NCBI GenBank assembly: GCA_037308085.1
Contig: CP147779.1
Coordinates: 768,001 to 832,000 of the forward strand
Length of the DNA stretch: 64,000 nucleotides
DNA from: Promethearchaeati archaeon SRVP18_Atabeyarchaeia-1
GTDB lineage: Archaea; Asgardarchaeota; Atabeyarchaeia; Atabeyarchaeales; Atabeyarchaeaceae
Direction: 5' to 3'
Shown here: positions 1 to 64,000 of the stretch, piece by piece
Position numbering within the stretch: the first letter of the stretch is position 1
Layout of the letters: each line of letters opens with the position of its first letter
Made by a program: the position numbers and the translations under genes
Notes under the pieces: generated by a model
What the model saw: only the letters and a program-made list of their open reading frames with translations
What the model was told of the DNA's origin: nothing
Databases searched by the model: none

Positions 1-110
1 GGGTCAACGGGGCGAGACTGCGATCTTTTCCGCTGACACCAAGTTTAAGAACAAATACCACGGAACTAGGTCGCCCCGCAAATTGTGGGAAATCCGCTGA
101 GGATCCTCGA

Positions 111-1304
111 CTATACGATCTTGGCTTTTTGCAGCTTCTTGATCTCCTCTCTACTCATTCCCAGAACCTGTGACAATAACTCGACGGTGTGCTCGCCGAG
201 TTCAGGGGGTGCGCTTCTAATAGTCAAGGGCGTGTCTGAGAGCTTGATAGGGGTCCCGATCTGCTTTATTCTGCCGGCGACTGGGTGGTCAATCTCGATG
301 AGCATCTGCCTGTGTAGCACTTGAGCGTCCTTGAAAACCTCCTCGATCGAGTTTACGGGTCCGCATGGGACATCAGCCGCGTTCAGTTCCTGGATCCACT
401 CAGAGAGAGTCTTACCCCTGAACGTTTCTCTTAGGGTAGTGAATAGGCCAGGTTGCTCGACGGGATTCATGAAGTTTACCCTAGTAAGGTCTTTCCTGCC
501 CAAGGCGATACAGAGGTTCTTCCAGAACCATTCTTCAAGGATCCCCAGTGTAAGGTATTTACCATCTTTTGTCTCGTAGACATTGTATGCTGCTAACCCC
601 CCTGAAAGCATCATTCTACCTCGCTCGGGTGATCTGCCTTCCCCAAAGTACTCTGCGGCATGAATTGAAAGCCATGACACTATTCCATCCAGCATGGAGA
701 CGTCTACGAATTGACCTTTCCCTGTCTTCGATCTAGACAAGAGAGCAGCCAATATTGATGTTGTAGCAAGCATTCCTCCAGCACCAATATCTGCGATCTG
801 AACGCCAGGTATGACGGGTGGACCATTCTTTTCTCCTGTAATGCTGAGTATCCCTCCGTAGCCGATGTAGTCAATATCATGGCCCGAAAGGTTGCTGTAT
901 GGCCCGTGTTGACCATAACCGGAAATGGCGCAATAGATTATCCGCGGATTGATGACCTTCAGCTGGTCATAGTCTATATTGAGCCGCTTCGCCACTCCGG
1001 GTCTGAAGCTCTCCAAGATCACGTCCGACTTTGGTACGAGCCTGAGGAAGATCTCTCTCCCCTCACCGGATTTGAGATCCAGCGTAAGGCTTTTCTTGTT
1101 GCGATTCAGAATCAGATAGCGGTAACTCTTTCCATGAACCAAGGGAGGAATCCAGCGGATATAATCCCCAAAGCCCGGCTCCTCAATCTTGATCACTTCT
1201 GCGCCAAGATCCGCCAACATCAGTGAGCAGAATGGACCGGGCAGCAATCGTGAAAGATCCAGTACTCTAACCCCATCAAGTGGCAACGACAACGCGATAG
1301 TCAC
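111..1304 (-). CDS. CaiB/BaiF family III CoA-transferase
   Basis: N-terminal LDGVRVLDLSRLLPGPFCSLMLADLGAEVIKIE, NRNKKS and GHDIDY motifs. Confidence 0.93.
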   Translation of the reverse strand: MTIALSLPLDGVRVLDLSRLLPGPFCSLMLADLGAEVIKIEEPGFGDYIRWIPPLVHGKSYRYLILNRNKKSLTLDLKSGEGREIFLRLVPKSDVILESFRPGVAKRLNIDYDQLKVINPRIIYCAISGYGQHGPYSNLSGHDIDYIGYGGILSITGEKNGPPVIPGVQIADIGAGGMLATTSILAALLSRSKTGKGQFVDVSMLDGIVSWLSIHAAEYFGEGRSPERGRMMLSGGLAAYNVYETKDGKYLTLGILEEWFWKNLCIALGRKDLTRVNFMNPVEQPGLFTTLRETFRGKTLSEWIQELNAADVPCGPVNSIEEVFKDAQVLHRQMLIEIDHPVAGRIKQIGTPIKLSDTPLTIRSAPPELGEHTVELLSQVLGMSREEIKKLQKAKIV

Positions 1305-1507
1305 CCTCGATATTCTGCAACATGAAGTCTGTTAGATATGGCATCCAGCCTATAGCATTTAACGAGATGTTTATTTATTTGTAGTTAGTGTTAGTTCTGA
1401 AATCAGTGTTTGCTGGATGCAGCTATTTAGTCTATCGCTGGTCAGTGTTTATTCATAAGGCATTTCAGACCATGTTGTCGTGTGCGAGGATTGTGGAGAG
1501 TGTAACC

Positions 1508-2527
1508 TTGAGCGTGTTCAAAATCCTTGAAGAAAAAGCGAAGGTGGTTGAGAATGAGTTGCAGCCATACATCCCCCTGAAAGAGCCTAAGGAACTCTAT
1601 GAACTGATGCGTGAGTACCCCTTAAGAGGAGGGAAACGCCTGAGACCCGCATTCTGTATGCTAAGTTGTGAAGCCTTCGGCGGAAAAATGGAACGCTCCA
1701 TCAGATCCGCCACAGCCTTGGAGGTTTTCCAGAATTGGGCATTGATACACGATGATATTGAGGACGACTCAGATTTGAGGAGGGGAAAACCATGCCTCCA
1801 TAGGATCTATGGTGTCCCTCTTGCAATAAACGCTGGAGACGGTCTCCATGTAAAGATGTGGGAGATGCTGTTTGACAACCGAAGTATCTTGGGAGACGAG
1901 TTGACCTTTCGCATATTGGACGAGTTCAAGCGATTGAGTATTGAGACTGTTGAAGGGCAAGCTATTGAGATCAACTGGGTCTCGTCGAAGAAGTACGACT
2001 TGATTGACGAAGACTACTATCGAATGGCTGGCAAGAAAACATCTTGGTACACGGTTACAACCCCCTTCAGGGTAGGCGCTATAATCGCAGGTGCGGACGA
2101 GCCCGTTATAGAAAGCATCACTGATTTCGGCTGGAAGCTGGGAATAGCCTTCCAGATCCAAGACGATTTACTCAACCTCGTCGGTGAAGAATCGAAGTAT
2201 GGCAAAGAAATCGCGGGAGACATAGCCGAAGGAAAGAGAACTCTGATGCTGATCAACCTCCTCAACACCTGCAAGAAAGATGAGAAGGCAAAAGTAATGA
2301 AGATACTAGACAAGGACCGCCACGCCAAGAAGGAGACCGAAATAAAGTACATACTGGAACTGATGCAAGAATACGGAAGCATTGAATTCGGAAAGAGGAA
2401 AGCCAGAGAATTTGCGTCGCAGAGCAAAACCGTCTTGAACGACCACATGGCACCCAAGTTCAGATCCGACTCAGCTGGGAAGACAATATCCCAGCTAGTT
2501 GATTTTGTAATAAACCGGGAATACTAA
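1508..2527 (+). CDS. Polyprenyl (geranylgeranyl) diphosphate synthase
   Basis: GGKRLRP, LIHDDIEDDSDLRRG (FARM) and FQIQDDLL (SARM); likely TTG start at 1508 within ORF 1388-2527. Confidence 0.93.
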   Translation: MSVFKILEEKAKVVENELQPYIPLKEPKELYELMREYPLRGGKRLRPAFCMLSCEAFGGKMERSIRSATALEVFQNWALIHDDIEDDSDLRRGKPCLHRIYGVPLAINAGDGLHVKMWEMLFDNRSILGDELTFRILDEFKRLSIETVEGQAIEINWVSSKKYDLIDEDYYRMAGKKTSWYTVTTPFRVGAIIAGADEPVIESITDFGWKLGIAFQIQDDLLNLVGEESKYGKEIAGDIAEGKRTLMLINLLNTCKKDEKAKVMKILDKDRHAKKETEIKYILELMQEYGSIEFGKRKAREFASQSKTVLNDHMAPKFRSDSAGKTISQLVDFVINREY

Positions 2528-2596
2528 GAAAGAGAAGGGCAACTGGTTTAACGTCTCGAGGATCAGGAGTGCCATCTTCTGTCTCTTGTGAGGAGC

Positions 2597-3406
2597 CTAG
2601 TGGACGAACCACTGCCAGGCAACAGGAATTACGATTCCAAGCTGAAGCAGCATGAAGAATACTAGGAGTGTCGTCAATAGGGGAACTGTGAGATTGTCGA
2701 CGCCGAAAGGAGTTATGGCCTCAAGGATCATGGCAACAAAAGCCGCAATCAACGATATCTCAAGCATTAGTGGCAGGGTAAGCCCGACAGGCATAGCTAA
2801 AGATGGTTGAATCAATGGAACTATCGAATTGAAGTAGAACATGGTGGCCATCGCCGCAATAGTTCCAAAGACAAAGAGAGTTAATGAACCAACGACGCTC
2901 CGGCTACAGCCAAAGACTTCATACTGGGAACCGCTTCCGTATCGCTTCCCAATTAGGCATGCGAAGCCGTCGCCCCAGATCATTATCTCGATTCCGACTG
3001 CGCCCACGAAGAAGTAGAGATAATACGATCCATAGCCAAATACAGAAACTAGCAAACCGATTGAGATTATGTATAGGAGGGGTCCTATGATGTGTCCCTT
3101 TTTCCGATCCATGTCCCTAGCCATCGACTGAAACATGTCCCTAAAAGCCTTGACGCGACTCTTCGGAGTCAGGAGAAGGACAAAGACCGCTAGTGTCCAA
3201 GGAACCAAAGACACCACCCAAGAATGCTCGAAGAGGGGCCAAAAGAAAATAGCATTTCCAGCACCGATATGTACGATCTTCCTCGATATGTCAGATTTCC
3301 CCGCCTTACTTCTTTTTGAAAGGGCCGTCCCTAGCCCTATCACCGCGAAGACATAGCCGAACGCGATTACCGAAGCCAATATGTCATTTGGAAAGATACC
3401 GGACAA
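2597..3406 (-). CDS. Phytol/dolichol kinase family membrane protein (CTP-dependent isoprenoid alcohol kinase)
   Basis: SRKIVHIG, WGDGFACLIGKRYG, RSVVGS and GVDNLTVP motifs; multiple TM helices; TTG start after a GGAGG SD. Confidence 0.85.
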   Translation of the reverse strand: MSGIFPNDILASVIAFGYVFAVIGLGTALSKRSKAGKSDISRKIVHIGAGNAIFFWPLFEHSWVVSLVPWTLAVFVLLLTPKSRVKAFRDMFQSMARDMDRKKGHIIGPLLYIISIGLLVSVFGYGSYYLYFFVGAVGIEIMIWGDGFACLIGKRYGSGSQYEVFGCSRSVVGSLTLFVFGTIAAMATMFYFNSIVPLIQPSLAMPVGLTLPLMLEISLIAAFVAMILEAITPFGVDNLTVPLLTTLLVFFMLLQLGIVIPVAWQWFVH

Positions 3407-3731
3407 GCTTAGATCTTCCTCCTTCCATCGGCCCTTGACACATGCTAGTAGGTGCTGTGTGCATACAGTCACGTGCTTCATTGTTCTAAGTTATAATACT
3501 TGCTGATTGAATGAATCCCAATCATTCTCTGACATTTTTGTCTTATTCCGAGAACAAAAAGTATTTAAATTGATTTCCACAAGATAGGTAACTCAGTCTA
3601 CTGCTTCTTTCCAAGTTCCTCACGGGTCTTGGGAAGCAACATTGCCCTGGTTTTTCATCAATAGCATCGATGTCCGCACCCGTGTGGGTTCCGCCACATA
3701 GCGAGTGGATGGCAGTGGAAGGTGAGTTTCC

Positions 3732-4478
3732 GTGTCTAACTCGAGCATAAGCGAATACGAGGACTTGGCCCAAGGCATAGCGGGAGAGATAGCACTATCT
3801 GAGGGACCTGGAAGGATAATGAAGAAGTGGAGAGAGAAATTCCAAGTTCCGCAGAAGGAACTTGCTGACCACCTCGAGATTTCTCCCTCGGTCATAAGCG
3901 ACTATGAAAGCGGGAGAAGGACCTCTCCCAGAGTTGAGACAATAAGGAAGTTTGTCGACGCACTCCTGTTGCTTGATCAAAGAAGAGGAAGCCCAGTCTC
4001 CAGAGGGCTGAAGAGAATTGTTGGTACAGGAATTCCACCCGATATTTTGCTCGATCTCAGAAAGTTCCAAGCTCCCATCAAGGTGAGGGATTTCTGTGAG
4101 TACCTGCATGCCAGGATTGTTGCAGGCAAGGATTTTGCTGACAGAGAAGTATGGGGCTACACCGCAATAAACAGCGTTGCCGCCATACTCAGACTCGACG
4201 TCAAACAGCTCTTTGAATTGCAGAGGCAGACCTCTGGTCGCGCAGCCATATTCACCAACGTATCTACCGGAAGATCGCCTCTCGTTGCTATAAAAAGCAG
4301 TCAGATAGGCTTTCAGAACAGAGTGAACCCGACGCTAATTGTTCTACACGGTCTTGATCCAAACAGAGTGGATATCGTAGCCCTAAAGATATCCGAAACC
4401 GAACGCATCCCCCTGGCGGTGTCTACCATAAAGGGTGTAGACGAGCTAGTTAGAAGACTACGGACTTTCAATTCCTAG
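3732..4478 (+). CDS. XRE-HTH transcriptional regulator (COG1709-like), paralog 1
   Basis: IAGEIALSEGPG, SPSVISDYESGRR and FTNVSTGRSPLVAIK; paralog of 28882-29592. Confidence 0.88.
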   Translation: MSNSSISEYEDLAQGIAGEIALSEGPGRIMKKWREKFQVPQKELADHLEISPSVISDYESGRRTSPRVETIRKFVDALLLLDQRRGSPVSRGLKRIVGTGIPPDILLDLRKFQAPIKVRDFCEYLHARIVAGKDFADREVWGYTAINSVAAILRLDVKQLFELQRQTSGRAAIFTNVSTGRSPLVAIKSSQIGFQNRVNPTLIVLHGLDPNRVDIVALKISETERIPLAVSTIKGVDELVRRLRTFNS

Positions 4479-4503
4479 GAGGAGCTGCGTCAAACGTTTG
4501 CGT

Positions 4504-5064
4504 TCATGTCTGTTGCTTCCGAGAGATCAGGGAGTTTAATTCGGTCTCAATCTCCTTTGTGCGATTGAATGCTCGCGTCAGCGTAGAGTTCCTGCCATAT
4601 TTCCTGAACCACTTGTCATATCGTTCTCTCACCGTGGTTCTCCCATTCTCCGAAGTAGTCTTATCAGCATAGCAGACTATCTTCTCTTCCATCTTCATCG
4701 AAACGGGCTTCTCTTCATTCGATTCGGATTCTAGGTCAGACTTATCCGCGAGCACTCCGCAAAGAACGTGCGTTTCGGCGATTCTGGCAAGGCAATCCGG
4801 ATAGCCCAACTCACGTAGCATCTGCGCGCCAACCTTTCCATGCGCTATTCCATGCACCCTAGACCTTCCGATGTCATGAAGGAGGGCGCCGGCCTCAACC
4901 AAGGCAGTGTCGACGCTAACCCCGTTCTGACACATTCTCGTAGCGATTTCGAGCGAGGTTCTGGCCACAACCGTAGAGTGTTCTATGATCTTACTATCCA
5001 GACCCACTTTTCTAAGGAGGCGCAAGCAGCTCTCCCTACTCGGAATCCCACGCTTCAATTTCAT
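4504..5064 (-). CDS. HDIG-domain metal-dependent phosphohydrolase
   Basis: EHS...ALLHDIGR...HG...EEKIVCYADK. Confidence 0.88.
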   Translation of the reverse strand: MKLKRGIPSRESCLRLLRKVGLDSKIIEHSTVVARTSLEIATRMCQNGVSVDTALVEAGALLHDIGRSRVHGIAHGKVGAQMLRELGYPDCLARIAETHVLCGVLADKSDLESESNEEKPVSMKMEEKIVCYADKTTSENGRTTVRERYDKWFRKYGRNSTLTRAFNRTKEIETELNSLISRKQQT

Positions 5065-5115
5065 GCCCGCCCAATTACCATGAAGCAGTAATCAGAAATC
5101 AACTATTCCAGAACC

Positions 5116-6150
5116 CTATCTCGCTCTCCTACGCGGGATCTTTCCCCTTCTGTCTATAGTGGAGTCAATGTCCGCTCCGGTCCCCACAATTGCGACCGGT
5201 ACCTTGATCTTCTCCTCGATTTCCTTGATGAACGCTAATGCTTCTCTTGGAAGATCCTCCTCAGACTTTGCATCCTTGCACTGGGGGAATAATACGTCAA
5301 GTTTGGTTATCGCCACCTTCGTTGCCCCGTTAAGCATGGCGGCTCTTCGAGCTAAATCGAAGTTGAAGGGTGCTGCCCTTCTGAGTCTGCCCGTCACTGT
5401 CCCGTATTCAGTCCAGCCCCTCCTCTTGGTTTCATCCTCGTTCAGCTCTCCGGGGAGCTCTCCTGCACCCACACGAGTCACGAAGGACTTGAAGACAACC
5501 AACACATCATCAATACGAGTTGGACCAATGCCCACGTCTGCGCATGCCCCCGAAGCGCAGACATCCTTACTTGTGCAATATGGATAGGTCCCGTGAAACA
5601 AGGACAGAAATGTGCCCTGTGTTCCCTCAACTATGACAACATTCCCCTTGTCAAGGGCATCATTTGCCTCCTTAGAGGTATCCGCTAGAAATTCCTTCAA
5701 CTCGGGTATATCCCTGGCTAGTTTGGTCAACCTCAAAGCTCTGTCTGCATTGCAGGGCCCCGTACCACTCCCCGTCGTACCCACCTTTGATGACAGATGA
5801 GTGTCTTGCTTGTCCCGATCTATGTGCTGTCGCTCTATGATTGCACATTGCCTATCGACCCCTATCCTTCCCCTAACCTTCGTCTTCTCAATCTCATCAA
5901 AGAAAATGCTGGGGTCGACTAAGACTCCTGGCCCGATAAGGAGCCTCGCCTTTTCATACGGGAACCCGCTCGGAACCTGCCTGAGCCTGACAGTTGTTCC
6001 ACCCACGCTGAACGAGTGACCAGCATTCGTCCCCACACCGGCCCTAGCAACTATCGCAGGGCGATCTCTCACCGACAGGTAGGCAACAATCTTGCCCTTG
6101 CCCTCGTCACCAAAGAACCCCCCTACTATAACTGTGCAAGGCATCAGCAA
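5116..6150 (-). CDS. purA: Adenylosuccinate synthetase (short archaeal type)
   Basis: GGFFGDEGKGK, NAGH, GTTGSGTGP, EGTQG, GTYPYCTS and GTVTGRLRR. Confidence 0.97.
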   Translation of the reverse strand: MLMPCTVIVGGFFGDEGKGKIVAYLSVRDRPAIVARAGVGTNAGHSFSVGGTTVRLRQVPSGFPYEKARLLIGPGVLVDPSIFFDEIEKTKVRGRIGVDRQCAIIERQHIDRDKQDTHLSSKVGTTGSGTGPCNADRALRLTKLARDIPELKEFLADTSKEANDALDKGNVVIVEGTQGTFLSLFHGTYPYCTSKDVCASGACADVGIGPTRIDDVLVVFKSFVTRVGAGELPGELNEDETKRRGWTEYGTVTGRLRRAAPFNFDLARRAAMLNGATKVAITKLDVLFPQCKDAKSEEDLPREALAFIKEIEEKIKVPVAIVGTGADIDSTIDRRGKIPRRRAR

Positions 6151-6670
6151 TTCACCTCAGCCGTCAAGACTCACGAGATACGCGTAAAGAAGAGCGGGAT
6201 AAGCTTGATCTATTCCCCTAATAAAACCTATCCAAGAACACCTAGGAGCCCTAGGCACGTTAAAATACGGATCCTGCCTCCTTACCTGATAGATGCCGGG
6301 CCATGAAATAGAGTTTTGATCTGATTACAAGGTCCAAAATGACGAAAAGGCATTAGGATGAGCCTGGCATCGCTTTCGTCACCGCCGTCGGCTTCAGGTT
6401 CTTCGAAGATTCAAAGATATGAAAGCATGGGCTTGAAGGTGCTGCCAGTGAGAAGAGATTCCCTCACAGAGATATCGCCGTTTCTCCTCTCACTAAGAAT
6501 CATGCAAATTGGTCGATTTGATTCAACGTTCGGGCGGAATTCCCAGAATGCGGATCTTGGCTGCGATTTGAGGCGATTGTTGGAGTGTAAATATGATTAA
6601 TCCCCAACATTGCCTTGACATCATGCCGCTTGTAGGAAGCACAAATTGCCATGGGGTTCTCCAAGTGATA

Positions 6671-7738
6671 ATGGCAAGACCTGAAGAAAGAAGGAAGAAG
6701 CCAATTATGAGGGTCCCAGTGGCAAGTGTCAACGGACAACCCTTGATGCCTACCACTCCCCAAAGAGCCAGAACACTACTAAGAGCCGGCATTGCTGAGA
6801 AGCGCTGGAACAAACTCGGACAATTCTACATTCAGATGCGGCAAGACATCGCATCAAACAGGCAGGGACTCTGCCTAGCGGTAGACACTGGAAGCAAGTG
6901 GGATGGCGTCGCTGTACTATCCACGATTGGAGTCATCACTAGTAGCATGCTCGTACTTCCCTTGGGGGTGGCAGAGAGACTTGACCGGCGACGAATGATA
7001 CGTCGAGCAAGACGTCACAGGAAGACACGCAGACGACCCCAACGATTTGACAATAGACGCAAACCTGAAGGATGGCTCGCACCAAGCCAGAAAGCCAAAG
7101 TAGACTTCCGAATAAGGATCGTCGATGAACTGTGCAAAATCTATCCTGCAACCCAGTTCGCGGTCGAAGACGTGCACTTCAACAAATACAAAAGGCGCTG
7201 GACAAGGCATGCTAACACCGCCGAGCAAGGCAAAACGATGTTCTACAGGCACCTAAGAAAACTCGGAAGGCTTACACTCTACGACGGATTCGAGACCGCA
7301 GAGTTCAGAAAGAGCCTGAAACTGCAGAAAAATGGAGTTAAGCGAGAACTAACTTGGGATACACATGCGATAGACGCCATTGCAATTGGTTGCAATGACA
7401 TTGGATGTGTCAATCCCTACCCACAAGAATTCTGGGTTTGGAGACGCTCCCAGCCTCCCAGACGACAACTCCAGCGAATTCAACCTAGAAAAGGCGGCAA
7501 CCGAGTACGTTACGGAGGAACTTGGAGCATCCCGCCATTCAAGAAAGGCGACGTGGTTCAGTACCGCGGCGGTCTTGCCAGGGTCGGAGGTTTCAGGGAC
7601 GGCCTAATTTCACTACACAACTTTGATCTAGATAACGAGCGCTTCACAACGAGAGCAAAGCCAGACGAGTGTAAACGACTCTTCAACCAACGAGTCTTCA
7701 GCAAATATGAAAGGCTTCAGTTAATCTTACCGCCGTAG
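6671..7738 (+). CDS. isrB: IsrB-type OMEGA nickase (RRXRR/PLMP, split RuvC, no HNH)
   Basis: GQPLMPTT, RuvC-I LAVDTGSK, Arg-rich bridge helix, RuvC-II VEDV and RuvC-III HAIDA; no HNH insertion; start at 6671 or 6707. Confidence 0.85.
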   Translation: MARPEERRKKPIMRVPVASVNGQPLMPTTPQRARTLLRAGIAEKRWNKLGQFYIQMRQDIASNRQGLCLAVDTGSKWDGVAVLSTIGVITSSMLVLPLGVAERLDRRRMIRRARRHRKTRRRPQRFDNRRKPEGWLAPSQKAKVDFRIRIVDELCKIYPATQFAVEDVHFNKYKRRWTRHANTAEQGKTMFYRHLRKLGRLTLYDGFETAEFRKSLKLQKNGVKRELTWDTHAIDAIAIGCNDIGCVNPYPQEFWVWRRSQPPRRQLQRIQPRKGGNRVRYGGTWSIPPFKKGDVVQYRGGLARVGGFRDGLISLHNFDLDNERFTTRAKPDECKRLFNQRVFSKYERLQLILPP

Positions 7739-7780
7739 CGCTGGGATCTCCTTGAGGTGGTTTGACAAAGCGTACAGCGA

Positions 7781-8020
7781 GTCAGTTACCCATGTATGAA
7801 GGACATGGGTTTGAGATGGTGGCATCAACGCAAGGGCTGACTAGCCTAAGGGGCAACTCAAGCCCCTCCCCGTGTCGGGCTATAAGAACGTACGAATGCG
7901 AGACCTAGTTCGTACCTCTTCGGGAGAACCACTGAATCCAATGGCTGCTGGAAACGGTAGCCTATGCCCGACTTGGCTTGGCGAAGGTCACTAAACCCGC
8001 AAGGGGGCGAATATCGCCAC
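7781..8020 (+). ncRNA. omega-RNA (HEARO-like) scaffold downstream of isrB
   Basis: GTCAG...CTGAC-TAGCCTAAG adaptor with internal CCCATGT/ACATGGG hairpin; GTCGGGC/GCCCGAC stem; GTACGAA-TGC...CTAG-TTCGTAC stem; TTGGCGAAGG and AACCCGCAAGGG motifs. Confidence 0.75.
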
Positions 8021-8654
8021 CAACTCTTCGAGATCCAAGCATGCTGTCAGATAACTCATAATATCTGCGACTCTCAGATAGCTAGGCTTACAATCGATCC
8101 CGGATTTTGACATGGCTACACAAGTGATGGTTTATGAGAAGGGATAAACTTAAATTGAACAAAGTACTTTTCATGGCTGAAATGAGGAAACGACGGTCGT
8201 CTTGAGCGCCGCGCGGCGCAGTGATGAGGCGTACAGCCGCTGATCTTTCCCGTCTATTGTCTCCCTGCCTCGAAGGCATTGTTGCTGGGGTATGATGTTT
8301 GGTGGGGGAGGTGGGAGACATCTTTTTATAGATCATAGCACACGAGAATATTGTTCTTGGTTCAGGGAGTTAGTGCTGCTTTATTTCTGTTTCATCATCG
8401 GTCCTACTTAGGAGTAGTTTCTGATGAAAGGGAATACGAAGTATGTTTTCGTGACAGGGGGCAACAGAATCGGATTACACGTTACCTAGAGGTTGTGTCG
8501 ACAGCGTTTTCAGCTTCTTCACGAAATGCGTTTAAGAGGAATGAAGACAGATCCTATCACACATGGTGGTATTATTGGTGAGAATCCTCTTTCGGAAATA
8601 AAGATCCTATTCAGTTATTCTTGAGTAATGAGAGACTCATCTTCAGGTGTAGCA

Positions 8655-10361
8655 ATGATGAGAGGCAATACCAAATACATTTTTGTAACAGGCGGTGTCA
8701 TGTCGGGGCTGGGGAAGGGGGTTAGCGCTGCCTCGATTGGGAAGATTATGCAGTTTAGGGGTTTTGATGTTGACGCCATTAAGATTGATCCCTACCTCAA
8801 CGTGGATCCGGGGACGCTGAACCCGGTGGAGCATGGGGAGGTCTTCATAACGGATAACGTTTGGGAGTTTAGGCCTGTTGAAGATATGATGCTCAGGATC
8901 TCGGAAATAGACCAGGATTTTGGCACCTACGAGAGGTTTCTTGGCAAGAGCATCGATCCATCCCACAACATAACTTCGGGGCAGGTTTATCTAACGGTTA
9001 TCATGAGGGAGAGGCGCGGTGACTTTCTCGGTAAGACTGTCCAGATCATTCCACACGTCACAGATGAGATAAAGAGTAGGCTTAGAAAAGTTGTTGAAGA
9101 GGACAAGCCTGACCTCCTTATCACCGAAGTCGGTGGAACCGTAGGCGATATAGAGTCCAGTCCTTATCTTGAAGCTATTAGACAGATCAGGTTGGAGGAG
9201 AAAAGGGAGAATGTTGTTCTGGTTCACGTGACCTTGGTGCCTTACCTTGAAACCGTGGGTCAATTGAAGTCGAAGCCTACGCAGCACAGCGTCAGGTTGT
9301 TGCAACAGGCGGGTTTGCAGCCCGACGTGATACTTGGCAGAGCCGTAGTGCCACTGACGACTGATGTCAAGCGGAAGATCAGCTTGTTCTGCAACGTCCA
9401 GCCTGAAGCCGTCATATCAAACCCAAATCTGGAAGTCGTGTATGAACTTCCAATACTATTCGAGAAGGAAGGGCTAGGCGATCATCTATGCAAAATACTC
9501 GATCTTCCCAAGAGACGAGTAGACAGCAGCCATTGGGCGAATGTGGTCAACCTTTACAAGAATGTGACACGAGAAGTATCCATCGCGATGCCAGGAAAAT
9601 ACGTCGCGATTCCAGACAGCTATGTCAGCATCAACGAGGCTTTAAGGCATGCTGGCGCGGCTTCCAGCGCGACCGCAAAGATCAACTGGATAGATACGGA
9701 GCTAATTGAGAAAGAGCCAGAGAAAAGGAAAGATCTTCTGAAATACGACGGAATCCTTGCGACGCCGGGATTTGGCGGGAGAGGCGTGGAAGGAATGATC
9801 TTGACTGCTCAGACGGCTCTGGAATTCGGGATGCCTTACCTAGGAATATGCTACGGCGCGCAAATGCTCTTCATCGCATTCTGCAGAACGGTGTTGGGCT
9901 TAAAGAATGCCAACACGACTGAAGTCGAGCCCGAGACACCGTTCCCCGTAGTTGACTTCCTTCCAGAACAGAAGCTAATAGATAGCAAGGGCGGGACGAT
10001 GAGGCTAGGAGGGCACGTTGTTAAAATAAAGAAAGGAACCAAACTCTACAGCGCCTACGGGAAAGACGCGGTTGTCGAACGGTTCAGGCACAGATATCAT
10101 CTAATAAGCGATTACATGCAGCAAGCGGAGAAAGCCGGGCTCGTAGTATCAGCTTATGATGAAACAGGCAAGATCATCAACGCTATCGAAATTGGAGGGA
10201 ACGCATGGATCTTGGGGGTTCAGTTTCACCCCGAGTTCACCAGCAGACCTGATAATCCGAACCCTCTTTACTCTGCGTTTATTAGGGCCGCGATAGAATG
10301 GAGAGACGGAGGGAAGAAGACCAATCCCCTCAAATTGGCCGAAGTAGGTTCAAGGCAATGA
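8655..10361 (+). CDS. pyrG: CTP synthase
   Basis: KYIFVTGGVMSGLGKG, KIDPYLNVDPGT, GGTVGDIES, LGICYG and QFHPEF. Confidence 0.98.
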   Translation: MMRGNTKYIFVTGGVMSGLGKGVSAASIGKIMQFRGFDVDAIKIDPYLNVDPGTLNPVEHGEVFITDNVWEFRPVEDMMLRISEIDQDFGTYERFLGKSIDPSHNITSGQVYLTVIMRERRGDFLGKTVQIIPHVTDEIKSRLRKVVEEDKPDLLITEVGGTVGDIESSPYLEAIRQIRLEEKRENVVLVHVTLVPYLETVGQLKSKPTQHSVRLLQQAGLQPDVILGRAVVPLTTDVKRKISLFCNVQPEAVISNPNLEVVYELPILFEKEGLGDHLCKILDLPKRRVDSSHWANVVNLYKNVTREVSIAMPGKYVAIPDSYVSINEALRHAGAASSATAKINWIDTELIEKEPEKRKDLLKYDGILATPGFGGRGVEGMILTAQTALEFGMPYLGICYGAQMLFIAFCRTVLGLKNANTTEVEPETPFPVVDFLPEQKLIDSKGGTMRLGGHVVKIKKGTKLYSAYGKDAVVERFRHRYHLISDYMQQAEKAGLVVSAYDETGKIINAIEIGGNAWILGVQFHPEFTSRPDNPNPLYSAFIRAAIEWRDGGKKTNPLKLAEVGSRQ

Positions 10362-11539
10362 GTGGAAGGCAGGGTAGCAGGAATCCCTTTGAACTCGATG
10401 AGACTGTCAAGAGCATCGCATCAGAAATAAGGAGACTCGAAGAAGATAGAAGCAAGCTGGCTACAGCTCTCAGGGATGTAAGACGCAGTCTGGAATTCAC
10501 TATTCTCTCTCCGCAGATCATCAGGGACATTCTCGAAGAGAGGTTTTCTTACGAAGTCAAACGCACGGATCTTGTGGGACTTCGAGTCGCAGGAATAGAT
10601 GGAGGCATAGTGGCGCGATCGTACCAGAACATAGACCTAATACTCACTAGGGCAGTAGGAGCCATCTTTACCTATAGGCCGGGTGGCAAGCTTGAGGTTG
10701 GATACTTTCCGGAGGAAACACCTCTCCCAAGCATAATCTCAAATCTCATGCCTTCCTCGGTCTCAGATTTCGAGCTCAGAGCATCGATCGAGAGGATTAC
10801 TTGTGAGTTGCAGCTTGCCATAGCTTTGCAGGATTATGCCAAGGTTGACCTTATCATTCTCGACGGATCGATCGTGCCCCAGCTCAGCGACAGGCCCCCA
10901 TTTTACTCAACGCTAGGGAGTAGATACAGGAAAGTCGTGGACCTGTATGAAACGCTTTACAGACTGTGCATGGATACGGGGACGCTTCTGGCTGGCGTTG
11001 TAGAAGACAGCCGGAGCATAAGGTACATGCAAATCCTCGGTAGATTGCTCCCTCACCTGATAGAGAAAGTGCCATCACTTAAGAAGATCCTTGAATTCGA
11101 TTACAGGAGGGTCGTCCAGCAGACCAAGGACGCTGATCTTTTGGAGAAGGTGCTGGATCCGGGAGAGAGGACGTCGGTCTTCCACTACGCGGAGTCTGAC
11201 TCAGATTACTCAGCTTTTGGCGACTTTAGTAGCAAGACGTGGGCAGATCTCGTGAATGTTTTCTATCTTAGAACCGTGGAGTTCGACAAACCGATCAGGG
11301 TCGAATATTTGGGAACGGGATCCAACAAGGTTCTGACGGCTAGAAAGATAGCGTCGGCAATCTATCCTCTTTCATGTCATCATGCGCAATACGGTATCCC
11401 CTCAGTTCTGATTGAGGCGGATGCAAGGGCACACCTGCGTGACGGTGACATAGAGATAATATACGAGCAGCTTATCGAGAAAACTGGCAACCCTCTGATG
11501 CTAGCCAAGATTAGAAGGGAAAGGCGACCATTCTGGTAA
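10358..11539 (+). CDS. nurA: DNA double-strand break repair nuclease NurA
   Basis: AGIDGG, ILDGS and YGIPSVLIEADARA; ATGA overlap with the pyrG stop; precedes herA. Confidence 0.9.
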   Translation: MSGRQGSRNPFELDETVKSIASEIRRLEEDRSKLATALRDVRRSLEFTILSPQIIRDILEERFSYEVKRTDLVGLRVAGIDGGIVARSYQNIDLILTRAVGAIFTYRPGGKLEVGYFPEETPLPSIISNLMPSSVSDFELRASIERITCELQLAIALQDYAKVDLIILDGSIVPQLSDRPPFYSTLGSRYRKVVDLYETLYRLCMDTGTLLAGVVEDSRSIRYMQILGRLLPHLIEKVPSLKKILEFDYRRVVQQTKDADLLEKVLDPGERTSVFHYAESDSDYSAFGDFSSKTWADLVNVFYLRTVEFDKPIRVEYLGTGSNKVLTARKIASAIYPLSCHHAQYGIPSVLIEADARAHLRDGDIEIIYEQLIEKTGNPLMLAKIRRERRPFW

Positions 11540-11581
11540 TCCTAAAGGTTATCTATTCCCATCTGAATGATAAGGTGAAAA

Positions 11582-13102
11582 GTGAAGATGCAAGGAAAGG
11601 AAATCGGATCGGTGGTTTGCACTATTGATGGGCCAAGCTCAACAGAGTTTAGCTTCGTTGTGACAAGATCGACTGAGGGCGATGTACCAGTCAGGAGAGG
11701 ACAGCTCGTTGAGCTCAAGGGAGAAGAAGGGGAAGTCATAGGATCCGTAACTGAGATCCTGAAGACCAACAGGTACTTCGAGAGGGCTGAGGCTGTCAAG
11801 GAATTTGAGAGAAGCGCCCCAATTAGGACAATCTTTCCAGTTGACAGGTGGGAATATGTAATCGCAACTGCAAAATTGATGGGGGTGCGCAACAGTGCAA
11901 ACGGAAGATTCGTGAAGGCGGATTACCCACCAAGCCCCGGTGAAAAAGTCTACCTAGCTGAGGATGAACTGATATCCGACATTTTGGGTTTCGAACGCGA
12001 GGATGGGTTATACCTCGGAACGCTCTACCAGCACAGCACGAAAGTGAGCCTTAATCTCACGAGGCTTCTGCAGAAACATGCCGCCTTACTCGGAATCTCC
12101 GGCGGAGGGAAGTCGTATCTTGCCTCTGTGATGATCGAGGAGTTGCTCTCGCGAAGAAAGGAGCAGGGGCGTTTAGCCATAGTTGTCGTTGATGTTCACG
12201 GAGAGTACACTTCTCTTGCAGAGAAACCCAGTGAAACCAGCATTGAGGATTACTCGGGTAGGGTTACAGTCGTCAAGGGGAGTTACTTTGAAATCGCCGC
12301 GCGCCACCTGAGTCCGGTCCTGATGATGGAGCTCGCTCCTCAGATGTCGGTGATCCAAGCTAGGGAACTAAGCAGAATATTCGATGGCGTGAAGAAGAGG
12401 TCGATGGAGTCGAAACAGCCATTCTCCTTGCCAGACATAATCAAAGACGTGGAATCAGACGAACACATAAATCCAAGGAGCAAGGAGGCTTTACTGGGGT
12501 GGCTCTTTGACCTCGAGAGCCTGAAAATCGTCGGACGTGAAGAGAACCCTAGCCTCGACGACGCGTTGGCGCCTGGTAAAGCGGTGATAATTGATCTCAG
12601 CGACACCGTGAATCTGCGCAGGAAGCAGATTATCGTCACCTATCTCGCAACGAGGCTGTTCTCGCTGAGGAGAAGAGAAGAGGTTCCTCCCTTTGTGATG
12701 ATCCTAGAAGAGGCACACCAGTTTTGCCCTGAAGGAAGCAAGATCCGCGCGCCTTCGAGAGGGATCATTGAGACGATAGCGAGGGAAGGAAGGAAATTCT
12801 TTGCATCACTTGTCCTGATCAGCCAGAGGCCAGTAAGGCTATCAACAACAGTGTTATCACAGTGCAACACTCACATCGTGATGAGGGTTACAAACCCCTA
12901 TGACCTTCAGCATATCGGTGAGAGCAGTGAGGGTATTGATCGTCCTGCTCTCGACATTATCTCGTCCCTGCGGGCAGGGGAAGCGCTCATAGTGGGCTCA
13001 GCAGTGAATTTTCCGATCTTCATGTCAATAAGAAAAAGGAAGTCCAACGAGCCTCGGCTTTCAAGAAGCCTTGAAGAGGTTGCTAGGCGCTTCGATTCCT
13101 AG
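11582..13102 (+). CDS. herA: HerA helicase/ATPase
   Basis: HAS barrel, HAALLGISGGGKS Walker A, DVHGEY, EEAHQF, REGRKF and SQRP. Confidence 0.92.
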   Translation: MKMQGKEIGSVVCTIDGPSSTEFSFVVTRSTEGDVPVRRGQLVELKGEEGEVIGSVTEILKTNRYFERAEAVKEFERSAPIRTIFPVDRWEYVIATAKLMGVRNSANGRFVKADYPPSPGEKVYLAEDELISDILGFEREDGLYLGTLYQHSTKVSLNLTRLLQKHAALLGISGGGKSYLASVMIEELLSRRKEQGRLAIVVVDVHGEYTSLAEKPSETSIEDYSGRVTVVKGSYFEIAARHLSPVLMMELAPQMSVIQARELSRIFDGVKKRSMESKQPFSLPDIIKDVESDEHINPRSKEALLGWLFDLESLKIVGREENPSLDDALAPGKAVIIDLSDTVNLRRKQIIVTYLATRLFSLRRREEVPPFVMILEEAHQFCPEGSKIRAPSRGIIETIAREGRKFFASLVLISQRPVRLSTTVLSQCNTHIVMRVTNPYDLQHIGESSEGIDRPALDIISSLRAGEALIVGSAVNFPIFMSIRKRKSNEPRLSRSLEEVARRFDS

Positions 13103-13108
13103 TGCCTG

Positions 13109-13384
13109 CTAGCGAAATGCTATAATAACCCTGTCGACGGCGGGCTCGCAGATCTTACGTACACCGTGGACTCCGGGTTCGTAGCGGGCTTTCACTAAGC
13201 CAGCTTCTTCAAGAATCTTGATCTGCGCTGATATGTTTGCCTCAGTCTGGCTCAGAGTGAGTGCGATTCTGCTGACATCGATTCCTCTTCTCTGAAGCAG
13301 TTTCATTATCTCCCATCGTGTCGGAGATGCAAGGGCTTTGGCCAGTTTGGACACGTCATCGCCGCTGATCTCGATCTCGGACAT
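13109..13384 (-). CDS. ArsR-family winged-helix regulator
   Basis: AKALASPTRWEIM...ISAQIKILEEAGLV. Confidence 0.85.
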   Translation of the reverse strand: MSEIEISGDDVSKLAKALASPTRWEIMKLLQRRGIDVSRIALTLSQTEANISAQIKILEEAGLVKARYEPGVHGVRKICEPAVDRVIIAFR

Positions 13385-13553
13385 TTTGCATCAACTCACT
13401 AGATTAGCTACAGCCTGAAACAGCGACCGCGTTGGCGGTTGTTCTGTTCTGCTATACATTTAGTCCTCTCACTATTTAATATTTGCTTTGTCTATACAAT
13501 GATCCCGGCGTTTCTATGCTTAAGAAAGTCTTTAAGCTTAGCAGCTCACTATT

Positions 13554-14547
13554 TTGCTCTTGATGGCGAGAGATGATTTCACCCAATTCATGAAACCTCT
13601 AAGAAGGAGGTATCCAGAGATTCGCTCAGCAAGGATCTTCAGAACGATAGACGACATGGACACGAAGATACTTGGATCAATAGAGCTAGGGATGCGGAGA
13701 TTCGAGTTTGTTCCAATAGAAGAGTTGCTGAAGATGACTAGGCTTTCGAGGAACGACCTTGACTTCCGTCTTTCAAAGCTTCTCAAGAAGGAGTTGGCTA
13801 GACGCTGGGTTGGTTCGTACGTTGGCTTTGAAGTTAGTCAGGTTGGCTATGACTGCCTAGCGTTTCATGCGTTAGTCAAGGAGAACGTGCTGGAAGCTAT
13901 AGGTCCGCCCGTGGGCGTCGGGAAGGAATGCACATGCCGCCAACTACGGCCTGCAGAGTGGTCAGCAGTGCACTGAGTCTGACGTCTACAGGGTTTCATT
14001 GACCTCAGGGGAACCCGCAGTCATCAAGCTCCACAGACATGGCAGAACGAGTTTCCGAACTGTAAGGAGGACAAGGGGATATGTAGCTGACAGAAGGCAT
14101 ACATCCTGGCTGTATATCTCGAGACTGGCAGCGACAAGAGAATATTTGGGGCTTCAGAGGCTCTACCCTGCCGGGGTATCCGTTCCCAAACCCATTGCCC
14201 AGAACAGGCATGCTATTGTAATGGGGGTAATCGAAGGTAACTCACTGGCGGAGTGCCATGTCCTGCGCAGACCTTCCAGAATGCTAGATGAAATCATCGA
14301 GAATATTAAGAAGGCCTACATCAAGGCTGACATTATTCATGCAGATCTGAGCGAGTATAATGTTCTGGTGACGCCGAAACTCAAGACTCTAATTATCGAT
14401 TGGCCTCAATGGATTAGCTCAAACCATCCCAACTGGCGCTTCTACCTTGAGAGAGATCTGACGAACATACTGAATTTCTTCGAAAGAAAATTCGGAATAA
14501 GGAAGGAACTCTCAGAAGTTTTTGCTTACGTGACGTCTCCCAAGTGA
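13554..14547 (+). CDS. rio2: RIO2 serine/threonine kinase, interrupted by a 49-nt insertion
   Basis: wHTH (MRRFEFVP, GYDCLA) in ORF 13554-13976 and kinase core (KLHRHGRTSF, HADLSEYN, IIDWPQ) in ORF 13999-14547; removing 13929-13977 restores GVGKESDVY in frame. Confidence 0.88.
13929..13977 (+). other. Candidate BHB-like mRNA intron in rio2 (49 nt)
   Basis: Terminal TGCAC/GTGCA stem, exon-exon pairing GCGTCGG/CTGACGT and an in-frame TGA inside; precise excision repairs the P-loop. Confidence 0.6.
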
Positions 14548-14599
14548 CATGCGTCAGCCAATCGGCTTCAGAATTGTCTGAGAGAAATACCGAGAAAAC

Positions 14600-14935
14600 A
14601 ATTGTTAAAGGAACCGATGATTCCCCAGCCACTAACGCTTGCCACCATCCATAGGCTTACGCCTTACGCTCAGACAAGTTCTCTCTGTGAGGGGAATGTT
14701 AGGGTTCGGTTCCCACGCACGGTCTGTACCCCTTTTGGGTATGGCTTTATGCGCGCACCAACCATTATTTGAATGCGCTCTGCACTCATTTCCTGGCGAA
14801 TCGCCGGAAGGATTCGTGTCGAGTCCGTTCTAAGGGGTAGTTTCGACCATGCAGCTCCGGTGTTGCCTATCCCCTTGCTCCAGTTATCATCGATTCAAAC
14901 TGGTCCTCTTTAGGAAGGCTACCGTCCCTTCATCG
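14600..14935 (-). mobile_element. Degenerate group II intron domain I fragment
   Basis: Minus strand reads GGTAGCCTTC...GATAACTGGAGCAAGGGGATAGGCAACACCGGAGCTGCATGGT...GAACGGACTCG...GGGAATCATC, resembling group IIB DI from memory; no GUGYG start, DV or RT ORF seen. Confidence 0.45.
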
Positions 14936-15167
14936 CTAAGAACACTACAGGAACTGATTTGGTTAAAAGGACTACTCTCTACGAAGAGATGCAGAGCGTC
15001 AGATGATCCGTCTTGTTTTTCGTGGCTTCTTGGCAACCAAAGAGAGAAGGGCGATGGTAAGAATCGTTGCCTTCTCCCTGTTGGAAAACATGTCTCCTCG
15101 ATTCACACCGTTTATGACTATTCAAGATACCTTGGTTTTGGAATGATAGAAAAAGAAAGAAATGGAG

Positions 15168-16175
15168 TTAGGCTGGGCGTATGTTCGTCTGTTCTGTTCG
15201 AAGTGGGGTTGGTTGGTTCTCTTTTGGTTGTTTCTCTGTTCTGTGTTTCTCATAGTATACTCTCGTCCAGTAACCTCGCGTTGGTTTTTGAATACCGAGT
15301 CTATCACATCTTCTCGTTACCGCTCCATCTGTAACGTTGTACCTGGTAGCAATGTGTATCAAGGGCATTTCTTGCACTAATCGTTCTGGTTCTTCCTTCG
15401 TGATTGCTCTCCATTCACTCTGTAGTTCTCTTCTTCTTTGAATCTTCTCGGGTGTGTGAGCTTCAGCGGCTCTACGTGCTTTTTCCTTTGGATCACATGG
15501 AAACCATCGTTTTCTAGGCATGCTCTGAGTGTAGTTCTTCATCATCTCATTGAACAACCTGGCACCAAGGCACATGATGCATTCAGTTCCCTTTGTCTTT
15601 CGACCAAGTATCACTTCTTCGTCTGCGCGTCTATGAATCCTGTATCCCAGATCAAACCTATCTTTGACCTGTTCCACAAATCGGATGTTGCCAGACGTGA
15701 TCGCTGTCGTATGCTGTATTCCGTCGCCGTCATAGTAGCCTAGTAGAAAGGCGAGTTCCAGATCTCTGCGAGGCAACTTCGGATATTCAATTCGCTTTGA
15801 TTTTCTAGGGATAAGTCCATGTGTCAGAAGATCGTTGCCCATTTTTCTGCAGGCGAAGATAATCAGAGTTGATACCTTTCCGTTCTTCTCCGTCACGTGT
15901 TTCTTTTTGTCTTTGTTAAGCCCAAGGCAGTCGCAGTACTTTTCGATCGTTTCTTCGTCTTTTTGACTAAGCTTCATTACAATTTCCATTGCTCCAGTTC
16001 TAGAGTCTCTCTTGATGCAGCCGTCGGCGAAGAGAAATCCTAGCCAATATGCTTTCTCTTTCGTGTCTATTTTGCCAAAGTAATTGAGTTTCAGGTTCGG
16101 GTGGACTGTATTCGCTTTCCACTTCTCGTACCATCGCTCCATCTGAACATTCTTCCTCCAGGTGCTCTTTGTCAT
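15168..16175 (-). CDS. Free-standing double-motif LAGLIDADG endonuclease-like protein with C-terminal HTH
   Basis: KAYWLGFLFADG and AFLLGYYDGDG motifs; C-terminal LIHIATRYNVTDGAVTRRCDRLGI; start uncertain (up to 16274). Confidence 0.8.
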   Translation of the reverse strand: MTKSTWRKNVQMERWYEKWKANTVHPNLKLNYFGKIDTKEKAYWLGFLFADGCIKRDSRTGAMEIVMKLSQKDEETIEKYCDCLGLNKDKKKHVTEKNGKVSTLIIFACRKMGNDLLTHGLIPRKSKRIEYPKLPRRDLELAFLLGYYDGDGIQHTTAITSGNIRFVEQVKDRFDLGYRIHRRADEEVILGRKTKGTECIMCLGARLFNEMMKNYTQSMPRKRWFPCDPKEKARRAAEAHTPEKIQRRRELQSEWRAITKEEPERLVQEMPLIHIATRYNVTDGAVTRRCDRLGIQKPTRGYWTRVYYEKHRTEKQPKENQPTPLRTEQTNIRPA

Positions 16176-16308
16176 ATGGTTTTTCAGTCCCTTCTCTCTC
16201 TGCAACGTTCTACGAGTCACAGCGCCTGGGGAAAGGCTTCGCACAGTGAATACATCCTTTAATGTGCACATCACAGGAATGCTCGCTAGCTATGGTTGCT
16301 TTCTCAAC

Positions 16309-16670
16309 AGACTCTTCCCATGGCTTGAAGCTGGTGGGCTTTCCGTTTCGTTTGCTTCTTCTCCGCCCGTCGCCGGGTCGGTGGTTCCGGAAAGCCTATT
16401 GTGGAAGTTGCGGCTCCCGGGCTTTCGCGCGCCGCGCTTTTCCAGCCCGCTCACCTCGCCAGGCGTGGTGGGTTACGCTTCGCGTCTCGGTGCTCGGAGA
16501 CCACCATCCGCCCTGGGAAACAGAGACTCAGGCTCTTTGCATCGGGGGCGCCACCCCGCGCGGTCTCACCCCAAGGCCCAAAGAAATACGCGCAACGGAA
16601 GTATTTAAGCCAACCATCTGGCGGGCATGGTTCTTCCCACCCCTGAAGGGAGTGGGCTTCCCTGCGACAG
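16309..16670 (-). mobile_element. Non-autonomous IS605-type mini-element (left end, promoter, TnpB-type omega-RNA/right end, no ORF)
   Basis: Left end GGAAGCCCACTCCCTTCAGGGGTGGGAAGAACCA plus CTTAAATACT matches 63723-63790; right end GAAAGCCCACCAGCTTCAAGCCATGGGAAGAGTC; GC-rich structured interior. Confidence 0.7.
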
Positions 16671-16684
16671 AATTGTAAAGCTGG

Positions 16685-17368
16685 TCACGTTCGCATCTCT
16701 CTTGAATCGCTGAAGACGATGCCGCTGGCACTCATTTCCCGCAGAACGCGGGGGACAATACCGTCGGGCGCTCCAACTGGTCGTGTGAGATCAATGACGA
16801 GGACAGAATCGAAGCCTAGCCTCTTTCCATCCATTGCGCTGTAGAAGACGCAGTAGTCCAGCGCAAGACCGCATAGGAATATTCGCTTGATCCCGACGGT
16901 GCGCAGGTACCCTGAAAGCCCAGTCTCGGTTTTCTTGTCGTTTTCAACGAAGGCTGAATAGCTGTCAATGTTTTGATTGGTTCCTTTGCGAATTATGAGC
17001 CGGGCGAATCTCGTATCTAAGGTGGGACTAAAGTCTGCTCCAGTTGTCCCACAAACGCAATGGTCTGGCCAAAGAATGGGACCGATTCCCTCAGCCGAAT
17101 ACGGCTCATAGGGCTTCTTCCCCTTATGTGCGCTGGCAAAAGACTCGTGATTGGGGGTATGCCAATCCTGAGTGAGGATAATGCTGCCACCTGCAGCATG
17201 AAACCTGTCAGCCAGCTGATTCACGCCGGGCACGATAAGATCCCCCTCCGCCACGGGCAGAGCACCACGAGGCATGAAGTCGTTCTGCACATCGACAATG
17301 ATCAGTGCATCATTAGGGCGGATTCCCATCGCCTTCTCAATTCGTACTTTTGAGACATCCACGGGCAT
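16685..17368 (-). CDS. pncA: Nicotinamidase/pyrazinamidase
   Basis: IVDVQNDF, TQDWH, WPDHCV, RKG, DSYSAF and GLALDYCV. Confidence 0.95.
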   Translation of the reverse strand: MPVDVSKVRIEKAMGIRPNDALIIVDVQNDFMPRGALPVAEGDLIVPGVNQLADRFHAAGGSIILTQDWHTPNHESFASAHKGKKPYEPYSAEGIGPILWPDHCVCGTTGADFSPTLDTRFARLIIRKGTNQNIDSYSAFVENDKKTETGLSGYLRTVGIKRIFLCGLALDYCVFYSAMDGKRLGFDSVLVIDLTRPVGAPDGIVPRVLREMSASGIVFSDSREMRT

Positions 17369-17509
17369 ACACTTCCAGTATCCATTCCAAGGATCAAGCC
17401 AAGCAACAAGTCATCGAAACAGAAGGAAACGAAAAGGGAATTTAAGATTTGTCCGGCAGAATTGGCAACAGAAGATCGGGGTGAAGGGTCTTCAGATAAG
17501 GCATCTTGT

Positions 17510-19180
17510 CTACCTTTCAGTTTGAAATGTTCCAATGTTAACCTCAAATGCTACAACTGGATATTCCAGTTCGAAGTTTGTGATCACTTCGGGATGAAGC
17601 TCACCGAGGACGGCTACCCTCTTGCCTCCCAGAAAACCCGCGGCGACCCTTCCTCGTATGAAACTTGGGTTCTCTATTGGCGCAAAAGATAGCTGACTTG
17701 TATCTCTGACGAACCCGCTCACGTAGGCTGTGAAAACAGATTTTATCTCTGCAAAACTGGCAGTCGGGTGTGTCGCGGCTGCGCCACAGTGCAGTTCTTG
17801 ACCTACGCCGGTCTCAGATCCCAGATTTGGGCAGCCCACATCCCCAACCTCAAATATTCTCTGAGGAAGCTTCTCATGCTTATTCGTTCTAAGTGTCTTA
17901 ACCAAGCCTGGCAACAGTGATTCTCTCAAGATGGTGTACTCGGAGCTCACCGGATTGCGTAGCTTGATCAGAGGAGTCCCCGCTGTCCTCATGTACTCGA
18001 AGTGCTCTATTTCGTTGGTCAATGTGAAGTTCATGATTTCCTGATACCCTAACCCAATCATTAGTCGCCTGCTGAAGGCTTCAAGTCGTCTCGAGGGATG
18101 CGTTTTTCCTATCGTTAAAGATGAGGGCAACTTGGGCCTTATTTTTGAGTATCCGTAACCTATGGCAACTTCCTCGGCTAGATCCACTTCGTGAAGCACA
18201 TCGACTCTGTAAGCAGGCACCAATACGCCTAGCTTGTCCTCGTCGATTTTCTTTACGCCGAATCGGGATTTTCTGAGGCACATTCCGATCTCGTCTTGTG
18301 AGAGTTGAAGTCCAAGTAACCTGTTGGCATAGGCAGATGAGAGTGATAATTCCATGGGCTCAAGAATCGGCGTGGTGGTTTTCTTCTCGCCTTCGGCCAC
18401 AATGATGGATTCTACTTTTCCTCCCATCTCGGCAAGCTGGGTGACGACCAAGTTTAATGCGCCGTTGACTGAGTTGTGGGACGTCCCGGTGACATCTATG
18501 AAGAGATTCCTGGTGTTCTCTGTGACTTGGGTCACAGTCCCATTGATTATGGGCGGGAAGGATAGAACTTGGTCGTTCCTGTCAACTATAATCGGGAATC
18601 TTGAGTGACCTTCGACTAGATGCTTGTATGCTATCCCTTTTGGATGGGTAGACAGGATCTCGTCTAGGTCTTCTGGCTTGTCTCCTCCGAGCGGGGTAAA
18701 CTTGATTGACTTTGGGTCGATGGCTTTGTACTTGAAAGGTGGGACCACTCTATCTAGATCGTGCAGTCCTATCGACGCTTTTCGCCGATCCCTCCCGATG
18801 GCCCAGTGGATGTCTTCTTGGGCAGCCATCAACTCCTCGATGTCGGAGCCAGATAGCCTGATGTCCCTGCAGATTGCGCCAACGATATCTGGTCTTACAC
18901 TCTTGACTGACTGCTCTACAACTAGGTAGACGTTCCCCTTTTTGACTTCATACTTGGGCAGTCCGACTTCTATCTCCTGCAATCCTTTGAGTGCCCTAGC
19001 GACTCCTTGCTGGCTGGAGAAATCAGGTCTGTTCGGATTGTACTCTATTCTGATCCAGTCTTGGCCTTCATCCTCGATCTCCACGCCGATCCAAGGCACT
19101 ATCTCCTCAAGCTGTTTCAGGCTGAGGGGCTTGCCGATTAGCGAGGACATCTTGTCGATAGCTAACTTGACTACTGGCAC
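17510..19180 (-). CDS. pheT: Phenylalanyl-tRNA synthetase beta subunit
   Basis: PNRPDFSS, GRDRRKASIGLHD, FPPIING and RVDVLHEVDLAEEVAIGYGY. Confidence 0.97.
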   Translation of the reverse strand: MPVVKLAIDKMSSLIGKPLSLKQLEEIVPWIGVEIEDEGQDWIRIEYNPNRPDFSSQQGVARALKGLQEIEVGLPKYEVKKGNVYLVVEQSVKSVRPDIVGAICRDIRLSGSDIEELMAAQEDIHWAIGRDRRKASIGLHDLDRVVPPFKYKAIDPKSIKFTPLGGDKPEDLDEILSTHPKGIAYKHLVEGHSRFPIIVDRNDQVLSFPPIINGTVTQVTENTRNLFIDVTGTSHNSVNGALNLVVTQLAEMGGKVESIIVAEGEKKTTTPILEPMELSLSSAYANRLLGLQLSQDEIGMCLRKSRFGVKKIDEDKLGVLVPAYRVDVLHEVDLAEEVAIGYGYSKIRPKLPSSLTIGKTHPSRRLEAFSRRLMIGLGYQEIMNFTLTNEIEHFEYMRTAGTPLIKLRNPVSSEYTILRESLLPGLVKTLRTNKHEKLPQRIFEVGDVGCPNLGSETGVGQELHCGAAATHPTASFAEIKSVFTAYVSGFVRDTSQLSFAPIENPSFIRGRVAAGFLGGKRVAVLGELHPEVITNFELEYPVVAFEVNIGTFQTER

Positions 19181-19194
19181 CTGTATGCACCTCT

Positions 19195-20757
19195 TTATCC
19201 CATGTCAGGAGCAGTTCTCAGCCAGTTCAACTCGTTCTTATACGGGGTTCGGATGTCGTCTGCCTCCGTTTTTGTCATAAAGAGTCTCTCGAGCCCCAGC
19301 CCCCATGCTAGCACCGGATGCTTGATTCCTAGGGGAAGCGTGACTTCTGGTCTGAAGATCCCCATGCCTCCAAGCTCTAACCATTTTCCAACAGTACGTG
19401 GCTTGCCGTCTTGATCAGTCAGCCTCCTCTCAACGTACGCGACGGCTTCGGCGCTGGGTTCGGTGTAGGGGAAGTAAGAGGGCCAGAATCGCACTTTCGG
19501 GAATCCAAGTCGGTTGTAGAACTCTTTGAGAATTCCCATCAAATCTGCCAGTGAGGCATCCTTGTCCATGATTATTCCTTCAATCTGATGGAACTCGGCT
19601 AGGTGTTTGTAATTGACTTTCTCATTTCTGTAGACCCGGTCGACAGAGAACACCTTGATTGGCGGGGTCGGATGTGAGGCGAGGTACTTGATGGTGGTGG
19701 CGGTCGTATGGGTTCTAAGTATCACTTGCTGTGCGATGTCTCTGCTCCACTTGTATCCCCATCCGGTCGACCCCGTCTCCCAGCCATCTTCATGTGTCTG
19801 TGCAATCCGTTTCACTATGGTCTGCTCAGGAAGCTTGGCCATAGAAGGCGTCGAGAGGTAGAATGTGTCATGCATCTCCCTAGCTGGGTGATCTTGGGGT
19901 TGAAACAGCGCGTCAAAGTTCCAGAATGCAGATTCAACCAGATTACCTTTGATCTCCTCGAAACCCAGCTCAAGAAAGATCTCTCTCACCTCTTCGATCA
20001 AGTTAGCGATTGGATGGATCTTCGCGATGGCCGTGGGTTCTGAAGGTGCCGAAACGTCGAATGGCTTGAAATTAGCCGTCTTCCAGTCGCCGGACCTGAT
20101 CATTTCTGGAGTGAGTTGCGTAACCTCCTCGGTCACGTCTACGCCGGCGCGTACAGCTTCAAGTCCATTGCTCGTGATCGCCAAAGTCCTCGTCTTGTAG
20201 GTTGTGACCTCCGCCAGCCTACGTTTTTGAAGCAATTCAGCCACTTCCTTCAACTCCTGCCTTAACGAGGAGATCGGCAATTCCCGCCTTTCAGATAATT
20301 CCCTGATCAACTCCTCATCTGCAGATCTCGAAGGTTTGGCTGTGGATTTGAGAAACAGCTTTCCAGCATCCTTGGTGGCCGTAGCCCAATTCTTTTTCCT
20401 AAGCCATCCTAGCGCTATAGTAGCTTCTCCATCTGTCAGAGGCAGCTCTTTCTTAAGTGCGCCGAACTCGCTGGCTCCGCCTTTTCTGATGAGATAATCT
20501 AAGATTATCCTTTCAGGAAGTCCAGCCTTCGAGCACTTAATGCCCTCTTCGGTGAGTTTTACTTGCTTTTCCTCTGATTCGAGAATCGCTACAAGATTCT
20601 TCTCAGATAGCGAAGTGGAGGCTCCGAATATGGTTGCCTGATCAAGTCTCAGGATATCTACGAGTTCACGAACAGTGATCTTCTTCTTTGCCTTTGCCAG
20701 AGCATCCAAGACGGATGCTTCAACTTGGCCCAAACTTAACGACTTAGATGATGGCAT
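19195..20757 (-). CDS. pheS: Phenylalanyl-tRNA synthetase alpha subunit
   Basis: FWNFDALFQPQDHPAREMHDTFY, LRTHTT, HLAEFHQIEG, FPYTEPS and WGLGLERL. Confidence 0.97.
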   Translation of the reverse strand: MPSSKSLSLGQVEASVLDALAKAKKKITVRELVDILRLDQATIFGASTSLSEKNLVAILESEEKQVKLTEEGIKCSKAGLPERIILDYLIRKGGASEFGALKKELPLTDGEATIALGWLRKKNWATATKDAGKLFLKSTAKPSRSADEELIRELSERRELPISSLRQELKEVAELLQKRRLAEVTTYKTRTLAITSNGLEAVRAGVDVTEEVTQLTPEMIRSGDWKTANFKPFDVSAPSEPTAIAKIHPIANLIEEVREIFLELGFEEIKGNLVESAFWNFDALFQPQDHPAREMHDTFYLSTPSMAKLPEQTIVKRIAQTHEDGWETGSTGWGYKWSRDIAQQVILRTHTTATTIKYLASHPTPPIKVFSVDRVYRNEKVNYKHLAEFHQIEGIIMDKDASLADLMGILKEFYNRLGFPKVRFWPSYFPYTEPSAEAVAYVERRLTDQDGKPRTVGKWLELGGMGIFRPEVTLPLGIKHPVLAWGLGLERLFMTKTEADDIRTPYKNELNWLRTAPDMG

Positions 20758-20967
20758 CGCACGTTTCTCCTCAAGGAGGAGACCTTGAGCAGAGAATTCC
20801 TTTAGGCAAGGCTCTAACCTTTCATCACAAAGGTTGACTAACCATCATTAAAACTCTTTGGTTAACGTATTCGCCCGCAAGAGCAGAGTCAAGTAGCGTT
20901 TACCTGCTCTAAGAGCTGATGCGGGATAAACCTTGGAGGCAGGTCTCCAATGCGAAGCTATCGGTCC

Positions 20968-21441
20968 CTATTTCTGTTTTCCCTCCATCTCCCTGAGCTT
21001 CGTTGACCTGATTGGATGCCCCTCCCTGTCTAGAACCATCTCGATGACAACGGGAAGAAGCGGGCGTAGACCTTTCTTCTTTCTTGCTTGGTTTATTTCT
21101 GGGACTACTGATGCAGTTTCCTTGCTGACTACAAGCGCTTCTATTCTCGCGTCATCTGCAGTGGTCCCGAATCGATCTGAGATGGGTACCAGCTCTGCTC
21201 TTTCAAGAAATCCTTCTGATGATAGGAACTTCTTAATGTCCCCGACCCTGCGCTCGTATGGGTATATGAGTTCTCTTCTGGCCTTTCCTCCGAGCAGTTT
21301 CTCTGTCGCCACGCCTATGACCACCTTCCTCCCAACCTGGAATGCTTTTCGGAGTAAGACCTTGTGTCCTTCATGCAGGCGGTCGAAGGTTCCTCCCACG
21401 GCGACGCAACTGAATAGGGGCATTTGGGCAAGCACCGGCAC
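20968..21441 (-). CDS. coaD: Phosphopantetheine adenylyltransferase (archaeal/eukaryote type)
   Basis: AVGGTFDRLHEGHK, ALVVSKET and IRSTKLR. Confidence 0.9.
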   Translation of the reverse strand: MPVLAQMPLFSCVAVGGTFDRLHEGHKVLLRKAFQVGRKVVIGVATEKLLGGKARRELIYPYERRVGDIKKFLSSEGFLERAELVPISDRFGTTADDARIEALVVSKETASVVPEINQARKKKGLRPLLPVVIEMVLDREGHPIRSTKLREMEGKQK

Positions 21442-21528
21442 AGAGTGTTTCTGTGAATGATTTATTTAAAAGGAAGATACCATAAAAGGATATTCTTAGT
21501 ACGTGGAACCCACAGGGTGTGGAGATCG

Positions 21529-22440
21529 ATGGGAAATAGCATGTTGTCCAGCAAGGAGCTGGAGGCCTACCGAAATGCAGGAAGAATCGCCTCGCTTGTC
21601 AGGAGAAGCATTGCGGAACTCGTTAAGCCAGGAGAGAAGATCTCAAGAGTATGTGTGCAGAGCGAGAATATGATCAGAAGAAAGGATGCAGTCCCAGCGT
21701 TTCCGACTAATGTTTCTGTGAACGATGTCACCGCTCACTACACTTCCCCGCCTGGCGACGAGACCGTGTTTCCCGAGAATGGGCTGGTCAAGGTCGACCT
21801 TGGAGCCTCGGTCGACGGCTACTTATCAGATACTGCCATAACAGTGGATCTCAGTGGCAGAGAAACTGCCATGGTAGGCGCAGCTGATAAAGCTCTAAAG
21901 GCTGCAATATCGGCTATCAAGGCAGGGGTTAGTGTTGGTGCAGTGGGAGGGGCAATAAGCAGAGTCATACTAGGCGCTGGGCTGAAACCCATATCGAACC
22001 TCACTGGACATAGTCTGGCTAGAAATGAGCTTCACTCAGGAACATCAGTTCCCAATATCCCGATGCAATTGGGACACGTGATGAGGGAGGGGGAGGTCTA
22101 CGCCATTGAACCCTTCGTGACAAAAAAGGAAGGGAAGGGTTTCGTGAAGGAGTCAAAGAACACGTACATATTCAGCTGCAACGCCGATGCATCCGACCTG
22201 GGCGCCAGCGATTCCCCCGAAAAAGCTGTTTTCGGCGAATTCAAGAAGAAGTTTGGCAATCTGCCTTTCGCGCTTCGATGGATCGATCATAATATTGATG
22301 AAAAGCCGTTCAAGAAGCTTCTGAAGGAAGGGTTCCTAGTAGGGTACCCAGTACTAGTGGAGGCAGGTGGGAAAATCGTCGCCCAAGCGGAACATACCGT
22401 GCTGGTGAAGAAATACGGTTGTGAGGTGCTAACCAGTTAG
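21529..22440 (+). CDS. map: Type II methionine aminopeptidase
   Basis: AFPTNVS, AHYT, KVDLG, DGYLSDTA, NLTGH, AIEPF and AQAEHT. Confidence 0.96.
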   Translation: MGNSMLSSKELEAYRNAGRIASLVRRSIAELVKPGEKISRVCVQSENMIRRKDAVPAFPTNVSVNDVTAHYTSPPGDETVFPENGLVKVDLGASVDGYLSDTAITVDLSGRETAMVGAADKALKAAISAIKAGVSVGAVGGAISRVILGAGLKPISNLTGHSLARNELHSGTSVPNIPMQLGHVMREGEVYAIEPFVTKKEGKGFVKESKNTYIFSCNADASDLGASDSPEKAVFGEFKKKFGNLPFALRWIDHNIDEKPFKKLLKEGFLVGYPVLVEAGGKIVAQAEHTVLVKKYGCEVLTS

Positions 22441-22479
22441 ATCTGGGCTGATGAAAGCTCCCTTTTCAGGTGGGTACCA

Positions 22480-22875
22480 CTAAGACGGCGAGAGCTGGGT
22501 TTTCTGTGCCGGGACGGTGTATATCGATCTCACGAACATTTCGCCATCGCAGTCTTTGCATTTGCCAACATTCTTGTAAACATAGTCCCCCTTTAGGAAG
22601 TCTCTGACCTCAGTGTACTCACACTTGGAGCATTTCAAGACCGTTACAGTCCTGAATATTGGAGTTTGCCGGGGCGGGCTCCGAGCAGCACTTAGAAACG
22701 AGAAGAAAAGAGAGAACAAGAAGAAGCCCAGTATGAATGCAATGTAGTCTCCGGTCTCGATGCCCGCATAGAGGTAGGGAAGGCCAAAGAACAGGCAGAT
22801 TAGCCCTATTATGACGAAGATTATGCGGACGCCTCTGACGGCACCGCCAGATCTGGGTGGTTGGCTGTCGCTCAA
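22480..22875 (-). CDS. Membrane protein with C-terminal zinc ribbon
   Basis: Two TM helices, then CSKC...F..GDYV....GKCKDC; follows DUF1512 gene. Confidence 0.75.
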   Translation of the reverse strand: MSDSQPPRSGGAVRGVRIIFVIIGLICLFFGLPYLYAGIETGDYIAFILGFFLFSLFFSFLSAARSPPRQTPIFRTVTVLKCSKCEYTEVRDFLKGDYVYKNVGKCKDCDGEMFVRSIYTVPAQKTQLSPS

Positions 22876-22895
22876 GGATATTGCCTCCGGGGAGT

Positions 22896-24038
22896 TTAGC
22901 CTACTCCAATAGTGTTCCCGATACCGGCGACGATGACCGTTGAGCCAGGCTTTGTTCTTTCTTTGATTATCTGTCTGATTCTATCTGAAACCTTGTCGGC
23001 AGCGTCGCTTATTTCCTTCTTCATTGGCGTGACTGCCTCTTCAATTGCTTCCTTAACTAGAATCGCGTCTATGGGTATCTTGTACTTCACGGCGGCTTCC
23101 TCAATCTTGTACTTCTCAGGACCAGGATCTCCTATTGCGGCTCCGACACCCTCAACAACGTCGCCGGTCGTTTCACCCTCAAGTTTACCCGCTGCGTCGA
23201 CCATGATTATCCTGGAGATCTCTCCCTTGAACTCTTCGACCATCTTGGCGATTGCTTCCCCTGGCTTACCAACGCGACTACCTGGTCCCTTCGCCCTAAC
23301 GAGGATCACATTTCTGTCCTCAATCTTGATTTGTGCGACAGTAACCTCCTTCGCAACATCCTCGTTAACAATCGGTTCTAAGCCGCTCTTCTTGTACGAA
23401 TCCACGATGCGGGCGGCGACGAGCGGTCCAAGTCCATCGCCGATAGGCTTGCCTACGGAGAAGGCTTTTAGCGCTTCGAAGTATGACTTGGCGATCCTCA
23501 TGATTTGTGCCAGCTGCATTTGCACCTGCATCGTGATCATCATGTTCTTCTCTTTCTTGCTGAGAAGGTAGTAGTGCCTGATAACCTTGAAGATAAAGTA
23601 GACGGCGCTAGCTGCTTCAATCGACCCTTCGAGGTTCGAGGCCTCGTCCTTGCTGGCAGCAGGAGCCATCCTTGCAACAGCATCCTCGTAGCTTGATTTT
23701 CTAACGTCCAGAATGTGATCCAACCTTTGGATTACCCCGGCTGGATCGAGGCTGACAGGCTCGATTGTCACAAATTCCAGCATTCCAGCAACCGCCTTGG
23801 ATGGATCCTCTGAAGGTTTGCCAACATCCTTCACAGACTTTGTGAGGATCTCCTTAGACTCTACCGACATCCTGTCAAGCTTGAAGAGAGCCTGCTCTAT
23901 CTGCTTCGTCATCCTCCACACCTGAAGAGCATTGCCATAGAAAATGATGAAGAAGAAGAAGACAAAATACAGCATGTTGATTACCAGGCCGAGCGTATTA
24001 TCACTCGAACCGAACAACTGCAGTGGCACCAATCCCAT
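22896..24038 (-). CDS. DUF1512 family protein
   Basis: PVSLDPAG, PIGDGLGP, GPGSRVGKPG, DAAGKLEGE, GAAIGDPGPEK and GIGNTIGVG. Confidence 0.85.
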   Translation of the reverse strand: MGLVPLQLFGSSDNTLGLVINMLYFVFFFFIIFYGNALQVWRMTKQIEQALFKLDRMSVESKEILTKSVKDVGKPSEDPSKAVAGMLEFVTIEPVSLDPAGVIQRLDHILDVRKSSYEDAVARMAPAASKDEASNLEGSIEAASAVYFIFKVIRHYYLLSKKEKNMMITMQVQMQLAQIMRIAKSYFEALKAFSVGKPIGDGLGPLVAARIVDSYKKSGLEPIVNEDVAKEVTVAQIKIEDRNVILVRAKGPGSRVGKPGEAIAKMVEEFKGEISRIIMVDAAGKLEGETTGDVVEGVGAAIGDPGPEKYKIEEAAVKYKIPIDAILVKEAIEEAVTPMKKEISDAADKVSDRIRQIIKERTKPGSTVIVAGIGNTIGVG

Positions 24039-24240
24039 ATTACTGGTCTCCTATCACAGTGTTGATCCTTCTCATTTACTCTCAAAGACTAGCATGATTT
24101 GACTCCAGCTTTTTATAAACTTGTGTGTTTAGGCAATCGAGAAGGCAAGGCATTCGGTCGATTCCCGCAACACCAGAAAGAATCCACGCGCAGCTCCCAC
24201 TACCAGCAACCCACGGATGAAATGCCCCGAGAAACAAAGA

Positions 24241-24418
24241 GTGGCAACAATCCGTGGTCGGAACGGGAACGGGTGTTACCCCTCGCCTATGACCGGCGGC
24301 GCACCGCCAGCCGTCCAAGCTTCCCGAGAGATCTCTCATCTCAGTACAACTTGCACCGCGCGAGGACTTAACTCTCACGGCCGAGGTTGGCACCTGGTCG
24401 GCTCTCACGTGTTGCCAC
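24241..24418 (-). rRNA. rrf: 5S rRNA gene, circularly permuted (3' half 24373-24304, UGCG linker, 5' half 24299-24251), with BHB flanks
   Basis: Joining CCGCCGGUCAUAGGCGAGGGGUAACACCCGUUCCCGUUCCGACCACGGA (49 nt) to AGUUAAGUCCUCGCGCGG...GUACUG...CGGGAAG...GGCUGGCGG (70 nt) gives a 119-nt archaeal 5S with helix I CCGCCGGUC/GGCUGGCGG and helix II GCGAGGG/UCCUCGC. Confidence 0.9.
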
Positions 24419-24445
24419 CAAAGGTACGTGTATTATCAAAGAATA

Positions 24446-24460
24446 GTTCTTATAAACTTA
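24446..24460 (-). promoter_or_regulatory. Putative TATA box of the permuted 5S precursor
   Basis: TTTATAAG about 30 nt upstream of the leader stem on the minus strand. Confidence 0.5.
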
Positions 24461-24469
24461 GCGATATCG

Positions 24470-24670
24470 GGTTCTGTTAACTTAGCGTGGGACGGGGAAG
24501 AGTGTTAAGCACATTGGGGTGGTACCGTCTCTATTCAGTGGATCCCCTATGGGCACGTAAGTTATAGGGAGAGTGTAGTGGGGGGCTCGAAAAGGAGAAT
24601 GCACAGGACGCGATCTTCTTAACTTGCGCGCAGGGTATAGAAGGTTGATCCAGGCTAAGTCAACAGAACC
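24470..24670. mobile_element. MITE with IS6-like terminal inverted repeats
   Basis: GGTTCTGTTAACTTAGC ... GCTAAGTCAACAGAACC (16/17 IR), 201 bp, no credible ORF, no TSD. Confidence 0.75.
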
Positions 24671-24776
24671 TAACATCATCCAGACGTAAATCAATCTGGG
24701 AACCTCTCAATCATGGCAAGTTCACGGGGGTATAGAGAAATGCTTAACTATCAGATTAATCGCAATCTAACTAGCA

Positions 24777-24982
24777 GGGGCTGTAGCCTAGCCTGGGTGG
24801 GCATCGGGCTCCAGTTATGTTGTATCCATTGAACGCGACCGTAATCGGGATGACGAGTTACTGGAGCGGCCCATACGGGAGAAACCCGAAGAGTGAATTG
24901 CTCGATGCGGGTTCACGCGGAAGTCGGGAGTTCAAAACTCCACGAGATCATGTCTCCTGGTCTGAGAGTCTCCCCAGCCCCA
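24777..24982 (+). tRNA. tRNA-Trp(CCA) with three BHB introns (24825-24883 at 37/38, 24892-24922 at 45/46, 24937-24968 at 59/60)
   Basis: Acceptor GGGGCTG/CAGCCCC; spliced arms TCGGG-CTCCAGA-CCCGA, AGGTC and GGGAG-TTCAAAT-CTCCC; intron 1 has a C'-like ATGACGA and CTGGAGC antisense to the anticodon arm. Confidence 0.88.
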
Positions 24983-25449
24983 CCTATTCCGCCGTTTTTC
25001 CGAAGTCAATGCGGATGAACGCATTGTGTGGCTCCTTTTGCAGAGTGGTAGGGGTGATATACTCGCGGTTTTACACAAGCTTTCCCTGCCATATCATTCT
25101 TCCACATTTCCTCTCGCCAAAATTGTTGACACGGAGTAGGTGGGTCAATCAGTTGTGAAAGGAATCAAAATACAGGATAATACTGCCAACTTTGGGAAAC
25201 GGTATGTGAATAACACATGGAAACGTCCTTGACCCAGCACACTCTTGAGCTCTAAATAGGATCGACCATTGACGCTACTGGTGAAAGGGAAGTAAAGACT
25301 TGCCTATCAGCATGTGGGGGAACTTCCACATCTTGGGTGCGGTAACTAGCCATTGTGAAGATGCTACTAGCAGTGACGAAGGGAATGGTGGCGCTGCTTT
25401 CAGAACCATCAACTCGACCAGGATCTTTCCCAGTGGCAAGCTCCAACTG

Positions 25450-26786
25450 ATGCCGAACACCTACGTTTTCGTTCTTTGCAGGTGCCGCAGACCTCTGATG
25501 CCAACAACTGCACCCAAAGCCAGGATTCTACTGAAACAGAACAGAGCAAAGGTTTTCCGTCTATATCCCTTCACGATACAGCTTAACTATGAGACCCATC
25601 ACCAGGCGCAACCTATGGAGATACGGATCGACTATGGTGCCAAGACGCATGGCATCGCTCTAGTACAGCAGTGCAAAACACAAGAGCGAGCAGTCTTTCT
25701 CGGTGAGGCGCAGCAACGAAAAGATGTCAAGAAGAAAATGGACATAAGGAGGGAAATGCGCAGACTGAGAAGATACAGGAACACTCGTTACAGAAAACCA
25801 CGGTTCAGCAACCGTAGACGACCAGAAGGCTGGGTGCCGCCAACTATAGCCCAAAGAGTCGAGTCAATCACAAGAATCGCGCGAACTCTAGAGAAGCTAA
25901 CTTCAATTACCAGCGTAGTAACTGAAATCGGCATGTTTGATGCACAGAAGATGAACGACCCAGAGATAGAGGGTATCGAATACCAGCAAGGTCCTGGTCA
26001 TGGCTCGAAAACAAGAAACAAGCGACCCTAGCGTACTTCAACTACATATGTCAATACTGTGGAGCAGAAAGGGGCATAATGACAGTAGACCATGTTATGC
26101 CGACAAGTAAGGGGGGCACAGACACCTGGAACAACCTAACATGTGCGTGCTTGGCCTGCAACAAGAAGAAGAACGACCGTACCCCAGAAGAAGCAAATAT
26201 GTAATACCCCAAAACGGTAAAACCAAGAGAAGCGCATTTCCTGAAGTTTTGTGCACTAATGCAATCAGGAAAAACCAGACTTGTCAACGAACTGAAGAAA
26301 CTTGCACCTACACAAACGGTATACGGCTGGCAGACAAAACGGAACCGGGAGACAGCAAATCTGCCGAAGACTCACTACTTCGATGCACTCTGCACGAGAA
26401 ACATAAACCAAAAACCAATTAGATTGACAGGCAATGTTTACTGGATCAGACTCAGGAGACGCAACATAAGGCGAACACATCTCGTGAATCCCATGAAAGG
26501 AGGGAAGAGGCAGCCTTACAACCAAAATAAGGAACTTCAAGGATATAGGAAAGGCGACCTAGTTCGAACTCCACACGGACTAGCATACATAGTAGGAATT
26601 CTGACCTCAGGACAGCTTCAATATCAGACCATCTACGGACAAATACAGAAAAGAATCCCCAAGCAAGTCAAGCTAGTCGAGAGCACAAGAGGTGTCCGCT
26701 TCTTTCCAATGAAGAAAGAAGCCCGAGCCAAGTATCGTTTTGGAGACCAAGCGAGGCCTTCAGAAACTAGGGTCAGTGATGCTTAA
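25450..26786 (+). pseudogene. iscB: IscB (PLMP, RuvC, HNH) with a frameshift and a premature stop
   Basis: PLMPTT, IDYGAK, bridge helix, EIGMFD, HNH VDHVMP..KGG.D..NNL and HYFDA; 1-nt deletion near 26005 and TAA near 26202 relative to the paralog at 49264. Confidence 0.88.
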
Positions 26787-27020
26787 TGAGGCGTTAGGCA
26801 TATGAACTATGTCTGGGAGGTTAGCTCAAATACCACCACGGAATGCATGCTCTAGTTCCGTGCTCTGGGAGTCTGGGTGAAGGAAAGCTTCCGCCAAGCC
26901 CAGGGTGCTCTACTCTCAGCGGCAACGTGAGAGCAACATCATCTAGACACACAGCTTCTCCCGACTTACCCGAAGAGCGACCTAACCCCGCTGATGTGCA
27001 CGACAGGATCAGTGGGAGAT
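26737..27020 (+). ncRNA. omega-RNA scaffold downstream of iscB
   Basis: ACTAGGGTCAG, ACTATGTCTGGGAG/CTCCCGAC, CACGGAA-TGCATGCTCTAG-TTCCGTG and ACCCGAAG; homologous to 50326-50607 with compensatory changes. Confidence 0.8.
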
Positions 27021-27330
27021 ATTACCTCTGCAAGGTACTGAGATCTGCATAAGAAGACCATCTTCCCCCAGCGTCCATAGTAGGTCTGTCACGATTCCCA
27101 GAACGGCTACACAGATCACGTAACAGGTGACAGAAGGAGCATGGAACTGTATCCGAGAATGTAATGACACGGAGGATCGGTGTCATGTACGCCTATCTGT
27201 AAAACGACTATGGAGGGTGATAAGCGCTCTGGCAAAGAGGTGGGTAGACAGCTTGGAACAGTGGAAATCTCGCTCGCAGCATGACCAGAAAGCTAAATAC
27301 ATAAACCAGAGCTACTGATAAGAGGAATAA

Positions 27331-27427
27331 GGGCGGGTAGTCTAGATTGGTATGATACAGACGGTGAAGTCCGTCGTCAATGTGGCTCGGGACCACGTGG
27401 TCGTGGGTTCAAATCCCACCTCGCCCA
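27331..27427 (+). tRNA. tRNA-Pro(CGG) with a 23-nt intron at 27/28 (27359-27381)
   Basis: GGGCGGG/CTCGCCC acceptor; BHB TGAT/GTCA with GACGG/CCGTC; spliced CGTGG-CTCGGGA-CCACG; GTGGGTTCAAATCCCAC. Confidence 0.92.
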
Positions 27428-27655
27428 TCCCTTTCTTGTGAAATGTTCTTGTCGGATTGTTAAAAAATCGAGTGGCCGTACGTTCACCTTTTTTAGAACG
27501 TGCGCCAGCTTGAGCTAATGGCTGATCAAGGTTCTCCATGCCCAGCAGTTCACGTGAGTGCGAGCTTCTATTGCAGAGACACTCTTCGCCTTGTTGTCTG
27601 GTTTCTCTATATGGTTAAGACGAGGACTAGGTAGCCTATAGAGGGGGTATCGAAT

Positions 27656-28564
27656 TTGGCAATGCTAGACTTCGATTCTTATTCTGTCAAAGCTACTGGG
27701 AAGAGACTGCAGCTAATTGAGCAAGTAAGAATGATTCCAGATATACCCAAGCGAGCATGTTTGGAGGTCACGCTACTCACCATGAACTATCGGTTGTATT
27801 TCCTGTCTTTGTTTCTTGGAACAAGAGTTCAGTTATTTCAACCTGTCACTGAAGGTGAACGTCTAGTCATGGGGTTCCTAGTAGACAAGGACGTTGAAGC
27901 TTCAGAATTAACAGAGTTTGACAAAACATTTGACAAAATGCTTCATATGCCCAGAGATTCGCTAGAGGGGTATCTCAATAGTTGTTCTGCCTTTCATTCT
28001 GCACTTACGCTATCAGAGTCCAACTACACGGTGGCGTTCGTTCTGCTGGTTATTGCAGTCGAGAGCCTATCCAATAGGGAATACCCTAAGAGTCATGGCC
28101 ATCTCAAACGCGGATTCAAAAAGTTCGTCAGACATTATCTTCTGGCAGACAGAGCATTTCTTCCTTTTGACTTGAAGAGGGCGCTCAACGGCGAACAAGA
28201 GGATACGCTTCTTCGGAGATTATTAGAATCGGTCTATAGTGAAATAAGATCAGGTTTTGTTCATCATGGAAGAGGTGACCCTATCGGCTCAATACTAGCT
28301 GATAGGGCTGGACTTGCCTACATAAGAATTGGTGAAGATCCACAATTATCTGAAAAAGAACAGCATAAATTTCTGAACCCTGGTCTAGGCTGGTTCAAGA
28401 GAATAGTGAGAGAAGTTCTACTCGAATTTCTCAGCAGGAAAGCAGGTAAGGAACACACTGACCTCCAACTATTGCTACTAGATAGGCTGACGACAAAATT
28501 GAAGGCTGGAAAGTCTATTGAGAAAGGTCAATCGTTAACACCCGCAGACTTAGAGCTGCAATGA
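27656..28564 (+). CDS. HEPN-domain protein (Apea-like), putative RNase
   Basis: AFVLLVIAVESL helix and RSGFVH (RxxxxH) motif; more AT-rich than its neighbours; next to a tRNA. Confidence 0.6.
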   Translation: MAMLDFDSYSVKATGKRLQLIEQVRMIPDIPKRACLEVTLLTMNYRLYFLSLFLGTRVQLFQPVTEGERLVMGFLVDKDVEASELTEFDKTFDKMLHMPRDSLEGYLNSCSAFHSALTLSESNYTVAFVLLVIAVESLSNREYPKSHGHLKRGFKKFVRHYLLADRAFLPFDLKRALNGEQEDTLLRRLLESVYSEIRSGFVHHGRGDPIGSILADRAGLAYIRIGEDPQLSEKEQHKFLNPGLGWFKRIVREVLLEFLSRKAGKEHTDLQLLLLDRLTTKLKAGKSIEKGQSLTPADLELQ

Positions 28565-28619
28565 CCCTTGCATTAGACATTGTTCGTCTGAAGTTTTGGT
28601 GAGCGGGAAAGAAAAATCT

Positions 28620-28676
28620 GCCGCGTATCATACCAGTCTAGGTGAGCGTTAAGCTTCCTATCTAGACTACCCGCCC
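28620..28676 (-). tRNA. Orphan tRNA-Pro 5' half with a 24-nt D-loop intron (28659-28636)
   Basis: BHB (CTAG/CTAG, AT^A, AC^T) excision gives GGGCGGGTAGTCTAGATTGGTATGATACGCGGC, 32/33 identical to the spliced 5' end of tRNA-Pro at 27331; no 3' half follows. Confidence 0.7.
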
Positions 28677-28881
28677 TATACTCATGGGTCTAATTGAGGC
28701 TGGCTTGGCTAATAGGTATTTTCTTTGCCTTTCTCGAATTGCTCCTCAAGGTGTTACTGTCTTAATCGGAAATATTATAAAAAAGAGAAAAGATCAACTA
28801 TTACTCCTAGAAGAAGGCCTAATTGTCAATAACCTGTGTCGGTTATTCCGCTTCTGTGGAGAGGAAGGAGTGACTTCGGAG

Positions 28882-29592
28882 ATGAGTTCTTCACTTGGCA
28901 AGGGGAGATTGGCTCGGAGGATCGCGGGTGAGATATCGCTTTCGGACGATCCCGGCAAGACGATGCGTAAATGGAGAGAGATGTTTCACGTGAACCAGGC
29001 CGAGTTGTCTAATCATCTGAAGATCTCTCCTTCCGTTATAAGCGACTATGAAAGTGGGCGCAGAAAATCCCCCGGGACAAGGGCTATAAAGAGGTTCGTT
29101 GAATCGTTGCTTTACATAGACGAGGGAAGCGGGGGTGGCGTTAGGAATGCGTTTGAACGTTTTCTTAGCGTTGAGGTTCCGACTGACATAATTCTGGATA
29201 TAAAGGAGTTCAATTCACCCGTTAAGGGAAAGAGGATCCGTGAGGTTCTTCAGGCGAATGTTGTAGCCCACGAAGAGCTCCTTGACAGAGATCTTCTTGG
29301 GTACGCCATAATCGACAGTCTCGGGGCCTTAAACGAGCTTTCCGGAGAAGCCTTCGCCAAGTTGTTTTCTTCGATGGATCAGAGGGCCCTGGCGTTCACT
29401 CAGATCAGTACCGGCAGGTCTCCTCTGGTCGCCGTAAAAGTGAGCGAGAATAAGCCCAGCTTGGTTATTCTGCATGGCCGTGGGGACGTCGAGTACCTCG
29501 CTGTGGAGCTGGCTGAGCGAGAGGGAATACCGCTTCTGGTTTCCAAGTTGGAGTCAGCTGACGAGCTGGTGAGAAGACTTCGCGAGCTTTGA
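28882..29592 (+). CDS. XRE-HTH transcriptional regulator (COG1709-like), paralog 2
   Basis: IAGEISLSDDPG, SPSVISDYESGRRKSPG and STGRSPLVAVK; upstream of HMG-CoA synthase. Confidence 0.9.
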   Translation: MSSSLGKGRLARRIAGEISLSDDPGKTMRKWREMFHVNQAELSNHLKISPSVISDYESGRRKSPGTRAIKRFVESLLYIDEGSGGGVRNAFERFLSVEVPTDIILDIKEFNSPVKGKRIREVLQANVVAHEELLDRDLLGYAIIDSLGALNELSGEAFAKLFSSMDQRALAFTQISTGRSPLVAVKVSENKPSLVILHGRGDVEYLAVELAEREGIPLLVSKLESADELVRRLREL

Positions 29593-29858
29593 GTGTGTGT
29601 GAGAGAGATACATCTAGGTTAAACTTACGACACAGAAATTTGGAAATAGTCGAATAACTAATACTGCTATAATGAAAAGGTTTAAGAATGCCGTAGCCTA
29701 CCTTAACTAAATCCATTGTTGCTTGAATGTTCATTTCTATCTGGGTTTGTTTGCAGCAGTTTCAGCTATCCTCAGTCGTAATTGACCAGAACTGCGCCAT
29801 TCCTCTTTGCGGTGCGGGCGCACATTCGGAAGTGCCTTGGAGGGATATTTCTGTGATA

Positions 29859-30923
29859 ATGAAGCCAGTGGACCCAGTCGGTATCGTGGGTTGGGGTGGA
29901 TACATACCCCGTTACAGGCTCGCGGTGGAGGAAATCGCCAGAGTCTGGGGCAAGGATCCAAAAAGGTACAGGCAGGGTTTGTACGTCGATGAGAAGGCAA
30001 TAGCGGGTCCGGACGAAGACTCAGCTACGGTGGCAATAGAGGCTGCAAGGAACTGTGTATTACGGAGCAAGATCAATGTAAAGGAGATTGGCGCTGTATT
30101 CGTCGGCTCCGAGTCGAAGCCCTACGCAGTCAAGCCTAGTGGGACCATCGTGGCCGAGGCGATCGGCGCCACGCCGCTAGTATTAGCAGCTGATTTCGAA
30201 TTCGCCTGCAAAGCTGGAACCGAGGCTATCCAGTGCGGGATGGGGTTGGTCGGTTCGGGCATGATCAAGTACTCGTTGGCCATCGGGTCAGATGTCTCTC
30301 AGGGAGCCCCAGGAGACGACTTGGAGTTTACTGCAGCGGCTGGAGGAGCGGCCTACATGCTAGGGAGAGCTGGCGATAGCACAGTGGCGGACATCGAGGC
30401 ATCGTGCTCATTTGTGACCGACACTCCCGATTTCTGGAGAAGACAAGGGCAACCTTACCCGAGGCACGGTGAATCCTTCACGGGCACCCCTGCCTACTTC
30501 AAGCATGTCACCTCAGCTGGTAAGACACTTATGGATGAGCTTGGCTACAAGGCGAATGATTTCACCTACGCCGTGTTCCATCAGCCGAACGGCAAGTTTC
30601 CTGTTAGAGCGGCAAACAGCCTTGGCTTTACAATGGATAAGATAAAGCCCGGGCTCTTAGTAACGAAGATCGGCAATACATATTCTGGCTCTTCTCCGTT
30701 GGGGCTCGCTGCAACTCTCGATATCGCCAAACCAGGGGACAAGATTCTGGTTGTATCATATGGATCAGGTGCTGGCAGTGACGCTTTCTCGTTCATCGTG
30801 AAGGACGGGATCAATGAGCGGAAGGGGTTGGCTCCAGCGATCAAGGATTACATAAATAGAAGAGTAAGCGTGGATTACTCGACCTACGTCAAATGGTATA
30901 GAATGATAGTAGCGCCAACATGA
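29859..30923 (+). CDS. Hydroxymethylglutaryl-CoA synthase
   Basis: [43 protein letters not shown] and SYGSGAGSD. Confidence 0.96.
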
Positions 30924-30943
30924 GAATGTAGAGGTGTTCAGAG

Positions 30944-32101
30944 TTGAGGAAGGTAGTCGTTACTGGGGTAGGGATGACTAAGGTTGACCAGCATTTTGAC
31001 AAAGGGCTTAAAGAGATGTTCAAGGAAGCTTCCTCCAAGGCTCTTGAAGATTCTGGGAACCCTGTGCTAGACCATGTCTACGTTGCGAACGCGTATGCTG
31101 ACATGATATCCGGGCAGGCCGACCTAGGGCCTCTTCTAATGGATTACTGTAGTGCGGGTTGTATTCCCGTCACGCAAATTGGTGGCGCATGCGGCAGTGG
31201 TGGCTCCGCTATCGTGGACGGATTCGAAGCGGTAGCTTCAGGTAACTGCGATACCGTCATGGTAGCCGGCGTCGAAAAAATGAGTGATGTTCCAACCAAA
31301 GAAGCCACCGCTATACAATCTATATGTGAAGACCAGGAATATGAGGCCAACTTCGGTCTGACTTTGGCTGGGATCAACGCCATGGCTGCGCGAAGCTACA
31401 TGCAACAATACTCCGCCACTCGGGAGCAGTTTTCTCTGTTCTCTGTTCTGATGCACAAGAATGCCGTGAAGAATCCCTACGCATGCCTCCCGTTTGAGGT
31501 CACTACTGAGAAGGTGGCTGAATCATTTCCTGTTGCCGACCCATTGACTTTTCTCGATTCTTCGCCCCTGTGTGATGGTGCAGCTGCTGTGATAATCGCG
31601 TCGGCAGACGCAGTGCCGGAAACCAGTGGGCCAAGAGTTGAAGTCGCGGCTGTCAGTCAGTCCATCGACTGTGTCAGGATTGCTGAAAGAGAGTCTCTTC
31701 TATCGATGAGATCAACGGTTGCCGCTGCGGCTAGGGCCTACGAGTTGGCGAAGGTCAAGGCGACGGACATTGATGTATGTGAAATCCACGATTCCTTCAC
31801 CATTACGGGCTTCATTGCACTGGAGGACCTCTCATTTGTGGAGAGAGGCAAAACGGGGATCGCTGTTGAGGAAGGAATACTCGCGAAGGATGGCAGAATC
31901 CCCACCAACCCAAGTGGCGGTCTGAAGGCTCGCGGACACCCAGGCGGAGCAACGGGTATCTATCAACTTGCGGAGATTACTCTCCAACTCAGGGGAGAAG
32001 CAGGCGGTATGCAAGTTGATGACGTTGAGATTGGACTGACACACAACATTAGTGGATTCGGTTCGCGAGCGACAGTCGGGATACTGAAGAGACTGTCATG
32101 A
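30944..32101 (+). CDS. Acetoacetyl-CoA thiolase (archaeal)
   Basis: GACGSG, GVEKM, DGAAA, EIHDSF and NPSGGLKARGHP; mevalonate operon. Confidence 0.93.
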   Translation: MRKVVVTGVGMTKVDQHFDKGLKEMFKEASSKALEDSGNPVLDHVYVANAYADMISGQADLGPLLMDYCSAGCIPVTQIGGACGSGGSAIVDGFEAVASGNCDTVMVAGVEKMSDVPTKEATAIQSICEDQEYEANFGLTLAGINAMAARSYMQQYSATREQFSLFSVLMHKNAVKNPYACLPFEVTTEKVAESFPVADPLTFLDSSPLCDGAAAVIIASADAVPETSGPRVEVAAVSQSIDCVRIAERESLLSMRSTVAAAARAYELAKVKATDIDVCEIHDSFTITGFIALEDLSFVERGKTGIAVEEGILAKDGRIPTNPSGGLKARGHPGGATGIYQLAEITLQLRGEAGGMQVDDVEIGLTHNISGFGSRATVGILKRLS

Positions 32102-32120
32102 TAGGAGGCTTGCCCTCAGA

Positions 32121-32537
32121 ATGAGCTCAGCAAAGATTTGGAGAGAAATAGCACAGCGTTACCGGCTCGAAGGGTCAAAGTGTGCGAAGTGTGGAACAGC
32201 AGCGTTCCCCCCTAGATCTACGTGCCCGAAATGCGGGTCCACCGATATGAAAATGTACGCTTTGCCGAGGTCAGGCAAGGTTCTAACCTATAGCCTAATA
32301 CATTCAATACCGAAAGGATTTGAAGCGAATGTTCCGTACCCGATTGCGCTCGTTGAACTCGATGACGGGACCAAGATAACATCTCAACTCACCGACTGCG
32401 ACGGCTCAGAAATAGCCATTGGGATGCCTGTCGAAATGACGGTAAGGATAATCAGAGAGGATAGTCCATCGGACATCATAATCTACGGGTACAAGTTCAG
32501 ACCCAAGATTATGAGGGAAGATAGAAAATCAGATTGA
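32121..32537 (+). CDS. DUF35 Zn-ribbon/OB-fold thiolase-HMGS scaffold protein
   Basis: CAKCG..FPPR..CPKC and YGYKFRP; operon context. Confidence 0.92.
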   Translation: MSSAKIWREIAQRYRLEGSKCAKCGTAAFPPRSTCPKCGSTDMKMYALPRSGKVLTYSLIHSIPKGFEANVPYPIALVELDDGTKITSQLTDCDGSEIAIGMPVEMTVRIIREDSPSDIIIYGYKFRPKIMREDRKSD

Positions 32538-32573
32538 AACCATTATGTTCCCAGTGGGAAAGGCGGAATCACT

Positions 32574-33842
32574 TTGAAAACTTCTCGAATAGCCAACTTC
32601 TACAAGTTGAGCATAGGTGAGAGACTTGAAGCCGTTAAGGACTTTTCTGGTCTCACCGACCAGGAAGTTGAGACTCTGAAAGCTTGTGGCGGCCTCAAGC
32701 TTGAAGACGTAGACCGAATGATTGAGAATGCTGTTGGTGGCTTTTCGATTCCAGTGGGAATCGCCGTTAATTTTCTGATTAACGATAAGGACTATCTTAT
32801 TCCCATGGCGATTGAGGAACCCTCAGTGATCGCTGGTGTGTCCAACGCCGCGAGGATTGCAAGGGAGAGCGGAGGATTCCACACCAGTAGCACTGAACCG
32901 ATCATGATCGGCCAAGTGCAACTTGTTGGCGTCCTCGATCCATTTAGGGCAAGAACCGAGATCTTGTCAAGGAAGGATGAGATCCTGAAAATCGCGAACG
33001 ACCAAGACCCTGTCCTGTTGGGTCTGGGCGGTGGCGCCAAGGAAGTGGAGGTAAAGGTCCTCGACTCTGGAATGGGGCAAATGGTCATAACCCATCTTCT
33101 CGTCGACACTAAAGATGCCATGGGCGCAAACGTCGTTAACACGATGGCTGAGGCCGTCGCCCCTAAGATAAGGGGGATAGCTGGTGGTGGAACCGTCTAC
33201 CTGAGAATTATCTCAAACCTTTCTACGCGTCGTCTTGCGAGGGCTTGGGCTGTATTTCCAAGTGAAGTTCTGGGCGGCGAAGACGTCGTCGACGGAATAC
33301 TCTATGCGCACGCTTTCGCTTCAGCTGATCCCTATCGTTGCGCAACCCACAACAAAGGCATCATGAATGGCGTTGCGGCAGTGACTCAAGCCACAGGAAA
33401 CGATACCAGGGCAATTGAGGCGGGCGCTCACGCATACGCAGCTTCCAAGGGCGGGTATGCGCCCTTGACTTCTTGGGAGAGAAATGAAAACGGGGACTTG
33501 GTGGGAAGCATCGAGATTCCCGTGGCTGTTGGAATCATAGGGGGTGCGACGAATCACCCTCAGGCCAAGGTGAATCTTAAGATACTTGGCGTCAAGAGCT
33601 CAAGGGAACTGGGAGAAGTTATGGCTGCAGTTGGGCTGGCCCAGAATCTAGCGGCATTAAGAGCATTGGCGACAGTTGGAATCCAAGCCGGCCACATGAA
33701 GCTTCATGCGAAGAACGTTGCAGTGATGGCGGGGGCGAAGGGTGAGTTGATCGATAAGGTTGCTGAGATTATTGTTAGGGAGAAGAAGATACGGGTCGAT
33801 AAGGCGCGTGAAGTGCTGGAGAATCTGGTCTCCAAGAAGTAG
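32574..33842 (+). CDS. mvaA: HMG-CoA reductase, class II
   Basis: MIENAVG, EEPSVIA, DAMGANVVNT, THNKGIMNG and GIQAGHMKLH. Confidence 0.95.
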   Translation: MKTSRIANFYKLSIGERLEAVKDFSGLTDQEVETLKACGGLKLEDVDRMIENAVGGFSIPVGIAVNFLINDKDYLIPMAIEEPSVIAGVSNAARIARESGGFHTSSTEPIMIGQVQLVGVLDPFRARTEILSRKDEILKIANDQDPVLLGLGGGAKEVEVKVLDSGMGQMVITHLLVDTKDAMGANVVNTMAEAVAPKIRGIAGGGTVYLRIISNLSTRRLARAWAVFPSEVLGGEDVVDGILYAHAFASADPYRCATHNKGIMNGVAAVTQATGNDTRAIEAGAHAYAASKGGYAPLTSWERNENGDLVGSIEIPVAVGIIGGATNHPQAKVNLKILGVKSSRELGEVMAAVGLAQNLAALRALATVGIQAGHMKLHAKNVAVMAGAKGELIDKVAEIIVREKKIRVDKAREVLENLVSKK

Positions 33843-34026
33843 CTCTCCTGGCGTCTTTGCGTCTCTTCTTTTTGCGCACGGAAGGTGCACCTATTTTAGT
33901 CCGTCTTGGAGGATATGCTCTTTCCAGAGGCTTTCCACGCTACTAGGCTGGGCAGGCACCCGATCGTTAATTAAGTGGCTACAACTTAGTGTATTCTTGT
34001 GGTCCGGGTAAGGAAGTTGATCAGGA

Positions 34027-36333
34027 ATGGAGAAGGAGAAACTCGTAACCTCAGTTCTATCATCTCTTTCTAGCCAAATTAGAGTTGAAGTTCTGAAGCT
34101 TCTAAACCGCAAGGAGACTGCCTCATTCACAGAGATCATGCAGTCTCTGGGACTCAATATTCGAACTGAAGCTGGAAAGTTTGCGTACCACTTGCGCGAG
34201 CTAACCAACGCGGAGCTTGTGACCGGCTCTTCGTACAAGGGTTACTCTCTGACTCCTCTGGGTGAAAGGGTTGTCGATTTCATCTACGTTTTGGAAGAAA
34301 CAGCCTTGAAGCGCTCCCGAGAGATGTTCGTAAGAACATCTAGGTATTCCATTGAGAACTTCGATAGAAAGAAGATTGCAGAGTCGTTGATCCTCGAAGC
34401 TGGCGTCCCTGAGGAGACAGCGAAGAATATTGCCAAGGAAGTTGAAGAACGACTTCTGAAGATGAAGGTAAAGTACCTCACAGCCCCACTCATCAGAGAG
34501 TTTGTCAACGCGATCCTGATTGAGAAGGGAATGGAAGACTACAGGCACACCCTTACTCGACTCGGTCTTCCGGTCTATGATGTGACCGAGCTAATCGAGA
34601 AGAATCCCGGTCGATCTTACAGGAGTCCTGAGCAAATCCACTCGAAGTCTGGCGACGCTGTACTTGAACAATACATGTTACTCAAAGTTCTGCCAAGAAG
34701 AGTTAGCGATGCTCATCTCTCAGGATCTATACACATACCAAATGCGAACTACTGGGTGCTGAGACCAAACAGCATCCAGCACGATCTTCGCCTAGCCATT
34801 GGAGGGTTCAAGCCACAGTCGAGTGTTTTTCCCCCGCTCCTTAGTGGGAAGGTGAAGGATGCCGAGTCAGCTGTCTCAAGAGTATTGAATTTCACTCAAC
34901 TATTTCATCACTACATATCTGGAAATCAATCTCTAGATCACCTCAACACCATCTTGTCGCCATACTTCAATTTGCTGCGCCCTGAGGAAGTGAAGCGGCT
35001 CGCCAGGAGGCTAATTGACGGGCTAAGGGGCATTTCAGGATATGGGATAGATGCTGCGCACTCTGTTTCAATAATCCTAGAAATCAACACTCACAGGGCC
35101 TTGAAGGAATATCCCGCGATCGGCCCCTCTGACAAAGGCTCTTATCAGGAATACGAAGGCTCAGCTAGAACCCTTCTTTCGGCGATACTAGATATCTTGA
35201 TCGAAGGTGGGGAAGGCAATTTCCCCTACTTGTCGCCAAGTGTATTTGTCAGGGTATCCCCTGATTGTCTCTCTGAAGAGGAAATCCTGCTTAAGACCCA
35301 CAAACTGTCATCACTTTGGGGTGCACCATTCTATATAAACGAGAAGCCTGAATGGCAGACTGAAAATGTGAACTATGACAGTAATCTCTGCAGACTGGAT
35401 TCAAGCTGGATGCATGACTGGGAGCTTGGAACACTCAGAACCGGTAACCTCGATTCTGTATGCATTAATCTGCCGAGAATAGCCTATGAATCCAAAGGCG
35501 ACGACACTCTGCTTTTCGAGAAACTCAAGGAGACTCTGGAGACCTGCAAGATAGCCCTTGACACCAAAGCACAGGTGATGGAAAACAGGATGTTTAGGGA
35601 CAACGTCCTAGGAGCGCTGGCATATGCCTCAGATTCCGAGCAATACTATAGAGTCCAGAACTCAACCAAAGGAATCAGCTATCTAGGACTGCCGGAAGCC
35701 TCAAAATTCCACATAGGCGCATTGTCTGAGGAATATAAAGAAATCAACAAGTTCTCAGCGAAGATGCTCAAGCAAATCAGAAGCTATACGGATATGCTGG
35801 TCAAGAGCACGAGCCAGAGATGGGTCGTGACGCAGACTCCCTTCAGCTACTACTCATCGCGTTTAGCAAGACTCGATCTCGAGAGATTCGGTAAGGAAAC
35901 CGTTGGCTCAGATAACCCAGATGAGGTCTACTACTCGACCGACAACACATCGAAGAAGCCAAAGTCCCAGATTCAAGAGGTGTTGGAAACGGAAGGCGAA
36001 TTCCACCGGCTTCTGAATGGGGGTCACATTTTGACGATACCTCTACCGAATATTAACGTTTCAGCTGAGCGCATTCTAGAAGTGACAAAGGCAATAGCCA
36101 AAGACTCTGGGCTGGGTCTCTACGCGTTTGGTCGCCAATTGACTCACTGCCTCAGTTGCCAGACTAATCACATGGGTAGCCTTCAAAAATGCAGCACGTG
36201 TGGTGCCTCAGGTAGCCAGTTACTAAGCCTCGATAGTTCAAACGGACCGCAACGTCTCTTGGAGAACCTTGCACCAGTTTACAGAGAGAAGTCACCCCCC
36301 CAATGGACTCTAGATATTGGGCAAACAAACTGA
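34027..36333 (+). CDS. wHTH + ATP-cone + class III ribonucleotide reductase-like protein (glycyl-radical motif degenerate)
   Basis: ArsR-like N-terminus, ATP cone (FDRKKIAESL...TAPLIRE), RPNSIQHDL, GNLDSVCINLPRIA and CLSC..CSTC; C-terminus DSSNGP instead of RITGY. Confidence 0.8.
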   Translation: MEKEKLVTSVLSSLSSQIRVEVLKLLNRKETASFTEIMQSLGLNIRTEAGKFAYHLRELTNAELVTGSSYKGYSLTPLGERVVDFIYVLEETALKRSREMFVRTSRYSIENFDRKKIAESLILEAGVPEETAKNIAKEVEERLLKMKVKYLTAPLIREFVNAILIEKGMEDYRHTLTRLGLPVYDVTELIEKNPGRSYRSPEQIHSKSGDAVLEQYMLLKVLPRRVSDAHLSGSIHIPNANYWVLRPNSIQHDLRLAIGGFKPQSSVFPPLLSGKVKDAESAVSRVLNFTQLFHHYISGNQSLDHLNTILSPYFNLLRPEEVKRLARRLIDGLRGISGYGIDAAHSVSIILEINTHRALKEYPAIGPSDKGSYQEYEGSARTLLSAILDILIEGGEGNFPYLSPSVFVRVSPDCLSEEEILLKTHKLSSLWGAPFYINEKPEWQTENVNYDSNLCRLDSSWMHDWELGTLRTGNLDSVCINLPRIAYESKGDDTLLFEKLKETLETCKIALDTKAQVMENRMFRDNVLGALAYASDSEQYYRVQNSTKGISYLGLPEASKFHIGALSEEYKEINKFSAKMLKQIRSYTDMLVKSTSQRWVVTQTPFSYYSSRLARLDLERFGKETVGSDNPDEVYYSTDNTSKKPKSQIQEVLETEGEFHRLLNGGHILTIPLPNINVSAERILEVTKAIAKDSGLGLYAFGRQLTHCLSCQTNHMGSLQKCSTCGASGSQLLSLDSSNGPQRLLENLAPVYREKSPPQWTLDIGQTN

Positions 36334-36387
36334 ATTATCAAACATGGTCCTGTTTGCTCTTGAACGCAGTCAAACGAGCCTAGGATT

Positions 36388-37311
36388 TTATTCTATCGCG
36401 CCTAGGACAAGTCCCAGCAGGGCCATCCTTGTAACTACGCCGTAGAAAACCTGCTTGAAATATTTTGCGTGTGGCGTACTGTCGACTGATGCATCGATTT
36501 CATCGATCCGCGGCAACGGATGAAGTATGATCATGTTTCTCTTCGCGCTTGTGAGCAATTCAGTTGTGATTCTGTATGACCCCTTGACTTTCTCATACTC
36601 TGCCAGGTCTGGAAAGCGTTCCTTCTGTATTCTCGTAAGATATAGCACGTCTATGTCGGGTAGCACCTCATTAATATCAGTTTTCTCCACAAAATTCGTC
36701 CCCAACTTCCTAAGATCACTTGAAACCTCTTCCCTAATTCTTAGCGAAGGAGGGGAAACGAAAAACAGATTCACTTGGAACTTGGAGAGCAGGTAGGCCA
36801 ATGAATGCACAGTTCTGCCATACTTCAAGTCTCCCACTAATGCCACATTCAGCCCATTGACCTTCCCAAGTTCCCTCCAGATAGTATAGAGATCTAGGAA
36901 GGCTTGGGTAGGGTGCTCTTCACTTCCCGCCCCGGCGTTAATTACAGGAATACGGGCATAATCGGCAGCTAAACGGGAAGATCCTTCTAGTGGATGTCTA
37001 ATTACAAGCACATCAGCGTAGTTTTCAACCACTCTAACCGTGTCGGCCAGAGTTTCACCCTTAGATATTGACGACATGCCTGGCTCTGCGAATCCAATAA
37101 CACTCCCACCCAGTCTATGCATAGCCGTTTCAAAGCTAAGTCGCGTTCTCGTACTTGGCTCGAAGAATAACGTCGCGAGAACTTTGCCTTTCAGGAGCTC
37201 AGACCCCGCCCTTGCCAAGGGTTCCATCTTACTAGCAGTATTCAGCACGTCCTCAACTTCTTGTTTCGAGAAATCCGTAACCGACACGATATCCCTACCT
37301 TTGAACCCCAT
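36388..37311 (-). CDS. pyrB: Aspartate carbamoyltransferase catalytic subunit
   Basis: FFEPSTRTRLSF, HPTQ, DLKYGRTVHS, RIQKER and HPLPR. Confidence 0.98.
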   Translation of the reverse strand: MGFKGRDIVSVTDFSKQEVEDVLNTASKMEPLARAGSELLKGKVLATLFFEPSTRTRLSFETAMHRLGGSVIGFAEPGMSSISKGETLADTVRVVENYADVLVIRHPLEGSSRLAADYARIPVINAGAGSEEHPTQAFLDLYTIWRELGKVNGLNVALVGDLKYGRTVHSLAYLLSKFQVNLFFVSPPSLRIREEVSSDLRKLGTNFVEKTDINEVLPDIDVLYLTRIQKERFPDLAEYEKVKGSYRITTELLTSAKRNMIILHPLPRIDEIDASVDSTPHAKYFKQVFYGVVTRMALLGLVLGAIE

Positions 37312-37474
37312 TTATACGACTCACCGCCTCTAGAAACATAGGCAACCATATTAACCGATACGAATTCATTAATATTGATGGAACACAACCATAATATAGC
37401 TTGTTCATTCTAAAAGCAGTAACCCCAAGAAAACGCAGCTTTGTGGCAAAGGTCAGTCAGAGAGTGAGTCTAGA

Positions 37475-37951
37475 ATGGAAAACACATTGAGAGCACGCAA
37501 GATCAAGGACGGAACCGTAATAGATCATCTAGACGCTAACACAGCATTTCACGTACTGAGACTCTTAGGCCTACTGGGTGAGACAAAGAATGTCTTGACA
37601 GTCCTGATAAACGTTGAAAGCCAGAAACTCGGTAGGAAGGATCTCATCAAGATAGAAAACAGAGAACTCAACCCTAGGGAAGCTGACCTGATAAGTGTGA
37701 TCTCCCCTAATGCCACTATCAACGTGGTAAGAAATTTCAGCGTGGTTGAGAAGAAAAAGGTTGGACTACCAAACATACTGAAAGGCGTGAAGTGTCCTAA
37801 CCCGACCTGCATCACTAATACTAATGAACCGGCGTCAGCTGAATTCACAGTCATGAAGAACCAGGACACGATATTTCGCTGCAAATACTGCAATAGGCAG
37901 TTTGACATGGCGACGATAAGGAAAGTCATACTTGAAAGGCAGTTCACCTGA
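37475..37951 (+). CDS. pyrI: Aspartate carbamoyltransferase regulatory subunit
   Basis: IKDGTVIDH, GRKDLIKIE, CPNPTCIT and CKYC. Confidence 0.96.
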   Translation: MENTLRARKIKDGTVIDHLDANTAFHVLRLLGLLGETKNVLTVLINVESQKLGRKDLIKIENRELNPREADLISVISPNATINVVRNFSVVEKKKVGLPNILKGVKCPNPTCITNTNEPASAEFTVMKNQDTIFRCKYCNRQFDMATIRKVILERQFT

Positions 37952-38000
37952 GCATCTACATATTTCGAATGAATACCATCATAGAGGTGGCTTGCCGAAA

Positions 38001-38318
38001 ATGAAGATTGCCGCAATCGCAGACCCCGACACGATTATTGGGCTGAGGCTTGCAGGCGTCAGAGACTCGTACCCCGTAGAAAACGCCGAGCAAGCCGAGC
38101 AGGCGCTCCGCAAAATATCACAGGATCAGTCGATCGGGCTGGTCATCTTTGCAGAGAAGATTGCCGACAAGATAAGGCGGAGCATAACAGACTTCACTTC
38201 TCAGCGAACTGTGCCCGTCATAGTGGAGATACCTGACAAGCGGGGAGCGGAGCCAGACAGACGGGACCCACTTATGGATATGATAAGACGAGCAGTGGGC
38301 ATAGAGCTGAAATTCTAG
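38001..38318 (+). CDS. A/V-type ATP synthase subunit F (stand-alone)
   Basis: IAAIADPDTIIGLRLAGV...PVIVEIP...IRRAVGI. Confidence 0.88.
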   Translation: MKIAAIADPDTIIGLRLAGVRDSYPVENAEQAEQALRKISQDQSIGLVIFAEKIADKIRRSITDFTSQRTVPVIVEIPDKRGAEPDRRDPLMDMIRRAVGIELKF

Positions 38319-38395
38319 AACCTATTCTGTTCGAAAAAGGCTAGGACTGCAGAAAGTACGTGGCGGAGTTGGCTTGTGAGGAGGAGCCTGACGCA

Positions 38396-39091
38396 ATGAC
38401 TGATCCAGAGGCATTGAAAAGAGCGGCTGCAAAGGAGGCAGTGAAGAGCGTTGGTGACGGCGAAGTAATCGGAATCGGAAGCGGAACCACCATCAAACAC
38501 TTCATTGCGGAACTCGCTGGAAGAATCAAGAGAGAGACCCTAAGAATACTTGCGGTACCCACTTCCTACGACACGCTGATGCTGGCGTCAGATTGCGGCG
38601 TCAAACTTACCACCCTCGAAGAACACCCTAACCTCTCAAAATGCTTTGACGGAGCAGACAAGGTTGATAGAGATCTGAACATGATCAAAGGTGGCGGTGG
38701 TTGCCACACCCGCGAGAAAATAGTCGCCGTAGCTTCTGAAAAAGTATGCATACTCGTGGATAACAGCAAGGTAGTTGACAGAATAACTGGAGACAGTCCC
38801 ATTCCGGTCGAAGTCATACCATTCTCGTACAAGCTCGTCTCCCGAAAGCTCAGCGAGGTTGGAGGAACCCTGAAGCTCAGATATGCTGGATCATCAAAGA
38901 TGGGTCCAGTCATCGGGGATAACGGAGGCTTCATAGGTGATGTGGTGTTCCAGAAAAAGAATGAGCTGAGTTATCTAGATAACCTCCTGAACTCAACTCC
39001 AGGGATAATAGAGCATGGACTCTTCCTGAAGATCGCAGATCTGGTATATGTGGCGCATGAGAACCGAGTCGAGCTACTAAAAAGAAGATAG
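38396..39091 (+). CDS. rpiA: Ribose-5-phosphate isomerase A
   Basis: GIGSGTT, DGADKVD, IKGGGG, REKIVA, PVEV and GIIEHGLF. Confidence 0.96.
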   Translation: MTDPEALKRAAAKEAVKSVGDGEVIGIGSGTTIKHFIAELAGRIKRETLRILAVPTSYDTLMLASDCGVKLTTLEEHPNLSKCFDGADKVDRDLNMIKGGGGCHTREKIVAVASEKVCILVDNSKVVDRITGDSPIPVEVIPFSYKLVSRKLSEVGGTLKLRYAGSSKMGPVIGDNGGFIGDVVFQKKNELSYLDNLLNSTPGIIEHGLFLKIADLVYVAHENRVELLKRR

Positions 39092-39155
39092 TACAGCACG
39101 TTGCTGTAGGAGAAACTCCTGTTCAGACCCGGAAACAACGCCTAGTGCCTGATAT

Positions 39156-39962
39156 TTATGCCTCTGCGCGACCAATGAGCCGCTTTAACCTATTCAGCTC
39201 GTCCATCATCTCTCTTCTAAGGTCCGCAACAGTAGGAGTAGACGTCGCGGCTTTAACGGCCGCAGAGAGAGGTTGCTGGACGGGGGCGACAGGAGTCGAA
39301 ATCCTCGGGGCTGCCGGAGCGGTCGCCTCTTCCCCAAATGCCTCCTCCATTCTCTTGGTTGGTATCTCGGGTAACCTGAACGCTGGTTCGGGTGCTCTGG
39401 CGGGCGCCTTGGTGACGGTAGGCGCTGATGGAACTGGCGCGGGTCTAGGCGCGACAGCGACCGACGGTTTGGCCGTGATTGCCCTCTTAGAAAGGTCCTT
39501 GAGTTTGTCCAAATAAGACTGTCTAACCTTTTCTATCTCGCCCTCGAGCTTAGTAATGCCCACCTTGGTTCTCTTCGAGAGTTCAGAGTCGATTTTCCTG
39601 AGTCGCTCACTATAGGTTGCCTTGTGCTTCTCAAAAGTCTCCTTTGTTATTGCCCCTTCCTTGACCGCTGCCTCAAGGGACTTCAACGCACTTTCAGTAG
39701 CAGTCTTCTCCACCTTCAGCCTCACAACATCTTCGTCGACCTTCTCTATTGGAGCTGCAGGTCTCTCAACTTTCACAGGACCTGGAGTCGGAGCAGCTCT
39801 GGAGGGCGCTCTCTTGCGCCTGGAAATCATGAAAAATGCTCCTACACAGACTACGGCTGCAACAACCACGACTATTATGATCAAAAGGGTGTCTGAGATG
39901 AACGGAAGCAGGTCGAGCGGGATCAACACGTACACCTCGAAATTCTGAACTGAACTCTGCAA
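39156..39962 (-). CDS. Membrane-anchored coiled-coil protein with a Pro/Ala-rich linker
   Basis: Single TM, coiled coil, low-complexity linker and terminal amphipathic helix; start uncertain. Confidence 0.7.
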   Translation of the reverse strand: MQSSVQNFEVYVLIPLDLLPFISDTLLIIIVVVVAAVVCVGAFFMISRRKRAPSRAAPTPGPVKVERPAAPIEKVDEDVVRLKVEKTATESALKSLEAAVKEGAITKETFEKHKATYSERLRKIDSELSKRTKVGITKLEGEIEKVRQSYLDKLKDLSKRAITAKPSVAVAPRPAPVPSAPTVTKAPARAPEPAFRLPEIPTKRMEEAFGEEATAPAAPRISTPVAPVQQPLSAAVKAATSTPTVADLRREMMDELNRLKRLIGRAEA

Positions 39963-40088
39963 GGATATCCTTCAGTTTTCCAACTAACATATCAACCTCT
40001 TTGCCCCTAAAAAAGGTTGCGATCTGATTGCGATCTTGCTCAATTCCACTCCAAAAATGAAGTTGACGCCAAGTTGGTTAGAGCAATC

Positions 40089-40245
40089 TGGAGCCCCAGG
40101 TGGGATTTTCGGCTCCCATTCGAGGCAGCATTCGAACCCACGACCACCGCCTTATTGTACCCCGCGTGGGTTTACCAAGGCGGTGCTCTACCAGGCTTTG
40201 CCGACAAATCGGCGGTCAAGCCGGTTCATCTTGAGCTACTGGGGC
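40089..40245 (-). tRNA. tRNA-Thr(GGT) with introns in the D-loop (probably two in tandem), at 37/38 and at 59/60
   Basis: GCCCCAG/CTGGGGC-T-CCA; spliced CCGCC-TTGGTAA-GGCGG and GTGGG-TTCGAAT-CCCAC; BHB TTCG/CGAA. Confidence 0.85.
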
Positions 40246-40518
40246 TCATCGAGTCTTCCCATTGTGGTACAATCTCTGATAAACTTGGCAATAAAAGACT
40301 TTCTCACTCCGACACAGCCGGAAGTTCCTGCAACGTGCGGGCATATCTCAATTGCTGAGTGGCAGATTGTTTCGCGATGCTGAGCAACATATAAAAGCAA
40401 TCGCGTGCATCGCAGACAAGAAGGTGTGCAGTCGTCGCTCTAAGGTTCAGGTGACCAGCGGAGATTACTTCTCCAGTCTTGTTGTGATTTGAGGGCGAGA
40501 TACTCAGGGGTTCTACTC

Positions 40519-41970
40519 ATGAAATACAAATGGGTTGTCCTCTCAAATACGACCCTGGGCGTACTCATGTCTTCAATCGACGGCAACATCGTACTGATCG
40601 CGTTACCAACGATTGCTGTGGAGCTTCCTGGAACGGATCTCTTTGTGCTCCTGTGGATCCTACTTGGCTACCAACTTGTGACAGCAGCCGTGCTCGTGAA
40701 TTTTGGGAGACTCGCTGACATGTTTGGAAGGGTCAAGTTGTACAATTTCGGATTCGCCCTGTTTACGGCGGGTTCGGCGCTTTGTGGATTCTCGCAGAGT
40801 GGACTTCAGCTGATACTTTTCAGAATAGTCCAGGCACTTGGTGGCGCCTTTCTCTTCGCGAACAGTGCCGCCATAATCACCGACGCTTTTCCTGAGAATG
40901 AGCGAGGAAAAGCACTGGGAATGAACCAAGTTGCCTTCGTCGCGGGATCGGTGGTAGGTCTTGTACTTGGAGGATTCCTAACCACTGGATTTGGGTGGAG
41001 ATCGATATTTCTGGTCAACATTCCCATTGGGGTTTTCGCCACAATCTGGTCCCACTATCGACTCCATGAACTAGCCACAATAAAGGATCGCCAGAGACTG
41101 GATATTGCGGGAAATGTGACGCTGGCGGCTGGTCTGGCAATTCTTCTTGTCACGATCACCCTAGGGGCGCTTGCAGTAATCAACCCGCCACAGTTCTATT
41201 TTCTCACATCGGTCGGGATCTTGATCATTACGGCATTCGTCTTGATTGAAAGAAGAGTCGAGGACCCAATGCTAGATCTCAGTCTTTTCAGGAATCGCCT
41301 TTTTACGGCTGGAAACATAGCTATCTTCCTAAATGCTCTTGCTCGAGGGGCTGTCTCTCTCGTTCTAATCTTCTACCTGCAGGGTCCGACTATGGGCCTT
41401 GATCCTCTGACAGCAGGCATATATCTTGTACCCGTTTCCGCTTTCCTGGCGCTCTTCGGACCGATAAGTGGATGGATCTCGGACAGACATGGAGCTAGAG
41501 TGCTGTCAACAGTTGGTCTCCTGATCTCCTCCATCGGGTTCTTGCTACTCACCCAGATTGGACCAACTATTACTTTTGGAGGGCTCTTCATTCCTCTGGC
41601 TCTTGTTGGAACTGGAATGGGGATATTCGCGTCGCCGAACAGGGCTTCGATTATGAACTCTGTTTCACCTGCGGCTAGAGGTCTGGCGTCCGGGACAAGT
41701 GCAACCTTGATCAACGTCGGGGCAACATTCAGTCTGGGCATATCATTCGCAGTCATGGCTTTTAGCACGCCAATCAGCGACCTTTCAGAGATATTTCTAG
41801 GAGCAAAGGGTCTGGGCAGCGCTCCTTGGATTGGCGATTTCATTGTATCGATTCATTCGGTGTACCTGCTTTCGACGATTTTCCTAATGGTCGCAATCAT
41901 ACCCTCTCTGATGCGGGGACCGCCGGTGATTAAGAATAATTCAAAAGCTCTCCTAGCATCGGAGCACTAA
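40519..41970 (+). CDS. MFS transporter (DHA2/EmrB-QacA-like, 14 TM)
   Basis: GRLADMFGR, ERGKALG, GWRSIFLVNIPIG and GWISDRHG. Confidence 0.93.
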   Translation: MKYKWVVLSNTTLGVLMSSIDGNIVLIALPTIAVELPGTDLFVLLWILLGYQLVTAAVLVNFGRLADMFGRVKLYNFGFALFTAGSALCGFSQSGLQLILFRIVQALGGAFLFANSAAIITDAFPENERGKALGMNQVAFVAGSVVGLVLGGFLTTGFGWRSIFLVNIPIGVFATIWSHYRLHELATIKDRQRLDIAGNVTLAAGLAILLVTITLGALAVINPPQFYFLTSVGILIITAFVLIERRVEDPMLDLSLFRNRLFTAGNIAIFLNALARGAVSLVLIFYLQGPTMGLDPLTAGIYLVPVSAFLALFGPISGWISDRHGARVLSTVGLLISSIGFLLLTQIGPTITFGGLFIPLALVGTGMGIFASPNRASIMNSVSPAARGLASGTSATLINVGATFSLGISFAVMAFSTPISDLSEIFLGAKGLGSAPWIGDFIVSIHSVYLLSTIFLMVAIIPSLMRGPPVIKNNSKALLASEH

Positions 41971-42062
41971 GCAGAGCATCTGGAAATTCGTGCTAAGATC
42001 CATTTTCCGCCATGATAAGTGGACTCGCTTGCACAATGAAAAAACATGCTACCCCATATGAG

Positions 42063-42246
42063 TGCGGGGGGTGGGAATTTCATTCGAGTCTAGTCTGCGC
42101 CCCGAATTTCGAACCCACGAACTCCTTCTCGGAGTGCACAGGATCCATTTTCAACCGAGTGTATTCTGAACCCCTCTTTCGAGAGTGGATCTTAAGTCCA
42201 CCGCCTCTGGACGAGTCGGTCCTTGTCCGGTCTTGGCGACCCCCGC
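42063..42246 (-). tRNA. tRNA-Leu(TAA) with three non-canonical introns (D-loop, variable arm, T-loop)
   Basis: GCGGGGG/CCCCCGC acceptor; uninterrupted GTGGA-CTTAAGA-TCCAC; BHB central helices GGAC/GTCC, CTCG/CGAG and TTCG/TGAA. Confidence 0.88.
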
Positions 42247-42393
42247 ATTTATGATTGAAGTTTCTATCAATAGCCGCCCTCTCTTTAAGCTTGCGTTAAA
42301 CGGGCTTCGACTAACTAAGACCACTAACCTAACCGAAACGAAAATGATTTATAGCGCGCGCCGATTAATGAATGAAATACAGAGTTGTTCTGT

Positions 42394-42565
42394 GCCGAGG
42401 TAGCTCAGCTTGGTTAGAGCGCCGGATCAAGTCAAGGAACAAGGCGAAACTCATAATCAGCTCTAATCGGGGTCAGGTAAGATATCCGGAGATCGCGTGT
42501 TCGAAAGATCGCGCATCCTCATCTTTCCGGGATCGCGCCATCCGAAGATCGCGCCCTCGGCACCA
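42394..42565 (+). tRNA. tRNA-Met(CAT), elongator type, with three introns (42426-42448, 42456-42483, 42506-42548)
   Basis: GCCGAGG/CCTCGGC-A-CCA; spliced CCGGA-CTCATAA-TCCGG; BHB helices CGCC/GGCG, CTCA/TAAG and TTCG/CGAA. Confidence 0.88.
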
Positions 42566-42704
42566 GTTTTCCTCCCGTCGGCGCCAACTGATCCATCTCC
42601 AATCGGCTTAGCACAAAATTTATCGCTTTAACCTCACTTAGTTTCTATCGTGCACATTGCATGACTTCAAAACGGTATACTGAAATCCTGAAGAGAGGAG
42701 CAGA

Positions 42705-43346
42705 ATGTCGTTCTCTTTGTCACAGGAAGAAGGGGAGTTTCTCGTCAAGCTGGCAAGAAAAGCTATGGAAAGCTACGTCAGCGGGAGAATCAGAGTGCAA
42801 GTTCCAACGGACACTCCAGAGAAACTTATGAACCGGAGCGGCGTTTTTGTCACGCTAGAGAAGATTACTGAAGGAGTGTCAGATCGGGAGTTACGAGGCT
42901 GCATCGGGAGACCTTTGCCGGAGGCTCCACTGGTCGAGGCAACAATCGACTCGGCAATAGATTCATGTAGCCAAGACCCAAGATTCCCACCAGTCAGACC
43001 TGCAGAGCTGCAAAGGATTCTTGTAGAGGTCAGCGTCTTAACCCCGCCAGAGCTAATCAGAGTCGATAACCCAATGGAATATCCCCTGAAGATCAAGTGC
43101 GGCGTCCATGGTTTACTGGTCGAGCGCGGATGGAACAGAGGTCTGCTTTTGCCACAAGTTCCCATAGAATGGAAGTGGAGTGAGGAGGAATTCCTCGGGC
43201 AATGCTGCATTAAGGCAGGGCTACCCCTCAATGAGTGGCTCAAGAAGACGATCAGAATCTATAGGTTTGAGGGGATAGTGTTTCAGGAAGTTGAGCCAAA
43301 AGGCAAGATCGTTAGAAGAGATCTCACGTCGGAGAAAAAGGATTAG
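42705..43346 (+). CDS. AMMECR1 domain protein
   Basis: GVFVTL, LRGCIG, DPRFPPV, EVSVLT and GLLLPQV. Confidence 0.93.
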   Translation: MSFSLSQEEGEFLVKLARKAMESYVSGRIRVQVPTDTPEKLMNRSGVFVTLEKITEGVSDRELRGCIGRPLPEAPLVEATIDSAIDSCSQDPRFPPVRPAELQRILVEVSVLTPPELIRVDNPMEYPLKIKCGVHGLLVERGWNRGLLLPQVPIEWKWSEEEFLGQCCIKAGLPLNEWLKKTIRIYRFEGIVFQEVEPKGKIVRRDLTSEKKD

Positions 43347-43412
43347 CAGCCGAGACGTGCTGTTGCTTACCACTAAATGAGATGCCCCGATTATTCTGCG
43401 AGGTGTTTAACC

Positions 43413-44285
43413 ATGCCGGATGAGCTGGAGGCAAATCTGCTAAGGGAGGCGCTACTGCAGTACCTGCGGGAGGACATTGGCTTCGGGGACTTGACAACCG
43501 AATCCATAATTCCATCCAATCTATTCGCCGAAGCAACTATCACATCAAAGTCAGATGGAGTCGTCGCCGGAGTAAGAGAATCGCAGATTCTGTTTCAGAC
43601 AGCCGATGTTAAGGTTGCGGAGTCTCTCGATGATGGGACCGAGGTTCGAAAGGATCAAGTGATAATGAAACTTAAGGGACGCGTAAGATCGATTCTCACA
43701 GTAGAGAGAACCGTCCTCAATATATTGATGAGAATGAGTGGAATCGCTTCGTTGACTCGGAAGCTTATCGACGACGCTCGATCGGTAAATCCGAAGATTA
43801 GAATCGCTTCTACAAGGAAAACTACCCCCGGGTTTAGGTTCTTCGAGAAGCGTGCAGTCGGGATCGGCGGGGGAGATAGCCACCGACTCAGACTAGACGA
43901 TCTCGTGCTGATAAAATCCAATCACATCACGGCTATTGGAGGAGTAGAGGAGGCAATCAGAAAAGCCAAGGCATTCACCAGCTTCACCAAGAAGATCGAG
44001 GTGGAAGCCGTGTCTCTGGACCAGGCAATCACAGCCGCCAAATGCCGCGCAGACATAATCATGCTCGACAATATGACGCCAAATGAAGTCGAGAAAGTGG
44101 TTGTGACACTAAACGCGATGGGGTTGAAAGCTGGGACACTATTAGAAGTCTCAGGCGGAGTAACCCCCGATACACTAAAAACATACGCGAAAACTGGAGT
44201 CGACGTTATTTCAATGGGATTGCTTACACACTCGGCTAAGGCCCTCGACATAAACCTGAAGATATCCAAGACCTGGAAGGAGTGA
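43413..44285 (+). CDS. nadC: Nicotinate-nucleotide pyrophosphorylase (quinolinate PRTase)
   Basis: EDIGFGDLTT, STRKTTPG, HRLRLDD, IEVE, IMLDN and EVSGG. Confidence 0.96.
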   Translation: MPDELEANLLREALLQYLREDIGFGDLTTESIIPSNLFAEATITSKSDGVVAGVRESQILFQTADVKVAESLDDGTEVRKDQVIMKLKGRVRSILTVERTVLNILMRMSGIASLTRKLIDDARSVNPKIRIASTRKTTPGFRFFEKRAVGIGGGDSHRLRLDDLVLIKSNHITAIGGVEEAIRKAKAFTSFTKKIEVEAVSLDQAITAAKCRADIIMLDNMTPNEVEKVVVTLNAMGLKAGTLLEVSGGVTPDTLKTYAKTGVDVISMGLLTHSAKALDINLKISKTWKE

Positions 44286-44354
44286 GCCATCAGCTCCTTG
44301 CAGGGTGTGGGCTTTCTGCTTCGATTTGGTAAAGAGGCATTCTCTGCAGAGCGT

Positions 44355-45497
44355 TCAGGCATCAGGTTCCACTCTAGCGAGAGCGGTCATGACCAGCTCC
44401 CTGATTTTCTCTTGATAGTGCCTGGCAATGGAATCTGGTTCACAAGTGGCATTGAAATCGCTGTCTTCTTTCGATTCCTGGATTGAATAACACTTATCAC
44501 CAATCTTCGAAGACAACGCGCTACCTCCTATTCTTTCAGCCAGGCTTCTGAGATAAATGCTATCAAATCCCACTAGTGGATAGAAAACTGGGAAGTCAGC
44601 AATGCCAACGTATTTCCTAATAAGCTCGATCTGAGAAGCGTCGGAAGGATCCAGTCTTCTAGATGAGACGATGCCATGGGCACTCTGTAGCCTGGCAATT
44701 TCAATCATAATGAGATATTTCAAACACTCCTGGAGGGGTGAATTCTTGTTCGCCTCCAGAATGGCCTTGCCGAGAGGCACCTCAATTACAGGTAGGTCCG
44801 CCCCGACATACGGACGAAGCGAGGATTTAGCGGTACTAATCAATTCGCCGCTCTCTGGATCGAACTGCACAAGGATCGGCATGCAGCCCCTCTTCATCAT
44901 CATCCAAACCGCAAGGATGCTCTCATAATCATCCAACTGAGACACGACTTTTCCTTGGCTTCCAAGAGGAAGACCTCCTACCCCGCGAATTACCGTGGTG
45001 TATATGAAAGTTCGCCCCTCTCTTATTTCAACAAAGAACTCATGATCTGGCGAATCAAGATTCACCTTGATCTTGGCGCCACTCCTCTTTAGGGTCTCAA
45101 TAACGGACGAGCCACATCTTACTGCAACCTCATTTGTAGTGAATCCATGCTTTCCCACTCTGCGAACACGGATAGCGAAGCTGTTCCCGTTCTCCAGTGT
45201 CTCTCCAGCCATGTCGGAGACGATTCTTGATATGGTATCGATCTCCGAAACGCATTCGGTAGCGGGGCTTGCGGAAGCTACGCCGAATACCCTAGAGCTG
45301 GCATTCGCAGCTTTTTCACTTTCATTTGTATGGATTATTAGTCTCTCCCAGGTATCCTCAATTCTATTGAACACTGCTACATTCATCTTGAGCGCAGCCA
45401 ATATGTTGTGTCTCAGTAGCCCCCTGAGTGCGGACCGCGTACGTTTGCTTTTCAAGGCGATCTCGTTGAACCTAACTAACACAACCGGAAGATCCAT
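44355..45497 (-). CDS. THUMP-domain ThiI-like protein with a degenerate PP-loop
   Basis: VRFNEIALKS, THUMP, GVGGLPLGSQGK and MMMKRGC; SGGIDS replaced by DDYES. Confidence 0.8.
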   Translation of the reverse strand: MDLPVVLVRFNEIALKSKRTRSALRGLLRHNILAALKMNVAVFNRIEDTWERLIIHTNESEKAANASSRVFGVASASPATECVSEIDTISRIVSDMAGETLENGNSFAIRVRRVGKHGFTTNEVAVRCGSSVIETLKRSGAKIKVNLDSPDHEFFVEIREGRTFIYTTVIRGVGGLPLGSQGKVVSQLDDYESILAVWMMMKRGCMPILVQFDPESGELISTAKSSLRPYVGADLPVIEVPLGKAILEANKNSPLQECLKYLIMIEIARLQSAHGIVSSRRLDPSDASQIELIRKYVGIADFPVFYPLVGFDSIYLRSLAERIGGSALSSKIGDKCYSIQESKEDSDFNATCEPDSIARHYQEKIRELVMTALARVEPDA

Positions 45498-45619
45498 CAC
45501 AAACCCCCCGTAACACAAAAGCGAAGACTGGGCTTAAAGAGAACGCGCAGACTAGACGACGTACTAGCACTAGTATCCAGGGTATCCCGGTCACTAGGAT
45601 AGGATTCTTTATACACTTC

Positions 45620-46847
45620 GGTTCTGTTACCTCTTCGGTTGGTGAGTTTAAATAAGAGTTTTGGCTTGTAAAGTTTTGTGCAGGCATTTAGGACGGTGCA
45701 AATACCGTACGAGCCTGGAAGCAGAGTTCTTGGTCTCCTTGAAGCTTTCAAGGACATGGTGAACTACTGCATCCACGTCGGTCTCGAGAAGAATGTGAGC
45801 TCCAGGCTCAGACTGCAGAGCGAGGTCTATCACCGGCTAAGCGGTTACGGTTTCCACACCTGGTACACCCTATCCGCCATCGGGACTGCCACCGCCATCC
45901 TGAAGAACTACCGGAAAGCGAGAAGAAAGCGGCAGAATGTTCGAGTGCCGAGAGCCACGAAACTCGTGGCTAAACTGGGAAACCAAGCCTACAAGGTTGT
46001 CGACGGCAAGCTGAGAATTCCGATCAAGCCCAGAGAGTATTTCTACGTCCCCCTATACGAGAGGGTATCGCAGTTCCTGTCGGATGCCGCGCTCAAGTTA
46101 GGCTCAGTGACATTGACTGCTTGCACGGTTTCAGTGGCTTTCTCGAAGACCGCTGAGACTGCCGAACCAGGGAGCTACGTGGCGTATGACACGAATAAGC
46201 GCTCAATAGACGGAGCTTACGTGAGAGAAGATGGAGAACTGGCTGTTGAAAGTCATGACTTATCAAGGGTTTCAGAGGTTGGGCATGGATACTTCGAACG
46301 GGTGCGGAGGGCTCAAGCCAAGTACGCGAGAGACAGGCGGGTAGCGAAGAAGATTCAGAGAAAATGGTTCGCTAACCAGAGCAACAAACTCAACACAATG
46401 CTGCACCAGGCAAGTTCAGCAATAGTTAGGCAAGCGAAGAACCGGGGGCAAGGTATTATCCTCGAAGACCTTAAACATATCCGCAGGGCAACCGACAGGA
46501 AAGCACTAGGCGTCAACAGTTACAACGGGAAAATTCAGATGATCAGCGTGCACTCTAAGAGCCTGAAGCGGAGGCTGAACTCGTGGAGCTTCCGCAAGCT
46601 GCAGGGCTTCATCGGGTACAGGGCTCTCTGGGCGGGAGTCAAAGCCCTCAAAGTGAGTCCCTGGAATGCTGCGGAATAAACCGCCACGTAAATGCCTGCT
46701 TGAACATGCTTAAAATCCAGGATGAAAGCCTGCGGTTCAGGCTGGATCGCTCCGCACATGTAGCCGTGATTAGTCCCCTAAGCAAGGCTATGAGCCAAAG
46801 CGGAGAAGTTAACCAAACTGGTAAACAACCGAAGAGGTAACAGAACC
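45620..46847 (+). mobile_element. TnpB-carrying element bounded by 22-bp perfect terminal inverted repeats
   Basis: GGTTCTGTTACCTCTTCGGTTG (45620-45641) and CAACCGAAGAGGTAACAGAACC (46826-46847). Confidence 0.8.
45678..46760 (+). pseudogene. tnpB: TnpB/Cas12f-like nuclease with the zinc finger deleted and a frameshift
   Basis: RuvC-I VAYDTN, RuvC-II ILEDL and LNSWSF; after VSPWN the Zn finger is missing and RuvC-III (INRHVNACLN) lies in another frame. Confidence 0.8.
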
Positions 46848-46904
46848 AATATGTTTCAGATTGAGGGCGATGGCTTGACGAAGGATGACGAGATGGGGGA
46901 TTGA

Positions 46905-47498
46905 GTTCTAACGTATGAGTTTGAGCTTCGATACGCCGTAGAGGATCTTGAAGTAATTCAGAAGTCACTGAATCGAATGAATGCGGAGTTCAAGGCGAAA
47001 CTCATCCAGAAGGATTGCTACTTTTCCCCGCCGCCCGCCAGAACAATTGGGAGAGGCTCAATCCTTAGAGTTAGAGAAGAGACGTACGAGCGAGAAATAA
47101 AGAGGATAGTACTCTCGTACAAAACCCCAAATATACTTGACAAGGGCGTTGAGACTCGGGAAGAGACCGAGGTGGAAGTTCTAAGCGACATCCAAACGGT
47201 CACAGGACTGGTCGAGCGACTCGGAGCCAAGCCTCTTGTGACAGTCACAAAAGAAAGGACAGAATACACATTAGGGTACGAAGGTGCTAGTTTCAACATC
47301 ACTTTGGATCGAGTTGAAACACTTGGATCCTTCGTAGAGATCGAGATCGTCTCAAGCAGGAAAGACGATGTCAACGAGCTCATCATGTTAGGTGGGCGGC
47401 TAGCAAGAAAAATAGGTATTGATGTCTCAAAGAAGGTAGTTCTGGGCTATCATGAGATGGCGCTGGAAAAAAGTGATAACCCCGCAGCACTGCAGTGA
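46905..47498 (+). CDS. CYTH-domain (class IV adenylate cyclase-like) protein
   Basis: YEFELR, QKDCYF, LRVRE, SYK, KERTEY and LDRVETLGSFVEIE; no canonical start before the first motif. Confidence 0.8.
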   Translation, partial: VLTYEFELRYAVEDLEVIQKSLNRMNAEFKAKLIQKDCYFSPPPARTIGRGSILRVREETYEREIKRIVLSYKTPNILDKGVETREETEVEVLSDIQTVTGLVERLGAKPLVTVTKERTEYTLGYEGASFNITLDRVETLGSFVEIEIVSSRKDDVNELIMLGGRLARKIGIDVSKKVVLGYHEMALEKSDNPAALQ

Positions 47499-47532
47499 AT
47501 AGGCGTGGTCCAGGCGGTGTCTTATCAACCCA

Positions 47533-48312
47533 ATGAAGACCAAGAGTAGTCCTGTTAACGTCGTGTTCCTGGGTACGGCTGGCAGTGGCAAGACAACAAT
47601 GGTTCATCGGCTAGGGAGGTGGCTGAAAGAGAGCCGTGGCTACCAGGTGATACACGTCAACCTAGACCCCGCTTGCCTTGATACCCCCTACCGACCAGAC
47701 TTCGACATACGCTCTATCTTTACCACCGAAGATGTCATGAGAAGAGAGAAACTAGGACCAAATGCGGCAATAGTGAGATGCTCCGACCTGATGGCAGAGC
47801 GAGCAGACGAGATGGCTAGATTCATAGGCGATCTTGAAGGGGATTTTCGCCTGATAGATACCCCAGGGCAGACAGAGATCTTCGTTTTCCGCGAATCTGG
47901 TCCGAAGATCATGAAGGCTCTAACCAACTACGGTTACACCTTGTCCGTCATGCTTTTCGACAAGGCACTTGCGTCCACTCCAATTGACATAGCCACAGCA
48001 CAGCTTATGACTTTGGTTGTGCAACTGAGAATCGCCGTCCCAATGATAACGGCGATAAGCAAAGCAGACTTGTTGCCAGACTCAAGTATTGACTCCTTGC
48101 TCTCGAACCAAGCTCTACTAACGAGAGCCATCGAGGAAGAGGTAAGGGAAGGAGGCGTCTACAAGGATCTATCACTGGAACTGCCTTCCTTGATCAAGAC
48201 CTTCAAGCCGCCGGCCAGGATCATAAAGACTTCGGCTTTAACAGAGACAGGATTTACCGAACTACTAGACATAATCAACGAAACGTACTGCGCATGCGGG
48301 GATCTCACATGA
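47533..48312 (+). CDS. GPN-loop GTPase
   Basis: GTAGSGKT, NLDP, LGPNAA, DTPGQ, SKAD and CACGDLT. Confidence 0.93.
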   Translation: MKTKSSPVNVVFLGTAGSGKTTMVHRLGRWLKESRGYQVIHVNLDPACLDTPYRPDFDIRSIFTTEDVMRREKLGPNAAIVRCSDLMAERADEMARFIGDLEGDFRLIDTPGQTEIFVFRESGPKIMKALTNYGYTLSVMLFDKALASTPIDIATAQLMTLVVQLRIAVPMITAISKADLLPDSSIDSLLSNQALLTRAIEEEVREGGVYKDLSLELPSLIKTFKPPARIIKTSALTETGFTELLDIINETYCACGDLT

Positions 48313-48459
48313 GCATAGCGCTGACGCTGATCAAGATGAATTAGCCTTAACATTTCGGAAGAGGTCGTTACGGTTATCCATAACTCTTATATTACCTTCC
48401 CCCTACTTGAAAGATAATCTTCTGAAGTTCAAGTGTATCTCTTAAGTAGGCGATGAATC

Positions 48460-48738
48460 GTGAGTGCAGTTCCAAAGGGAACCAAAGGAATCTTTGCTGA
48501 ATTCGCCCGAAGTAGGAGGGTCCAACAGAACAACGTCATTTTAATCAGGTTTCCCACGATAGGCGACTTTGGCCAAGCCTCAAGGCTTGTTGGGCGCACG
48601 GTTGCTTGGACCTCTGAGTCAGGACACAAGCTCCGCGGAAAGATATTCACTGCTCATGGCAAGAACGGCGTTGTAAAGGCCAGGTTTAGACATGGATTGC
48701 CAAGCCAAGGCATCGGAACAGAAGTGATCCTTGAGTAA
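48460..48738 (+). CDS. rpl35ae: 50S ribosomal protein L35Ae
   Basis: GKIFTAHGKNGVVKARFRHGLP. Confidence 0.9.
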   Translation: MSAVPKGTKGIFAEFARSRRVQQNNVILIRFPTIGDFGQASRLVGRTVAWTSESGHKLRGKIFTAHGKNGVVKARFRHGLPSQGIGTEVILE

Positions 48739-49000
48739 AGCACTTTCCAACCTACACGTCTAGTTACGTGACGGAAAGGCAGCCTGCTGCTCTTCTATAT
48801 GATTCGGCTTTTTCCCGGTCTAGTGGATTAAGGAGTCAACTACCACCTATTGAAAGAGGTATCAGATAAAGGTGACATTCGCAACAAATCAATAGGTTAA
48901 GCCCTCCCAGCGAAGGTTTGATAGGCATTAAGAAAACTGGGAGAGCCTAACCCAACAAAACAAATAGCATTCAGCCTGTTATTTCTTGGCTTAAGACACG

Positions 49001-49273
49001 CTAAGGTTTCCGTTTCTTCTTTCCTCCGATACTTTCAGCTTTCTTTCCTTCGGATGGTGCCAATAGGGGATCTGTCCACATATGACTGTTCTTCGGGTCG
49101 TATACACGACCGCAAAGGACGTCCGTAACATCGACAGCCCTGAGGGCTTCCTCAAAGATCTTACGTTGCTCAGCTTCAGAGAGAACGGCGACCATGATCC
49201 CTAGTTTGTGAAAGAGTTCATTTCTTCTTGTTCTGAAAATCTCAACGGTCTTAGCTTCTTGCTTTGATAACAT
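49001..49273 (-). pseudogene. C-terminal fragment of a HEPN-like protein
   Basis: RNELFH (RxxxxH); its 5' end abuts the truncated iscB. Confidence 0.35.
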
Positions 49274-49275
49274 GC

Positions 49276-50313
49276 CAAGACGTCAAAAGAAAGATGGACA
49301 TGCGAAAAGAACTGCGTGATCGCCGCAGAGAGAGAAAGACGCGCTACAGAAAGCCACGATACAACAATAGAAGACGGCGGGAAGGATGGCTACCGCCAAC
49401 CATAGCCCAACGAGTCGAATCCATCACCCGAACAACAAAGGCCCTAAAGAAAATGACTCCGATCACAAGCGCAGTCGCCGAGATCGGCATGTTCGATACA
49501 CAAAGAATAACCAACCCGCAGATAGCAGGGGACGAATACCAGCGAGGACCAAGCTATGGCTTCAAAAACAAGAGACAAGCCACGCTAGCGTACTTCAAAT
49601 ACAGGTGCCAATACTGCGGAAAAACCAAACGGATAATGACCGTGGACCATGTCATACCCAAAGCAAAAGGCGGCACAGACGCATGGAGCAACTTAACCTG
49701 CGCCTGCAAGACATGTAACGACAACAAAGGAGACAGAACACCAGAAGAAGCAAATATGCCAAACCCCGAAACAGTGAGACTCGACACAAGCTTCCTCAAG
49801 TTCTGCGCCCTTACGCAATCAGGGAAAACCAGGCTCATCGAAGAACAACGGCAACTCACACCCACTCAAACGGTATACGGATGGCAAACCAAACAGAACA
49901 GAGAAACAGCAGGATTACCGAAGACCCACTATTATGACGCGCTCTGCACCAGGGACGTGACCAAGAAACCAATCAGACTGACAGACACCGTCCACGAGAT
50001 CAGGCTCAGGAGACGCAACACACGACGAACACACATCCCAAGTCCGAAGAAAGGAGGAGGAAGACAGCCCTACAACGAGAACAGGAGCCTCAGAGGATAC
50101 AGAAAAGGAGACCTAATACGAACACCGCACGGAATAGCATACATTAGAGGAATAGGAACACGGAAACGACTTAGCTACCGCACTATTCAAGGGCAAACGT
50201 CAGACATCATCCCAGAGAAAGTCAAACTAGTCGAAAGAACCAAAGGCATTCAGTTCTTCCCTTTGTCAAAACCTGAGAAACCTAGCGAAACCGAAATCAA
50301 TGAACATCGATGA
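49276..50313 (+). pseudogene. iscB: 5'-truncated IscB (lacks PLMP and RuvC-I)
   Basis: Starts at the bridge helix (DVKRKMDMR); EIGMFD, CQYC, HNH VDHVIPKAKGGTD...NL and HYYDA; close paralog of 25450-26786. Confidence 0.85.
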
Positions 50314-50325
50314 CAATGTCCGACT

Positions 50326-50607
50326 GTCAAAAACCCTCATCAGGTTTGAGACTAGGGTTAGTGATGTCCAATCAGGCGTTGGGCAAATGAACTACGTTCG
50401 GGAGATCAGCTCAAGTACCACCTGCAGATGCATGCTCTAGTCTGCAGCTCTGGGAGTCTGGGATGGACGAAAGCTCCCACCAAGCCCAGGGGGCTCAGAC
50501 CCGGGTGGCAACGCAAGGGCAACATCACTCAGACATGCGCTACTCCCAACATACCCGAAGGCCAACCTAACCCCACTGCCTGTCCCAACCGACAACAGTG
50601 GGAGACA
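50326..50607 (+). ncRNA. omega-RNA scaffold downstream of iscB
   Basis: GTCAAAAACC...GGTTTGAGAC-TAGGGTTAG, ACTACGTT, CTGCAGA-TGCATGCTCTAG-TCTGCAG and AACATACCCGAAGG; covaries with 26737-27020. Confidence 0.8.
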
Positions 50608-50801
50608 CTAGCCACCGACGCCCATTTGAGTTTGCCTGCAAAAAACCGCCTTCGGAGCCCATCAATCGATCCGAATTCTCCAATACGCTACACAAAGATA
50701 TAAGACAAAGTAAACGGAAAGTACTACGGTCGGACCTCGAATGGACTCGATGACCGCGTCCGACAAAGTTGATGTCTCTCTTATGAGAGGCAGGATGATG
50801 A

Positions 50802-51005
50802 CTTATAGTTACGCGGAGAGTCTCCGAGAGAGTCCGCCATCCCCAGATGGCTAGCGATGTCGTTGCTTTCTTTTAGAATGGAGAGGTGCCACAGTGGAGT
50901 TGCTCATTTGTTGTTTGAGCCTAGGGCGCGCACAAGTTTGGCGTTTCCCGAAAGGTGAAACGATATGAAAGCTTATAGTTAGTTGGAGAGCTCTCGAGAG
51001 AGTCC
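50802..51005. repeat. Imperfect 34-bp direct repeat pair (50802-50835, 50972-51005)
   Basis: CTTATAGTTAnnnGGAGAGnnnnCGAGAGAGTCC, 27/34 identical. Confidence 0.6.
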
Positions 51006-51103
51006 ATCGCTCTTCACAGTGCTTTGAGCGGTCGATAACTCCCAAAAATAGAAGAGATAGCAGGCTGGGGAAATCCGTTCAGGACATGTACGTCCCCAGT
51101 TCT

Positions 51104-51562
51104 CTACTTCTTGAGTCTTTCGACTACTTCTTTCTCCATCCACTTCTTAACTGCATTTCCCGTGATCAAGGTTTTCAGTTCCTCATCCAACTTCGAAGGT
51201 TGCACGACGAGAAGCCATCCCTCGCCATAAGGGTCGGTGTTAACCAGTGATGGCGCGCCTTTGATCTTGACGTTGACTTGGACTATTGTGCCAGATACTG
51301 GGGCCTTCAAGTCGCCCACCCACTTCCCCGATTCCAGTTTTCCGATGCTCTCGCCTTGACTTACAGCCTTCCCTTCTGGTCGGAGTCTTATGAACAGTAT
51401 CTTCCCTGCCGTAGCTTGGCCGAAATCGTCCAAGCCTACCTTCACGTTTTTCCCCTCAGCCTTCGCATATGTGTGGTCCTTGTGATAGTGGAGATTTGCT
51501 GGGAGCTTCACCGTAGCCTTCTCCCCATTCTTGTCGAAAGTAAAGCTATAAACCTCACTCAC
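51104..51562 (-). CDS. gcvH: Glycine cleavage H-like lipoyl carrier protein
   Basis: YHKDHTY, VGLDDF, ESGKWV, APVSG and VNTDPYGEGW. Confidence 0.88.
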   Translation of the reverse strand: MSEVYSFTFDKNGEKATVKLPANLHYHKDHTYAKAEGKNVKVGLDDFGQATAGKILFIRLRPEGKAVSQGESIGKLESGKWVGDLKAPVSGTIVQVNVKIKGAPSLVNTDPYGEGWLLVVQPSKLDEELKTLITGNAVKKWMEKEVVERLKK

Positions 51563-51851
51563 TGCTTCGCAACACTCTCCTCACGACGATTCAATTACAG
51601 AATTGCGCCATTATACTCGACGCAGTCAGATAATTCTTTGCTGTTCCTATGGTTCCTCACCTAATATAAACCAATGCGTTTCCGGCAAGGCGATCTTCCC
51701 TGAAAGAATGTCAACTGCAGGGCGGTCTTCTTGGTGAATCTTTATAAACCACATAACATTACTGTCTTGCCTATCAAATGGTAAAATATAAATGCATCTG
51801 GCAAGCGTAGTGAAGAGCGAAACGGAACGAAGCTGAACGGGAGGCTCCAAC

Positions 51852-52862
51852 TTGGCTATTGAGATCCTTTTCTACTTCCGCGACCTATTCCTACTATTTG
51901 TGTTTCCAGGAATTGTGTTCTGTATAGGCTATTCCTTGTTTCTTGAATGGATTTATAGGAAATTCTTTGCTGATCTTCAGAACAGGATCGGTCCCAAGTA
52001 CACTGGTCCTCGAGGTGTTCTGCAACCTCTTGCCGATTTTATAAAGTTAATGGCCAAGGAAGATATCGTTCCAAAAGGAGCTGATCATCTCGGTTTCACG
52101 GCCACGCCGATACTCATGTTGACGCTGTCTCTGACGGCTCTCCTTTTGGTTCCAATATCGGGTCTGACGGGCCTAATTAGTTTTCAAGGAGACCTGATAT
52201 TTGCCATATTCCTCATGACATTGATGGCTATCTCCATAGTTCTTGCAGGATGGTTCTCTGCGAACAGATTCAGCGAGACAGGGTCAGCTAGAGCAGGCAT
52301 GCAGCTAGTTGGGTATGAGATACCATTGACGCTGGCGTTGATCTCGCCGGCAATAATCGCTGGGCGCCTTGACATAGCTGGAATACTGTCGTATCAGACT
52401 ACCCATGTATGGCTGATTGAATATGCACCTCTTGCATTCGGAATATTCATGATCTGCCTCCTAGCAGAGTTGGAGAAACTCCCATTTGACATACCGGAAG
52501 CACACACCGAGATTGTTGCAGGGTGGCTGACCGAGTTCTCTGGCAAGAAGTACGCTTTCTTCCACCTCTCCAACGATTTGGAGATGCTTTTCGGCGCCGG
52601 ATTAGCCGTAGCCCTATTCCTAGGAGGACCAGCACCACCAGTAAGCATACTGGCATTCGGAGTGGGGCTTGAGTGGTTGACTTATTCCGTCTGGTTCATG
52701 TTCAAGACCTTCCTTCTCGTGCTGTTGTTCTCCGGTATAAGCGCGCTACTTGGAAGGTGGAGAATTGACCAGATGATAAGAGGGAGCTGGAGGTACTTGA
52801 TACCACTGTCCGTTGCACAGTTGGTTTTGATTGAATTGCTGATGATACTAAGATTCTTATGA
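51852..52862 (+). CDS. Complex I / group 4 hydrogenase subunit H (NuoH-like)
   Basis: QNRIGP, GVLQPLADFIKLMAKE, PFDIPEA..EIVAG..TEFSG and RWRIDQ. Confidence 0.92.
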   Translation: MAIEILFYFRDLFLLFVFPGIVFCIGYSLFLEWIYRKFFADLQNRIGPKYTGPRGVLQPLADFIKLMAKEDIVPKGADHLGFTATPILMLTLSLTALLLVPISGLTGLISFQGDLIFAIFLMTLMAISIVLAGWFSANRFSETGSARAGMQLVGYEIPLTLALISPAIIAGRLDIAGILSYQTTHVWLIEYAPLAFGIFMICLLAELEKLPFDIPEAHTEIVAGWLTEFSGKKYAFFHLSNDLEMLFGAGLAVALFLGGPAPPVSILAFGVGLEWLTYSVWFMFKTFLLVLLFSGISALLGRWRIDQMIRGSWRYLIPLSVAQLVLIELLMILRFL

Positions 52863-52898
52863 GTGTTTTACTAATGGTCTAGAAGGAGAAGACGTACA

Positions 52899-53252
52899 AT
52901 GCCTCGTCAAGTTCCAGGTAGAATCTTTCGGGAAGCAATACGTAAGAAGAGTCGGGCAACGATAATGTACCCCTTCGAGAAGCCAGAGGTCTTTGAAGGT
53001 GCAAGGGGTCTAATAGAGCACTTTATCGAGAAGTGTTCTGGATGCGGCCTATGCGCACGGGATTGCCCGGCGAAAGTAATTACCATGGTTGAAGACACCA
53101 GAACCAAAACTAAGAAGAAGCCTGAATTCCACTATGACAAGTGCACCTTCTGTTCTCAATGTGAGGAGAGTTGCCCGACAAAGGCGATAAAGCTCACAAC
53201 ACAGTATGAACTGGCGGGAACAGATCGCTCCAAGATGGTCATATCAACGTAG
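52899..53252 (+). CDS. NuoI-like 2[4Fe-4S] ferredoxin subunit
   Basis: TIMYPFE, CSGCGLCARDCP and CTFCSQCEESCP. Confidence 0.9.
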   Translation: MPRQVPGRIFREAIRKKSRATIMYPFEKPEVFEGARGLIEHFIEKCSGCGLCARDCPAKVITMVEDTRTKTKKKPEFHYDKCTFCSQCEESCPTKAIKLTTQYELAGTDRSKMVIST

Positions 53253-53479
53253 GGTGATTTTGACCCTTCCTTAAACTGCTTTTGTTTCGATTGACGGAAG
53301 GTTCACTAGTAGATAGCCAAAGAGCTTTAACTGGCAGTACTTTCACACTTGACATCGTCTTCAGCTCTACCAAGTTTGATTTCGAAAGCGATCGCAATAT
53401 ATTGGGTATCTTACTAACCGTAATCAACCCGGATCTTGAATCCGTTTCTGATCCTAGAAAGTGAAGTGAGGTCTCCGCG

Positions 53480-54268
53480 TTGAACATAATTGTCTGCATT
53501 AAGCAGGTTCCCGAGATAACACAAGTGAAACTTGACCCAGTTACACACAACCTTGTTCGCGAAGGCGTCCCATCTATAGTTAATCCCTTTGATGAGATTG
53601 CTCTTGAGGAAGCCCTCAGAATAAAGGAGAAACACGGCGGGCAAGTCACAGTAATAACAATGGGCCCACCACAAGCAAAAGACGCCATACTAAGATGCCT
53701 AGCCATGGGCGCAGACAAAGGAATAATCCTAACAGACCGCGCCTTCGCAGGAGCAGACACATGGGCCACTTCATTAACACTAGCAAAAGCCATCGAAAAA
53801 CTGGAATACGATCTCATCCTCTGCGGCAAGCAAGCAATCGACGGCGACACCGGACAAGTTGGCCCTGAGATTGCGGAGCATCTTGGTATTCCGATAATAC
53901 CTTACGTGAAGAACGTGGTGGTTGATCCTGGCCAGAAGAAGGTTACCGCTCATTCAGAGACGGATGTGGGGTACGATGCCATCGAATGTAAATTCCCAGT
54001 CATACTTACAGCTATAAAAGGTTTGAATGAACCTCGGTTGCCTTCTGTTCTAGGGATAATGTCTGCCAGGAAGAAAGAGATAAAGATGTGGGGTGTCGCA
54101 GATATAGGCGGGGATGCGGGGGTCTACGGTCTGAAAGGTTCTCCCACGCAAGTGGTGAAGGTAGCTACGCCAGAACCTAGAAGCAAAGGCAAGATGATAA
54201 ATGAGGAGGACCCAAAGGTCGCTGCCAAAAAGCTTGTTCAGGTGCTTACCGATGCTCATGTGCTGTAG
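53480..54268 (+). CDS. etfB: Electron transfer flavoprotein beta subunit
   Basis: VCIKQVP, NPFD, AGADTWAT, GKQAIDGDTGQVG and NEPRLP. Confidence 0.96.
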   Translation: MNIIVCIKQVPEITQVKLDPVTHNLVREGVPSIVNPFDEIALEEALRIKEKHGGQVTVITMGPPQAKDAILRCLAMGADKGIILTDRAFAGADTWATSLTLAKAIEKLEYDLILCGKQAIDGDTGQVGPEIAEHLGIPIIPYVKNVVVDPGQKKVTAHSETDVGYDAIECKFPVILTAIKGLNEPRLPSVLGIMSARKKEIKMWGVADIGGDAGVYGLKGSPTQVVKVATPEPRSKGKMINEEDPKVAAKKLVQVLTDAHVL

Positions 54269-54285
54269 TTTGGAGGTTATGGGAC

Positions 54286-55491
54286 GTGCCAGAGCTATTG
54301 AAAGTTGACAAGAACAGGTGCATTGGATGCAGTATCTGTGTTCAGGTCTGTCCTTTCAACGCTGCTAAGCTCGTTGACAAGAAGGCAGAGATGAATGAGA
54401 ACTGCACCCTGTGTGGCGCCTGTGAAAAAGCATGCCCCGAGCAGGCGATAAGTATTGAACGCAGAAAAGCTACTTCGCCAGAAGAGTTAGCGAAAAACAA
54501 AGGCGTGTGGGTTGTAGTTGAGCACAGCGACGGCGAATTGAGACGCGTCGTGTTAGAGCTTCTGACGGAAGGCAAGAAACTCGCTGCAAAGTTGAAGGAG
54601 GAAGTCGCAGCGGTACTAATTGGCTATGAAGTGACTAACCTCGCCAAGACGCTGGCTGAATATGGTGCTGACAAAATCTATCTGGTGGAAAACGAACTTC
54701 TGGACAAGTACACCTCAGATGGCTACGTTCACGCCCTCGTCGGAGCCATCTCAAAACACAAACCTTCAATAGTTCTGATCGGGGCAACTCCAAGAGGTCG
54801 AGAACTTGCGCCAAGAGTTGCGGCAAGACTTGAAGTAGGACTGACAGCAGACTGCACCGGTCTCGATATTGATGACAAGGGTCAGCTACTCCAAATAAGG
54901 CCAGCTTTCGGCGGCAATATAATGGCCACCATTCTCTCCCCCTACACCAGACCACAAATGGCAACTGTGAGACCCAATGTCATGAAAGTGGGGGAAAGCG
55001 ATGGGAAGAGAGAACCAAGCATCGTGAAGGTGGAAGTAAACATTAGCCCAAGAACTGTGCGGACCAGACTTGGCCAATCAGTCAAAGAGGTAACTGGAGC
55101 AGTTAAGATTGAAGAGGCGAACGTCGTAGTGTCTGCCGGTAGGGGTATTGGATCGCGCGATAACCTGAAAATAGTGGAGGAACTAGCATCAGTTCTAAAT
55201 GGAGCTGTCGGTGGCTCAAGGGCGATAGTTGACGTGGGCTACTTACCTCACCACCAACAGGTCGGCCAGTCAGGCAAAACAGTCTCGCCACGCCTCTACA
55301 TAGCAATTGGCATATCAGGCGCAATACAGCACCTCATAGGTATGCAGAGCTCCGACTTCATAGTGGCGATCAACACAGACCCAGAAGCGCCTATCCTCAA
55401 GATAGCCGACGTTGGAATCGTCGGAGACCTCTTCAAGGTGGTCCCCGCCATAATCGAGGAACTGAAGGCACTTAAAGAAGAGCAAAGGTAG
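54286..55491 (+). CDS. etfA: ETF alpha subunit with N-terminal ferredoxin domain
   Basis: Two CxxCxxCxxxCP motifs, GLTADCT, RPAFGG, QVGQSG and GISGAIQH. Confidence 0.96.
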   Translation: MPELLKVDKNRCIGCSICVQVCPFNAAKLVDKKAEMNENCTLCGACEKACPEQAISIERRKATSPEELAKNKGVWVVVEHSDGELRRVVLELLTEGKKLAAKLKEEVAAVLIGYEVTNLAKTLAEYGADKIYLVENELLDKYTSDGYVHALVGAISKHKPSIVLIGATPRGRELAPRVAARLEVGLTADCTGLDIDDKGQLLQIRPAFGGNIMATILSPYTRPQMATVRPNVMKVGESDGKREPSIVKVEVNISPRTVRTRLGQSVKEVTGAVKIEEANVVVSAGRGIGSRDNLKIVEELASVLNGAVGGSRAIVDVGYLPHHQQVGQSGKTVSPRLYIAIGISGAIQHLIGMQSSDFIVAINTDPEAPILKIADVGIVGDLFKVVPAIIEELKALKEEQR

Positions 55492-55631
55492 ATTCGGCAA
55501 CTGGCGCGCAACCACCTTCGATCCGACCCCCACCTCATTTTCCCGCAAAAAACAAATACCTATCGGCATCAAGGTGACACCATATAGAGCAAATGGAGAG
55601 AAGAAGAAGAAGAAGAAAGGTTGTGGTTCAT

Positions 55632-56831
55632 TTGGATTTTGGTTTTACCGAAGAACAAGACATGCTGAGACAGACAGTCCGAGAATTTGGCGAGAAGAAA
55701 CTGCGCCCCAGACTAAAAGAAATCGAAGAAAGAAAGGAGATACCTCAAGACGTAATCAAGGGCATGGCTGACCTCGGACTATTCGGGATCAACCTGAAAA
55801 GCGACGTCGGAGGATCAGAACAAGACCTAACCTCCGCCGCAATAGTGGTAGAAGAGCTCGCCCGAGCAGACTTCACATGCGCCACCGCCGTATACTACCT
55901 TGTACAAGTTGGTTGGTCGATGATATTCGACAAGTATGGAACACAGCAGGCCAAAGCTGAGCTGCTTCCGAAGATGATCAGACAGGAGAACTTCTTCGGA
56001 ATTGCGACAACGGAGCCTGAGGGTGGTTCCGACTTAGCTGCAATGAGGACGACAATCAGCAAGAAAGGAAACAAGTGGGTGATAAATGGTGAGAAGGCAT
56101 ACATTAGTGGCGTAAGAGAAGCCATGAGACTAGGGGGAGGATATTTCGGGCTGGTCAAGTCAGATCCGAAGCTCGGACACAAAGGATTCACGTGCATAGT
56201 GCTCCCAATGGGAAAGAGCGTCAAAGGTCTGTCAACAACTCTATATGAGGATATGGGAAGGATGGGTCTCTCAACAGGTGGCTTCACGATGAAGGACGTC
56301 GAAGTCCCAGACTACTACGCAATAGGACAAGTCAATAATGGGTTCTACTTGGCAATGGAAGGGTTCAACGCGGCCCGCGTGCTTGTGGCAGCGGCGTGTT
56401 GCGGAGCAGGTCAAGGTCTCTTGGACTTTGGAATAGACTTCATAAAGACGAGAAAGGCGTTCGGTCAGCCACTGGCGAAGTTTCAGGGAATTCAATTCGA
56501 GCTGGCAGACAATTATGCGCAGCTTGACGCAGCAAGGCTCGTAACCTACCGGTCAGCTTGGATGGTCGACGAGTTCTACAAGAGCAAGAGATTCACATCA
56601 CTCCAATGCAGCAAAGCCGTCGCCGAAGCTAAACTCCTAGCCCCACTGATCGGATTCAAAGCAGCAAACGACGCAATGAGCTGGTTCGGGGCGTACGGGT
56701 ACACTAAGGAGGGCTTGATTGAGGCTGGAGTGAGAGGAATCAGATCATATTCCGTTGGCGCAGAAGGCGCTACGAACATCATGAGGATAATCATAGCTCG
56801 AGAAGTTCTTGGAAAGGAATTTACGAAGTAG
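55632..56831 (+). CDS. Acyl-CoA dehydrogenase
   Basis: ATTEPEGGSD, INGEKAYIS, RKAFGQPL..FQ, GAYGY and EGATNIMR. Confidence 0.95.
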   Translation: MDFGFTEEQDMLRQTVREFGEKKLRPRLKEIEERKEIPQDVIKGMADLGLFGINLKSDVGGSEQDLTSAAIVVEELARADFTCATAVYYLVQVGWSMIFDKYGTQQAKAELLPKMIRQENFFGIATTEPEGGSDLAAMRTTISKKGNKWVINGEKAYISGVREAMRLGGGYFGLVKSDPKLGHKGFTCIVLPMGKSVKGLSTTLYEDMGRMGLSTGGFTMKDVEVPDYYAIGQVNNGFYLAMEGFNAARVLVAAACCGAGQGLLDFGIDFIKTRKAFGQPLAKFQGIQFELADNYAQLDAARLVTYRSAWMVDEFYKSKRFTSLQCSKAVAEAKLLAPLIGFKAANDAMSWFGAYGYTKEGLIEAGVRGIRSYSVGAEGATNIMRIIIAREVLGKEFTK

Positions 56832-57115
56832 CTCGGCCTTCTGGTTGCTCCAGCCCCTTTCCTTTTTTGCAGTCATAAACCAAGTCCAAAGGTTTACGCT
56901 TATTGATGAATAAAGGCCATTATGCTTTGCGTTCTAATGGTTTGTGACAAATGAATTCTTATTCTGAGAAGCAAAGCTGGTCAAGGAAAATCATTCTGGT
57001 GATAAAGATAGTCTGACATAGAGGCAGGCGAGTGGGAAAGATCAAGGGTACGTTCACAAAAGGTCTAACTGAGTTCCCTTCTTGTTCTCAGATCTAATGT
57101 CTATTACTATGATCT

Positions 57116-58051
57116 TTATCTCGAGACTCTCTTTTGCTGGTAGTTCTTCTCTGGTCTAGGGATGCCAAGTCTATCACATTTCTTTGCCACCGTTCTATGA
57201 TCGACGTCATATCTAGCGGCGATTTGCCTGAGTGATGTTTTCTGCACTAGCATTCCCAGCTCATCGCATGTGATTCTCATCCATCGAGCATGATGTTGTT
57301 TCCAGATTCTTTTTCCTTCACTTGTTAGCACTTCACGGGATCTCCGTAATTTCTCGTCTTGTGTGCAAGGAAACCAAAGTAGCTTCCGGGGCATACTGTG
57401 TTTGTAATTTTTCCTCATCTGAATGAACAATTCTACGCCAAGAGATACGGAGTAGCTCATCGCCCTTATCTCATCTCCATGAGGTCTGCTCTCGATGCAG
57501 ATCTCTGACGTGTTGTATCTGCTCTTTATTTGTTCCAGAATTTTGTGGTTACTTGAGGTGATCTTGGTCGTATATTGTCTTCCATCGGCGTCGTAGTATC
57601 CTAATAGAAATGCCAATTCCAATCCTCTGTTAGCAAGTGTTGGCAACTCTGTTCTCTTAGTTTTCTTGAATAATACTCCATGGCTTAGCAGGTCGACACC
57701 CATTTTAAGGCATGCGAATCTGATGCCGACGAATTCCGCTCCAGTGCTTCTGTCGATGCCTCGCTTTTTTCTGCTTTTTTCGAGCCCCAAGCATTTGCAG
57801 AACATGTCAATAACAGATTCGTCTTGCCGGGAAAGTTTGAGTTGGATGAGTATTGAGCCATAATGGTCGCAGATGTGTCCGTCCCCATATAGAAATCCAA
57901 GCCAATAGGCTTTCTCTTTGGTATCGATCTTCTGAAAGTAGTTGGTCCTCAGATTCGGGTGAGCTGTGCGTATCTTCCACCTCTTATGCCATTTCTGCCA
58001 TCTCTCCGGCGAAGCATCGTCAGACATCTTAGGTTCCTCTTTCTCACCCAT
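57116..58051 (-). CDS. Free-standing LAGLIDADG endonuclease-like protein with C-terminal HTH (paralog of 15168-16175)
   Basis: HPNL..NYF.KIDTKEKAYWLGFLYGDG and LELAFLLGYYDADG shared with the paralog. Confidence 0.8.
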   Translation of the reverse strand: MGEKEEPKMSDDASPERWQKWHKRWKIRTAHPNLRTNYFQKIDTKEKAYWLGFLYGDGHICDHYGSILIQLKLSRQDESVIDMFCKCLGLEKSRKKRGIDRSTGAEFVGIRFACLKMGVDLLSHGVLFKKTKRTELPTLANRGLELAFLLGYYDADGRQYTTKITSSNHKILEQIKSRYNTSEICIESRPHGDEIRAMSYSVSLGVELFIQMRKNYKHSMPRKLLWFPCTQDEKLRRSREVLTSEGKRIWKQHHARWMRITCDELGMLVQKTSLRQIAARYDVDHRTVAKKCDRLGIPRPEKNYQQKRVSR

Positions 58052-58549
58052 GCCGAAATGTCCCCCCCTTTCTTCCATACAGATTATCACGGGATATTGT
58101 AACTACTCACCCTACTACAGCATTGAGAACAGTGGCCTCAACTAACTAGTTGCTCCTTTAGTGTTGTTCCCTGCTACCGCCATCAACTGATGGATGCCTG
58201 TGGATTTCAGGAGTGGGTCACTTGCCCGTCGCTTATGAGGCTTAAGAACGCCACGAATCATATTTGCACTAAAAAGGGGTTCATTGAATCGGTGGTCAGA
58301 GGAATTCGTTCCTGTTCATGGGCACCGAGGGTGCCCAGAATATCATGAGGAGAATAATCGCCTGGGAAGTCTTGGGTAACGAGTCCATCAAGTCAATCGT
58401 CATGGGGCTTTCGGTGGCGACCTTTCTCTCTTTATTCCTGATCTCTCTTGCTTGAGAAGAGAGATTTCGGCGAAAAATGAAAGCCAGACATTCCAAGACA
58501 GACAAAGAGAGAAAATGATCGGAATCCATTTCGGGTTCCGAAAGCTAGG

Positions 58550-58955
58550 CTTCTGGGTTGCCTTCGTCAAGACTTCGAGGAGTTCGAGGACCTGCATGTT
58601 GCTTCCCATTTGCTTCACACAATCTGAGAGATTCAGGTAGCAGAATGGGCATGAAGTGACTATGGCTAGGGCACCAGTTGCTTGGATCTCGACTATCGTT
58701 CTTTCGTAGTGTCTATTGCAAGTTCAGGATACTGACTCTTAACGCCACCGCCAGAACCGCAGCACCATGAATCTTCCTTGATGCGGTACATCTCTACGAA
58801 TTGTAGGCCTGGTATTGCTTTCAAGACGCGCCGGGGTTTCTCGTACCATTCCTGTTTTGCTTGGTCGGCTTTTCTTTAATCAATGAGCCAGTTGTTTGAT
58901 CCTTCAAGGATCTTCCTTTCGATTTGCTTGCCTATGTGTCTACCTAGTGGCTTGG
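58550..58955 (-). pseudogene. Degraded duplicate of the 3' part of the Fe-S oxidoreductase at 60681-61961
   Basis: Collinear with 60690-61085, including an identical 53-nt run (58772-58824 = 60901-60953); contains indels and a stop. Confidence 0.85.
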
Positions 58956-59148
58956 ATCATACCAGTCCGTTTCTTTGCCGGTAGGAACTACAGAAGTGGA
59001 ATAGATGCACACCAGCAGCCCTATCTGGTGAAGACTCTGCTACACATTCTAGTCTCTGTTGAGCCTATCGGATATGGTAGTATAAAGTGAACGAAAAGAT
59101 AGGTCTAAATACGCGAGTATTCTAGGACCAATAGGGGTCGATCTGATT

Positions 59149-60405
59149 TTGTCGTCTGAGAGGAGTGAGGGGATGAAGGCGGTTGCCGTTGTAATGGTGT
59201 TTTTTGTCGCCTTCGTGGGGATTACTATTCACGCTGTGCCTGTGTCTCCTCCTCGGGCAGATGATAGTGGGGCGACCCCAGAGGGGATAAGAAGCGTCGC
59301 GAACGCTATTAGTCAGTTCGCCTTGGAGCTTTACTCGAACATCAGGAACGGCGATGGGGGTAATATCTTCTATTCACCGTATAGCATTTTCGTGGCTCTG
59401 GCAATGGCGTATGAAGGTGCAAGAGGGCAAACCGCTGATGAAATCCGATCAGTTTTCCACTTCCCCAGCGATAATGCCACGCTTAGATCATCAATGGCGG
59501 CAATCTATAACGAATTGAACAGAGAAGACGGTAGCGATCTGCTTCGTACAGCCAATGCTCTGTGGGTCCAAAACGACTATCCACTATTGGAAGAGTACCT
59601 ATCCACGATTGATAGATATTATGTTGGAAGAGCAGGCAATGTTGATTTCAGGTGGGCAACTGAGCAGGCGCGTCAGACGATAAATGGATGGGTTCAGGAC
59701 GAGACAAACAATAAGATTCGAGATTTGCTGCCTCCGGGTTCCCTGGATCCGTCGACCCGCCTCTTTTTAACCAATGCAATCTATTTTGAGGGAGCATGGG
59801 TTACACAATTCCCCGTAAGCGAAACGCAAGAGCAGGATTTTAGGGTAAGTGAAGGCCAGACTGTCAGAGTTCCAATGATGAATCTCTTGGGTCATTATGG
59901 AGCGGTCTTTAATTACTTTGAGGACGAGAATCTGCAAGTCCTCGAAATGAAATATGACAGCGGAGACTTGTCCATGCTTATCTTGCTGCCTAAGAACGGT
60001 AATCTAACATCTCTCGAAGATTCCCTCACATTAGAGCATCTTAACCAGTGGAGGAATGGGCTCACCGAGCAACGTGTCGATGTCTCTATCCCTAGGTTTA
60101 CTTTCACTGCAGAGTATTCTTTGGCTAGGAATCTGGCAGAAATGGGGATGCCAACGGCTTTCTCTGGTGCGGCAGACTTCTCTGGAATAGATGGAACAAG
60201 GAATCTTTGCATTCAGTACGTTGTTCACCAAGCATTCATTGACGTAAACGAGAAAGGAACAGAAGGCGCGGCCGCAACTGGTGTAGGAATGTGTTTGATG
60301 TTACCTCCTTTATTTCTTGCTAACCACCCGTTCATGTTCCTGATTCAGGATAGGGGAACAGGAAACATTCTGTTCTTGGGTAGGGTTATTGATCCCACGC
60401 AATAG
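59149..60405 (+). CDS. Secreted or membrane-anchored serpin
   Basis: N-terminal hydrophobic signal, NIFYSPYSI, NAIYFEGAW, hinge EKGTEGAAAT and FLANHPFMFLI. Confidence 0.95.
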   Translation: MSSERSEGMKAVAVVMVFFVAFVGITIHAVPVSPPRADDSGATPEGIRSVANAISQFALELYSNIRNGDGGNIFYSPYSIFVALAMAYEGARGQTADEIRSVFHFPSDNATLRSSMAAIYNELNREDGSDLLRTANALWVQNDYPLLEEYLSTIDRYYVGRAGNVDFRWATEQARQTINGWVQDETNNKIRDLLPPGSLDPSTRLFLTNAIYFEGAWVTQFPVSETQEQDFRVSEGQTVRVPMMNLLGHYGAVFNYFEDENLQVLEMKYDSGDLSMLILLPKNGNLTSLEDSLTLEHLNQWRNGLTEQRVDVSIPRFTFTAEYSLARNLAEMGMPTAFSGAADFSGIDGTRNLCIQYVVHQAFIDVNEKGTEGAAATGVGMCLMLPPLFLANHPFMFLIQDRGTGNILFLGRVIDPTQ

Positions 60406-60680
60406 AAAGATGTTCATCAGCCACCCCATCGATTGCGTGTGGAACCACTCGAACTATGCTCAGGAGTTCTGCTCATAGAGTAGCTTGGATGTGAGTCGCT
60501 GGAGCTAATAGGATCATGTTGGCGGAGTTGGGAAAGACGCCTACTTGACTCAGAAGGTCAGGGCTAAAGGTCTATTTGAAGGGCGCATAGGCTAGCAACA
60601 GGTGGAGAGGAGACCCAAGAATGCTGACAAAAAGAAAGAGGGAAATCTGGATTCAAACTTGCTCTCGGTGTGTTCGAATC

Positions 60681-61961
60681 CTAGATTACTTTGGTTAAGA
60701 CTTCCAGAAGTTCGAGCACCTGCATGCTACTACCCATCTGCTTCACGCCGTCTGACAAGTTGAGGTAGCAGAATGGGCAGGATGTGACTATGGCTTGGGC
60801 GCCTGTGGCTTGGGCTTCGATTATTCGTTCTTTCGCGGTGTCTATGGCGAGTTCTGGGTATTGGCTTTTTACTCCTCCGCCTGAGCCGCAGCACCACGAG
60901 TCTTCCTTGATGCGGTACATCTCTACGAATTGTAGGCCTGGTATTGCTTTCAACACGCGTCTTGGCTTCTCGTACCATTCCTGCTTTGCTTGGTCGGCTT
61001 TTCTTTGGTCCGCGAGCCAGTTGTTTGATCCTGCGAGGACTTCCTTTTCAATTTGTTTTCCAATGTGTCGGCCTAGGTGGCACGGGTCATGCCAGGTTAC
61101 CTTCATGTTGAAGGGTTTGGTGATCTTCAGCTTGTTCTGGGCTATCAGGTCGGACACAAATTCCATCGTGTGTTTTGTCTCGAATGGTAGCTTGTTTCCT
61201 GTGATCTTTGGGTAGTCCACTCTGAAAGTCCTGTAACAGCCTGCGCAAGAGAAGAGCACCTGCTTGTACGGTTTGAATAGCTTCATATTCTTTTCTACGA
61301 CTTTCTTGGCGACTCCGATCTGGCCGGTTCTGATCATCGGGGATCCGCAGCATGCTTCGTCTGTGAGTACTGTGTAGTTGACTCCGAGCTTGTCAAGTAT
61401 TTGCTGAGTGGCCTTGGCGATCTGCTTCTGCCTATATGATGCCGTGCAGCCTACGAAGAAGGCTGTGTCAGCGTTCTTGAGATTCTTCCTTTTGCCGTCG
61501 TACCATGCTGTTCGATCGCTTTGCTTCTCTTTGTATGGATTCCACATTGTAGGATCGTCTACTGCATTGCGCATCGCAAGATGCTTCGCGAGTGCGGGCG
61601 CTCCAGACTCAATGTAGGCAGCCCTCATAGCTTCGATGACATCTACTGTCGAAATCTTGTTTTCACATTGGGCTTCGCAGCTTCCGCAGGTGGGGCACTT
61701 ATAGAGCATGTCAGCCATTTCGGGTGAGAACTCAAGGTCTCCTTCGAGGACGGCGCGCGCCATCCAGATCTTGCCTGCGTTCCAGAATGCCTCCCAGCCA
61801 CCTTCCTTTCCGGCAGGGCATCCTACCATCGTTCCTTCGTAGAGCTGTCCTTGGTACTCACCTATGCCTTGTCTGTCCGGCTCACCAGAATATGCGAATC
61901 TGCATGCCTTACAGTGGATGCAACGGTAGATTTCCTTGGTCATTTGCTTTAGATTTTCCAT
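60681..61961 (-). CDS. GlcF/HdrD-like (Fe-S)-binding protein with CCG domains
   Basis: CIHCKAC, CPTCGSC, CCGSP, HDPCHLGR, CCGSGGG and SCPFC. Confidence 0.92.
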   Translation of the reverse strand: MENLKQMTKEIYRCIHCKACRFAYSGEPDRQGIGEYQGQLYEGTMVGCPAGKEGGWEAFWNAGKIWMARAVLEGDLEFSPEMADMLYKCPTCGSCEAQCENKISTVDVIEAMRAAYIESGAPALAKHLAMRNAVDDPTMWNPYKEKQSDRTAWYDGKRKNLKNADTAFFVGCTASYRQKQIAKATQQILDKLGVNYTVLTDEACCGSPMIRTGQIGVAKKVVEKNMKLFKPYKQVLFSCAGCYRTFRVDYPKITGNKLPFETKHTMEFVSDLIAQNKLKITKPFNMKVTWHDPCHLGRHIGKQIEKEVLAGSNNWLADQRKADQAKQEWYEKPRRVLKAIPGLQFVEMYRIKEDSWCCGSGGGVKSQYPELAIDTAKERIIEAQATGAQAIVTSCPFCYLNLSDGVKQMGSSMQVLELLEVLTKVI

Positions 61962-61975
61962 TTTTGCTAACCTCC

Positions 61976-63469
61976 TCATGGCAACGCGAGTCTGCCGGGG
62001 TGCAGAATCCCGTTCGGGTCGATTAGTTTCTTAATCTTCCTCAACAAGTCGTGATAGGGCTTCGCTTTCGCGAAGGTCAGTGGCGAGTGGCAGAACGGAT
62101 CTGGACGATAGTTCAGCCAGCCTTTGTCAAGGAGGATCTCTGTTGTGTCTCTATTCAGCTTCTTTACCTGCTCTATTGACTCTTTGCTTGTAGCATCATA
62201 ACAAACAATGGGCATGCATATGGCTTCTCGAGCATGGTCAATTGAGGCAACCCACATCACTGGCGGGAACCCGTATTCCTCCATCTTCTGGCAGTAGATC
62301 TCGCTGAATTCAGCACATCCCTTCCATGGTGTATACCATGTTATGAAGAGAAATCCGGCATCCCACAGTGCGTATGGGACCGCGATCTTGTTTGGCTTCA
62401 GTAGTCTTGACGCTATTTGCTTCGGATGGAGTTTCCACTGCGGAGTCTTGTGTCCACTCTTCTGCTCGTAGCTCTTGGCTACCTCGTCGATCTTCTTGAC
62501 TGTGAAGTCTAGTTCCTCTTTGGTCCAAGCCCAGACTTCGAAGTTCATCCACCATTGAGAGATCCCCATCTTCTCGTATGCATCGTAGTTAGTGGGAACT
62601 CTCTCTTTTGGCCACCTCGTCATCATCAGTGGCCAGTTTCCTCCTTGAACCATGACACAGTGGTCAGATATCCCCATTTCGTACTTGGAAATGTCAAGCG
62701 TGAGGTCCTGCATGTCGTACGGATTATCCATTCCATATGCGACAACTGTCTTGTGCTCCAAATGTGGCATTATCTTGATAGCGCACTTAGTTATCACTCC
62801 CATCGTGCCCTGCGAACCGAGGAACAGTCCACCTATGTCGGGCCCGAGGCCCCACTTGTAGAATGGCTTCGCACCCGGCAAAGCCCAGCTTCCTGTTCGT
62901 ACAACGTCACCTGTAGCCAGTACAACCTCCATTCCCATGACTGTGTCGGCTTGAGGCCCATATCTGCCAGTGACGAGGCTGAAGCCTCGTTCTATTGCGT
63001 CTCCGAGGATTGTGGCTGCAGGCGGTGCTCCATCTGGCACCGGTGGCGCCCAGCCTGGGTACTTCTTCTTCATATATGCCCAGACTTCGCCAGACCTGAC
63101 GCCAGGCTCGACTACTATGTACCTAGCGTCGGTGTCGACCTCGATTATCTTGTTCATCTCCGAGAGATCCATGAGGATCCCGCCGGGTTCAATTGTAGGA
63201 CAAGCAAATCCTCCACTCAATCCACCGGCTGCTGGGGTGACAGGGATTACTTCCTCGTTGGCGATTGTCATGACTCTTTGCACTTCGTCGACGCTCTTTG
63301 GTCTGACTACGCAGTCAGCGACGGTAGCTTCAAGTCCCATGATGCCCTTCGAGAGATAAGAGTACAAGATTGGCTTGCTCGTTGTAACGTACTTCTCGCC
63401 GACAACGCCAGCAATCCTCTTCACGATCTCCGGAGTCACTTTGCTGTATTCTCGCTTCTCGAAACTCAT
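61976..63469 (-). CDS. FAD-binding oxidoreductase (GlcD/VAO family)
   Basis: VVRPKS, VEPGV, GMEVVLATG, GSQGTMGVIT and IDPNGILHPG. Confidence 0.92.
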   Translation of the reverse strand: MSFEKREYSKVTPEIVKRIAGVVGEKYVTTSKPILYSYLSKGIMGLEATVADCVVRPKSVDEVQRVMTIANEEVIPVTPAAGGLSGGFACPTIEPGGILMDLSEMNKIIEVDTDARYIVVEPGVRSGEVWAYMKKKYPGWAPPVPDGAPPAATILGDAIERGFSLVTGRYGPQADTVMGMEVVLATGDVVRTGSWALPGAKPFYKWGLGPDIGGLFLGSQGTMGVITKCAIKIMPHLEHKTVVAYGMDNPYDMQDLTLDISKYEMGISDHCVMVQGGNWPLMMTRWPKERVPTNYDAYEKMGISQWWMNFEVWAWTKEELDFTVKKIDEVAKSYEQKSGHKTPQWKLHPKQIASRLLKPNKIAVPYALWDAGFLFITWYTPWKGCAEFSEIYCQKMEEYGFPPVMWVASIDHAREAICMPIVCYDATSKESIEQVKKLNRDTTEILLDKGWLNYRPDPFCHSPLTFAKAKPYHDLLRKIKKLIDPNGILHPGRLALP

Positions 63470-63717
63470 ACTAATGCTTCCTCCAAAAAATGCCGCAAAC
63501 TCTCACGGCTAGGTAGCAGTTCTCATAAGATTGATGTCGTAAACGAGAGTTTGATTAGTATTTAAGATTTGGCGTCTCACTGCATCTCAGTTTGGAATTA
63601 CGGATCAAAGAGCACGCTGCCGCAGTTTTCGAGAATACTCGAAAAAGGTCTGAGGAGGATAAGTTGAGGGCAAGAAGGCGCAGAAACCAATGAACATCAA
63701 TTTTACCACATCAGCGC

Positions 63718-64000
63718 CGCGAGGAAGCCCAAATCCCTTTAGGGGTGGGAGGAACCACAGCGAGGCTCCAGTTGGGAGCCTTAAGTACTGCCCCTCCTGA
63801 CATCCTTCGGGAGGTACCATGACGAAGTGCCTACCCCTAAACATCCTCGAACCCACGGAAGCAACGAGGAGGATGCTCAAGCAGACCACCATCGTATTCC
63901 TCTGCATCGTGAGGGCGGCCCAAACACAAGACACATCAGGCACCTACAAGATGGGCCAGTTACCTTGGGGGAGCGCCTCCGTCAGTAAGGTAAACAATAA
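63718..64000 (+). mobile_element. IS605-type left end and start of a TnpB-like ORF (63819 to window edge)
   Basis: GAAGCCCAAATCCCTTTAGGGGTGGGAGGAACCA hairpin, CTTAAGTACT, GGAGGT SD, then MTKCLPLNILEPTEATRRMLKQT. Confidence 0.6.

What the first reader, a model, noticed from the sequence alone, without database searches (positions are those of the whole stretch)
13914..13986. Candidate BHB-type mRNA intron in the P-loop of RIO2 kinase
The conserved GVGKESDVY motif is split exactly between GAA and TCT by 49 nt that shift the frame and contain a TGA. Both halves are otherwise intact. The insertion folds back (GCAC/GTGC) and the exons pair (GCGTCGG/CTGACGT), placing the cut points in 3-nt bulges AA^T and AG^T. 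The central helix AAGG/ACTG is imperfect (two pairs flanked by A-G and G-A), but several tRNA introns in this window also have terminal G-A mismatches. Established: the well-validated archaeal mRNA intron is in crenarchaeal cbf5, another ribosome-biogenesis gene. Inference: splicing could couple RIO2 expression to EndA activity.
Basis: partly seen in the sequence, partly recalled or inferred. Interest (0 to 1): 0.8.

Follow-up and report, generated by a model that had tools for sequence, protein, structure and literature searches.

The report
tRNA-type intron splits Asgard rio2
The only Rio2 ribosome-assembly kinase gene of this Asgard (Atabeyarchaeia) archaeon is broken inside its ATP-binding loop by a 49-base insert shaped like a tRNA intron, so a working kinase very probably needs the mRNA to be cut and rejoined, which has been shown experimentally for hardly any archaeal protein gene.

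Summary
The rio2 gene (Rio2_N plus RIO domain) is interrupted after GVGKE by 49 nt (13929-13977), and exon 2 resumes with SDVY in another frame.

- **Real and conserved.** The insert sits at the same codon boundary in all 14 distinct close relatives found. These come from 3 species genomes and 11 metagenome contigs from many samples.
- **Always disruptive.** Insert lengths are 45, 46, 48, 49 and 52 nt. Each one shifts the frame or carries an in-frame stop.
- **Absent elsewhere.** More than 100 more distant rio2 genes (59% identity or less) are uninterrupted.
- **Not a pseudogene.** Both exons are under strong purifying selection, and this is the only rio2 copy in the genome.
- **Conserved fold.** A 12-bp exon-exon helix, a 2-4-pair central helix, a 3-nt AAU bulge and an inner intron helix are kept, with compensatory changes.
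- **Cut sites fit.** The only cuts that restore the frame are the ones bulge-helix-bulge geometry predicts.
- **Enzymes present.** The genome encodes EndA alpha and beta subunits and the RtcB ligase.

The motif is relaxed, most of all in this genome. No RNA evidence could be obtained.

Best reading, at about 0.8: an endonuclease-spliced mRNA intron of the kind known from crenarchaeal cbf5. Earlier notes of this scan report what appears to be the same rio2 intron in two other genomes, and similar introns in other genes of this genome.

The parts
13656..13928 (+). rio2 exon 1: winged-helix Rio2_N domain and the first half of the glycine-rich ATP-binding loop, ending ...GVGKE
   Evidence: Pfam PF09202 Rio2_N, 67 bits. 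tblastn colinear with uninterrupted homologues from residue 1-2.
13929..13977 (+). 49-nt intervening sequence (phase 0). It shifts the frame by +1 and puts TGA (13974-13976) in the exon-1 frame. The equivalent register 13930-13978 gives the same product.
   Evidence: Same site in 14 relatives with lengths 45-52 nt. No other copy in the genome.
13978..14547 (+). rio2 exon 2: second half of the P-loop (SDVY...) and the rest of the RIO kinase domain, stop codon included
   Evidence: Pfam PF01163 RIO, 180 bits. It aligns from its first residue to Ser107 of human RIOK2, chain 6fdm_A.
13911..13922 (+). 5' strand of the outer exon-exon helix (codons V-G-V-G)
   Evidence: Pairs 12/12 with 13978-13989. 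11-12 of 12 pairs in all 14 intron-bearing genes, against 5-11 (most often 8) in 60 intron-less homologues.
13978..13989 (+). 3' strand of the outer exon-exon helix (codons S-D-V-Y)
   Evidence: Compensatory C-G / U-A / U-G at 13919:13981.
13923..13926 (+). 5' strand of the central helix (AAGG, invariant in all 14 sequences)
   Evidence: Pairs with 13972-13975 (ACUG) as A.G, A-U, G-C, G.A here. Relatives have 3 or 4 standard pairs.
13927..13929 (+). 5' bulge AA^U with the predicted 5' cut after 13928
   Evidence: Unpaired in the consensus fold. AAU in 13 of 14 sequences, AAA in one.
13930..13937 (+). 5' strand of the inner intron helix (GCAC, one unpaired A, UGC)
   Evidence: Pairs with 13965-13971. 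Four of its pairs show changes on both sides among relatives.
13965..13971 (+). 3' strand of the inner intron helix
13972..13975 (+). 3' strand of the central helix (ACUG here; CCUC, CCUG or CCUU in relatives)
   Evidence: The ACUG form is shared by four diverged lineages (G000, L123, L124, L126).
13976..13978 (+). 3' bulge AG^U with the predicted 3' cut after 13977. U13978 can also pair with G13922.

Best explanation

Inferred mechanism:
1. In the transcript, the codons for V-G-V-G pair with the codons for S-D-V-Y. This 12-bp helix brings the two exon ends together.
2. The first and last parts of the insert form an inner helix.
3. Between the two helices lies a short central helix (AAGG with ACUG or CCUC), flanked by the bulges AA^U and AN^U.
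4. The heteromeric (alpha-beta) splicing endonuclease EndA cuts after the second base of each bulge, that is after 13928 and after 13977.
5. RtcB joins the exons, and probably circularises the 49-nt intron.
6. The mature mRNA encodes a 280-residue Rio2 with an intact GVGKESDVY ATP-binding loop.
7. Unspliced mRNA can give only a roughly 105-residue winged-helix fragment.

Shown here: the insert, its conservation in position with free change in its middle, the conserved fold with compensatory changes, selection on both exons, the single gene copy, and the presence of the enzymes.

Inferred: the cleavage and the ligation themselves.

The intron was most probably gained once, on the stem of the Atabeyarchaeia-like clade. 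The site's protein motif already gave partial exon-exon complementarity.
For: 1. **Position conserved, content free.** All 3 species genomes of the class carry an insert at the same codon boundary, and so do the 11 further distinct metagenome or assembly contigs examined. Lengths are 45, 46, 48, 49 and 52 nt, and the middle of the insert is unalignable.
2. **Always disruptive.** The 46, 49 and 52-nt forms shift the frame. The 45 and 48-nt forms carry TGA or TAA in frame.
3. **Sharp phylogenetic boundary.** In the protein database every relative at 71% identity or more is a truncated call of 113-204 aa with the RIO domain only. Nearly every listed relative at 59% or less is about 295 aa with Rio2_N plus RIO. 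Of the 110 rio2 loci examined (30 from relatives' genomes, 80 from metagenomes), only the three class genomes and four metagenome contigs give two HSPs in different frames; the rest match as a single HSP, uninterrupted wherever they span the site.
4. **Selection on the exons.** Non-synonymous differences are 0.06-0.19 while synonymous sites are saturated (0.74-0.93) between lineages. dN/dS is 0.04-0.22 within one cluster. G000 keeps 89% of the residues that are invariant in the others, no fewer than the other lineages keep.
5. **Single copy.** There is one Rio2_N match in the genome. The other RIO hits are Rio1-like or weak.
6. **Structure.** The consensus fold has an outer helix of 12+2 bp, a central helix, a 3-nt bulge and an inner helix of 4+4 bp. 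90% of cells are paired against 34-44% when partners are slid. Six pairs change on both sides, and no shuffle of 500 reaches the covariation score.
7. **Exon-exon helix above background.** It has 11-12 of 12 pairs in all 14 intron-bearing genes, against 5-11 in 60 intron-less homologues.
8. **Cut sites fit.** Cuts placed by BHB geometry, two bases 3' of each strand of the central helix, remove exactly the stretch that restores the frame. The spliced product aligns without a gap through the junction to uninterrupted Rio2.
9. **Enzymes.** An EndA alpha-like gene (209 aa, 102 bits) and a beta-like gene (241 aa, 63 bits) are present, plus RtcB (583 bits). Asgard archaea are reported to have the (alpha-beta)2 EndA with the L1 insert that allows relaxed motifs (PMC5829648).
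10. **Precedent.** cbf5 pre-mRNA introns also often have relaxed motifs (PMC2738675).
Against: - No RNA-level evidence was obtained, either for a spliced junction or for a circular intron.
- The motif is not canonical. The outermost central pair is a mismatch in 13 of 14 sequences.
- In this genome and three relatives the central helix has only two standard pairs, flanked by A.G and G.A. The minimum-free-energy fold leaves that region as a 6x5 internal loop.
- The outer helix is one base out of strict BHB register, because G13922 pairs with U13978. The 3' bulge is therefore 2 nt unless that pair opens.
- My strict genome-wide BHB scan does not pick this site up.
- The RNA helix itself could explain part of the conservation of the SDVY codons.
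Confidence: 0.8

Rival explanations
1. Translational recoding. The ribosome gets across the insert by a programmed frameshift, by stop-codon read-through, or by bypassing as in phage T4 gene 60, without any RNA cutting.
For: In most sequences the exon-2 frame is open through part or all of the insert, so a -1/+2 shift is formally possible. The 49-nt gap is close in size to the 50-nt gap of T4 gene 60 (my own knowledge). cbf5 introns were at first mistaken for frameshifts (PMC2738675).
Against: - No single recoding event fits all relatives. The 46, 49 and 52-nt forms need a frame change, while the 45 and 48-nt forms need read-through of an in-frame stop.
- In G001 the window in which both frames are open is 2 nt.
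- The middle of the insert, where a slippery site would lie, is not conserved.
- The codon after GAA is Cys, not a stop. Take-off and landing codons do not match in G001 or G002.
- Any read-through product would put 15-17 variable residues into the ATP-binding loop.
- Recoding does not explain the compensatory changes in the two helices.
Confidence: 0.05
2. A truly split gene. The winged-helix part and the kinase part are made as two separate proteins, and the hairpin between them has another role, such as transcript stability or translational control.
For: Gene callers and the public annotation treat it this way, as two ORFs with Rio2_N and RIO. A TTG at 13999 could start a 182-aa product.
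Against: - The break lies in the middle of the glycine-rich loop, so neither piece would have a complete ATP site.
- There is no conserved start codon in the exon-2 frame among relatives.
- The two halves abut with exactly the family's spacing once the insert is removed.
- The positions of the bulges relative to the only frame-restoring cuts would be a coincidence repeated in 14 sequences.
Confidence: 0.05
3. A dead or dying gene: a pseudogene broken by a small insertion.
For: The frame is broken, and the BHB of this particular genome is the weakest form seen.
Against: - Both exons are free of stops and frameshifts in all 7 genes that were extracted and translated in full.
- Synonymous sites are saturated while amino acids are conserved.
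- G000 is as conserved as its relatives, and the catalytic motifs HADLSEYN and IDWPQ are intact.
- It is the only rio2 in each of the three genomes.
- The weak central-helix form is shared by four diverged lineages.
Confidence: 0.03
4. An assembly or sequencing artefact.
For: None beyond the fact that this is a genome built from a metagenome.
Against: The same feature appears in a closed genome, in two other species genomes, and in contigs from at least nine independent JGI, ENA and Logan data sets.
Confidence: 0.01

Closest known systems
BHB intron in the cbf5 (pseudouridine synthase) pre-mRNA of Crenarchaeota (Aeropyrum, Sulfolobus, Desulfurococcales; Watanabe 2002, Yoshinari 2006, Yokobori 2009 = PMC2738675)
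   Same: [quoted passage not shown] - A host with a hetero-oligomeric splicing endonuclease.
- A conserved position within one clade and absence outside it.
- Gene callers mis-annotate the gene as split or frameshifted.
   Different: - A different gene (rio2) and a different phylum (Asgard, Atabeyarchaeia).
- The site lies inside a kinase ATP-binding loop.
- Splicing of cbf5 was shown by RT-PCR and in vitro cleavage. Here nothing is shown at the RNA level.
- cbf5 itself shows no break in its TruB_N domain in this genome.
Non-canonical tRNA introns of Atabeyarchaeia and Freyarchaeia (PMC11291895; bioRxiv 10.64898/2026.10.13.758758)
   Same: - Same organisms and the same presumed enzymes.
- Short introns at sites where exon sequence allows the motif to form.
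- Repeated lineage-specific gains.
   Different: The published introns are in tRNA genes. Neither paper mentions introns in protein-coding genes.
Other candidate mRNA BHB introns noted by this scan in the same genome (ahcY, gatE and others) and in other Asgard genomes
   Same: Short inserts that break a conserved protein motif and fold as BHB. I re-found the gatE motif as a strict BHB (central 4/4, helices of 4 and 9 bp) at genome 2219067/2219108. I also saw the AdoHcyase family match break at about 488237-488256.
   Different: The gatE motif is canonical and the rio2 motif is relaxed. The remaining notes were not checked here.
IRE1/RtcB splicing of HAC1/XBP1 mRNA in eukaryotes
   Same: Protein-only endonuclease cuts at two stem-loops in an mRNA, followed by RtcB-type ligation, with a frame change on splicing (my own knowledge; summarised in PMC13149111).
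   Different: The endonuclease and the RNA motif are unrelated, and that splicing is regulated by stress. No evidence of regulation exists here.

Membership tests
Archaeal BHB intron (EndA substrate) | [quoted passage not shown] | tested here: inconclusive
   - The 5' bulge is AAU, 3 nt, in 13 of 14 sequences.
- The central segment is 4 positions long but has only 2 standard pairs here (A.G, A-U, G-C, G.A). It has 3 in nine relatives and 4 in one.
- The 3' bulge is A-N plus a U that can pair with G13922.
- This is a relaxed motif, not the strict one.
Archaeal BHB intron (EndA substrate) | Flanking helices: exon-exon (h) and intron-intron (h') | tested here: met
   The outer helix has 12 bp plus 2-4 more. 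The inner helix has 4+3 bp here and 4+4 in the consensus. Both show changes on both sides.
Archaeal BHB intron (EndA substrate) | Cuts after the second base of each bulge give a functional product | tested here: met
   Cuts after 13928 and 13977 restore GVGKE|SDVY. The spacing to the next conserved Lys matches that of uninterrupted Rio2. G002 excludes the neighbouring register.
Archaeal BHB intron (EndA substrate) | Position conserved among relatives while intron sequence and length vary | tested here: met
   14 distinct sequences with lengths of 45-52 nt. The ends are conserved and the middle is free.
Archaeal BHB intron (EndA substrate) | Splicing endonuclease and RtcB ligase encoded by the host | tested here: met
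   Two PF01974 genes. One has the catalytic His context (DHAPF) and one lacks it, by my reading. RtcB scores 583 bits.
Archaeal BHB intron (EndA substrate) | Excision seen in RNA (spliced junction, circular intron, or in vitro cleavage) | not testable with these tools
   No RNA run holds the locus. The four runs laid gave no cover of rio2.
Rio2 kinase | N-terminal winged helix (Rio2_N) followed by a RIO domain | tested here: met
   PF09202 at 67 bits on exon 1 and PF01163 at 180 bits on exon 2. The best solved relatives are RIOK2 and Rio2.
Rio2 kinase | Continuous glycine-rich ATP-binding loop GxGKES.VY | tested here: met
   Met only after the 49 nt are removed. As encoded in DNA the loop is split.
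Programmed ribosomal frameshift or bypass | A conserved slippery or take-off site and one recoding event that fits all homologues | tested here: not met
   No conserved sequence exists in the region where both frames are open. The 45 and 48-nt forms need no frameshift, only stop read-through. In G001 the window is 2 nt.

The most novel reading that the evidence does not exclude
The rio2 intron is one member of a lineage-wide set of mRNA introns that Atabeyarchaeia, and other Asgard archaea, remove with the tRNA-splicing endonuclease and RtcB. On this reading, the closest archaeal relatives of eukaryotes routinely tolerate and maintain introns in essential protein-coding genes. The splice motif then shapes codon choice in the exons: here there is perfect complementarity between the V-G-V-G and S-D-V-Y codons of a kinase active site. 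A bolder sub-reading is that rio2 splicing links synthesis of a small-subunit maturation factor to the same enzymes that process pre-rRNA.
Probability: 0.55. Interest if true: 0.85.

Novelty: new member of a known kind. Interest (0 to 1): 0.7.

Why it matters
- **Rarity.** In the papers I could search, enzymatic splicing of an archaeal protein-coding mRNA is confirmed only for cbf5 of Crenarchaeota (PMC2738675). The papers on these Asgard genomes describe the excess of tRNA introns but no mRNA introns (PMC11291895; 10.64898/2026.10.13.758758).
- **Asgard relevance.** A conserved intron in the ATP-binding loop of the single rio2 gene shows that the tRNA-splicing machinery very probably acts on an important mRNA in a relative of the eukaryotic ancestor.
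- **Annotation.** Public annotation of these genomes truncates the protein. The kinase is called as a 182-204-residue fragment without its N-terminal domain.
- **How introns settle.** The site gives a concrete, testable case. The protein motif already offered about 8 of 12 exon-exon pairs, and intron-bearing lineages have 11-12.

Tried and rejected
- **RNA evidence.** No RNA holder was listed for the 10-kb stretch. Laying four metatranscriptome runs from the same studies on 20 kb gave no cover of rio2. This says nothing either way.
- **Genome-wide count of mRNA introns.** I scanned both strands for strict BHB geometry combined with an 'excision merges two long open frames' test. Hits were no more frequent than with the 3' partner slid by 1-2 nt, for example 45 against 25-52. 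My ORF criterion is too loose, so the scan cannot count such introns. It did recover gatE. One search timed out, and the downstream peptides printed were off by one.
- **Locating other noted introns.** The strict scan found only gatE convincingly from the offsets in earlier notes. The ahcY break was seen instead through the family search.
- **Mobile element or repeat.** The intron has no other copy in the genome.
- **C/D-box sRNA inside the intron.** CUGA occurs here but not in most relatives, and there is no C box, by my reading. Rejected.
- **Second interrupted site in G026.** The rio2 of G026 was flagged with '1 TAA', but that is only its stop codon.

Full report
**What is in the sequence**

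On the + strand an open frame encodes a Rio2 N-terminal winged helix (PF09202, 67 bits). It runs to GGC GTC GGG AAG GAA (GVGKE), which ends at 13928. A second frame starts at 13978 with TCT GAC GTC TAC (SDVY) and encodes a RIO kinase domain (PF01163, 180 bits) down to the stop at 14545-14547.

The 49 nt between them (13929-13977) shift the frame and place TGA 13974-13976 in the exon-1 frame. Removing them gives a 280-residue protein. That protein aligns without a gap through the junction to uninterrupted Rio2 proteins. Exon 2 aligns from its very first residue to Ser107 of human RIOK2.

**Organism**

The window lies in a closed 2,808,651-bp genome.
- Earlier notes of this scan call it an Asgard archaeon.
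- A close relative's protein is named Candidatus Atabeyarchaeum deiterrae in NCBI.

That paper reports introns in 92-95% of tRNA genes. A 2026 preprint analyses those tRNA introns. Neither mentions introns in protein-coding genes.

**Is it a pseudogene or an artefact?**

No.
- The genome has one Rio2_N match. Its other RIO hits are Rio1-like or weak.
- All three species genomes of the class carry an insert after GVGKE, of 49, 46 and 52 nt.
- A metagenome scan gave four more such contigs.
- In the protein search, every relative at 71% identity or more is a truncated call of 113-204 residues with the RIO domain only. Nearly every listed relative at 59% or less is about 295 residues with both domains.
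- I fetched eight of the truncated ones. All have the insert, seven of them with a new sequence.

In total there are 14 distinct sequences from at least nine independent data sets. Insert lengths are 45, 46, 48, 49 and 52 nt. The 45 and 48-nt forms keep the frame but contain TGA or TAA.

Of the 110 rio2 loci examined (30 from relatives' genomes, 80 from metagenomes), only the three class genomes and four metagenome contigs give two HSPs in different frames. The rest match as a single HSP, uninterrupted wherever they span the site.

Between lineages, synonymous sites are saturated (0.74-0.93 different) while non-synonymous differences are 0.06-0.19. Within one cluster dN/dS is 0.04-0.22 for both exons. 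G000 keeps 89% of the residues that are invariant in the others, as much as any other lineage does.

**The RNA fold**

The single sequence folds into three parts (z = -2.1):
- a 12-bp exon-exon helix (13911-13922 with 13978-13989) plus four more pairs;
- a 6x5 internal loop;
- an inner helix UGCAC/GUGCA.

The consensus fold of the relatives refines this. It has an outer helix, one unpaired A, a central helix of three pairs (A-U, G-C, G-C), a 3-nt bulge AAU, and an inner helix of 4+4 pairs.

On 14 sequences the statistics are as follows:
- 90% of cells are standard pairs, against 34-44% when partners are slid.
- Six pairs change on both sides. Examples are C-G/U-A/U-G at 13931:13970 and at 13919:13981.
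- No shuffle of 500 reaches the covariation score.

These are related sequences, and the structure was derived from them. The numbers therefore support the fold but are not probabilities.

**Exon-exon helix against background**

As an independent control I scored the same 12 exon-exon positions in 60 intron-less rio2 genes. They have 5-11 pairs, most often 8. The intron-bearing genes have 11-12.

So the protein motif itself offers partial complementarity, and the intron-bearing lineages have perfected it.

**Geometry of the cuts**

In a BHB motif each cut falls two bases 3' of its strand of the 4-position central helix. That geometry is established knowledge and is summarised in the preprint read.
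- Take AAGG (13923-26) and ACUG (13972-75) as the central segment.
- The predicted cuts then fall after 13928 and after 13977.
- These are exactly the cuts that restore the frame.
- G002 ends its insert with AC, so in G002 a register one base to the left would change the conserved Glu to Asp.

The motif is relaxed in three ways:
- The outer central pair is A.C or A.G in 13 of 14 sequences.
- In G000 and three relatives (L123, L124, L126) the inner central pair is also G.A, which leaves two standard pairs.
- The outer helix is one base out of strict register, because G13922 pairs with U13978.

Four diverged lineages share the two-pair form. That argues it is tolerated rather than a fresh defect.

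**Enzymes**

The genome encodes two splicing-endonuclease paralogues.
- One has 209 residues, scores 102 bits and has a His in the catalytic context.
- The other has 241 residues, scores 63 bits and lacks that His by my reading. This fits an alpha-beta heteromer.
- RtcB is present as well.

Asgard archaea are reported to carry the (alpha-beta)2 enzyme with the L1 insert linked to broad substrate range (PMC5829648). The cbf5 introns are likewise said to have relaxed motifs (PMC2738675).

**Rivals**

- **Recoding.** It fails because no single event fits both the frame-shifting and the in-frame forms, and because the middle of the insert is not conserved.
- **A truly split kinase.** It would leave neither half with a complete ATP loop, and it does not explain why the bulges sit exactly at the frame-restoring positions.
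- **Pseudogene and artefact.** Both are contradicted above.
- **Repeat.** The insert is not a repeat in this genome.

**Context**

- The AdoHcyase family match in this genome breaks between two frames at about 488237-488256.
- A strict BHB sits in gatE at 2219067/2219108.
- Both agree with earlier notes of this scan.
- cbf5 shows no break in its TruB_N domain.

Earlier notes also report what appears to be the same rio2 intron, in 52-nt forms, in two other genomes, and similar introns in other Asgard genes. I did not rely on those notes.

This breadth makes a rio2-specific regulatory role less likely than a general spread of endonuclease-spliced introns in the lineage. The regulatory idea remains untested.

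**What is missing**

Any RNA or protein evidence. No RNA run holds the locus. My crude genome-wide scan could not separate true mRNA introns from chance.

**Verdict**

This is a conserved, selected, BHB-type intron in the rio2 mRNA, very probably spliced by EndA and RtcB (about 0.8). It is a new member of the kind known from cbf5, in a new gene and a new phylum.

Noticed in passing
window 15168-16274 (-): A 368-residue ORF with a LAGLIDADG-like domain (PF14528, 31.7 bits) lies about 600 nt downstream of rio2. No rRNA or other host gene was recognised around it.
   Followed up: partly
window 13109-13384 (-): An ArsR-type winged-helix gene (PF01022) is transcribed divergently from rio2. The same neighbour is seen next to rio2 in five of the eight relatives' contigs fetched.
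   Followed up: partly
window 24198-24422 (-): Two adjacent sub-threshold 5S rRNA matches (22-24 bits, gathering score 38). This fits other readers' notes of an interrupted or permuted 5S gene.
   Followed up: no
window 27331-27427 (+): A tRNA (39.8 bits) with a 39-nt insertion in the D-arm region. ARAGORN cannot name its anticodon.
   Followed up: no
window 26694-26985 (+): A sub-threshold HEARO (IscB-associated omega RNA) match, 36.9 bits against a gathering score of 83.
   Followed up: no
G000:C1:2219067-2219108 (+), outside the window: A strict BHB (central helix 4/4, outer 4 bp, inner 9 bp) around a 41-nt insert in gatE. Removing it joins ...LLEA to DEEP....
   Followed up: partly
G000:C1:487184-488444 (+), outside the window: The S-adenosylhomocysteine hydrolase family match is split between two reading frames at about 488237-488256.
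   Followed up: partly
L008 (G001) and L129, exon 2 start: Two relatives encode SNVY instead of SDVY. The Asn codon (AAY) makes a U-A pair with the GUU Val codon of the exon-exon helix, so the RNA helix may influence a P-loop residue.
   Followed up: partly
L126:1382-1886: In one relative's contig the gene after rio2 is a TnpB/Cas12f-like ORF (PF07282). The neighbourhood downstream of rio2 is therefore not conserved.
   Followed up: no

What the first reader, a model, noticed from the sequence alone, without database searches (positions are those of the whole stretch)
24241..24418. Circularly permuted 5S rRNA gene restored by BHB-mediated circularisation
Seen in sequence (minus strand): leader GTGGCAACA-CGTG-AGA, then the 5S 3' half (AGTTAAG...GGCTGGCGG), a TGCG tetraloop closing helix I, the 5S 5' half (CCGCCGGTC...CCACGGA), and trailer T-TGTTGCCAC. 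Leader and trailer form a 9-bp stem plus a CGTG/CACG central helix with 3-nt bulges AG^A and GA^T, a textbook substrate for the tRNA splicing endonuclease. Cutting after the second bulge base and ligating regenerates the conserved CCACGGA-AGUUAAG junction and a 119-nt 5S inside a 123-nt circle. There is a TATA box upstream and a U-rich tract downstream. Established: permuted tRNA genes (Thermofilum, red algae) and BHB-circularised permuted SRP RNA (Thermoproteus) are known. I know of no permuted 5S rRNA gene. Inference: this organism builds its 5S by splicing, and the ribosomal 5S may stay covalently closed. Standard rRNA finders would probably miss or truncate it.
Basis: partly seen in the sequence, partly recalled or inferred. 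Interest (0 to 1): 0.95.

Follow-up and report, generated by a model that had tools for sequence, protein, structure and literature searches.

The report
Back-to-front 5S rRNA gene, circularised
This Asgard archaeon encodes its only 5S ribosomal RNA with the back half first, between tRNA-intron-type cut signals, and environmental RNA contains exactly the predicted cut-and-rejoined 123-nt ring, which explains why standard tools find no 5S gene here.

Summary

- **Gene order.** On the minus strand, 24418-24241 holds the 5S 3' part, a UGCG tetraloop and the 5S 5' part, flanked by a complementary leader and trailer.
- **Correction.** The 5S junction uses this second copy, so there are two nested bulge-helix-bulge (BHB) motifs.
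- **Only copy.** The complete 2.81-Mb genome has no colinear 5S. Its only RF00001 signals are the two sub-threshold halves here.
- **RNA evidence.** Contigs from four metatranscriptomes of four studies cover exactly 24251-24373. Records of 152-153 nt (123 + k-1) run through both the ligated CCACGGA|AGTTAAG junction and the tetraloop.
- **Conservation.** The architecture recurs in 89 of 151 sampled genomes of the phylum (about 20 of 27 families). Named hits are Atabey-, Frey-, Jord-, Odin- and Baldrarchaeia. Leader and trailer covary.
- **Enzymes.** RtcB and two EndA paralogs are encoded.
- **Not shown.** Whether the ring itself sits in the ribosome, and the order of the two cuts.
- **Prior notice.** I found no published description. 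This scan has noted the same phenomenon before on other Asgard genomes.

The parts
24450..24456 (-). TATA-like box TTTATAA, about 30 nt upstream of the leader stem. It is the gene's own archaeal promoter (inferred).
   Evidence: TTTATA(T/A)A boxes sit at the same distance in relatives. The 23S rRNA lies 334 kb away, so the gene is not part of an rRNA operon.
24410..24418 (-). Leader strand of the outer stem H1 (GTGGCAACA). It pairs with 24241-24249.
   Evidence: Relatives carry 14 different H1 sequences, always complementary (7-15 bp, median 12), against a mean of 1.2 for mismatched leader/trailer pairs. All 10 alifold pairs show double compensatory changes.
24403..24409 (-). First (outer) copy of the central-helix strand CGTG plus the 3-nt bulge AGA. 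Together with CACG-GAT it forms BHB-1.
   Evidence: The fold with this copy paired is -81.8 kcal/mol, against an MFE of -82.1 and -74.0 for the inner copy.
24380..24402 (-). It is the inner helix of the proposed BHB-2 and is removed from the RNA.
   Evidence: It is present in the family mate G002 (L028/L048) with a different sequence that still folds as a hairpin, and absent in the genus mate G001 (L026). It is unique in the genome.
24373..24379 (-). Second (inner) copy CGTG plus bulge AGA. The cut falls between 24374 and 24373, and A24373 becomes the first retained base.
   Evidence: RNA contigs start exactly at 24373. Only a cut after the second bulge base on both strands gives the observed junction sequence.
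24304..24373 (-). 5S rRNA 3' part: Rfam model positions 51-119, covering the rest of helix III, the 3' strand of helix II, helices IV and V, and the 3' strand of helix I.
24300..24303 (-). UGCG tetraloop joining the conventional 3' and 5' ends of the 5S (the cap of helix I).
   Evidence: The cap is UNCG-type in 13 of 20 relatives' loci, plus one CUCG. RNA contigs run through it. An RNA variant carries the compensatory helix I pair change G24307C/C24296G.
24251..24299 (-). 5S rRNA 5' part: model positions 1-50, covering the 5' strand of helix I, loop A, helix II, helix III and loop C. A24251 is the last retained base.
   Evidence: RNA contigs end or wrap at 24251.
24250..24256 (-). CACG (24256-24253), the partner of either CGTG copy, plus the bulge GAT (24252-24250). 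The cut falls between 24251 and 24250.
24241..24249 (-). Trailer strand of the outer stem H1 (TGTTGCCAC).
24230..24240 (-). T-rich tract TCTTTGTTTCT, the likely archaeal oligo-T terminator (inferred).
   Evidence: Similar T-rich tracts follow the trailer in relatives.

Best explanation
This is the only 5S rRNA gene of an Asgard archaeon of the Atabeyarchaeia lineage, and it is encoded in circularly permuted form.

1. **Transcription (inferred).** A stand-alone promoter drives a precursor of roughly 190 nt, in the order: leader, 5S positions 51-119, UGCG tetraloop, 5S positions 1-50, trailer.
2. **The cut signal.** Leader and trailer pair as a 9-bp stem. A leader CGTG pairs with CACG inside the 5S, which makes a bulge-helix-bulge (BHB) motif with two 3-nt bulges.
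3. **Cutting and joining.** The tRNA-splicing endonuclease (two EndA paralogs are encoded) cuts after the second base of each bulge. RtcB joins the retained piece's own ends. This restores the conserved ...CCACGGA-AGUUAAG... of helix III and gives a covalently closed 123-nt RNA that contains a complete 5S.
4. **The extra insert.** In this genome the leader carries a further 30 nt: a hairpin plus a second CGTG-AGA copy.
5. **Likely order of events.** The outer BHB is probably cut and ligated first, giving a 153-nt circle. The new junction then forms a canonical BHB (CACG-GA|A-GCCG...CGGC-CGTG-AG|A), and a 30-nt intron is spliced out.
6. **Fate of the ring.** It is probably the form that enters the ribosome.

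What is shown: the gene order, uniqueness in the genome, conservation and covariation, the presence of the enzymes, the exact RNA boundaries, the ligated junction, and RNA running through the tetraloop. What is inferred: which enzymes act, the two-step order, and persistence of the ring in ribosomes.
For: - **Sequence anatomy:**
- **RF00001 hits:** only two sub-threshold halves, 3' half first, and nothing else in the complete 2,808,651-bp genome. There is a single 145-bit hit to the permuted model.
- **Rotated product:** it aligns without gaps to the canonical 5S of relatives across the junction. It scores 54.2 bits full length, versus 24.0 + 12.5 bits for the split genomic order, and keeps 31 of 35 canonical consensus pairs.
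- **RNA:**
  - Contigs from 4 metatranscriptomes of 4 studies cover only 24251-24373, and the flanks laid beside them have no cover.
  - Records of 152-153 nt (123 + 30) lie on the whole circle and again on 24251-24273, so they read ...CCACGGA|AGTTAAG... and also pass through the tetraloop.
  - One record is identical to the window and continues past 24251 into AGTTAAGTCCTCGCG.
- **BHB conservation:** a 4-bp central helix, 3-nt bulges and a 7-15 bp outer stem with 14 different sequences. 41 of 44 consensus pairs covary.
- **Distribution:** 89 of 151 genomes of the phylum have matches of 45 bits or more. 15 of 16 pattern hits in the named collection are Asgard MAGs.
- **Enzymes:** RtcB. Two EndA paralogs, one with the Tyr/His/Lys pattern and one that appears to lack the His.
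- **Nested BHB:** the outer-copy fold is -81.8 versus -74.0 kcal/mol for the inner copy. The insert is absent from the genus mate and present, as a different hairpin, in the family mate. An analogous duplicated layout occurs in family f4.
Against: - Contigs cannot show ends, strand or abundance, so they prove that circles form but not that they persist or sit in ribosomes.
- No experiment here links EndA or RtcB to this substrate.
- In BHB-1 the helix beyond the leader bulge is the local hairpin rather than a continuous duplex, so the motif is relaxed.
- The enforced BHB-2 fold of the 153-nt circle is about 7 kcal/mol above its MFE.
- In f4 relatives the outer central helix mostly has only 3 of 4 pairs, which would fit a one-step cut at the inner copy.
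- The RNA runs come from peat and sediment communities, not from the sample behind the genome. Most of their contigs are close strains, 2-10 differences per 123 nt.
Confidence: 0.9

Rival explanations
1. The circle is only a processing intermediate. After ligation the helix I cap is opened by an endonuclease, as happens with permuted tRNAs, and the ribosome carries a conventional linear 5S of about 119-123 nt.
For: - Permuted tRNA precursors are re-opened after circularisation (established knowledge, cited in PMC4267664).
- Archaeal circular pre-16S and pre-23S are generally thought to be re-linearised (PMC12918454).
- One f9 relative (L057) has a long extension where the tetraloop would be, which could be a removable spacer.
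- Contigs cannot measure what share of molecules is closed.
Against: - The native ends are joined by only 4 nt, mostly UNCG-type tetraloops with no spacer. That looks like selection for a stable cap rather than a processing site.
- RNA contigs include the tetraloop while leader and trailer words are missing, so loop-containing molecules outnumber precursors.
- The permuted SRP RNA of Thermoproteus stays circular and functional (PMC4731332).
- 23S rRNA circles are reported inside archaeal ribosomes (PMC12918454).
Confidence: 0.3
2. Processing takes one step. Only the inner CGTG copy pairs with CACG, the hairpin and outer copy protrude as a three-way junction, and the outer CGTG-AGA is a vestige of a duplication with no role.
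For: - The final RNA needs only the inner cut.
- In f4 relatives the outer central helix is mostly imperfect while the inner one is perfect.
- An EndA with two different subunits is the type known for broad, relaxed-motif specificity (established knowledge; paralogs).
Against: - In this genome and in G002 the outer copy is a perfect 4-bp partner contiguous with the 9-bp stem, and that fold is 8 kcal/mol better than the inner-copy fold.
- In the one-step fold the trailer bulge sits opposite a 30-nt insertion, so it is not a 3-nt bulge between two stacked helices.
- The insert is bracketed by the duplicated strand plus bulge in two unrelated lineages.
Confidence: 0.35
3. The locus is an assembly artefact or a rearranged 5S pseudogene, and the junction reads come from template switching or tandem DNA copies.
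For: None specific. RF00001 scores at the locus are below threshold.
Against: - The same order appears in independent assemblies, several of them single-contig genomes (G000, G002, G003, G026, G037, G073).
- No other 5S exists in the genome.
- Helices and flanks covary.
- RNA boundaries coincide to the base with the BHB cut sites in four studies, and no flank is covered, so the signal is neither DNA nor a tandem array.
Confidence: 0.02

Closest known systems
Permuted, circularised SRP RNA of Thermoproteus tenax (Plagens et al. 2015, eLife, PMC4731332)
   Same: - It is an essential structured RNA of a ribonucleoprotein whose canonical gene seemed to be missing.
- The gene is permuted.
- The termini are processed at a site cut by the tRNA-splicing endonuclease and ligated into a circle, which restores the functional fold (abstract).
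   Different: - The RNA differs (5S rRNA, a ribosome component).
- That case is confined to a few Thermoproteus species, whereas this one spans most families sampled in a whole phylum.
- This locus also has a nested second BHB, an intron-like leader insert.
- Protein binding and endonuclease cleavage were shown experimentally there, not here.
Circularly permuted tRNA genes (Cyanidioschyzon merolae, Soma et al. 2007; Thermofilum)
   Same: - The 3' half is encoded upstream of the 5' half.
- Leader and trailer form a BHB.
- A circular intermediate is formed by the splicing machinery.
- Some of these genes also contain introns (established knowledge; cited in PMC4267664).
   Different: - tRNA circles are re-opened by RNase P and tRNase Z at a spacer between the native ends. 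Here the native ends are joined by a bare tetraloop and no re-opening signal is evident.
- The RNA class differs.
Circular pre-16S/23S rRNA and the permuted 23S rRNA of Pyrococcus and Thermococcus (PMC7758197; PMC12918454; bioRxiv 10.64898/2026.03.23.713588)
   Same: BHB cleavage and ligation of an rRNA, and circular rRNA species, in archaea.
   Different: - Those genes are colinear, and the permutation or circle arises only at the RNA level.
- 5S is explicitly described as not taking part in that pathway (PMC12918454).
- Here the gene itself is permuted and splicing restores the normal connectivity.
Permuted mitochondrial 5S rRNA of brown algae (Valach et al. 2014, PMC4267664)
   Same: A 5S rRNA with non-standard connectivity that generic covariance models miss.
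   Different: - There the mature RNA itself is permuted: an open three-way junction with helix I replaced by a hairpin.
- It involves no splicing, ligation or BHB.

Membership tests
5S rRNA (Rfam RF00001) | Colinear full-length match above the gathering score (38 bits) | tested here: not met
   The gathering scan finds nothing at the locus. The permissive scan gives two overlapping-model hits of 23.6 and 22.2 bits, 3' half first.
5S rRNA (Rfam RF00001) | Complete 5S sequence and helices I-V once the order is restored | tested here: met
   - Gap-free alignment to the canonical 5S of relatives.
- 54.2 bits full length against a canonical-only profile, and 31 of 35 consensus pairs kept, the same as genuine canonical 5S.
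- Helices I-V recovered with covariation.
- cmsearch of RF00001 on the rotated sequence could not be run with these tools.
5S rRNA (Rfam RF00001) | It is the organism's 5S: the only copy, and expressed | tested here: met
   There is no other hit in the complete genome. RNA contigs at 98-100% identity occur in four metatranscriptomes. Presence in ribosomes was not tested.
BHB (hBHBh') substrates of the archaeal tRNA-splicing endonuclease | Two 3-nt bulges on opposite strands, separated by a 4-bp helix | tested here: met
   CGTG/CACG with bulges AGA and GAT, formed with either leader copy. The same geometry holds in all relatives, with a one-base register shift in some families.
BHB (hBHBh') substrates of the archaeal tRNA-splicing endonuclease | Flanking helices on both sides of the bulges | tested here: inconclusive
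   - The outer helix is strong (9 bp here, 7-15 bp in relatives).
- The inner helix is only 0-3 bp (GUU/GAC here) for the inner copy, or is supplied by the local hairpin for the outer copy.
- After the first ligation a fully canonical BHB is possible, but it is not the MFE.
BHB (hBHBh') substrates of the archaeal tRNA-splicing endonuclease | Cleavage after the second bulge base, then ligation by RtcB | tested here: met
   The RNA boundaries 24373 and 24251 and the junction CCACGGA|AGTTAAG fit only symmetric cuts after the second bulge base. EndA and RtcB genes are present. Enzymatic cleavage itself cannot be tested here.
Permuted RNA genes restored by circularisation (tRNA, SRP RNA) | 3' part encoded upstream of 5' part, native ends linked, BHB formed by the flanks | tested here: met
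Permuted RNA genes restored by circularisation (tRNA, SRP RNA) | RNA with the ligated junction, and a circular topology | tested here: met
   Cyclic unitigs of 152-153 nt (123 + k-1) span both the junction and the tetraloop in runs X1-X3. An exact-match junction contig is in X4. RNase R or gel proof of circles cannot be obtained here.
Permuted mitochondrial 5S rRNA (brown algae) | The mature RNA itself is permuted, with no ligation | tested here: not met
   Here RNA contigs carry the restored junction. The paper describes a permuted product.

The most novel reading that the evidence does not exclude
Most Asgard archaea, the closest known relatives of eukaryotes, build their large ribosomal subunit with a covalently closed circular 5S rRNA. 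It is made from a permuted gene by the tRNA-splicing machinery. In some lineages, including this one, it takes two nested BHB splicing events. The permutation point and the extra BHB inserts vary between lineages, which suggests BHB introns repeatedly reshaped the gene.
Probability: 0.55. Interest if true: 0.92.

Novelty: new variant of a known kind. Interest (0 to 1): 0.85.

Why it matters
5S rRNA is a universal ribosome component, and I know of no cellular genome described as encoding it in permuted form or using it as a closed ring.

- **Annotation.** It explains why 5S genes appear to be missing from complete Asgard genomes, and it provides a covariance model (R1) that finds them at 45-172 bits.
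- **Splicing machinery.** It adds an essential rRNA to the clients of the tRNA-splicing endonuclease and RtcB ligase.
- **Ribosome assembly.** It raises the question of how a ring-shaped 5S is loaded with its proteins into the 50S subunit in the lineage nearest to eukaryotes.
- **Gene evolution.** The nested BHB seen here, and the varying break points seen in relatives, offer a natural system for studying how BHB introns create permuted genes.

Tried and rejected
- **Standard finders.** The Rfam gathering scan and ARAGORN see nothing at the locus. That is expected for a permuted gene and is not evidence against it.
- **Promoter/terminator scan.** The bacterial-type scan found nothing and does not apply to archaea. 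I read the TATA box and T tract directly from the sequence.
- **Insert as a repeated or mobile element.** Rejected. The 23-nt hairpin occurs once in the genome, even allowing 3 mismatches.
- **RNA support for the two-step route.** No contig covers the leader, insert or trailer. Contigs drop rare species, and a 30-nt circle is shorter than the 31-letter word. The missing cover therefore says nothing about the 153-nt intermediate or the excised intron.
- **Thermodynamics for BHB-2.** Enforcing it in the 153-nt circle costs about 7 kcal/mol relative to the MFE, so folding energy alone does not decide the route.
- **Bacterial pattern hit.** L039 (Belliella) has no 5S features and is a chance match.
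- **Prior description.** Searches for 'permuted 5S', 'circular 5S rRNA', 5S + Asgard + permuted, Atabeyarchaeia + 5S rRNA and Asgard ribosome structure found no archaeal permuted or circular 5S. Subscription-only papers are not covered.
- **RF00001 on the rotated sequence.** This could not be run, because the tools take only stored DNA. I used a profile HMM and pair counts as a substitute.
- **Artefact or pseudogene.** Rejected (see rivals).

Full report
**What is in the sequence.** I read the minus strand from 24418 to 24241. In order, it holds:
- GTGGCAACA (24418-24410), CGTG (24409-24406), AGA (24405-24403);
- a 23-nt hairpin, GCCG-ACC-AGGT-GCCA-ACCT-CGGC (24402-24380);
- a second CGTG (24379-24376) and a second AGA (24375-24373);
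- a stretch that begins (A)GTTAAG and ends GGCTGGCGG;
- TGCG (24303-24300);
- CCGCCGGTC ... CCGAC-CACG-GA (ending at 24251);
- T (24250) and TGTTGCCAC (24249-24241).

A TTTATAA box lies at 24456-24450 and a T-rich tract at 24240-24230.

**It is a 5S gene in permuted order, and it is the only one.**
- Rfam's gathering scan reports no 5S in the window.
- A permissive scan gives two sub-threshold RF00001 hits side by side. The upstream one is carried by model positions ~51-119 and the downstream one by positions 1-50.
- The window's genome is a single 2,808,651-bp contig. At E up to 10 its only RF00001 matches are these two.
- The 23S rRNA lies 334 kb away, so this is a stand-alone gene.
- I applied the BHB rule (cut after the second bulge base), rotated the product, and aligned it with ten canonical 5S genes from relatives. 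It aligns end to end, with no gap at ...CGGA|AGTTAAG..., which is between Rfam positions A50 and A51, the bulged adenines of helix III.
- Against a profile built only from those canonical genes, the rotated product scores 54.2 bits over the full length. The genomic order gives 24.0 + 12.5 bits as two halves.
- 31 of 35 base pairs of the canonical-only consensus are kept, the same as for genuine canonical 5S.

**RNA evidence.** One search found four metatranscriptome runs from four studies (three peat, one sediment) that hold part of the stretch. I laid them on 24150-24500.
- Their contigs cover exactly 24251-24373, the predicted 123 nt. The leader, insert, trailer and further flanks have no cover. 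This also argues against DNA carry-over.
- Records of 152-153 nt (X2 record 9, X3 record 11; also X1 record 1, X2 record 10 and X3 record 12 for a more distant variant) have the length 123 + 30 expected for a cyclic unitig at k = 31.
- Records 9 and 11 lie on 24251-24373 and, with their first 23 letters, again on 24251-24273. They therefore read ...CCACGGA|AGTTAAG... and also pass through GGCGG-TGCG-CCGCC.
- The X4 contig is identical to the window and continues past 24251 into AGTTAAGTCCTCGCG, the start of the window's own 3' part, before an adapter.
- Given the window's sequence, only symmetric cuts after the second base of AGA (inner copy) and of GAT produce this junction.
- A variant carries G24307C together with C24296G, a compensatory change in helix I.
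- The retained piece is a single fragment, so ligating its ends makes a circle. Circles therefore form. Contigs cannot say what fraction stays closed.

**Conservation and covariation.**
- RF00001 on 40 relatives gave normal 5S genes (49-85 bits) in four families, and the paired half-hit signature in many others.
- All 20 such loci show the same layout: TATA box, leader, 3' part, helix I capped by a short loop, 5' part, trailer. Their circles are 120-129 nt.
- In the loci without a leader insert that are not cut off by a contig end, a 7-15 bp outer stem (median 12) abuts a 4-bp central helix with two 3-nt bulges. One group uses a register shifted by one base and gives the same product.
- There are 14 different outer-stem sequences. 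Pairing leaders with trailers of other types gives a mean of 1.2 contiguous pairs.
- RNAalifold on 22 precursors recovers the outer stem and 5S helices I-V. 41 of 44 pairs show double compensatory changes.
- A covariance model built from that alignment (R1) finds one 145-bit hit in this genome. By my count from the table, it finds matches of 45-172 bits in 89 of 151 genomes sampled across the phylum, in about 20 of 27 families. Families f6, f10, f12, f15 and f26 give only 24-42 bits; the first four showed a canonical 5S.

**Taxon.**
- A specific pattern scan of named genomes returned 16 hits. Fifteen are Asgard MAGs: Ca. Atabeyarchaeum deiterrae, Freyarchaeia-1, Jordarchaeia, Odinarchaeia, Baldrarchaeia and Asgardarchaeum abyssi. 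One is a bacterial chance hit without 5S features.
- The family mate G002 is identical at this locus to CP147780.1 (Atabeyarchaeia-2), and the genus mate G001 to MAG LC30. The window is therefore from an Atabeyarchaeia-lineage Asgard archaeon.

**The overlooked insert: two nested BHB motifs.**
- CACG can pair with either CGTG copy.
- With the outer copy, the 9-bp stem and the central helix are contiguous, and the fold (-81.8 kcal/mol) equals the MFE (-82.1). With the inner copy the fold is -74.0.
- Cutting and ligating at the outer BHB would give a 153-nt circle. Its new junction reads CACG-GA|A-GCCG...CGGC-CGTG-AG|A-GUU. That is a canonical BHB in which the hairpin is the inner helix.
- Splicing at that BHB removes 30 nt and yields the observed 123-nt circle. 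This second fold is about 7 kcal/mol above the MFE of the 153-nt circle, so energy alone does not decide the route.
- The insert occurs once in the genome. It is absent from the genus mate. It is present in the family mate with a different sequence that still forms a hairpin flanked by CGTG-AAA and CGTG-AGA.
- Family f4 has an analogous insert, bracketed by a second and often imperfect copy of the central strand plus bulge. In L052 the post-ligation BHB would have a 10-bp inner helix.
- I favour the two-step route (about 0.55). The rival is a one-step cut at the inner copy with the hairpin protruding. Both give the observed product.

**Enzymes.**
- The genome encodes one RtcB (583 bits).
- It encodes two EndA paralogs of 209 and 241 aa, 32% identical, both with the N- and C-terminal endonuclease domains.
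- In the pairwise alignment the shorter one keeps the Tyr/His/Lys pattern, and the longer one has no His at the aligned place.
- This fits a catalytic plus structural heteromer, the kind known to accept relaxed BHB motifs. That last point is established knowledge applied by inference, not a test.

**Ring or intermediate.**
- The native ends are joined by only four bases, and the loop is UNCG-type in 13 of 20 loci, with one further CUCG. This looks like a stable cap rather than a spacer to be removed.
- RNA words across the cap are assembled while precursor words are not.
- The permuted SRP RNA of Thermoproteus stays circular and functional (PMC4731332).
- Against this, permuted tRNAs are re-opened, and one relative (L057) has a long extension at the cap.
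- I put persistence of the ring in ribosomes at about 0.55-0.6. No data here test it directly.

**Comparison with what is known.**
- The mechanism is that of permuted tRNA genes and of the Thermoproteus SRP RNA.
- It differs from circular pre-16S/23S and from the permuted 23S of Thermococcales. Those genes are colinear, and a 2026 paper states that 5S does not take part in that pathway (PMC12918454).
- It also differs from the brown-algal mitochondrial 5S, where the product itself is permuted and nothing is ligated (PMC4267664).
- Seven literature searches found no archaeal permuted or circular 5S.
- Earlier notes of this scan report the same phenomenon on other Asgard genomes. They are unchecked AI notes, and I re-derived every point used here.

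**Verdict.** This is a real, expressed, conserved, circularly permuted 5S rRNA gene, restored by BHB cutting and ligation. It is a new variant of a known kind of system. This window adds a nested second BHB.

Noticed in passing
L058, L063 (f9 relatives; G064:C2:71832-72135, G149:C233:9481-9775): These two genomes break the permuted 5S at a different point, inside loop C (...ACCCGGTC|CCATCCGAAC...) instead of between A50 and A51. The leader there is more complex. The permutation point is therefore not fixed across the phylum.
   Followed up: partly
L053, L059-L062 (f9) and L068 (f21): These permuted 5S genes carry an extra insert of about 30-40 nt inside the 5' part (...CCGAA[insert]CCCGGAA...), flanked by BHB-like repeats. 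They appear to need a further splicing event besides circularisation.
   Followed up: partly
L057 (G137:C7:20042-20345); L054, L063: L057 has a hairpin extension of about 45 nt where other genomes have the helix I tetraloop. L054 and L063 have long inserts in the helix IV/V region. These are either expansion segments or further introns.
   Followed up: no
G026, G073, G085, G005 (f4) and G110 (f25): Some genomes hold two to four copies of the permuted gene. The second copy in G005 (L064) looks degenerate: GACCATAG, TTCTGAAC, 73 bits.
   Followed up: no
window 27331-27427 (+): A 97-nt tRNA gene (Rfam 39.8 bits) whose anticodon ARAGORN cannot call, with about 25 extra bases after the anticodon arm. 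It probably has an intron at a non-canonical position or a long variable arm.
   Followed up: no
G000:C1:454867-458208 (outside the window): The single 23S rRNA match spans 3,342 nt against a 2,987-position model, so it contains about 350 nt of insertions (expansion segments or introns). It lies 334 kb from the 5S gene.
   Followed up: no
window 23920-23982 (+): Weak C/D-box-like (sR52) and NBR2 matches at E = 4-10 in an A/G-rich stretch inside the neighbouring ORF. Most likely chance.
   Followed up: no

Follow-up and report, generated by a model that had tools for sequence, protein, structure and literature searches.

The 5S rRNA gene of Promethearchaeati archaeon SRVP18_Atabeyarchaeia-1 (Atabeyarchaeia-1 below) is permuted, and its leader carries two copies of the splice-site motif CGTGAGA, which raises the question how the 30 nt between the two possible splice sites leave the RNA, and in which order. 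A first-pass annotation of the window (the whole 64,000-nt stretch of DNA analysed here, to which all positions refer) had proposed an intron that exists only after circularisation and is removed by ordered, recursive splicing.

The permuted 5S gene and its splice signals

The closed 2,808,651-bp genome has a single 5S-like locus, the permuted gene at 24251-24373 (Table 1), in which the 3' part lies ahead of the 5' part, the native ends are fused and a leader/trailer BHB is found at the new ends. The Rfam 5S model (RF00001) gives only two half-matches of 23.6 and 22.2 bits, both under the gathering cut-off of 38 bits, in keeping with a permuted gene order. The permuted layout was found in at least 17 of the Asgard families sampled and, with a single leader H strand (CGTGA[AG]A or equivalent), in Odin-, Jord-, Frey-, Baldr- and Asgardarchaeum-type genomes and many other Asgard families. 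A 5S match above the Rfam cut-off was obtained in only 49 of 151 Asgard genomes, and families f1, f2, f4, f5, f7, f8, f9, f14 and f16-f22 gave only paired sub-threshold half-matches. For annotation the consequence is that standard tools miss permuted Asgard 5S genes.

Table 1. Features of the permuted 5S locus (positions in the window)
Feature	Position	Strand	Remarks
TATA-like box TTTATAA	24450..24456	minus	about 25-30 nt upstream of leader stem; sequence; putative promoter element
Leader strand of processing stem, GGTGGCAACA	24410..24419	minus	pairs with trailer 24249-24240
Outer CGTGAGA	24403..24409	minus	4-nt H strand and 3-nt bulge; abuts leader stem
23-nt hairpin GCCGA..TCGGC	24380..24402	minus	stems GCCG/CGGC and AGGT/ACCT, loop GCCA; predicted folds
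30-nt intervening sequence	24374..24403	minus	candidate nested BHB intron; free of RNA contigs
Inner CGTGAGA	24373..24379	minus	H strand and bulge; final cut 24374|24373; RNA contigs begin or join exactly at A24373
5S rRNA, 123 nt, permuted	24251..24373	minus	3' part 24373-24301, then 5' part 24300-24251
UGCG tetraloop	24300..24303	minus	caps helix I, fusing the native 5S ends; sequence
5S body end GAC-CACG-GA	24259-24251	minus	sequence
CACG	24253..24256	minus	single exon strand for pairing with either CGTG copy; sequence
Trailer, third bulge base T24250 and stem strand TGTTGCCACT	24240..24250	minus	cut 24251|24250; RNA contigs end or join exactly at A24251
T-rich run CTTTGTTTCT	24230..24239	minus	likely transcription stop, from sequence

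Every coordinate and pairing that the first-pass annotation had given for the two CGTGAGA copies and the GCCGA..TCGGC hairpin between them holds on the minus strand. Leader and trailer form a stem of nine Watson-Crick pairs and one G-U pair that is present in every predicted fold, and the 5S body is followed on its 3' side by T and TGTTGCCAC (24250-24241, minus strand). The pairing of CACG with CGTG is an alternative to helix III of the mature 5S, as seen in the Rfam alignment, and UNCG-like loops with a covarying stem were found in relatives at the helix I cap. The block with the TATA-like box, CGCTAAGTTTATAAGAA, is kept in Atabeyarchaeia-2, in LC30 and in metagenome contigs. Archaeal transcription terminators are oligo-T stretches, which is the basis for reading the T-rich run as a stop. 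An element further downstream, ATCCGTGG (24218-24211, minus strand), had been suggested to sequester the 3' splice site; this idea was abandoned, since the element is missing from the trailers of Atabeyarchaeia-2 and LC30 and lies beyond the likely terminator.

The motif CGTGAGA occurs 282 times on both strands of the 2.81-Mb genome, and the leader pair is the sole pair spaced 10-60 nt. As about 0.7 such pairs are expected by chance genome-wide, the argument rests on position and on relatives and not on the repeat alone. Judged from the sequence, the telling feature of the pair is where it lies: at the splice site, directly adjoining both the hairpin and the leader stem.

Elsewhere in the window a 97-nt tRNA gene with intervening sequences was found (27331-27427, plus strand; Rfam 39.8 bits, with 39 nt and 4 nt skipped), to which ARAGORN assigned no anticodon.

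The 30-nt intervening sequence and the RNA contigs

Joining of A24251 to A24403, i.e. at the outer copy, would give h GAC/GUU, H CACG/CGUG, the bulges GA|A and AG|A and h' GCCGA/UCGGC, which amounts to a perfect hBHBh' intron of 30 nt (24403-24374) in an intermediate of 153 nt, with a final product of 123 nt; the fully paired string described in the first-pass annotation was reproduced exactly. The BHB core (two 3-nt bulges on opposite strands and a 4-bp helix) is found only in this hypothetical 153-nt intermediate. The flanking helix h has three pairs, one of them G-U, and lies flush with the bulges, and h' can be drawn as five pairs or as 4 + 4 pairs with a 3-nt bulge. On pairing grounds, a complete hBHBh' around the 30 nt would be possible only after the ends have been joined at the outer site. 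In the linear transcript the motif is incomplete, because the strand that continues from the first bulge toward h' is the trailer and not the hairpin.

The RNA data were assembled contigs of four peat and sediment metatranscriptomes that come from four studies. In the four runs the contigs span 24251-24373 and nothing else, with CCACGGA followed immediately by AGTTAAG (A24251 joined to A24373) and zero cover of 24374-24403 (in environmental relatives). Two contigs of 152-153 nt, corresponding to 123 + 30 (k-1), are wrap-around unitigs that cross both the splice joint and the tetraloop, and contig X4 is identical to the window along the 93 nt that it spans, 78 nt on one side of the joint and 15 nt on the other, including positions where other family members differ. 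The best-covered contigs have two differences from the window and may come from a relative without the insert. Coverage and joint together indicate that the inner-site joint is real and that the 30 nt are missing from abundant RNA: a 123-nt ring-like inner-site product exists and the 30 nt are removed, as had been proposed for the formation of the canonical 5S.

The 153-nt intermediate, for which the first-pass annotation had suggested a search in RNA data, was not seen: the intermediate joint CCACGGA|AGCCGACC and all bases of 24374-24403 are absent from the contigs of the four runs, which drop rare forms. Leader, insert and trailer likewise have zero contig cover in these runs, and no loose end reads into AGCCGACC. 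Because contigs lose rare variants, the missing intermediate is no evidence of absence, and the contigs do not decide the order of the cuts. The wetland RNA runs from the source site (X8-X13) contained almost none of the words sampled.

Possible routes from the precursor to the 123-nt ring

The gene layout, the final joint, the lack of the 30 nt in abundant RNA and the presence of genes for the splicing enzymes are established. For the removal of 24403-24374 we favour recursive BHB splicing through a 153-nt circle, with a probability of about one half, the cut order and the circular intermediate being the parts that we infer. In the first step leader stem and trailer would base-pair, as would CACG and the outer CGUG next to the stem; cuts by the splicing endonuclease at GA|U and AG|A (predicted at 24404|24403 in the outer CGTGAGA) would follow, and RtcB would ligate the ends to the 153-nt circle. 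A caveat for this step is that the leader-side bulge sits in a three-way junction and is no true bulge. In the second step the same CACG would re-pair with the inner CGUG, the hairpin serving as h' and GAC/GUU as h, giving a canonical hBHBh', and a second cut and ligation would free the 30-mer and leave the 123-nt 5S ring.

Another course, which we consider rather unlikely, is removal in one step: CACG would pair with the inner CGUG in the linear precursor and a broad-specificity endonuclease would cut a relaxed motif at the trailer and inner bulges. Together with the 5' leader, the outer CGUGAGA and the hairpin would then be lost, no 153-nt circle would form and the insert would be a passenger. 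The exon-side helix GAC/GUU adjoins the inner CGTG copy, and the inner-site joint is the only joint found in the RNA contigs, both of which agree with this course; the trailer bulge would, however, face a 30-nt branch instead of a continuous strand.

The enzymes bear on the same choice. Genes for two EndA paralogues (genome loci at 202.6 kb and 624.3 kb) and for one RtcB are present; the activities of the enzymes at the 5S sites (cleavage and ligation, respectively) are putative, deduced from the presence of the genes. The EndA paralogue of 209 aa is closest to crenarchaeal catalytic subunits of (alpha-beta)2 enzymes and that of 241 aa is divergent; the pair likely constitutes a broad-specificity heterotetramer. 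Crenarchaeal (alpha-beta)2 splicing endonucleases are known to accept relaxed motifs (PMC5829648), and the resemblance of the catalytic paralogue to such subunits speaks for removal in one step. In Atabeyarchaeia-1 introns were described in 92-95% of the tRNA genes, often several per gene and at non-canonical sites (Valentin-Alvarado et al. 2024, PMC11291895). The enzyme set and the wealth of tRNA introns also agree with recursive splicing.

Folding speaks against removal in one step. In a mini-substrate made of leader, trailer and the helix II-III region, CACG (24256-24253) pairs with the outer CGUG at P ~0.99 in the ensemble, and forcing the inner pairing costs 8.4 kcal/mol in Atabeyarchaeia-1 and 9.0 kcal/mol in Atabeyarchaeia-2, so that the pairing needed for one-step removal is disfavoured by 8-9 kcal/mol in both insert-bearing species. 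A 3-nt bulge separates the outer helix from the 10-bp stem on which it stacks; the inner helix, by contrast, would have a three-way junction to close. For the modelled intermediate, the nearest-neighbour model places the BHB conformer (P ~0.003) 4.6 kcal/mol higher in energy than a helix-III-like fold; for an intron at the same 5S site in DPANN archaea (see below) the matching gap between BHB and alternative fold is 1.5 kcal/mol. In these models the path through the circle has the lower barrier, though at its second step neither motif is the ground state. When the full precursor and the 153-nt circle were folded without constraints, neither the native 5S fold nor the BHB was obtained.

The preference for the outer pairing is shared by a further course, in which the outer BHB is cut, the linear RNA refolds CACG onto the inner CGUG (a nicked BHB), the inner site is cut and RtcB makes one joining only. 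It requires one ligation instead of two and fits the lack of the intermediate joint in the contigs. After the first cut, however, the bulge at the exon 3' end would be a free end, so that the second motif would be only a half-site, and no precedent was found in the literature that could be searched; we regard such sequential cutting with a single ligation as quite improbable.

The insert in relatives and in other archaea

In Atabeyarchaeia-2 the insert is 29 nt long and consists of CGTGAAA, a 22-nt hairpin and CGTGAGA, both CGTG copies being intact. Its hairpin differs from that of the window by five substitutions and one indel (~26% divergence) and still has eight pairs, preserved via a register shift (G4-C20 in Atabeyarchaeia-1, C6-G19 in Atabeyarchaeia-2); the comparison involves only two insert-bearing sequences, with weak statistics, and we estimate that at 25% divergence a 7-mer is retained with at most one change by chance in about four of ten cases. 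Removal in one step leaves unexplained why two species keep the outer CGTG directly against the stem and the hairpin directly against the inner CGTG. The insert was found neither in LC30, which is assigned to the genus of the window, nor in three JGI metagenome contigs of the family, and a scan of the JGI metagenomes yielded no further insert-bearing genes. These four Atabeyarchaeia-type 5S genes show that the insert is dispensable, which is in line with one-step removal, and the insert could be a neutral passenger. The hairpin, whose conservation in relatives the first-pass annotation had made part of a test of its proposal, is kept in Atabeyarchaeia-2 and missing from the four other genes of the family. 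The tree of the syntenic 380-aa neighbour is a star of four lineages without internal resolution and does not distinguish one gain from a gain plus a loss. Ahead of this neighbour gene (22896-24038, minus strand) we observed a promoter-like block, CACACAAGTTTATAAAAAGC (24100-24135, minus strand), that is kept in Atabeyarchaeia-2 and LC30.

The origin of the hairpin gives rise to yet another explanation, namely that the leader (stem strand and CGTGAGA) was once duplicated in tandem and that the insert is the decayed copy, which has no present role or is kept in a minor 153-nt 5S isoform. The hairpin segment GGTGCCAAC (24385-24393, minus strand) is identical to the leader stem strand GGTGGCAAC (24411-24419, minus strand) at 8 of 9 positions (shuffle P ~0.01), a weak hint that the hairpin may have arisen by leader duplication, but the likeness in Atabeyarchaeia-2 is not significant (6/10, P 0.25), and such an origin would be compatible with present two-step splicing. 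A retained isoform would not be abundant, as the insert has no RNA contig cover. As an account of the present state of the locus we consider this explanation very improbable. A mobile element was also considered as the source of the 30-mer and rejected, since the genome contains no other copy.

A comparable layout was found in Asgard family f4 (12 sequences from at least four genera; L087, L088, L090-L098 and L101), in which the leader stem is followed by CAGA[AC]A, a 23-24-nt hairpin and then C[AG]GGAA|AGTYAAG, with CCTG[AG]A as the exon end. The hairpin shows compensatory changes (e.g. CATCTGGA/TCCAGATG versus CATTTGGA/TCCAAATG). The nested design is less perfect here: the outer helix has 3 bp and an A-C mismatch, and a spacer of 2 nt precedes the inner helix. 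That the layout is kept across genera indicates that it can be maintained by selection, and the conserved outer CAGA next to the stem is not explained by removal in one step. Two f4 genomes (G026 and G073) have an extra 5S copy with a different leader (L099, L100).

Further variation in 5S genes was noted in other Asgard families. In family f9 (L085, L086, L089 and L117) the permutation site is a different one and falls within the 5' strand of helix III, which leaves CCGAACCCGGAAGTTAAAC uninterrupted; an additional insert of ~32 nt in the helix IV/V region distinguishes L085 and L086 from L089 and L117. Candidate introns were seen in a 5S of normal order (L084, G133, family f6; an insert of ~30 nt after GTTAAAAGC) and in a permuted 5S (L112, G101, family f21; a hairpin insert of ~30 nt within loop C).

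Non-permuted 5S genes of DPANN archaea (Woesearchaeota and Nanoarchaeota MAGs) carry a 28-nt insert at the same site and with the same build, i.e. one base, a 5-bp hairpin and CGTGAG (L018, L020, L021, L026, L029 and L031; 28-30 nt). Such inserts at the same site indicate that one base, a hairpin and CGTGAG is what an intron looks like at that 5S position. The shared site fits the earlier suggestion that the permutation arose at a pre-existing intron site, a suggestion that stays conjectural, convergence on a favourable site being possible. The ordinary introns of this build also add to the case for recursive splicing in the permuted gene. Two of these six loci are labelled Methanosarcinales, and in L029 loop C of the 5S holds a further insert of ~28 nt.

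Known systems and significance

The DPANN 5S mini-introns, for which neither a published report nor RNA evidence was found, share with the Atabeyarchaeia insert the 5S position (..CACGGA|..|AGTTAAG) and the build, but there the gene order is normal and the intron an ordinary one that needs no prior circularisation. Twintrons and the recursive splicing of long eukaryotic introns also involve a splice site that is regenerated or created by an earlier splicing step; they use self-splicing or spliceosomal chemistry and not a protein endonuclease/ligase pathway, so that the likeness is an analogy only. The SRP RNA gene of Thermoproteus tenax is reportedly permuted and restored by BHB cutting and circularisation, as Plagens et al. 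are said to have described in 2015. It is likewise a non-tRNA structural RNA with a permuted, BHB-restored gene, but a different RNA, and no second intron at the joint is reported there.

The closest parallels come from tRNAs. Nested, order-dependent BHB introns are described for archaeal pre-tRNAs with multiple introns (Tocchini-Valentini et al. 2009 PNAS; Sugahara et al. 2008; both as cited in PMC3728597). They resemble the proposed intron in that a BHB is formed only after an earlier BHB splicing event and in the endonuclease/ligase chemistry, and differ in that they concern tRNAs with linear precursors, whereas here the RNA is 5S rRNA, the first event would be circularisation and CACG would serve as exon strand in both motifs. 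Permuted and intron-bearing tRNA genes are known from Cyanidioschyzon merolae, with ordered, stability-dependent BHB processing (Soma et al. 2007; 2013, PMC3728597), and from Thermofilum pendens (Chan et al. 2011, PMC3218864). In common with the 5S locus they have a permuted gene with a BHB formed by leader and trailer and, if the two-step route holds for 5S, also a circular RNA intermediate, further BHB introns in the same precursor and an order set by motif stability. Their introns, however, lie within one half, fold independently and are not nested according to the authors, whereas here the intron would lie at the permutation joint, and their circle is reopened at the acceptor stem, whereas here helix I is capped by a tetraloop.

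Ordered BHB splicing is thus documented for tRNAs (PMC3728597), and the literature that could be searched yielded no account of an intron located where a permuted gene is rejoined, nor of one anywhere in 5S rRNA. More broadly, and with somewhat less than an even chance in our view, 5S maturation may proceed by obligate recursive BHB splicing in which circularisation assembles the intron and the product is a covalently closed 5S, a design that would have emerged or been retained in two Asgard families (Atabeyarchaeia-1 and -2, and family f4) and that, together with the DPANN introns, would record the descent of the permuted genes from intron-bearing ones. If the two-step route is true, the locus would be a compact natural substrate of <200 nt for the choice of EndA between competing motifs, and the tRNA-splicing enzymes of relatives of the eukaryotes would perform recursive splicing on an essential ribosomal RNA.
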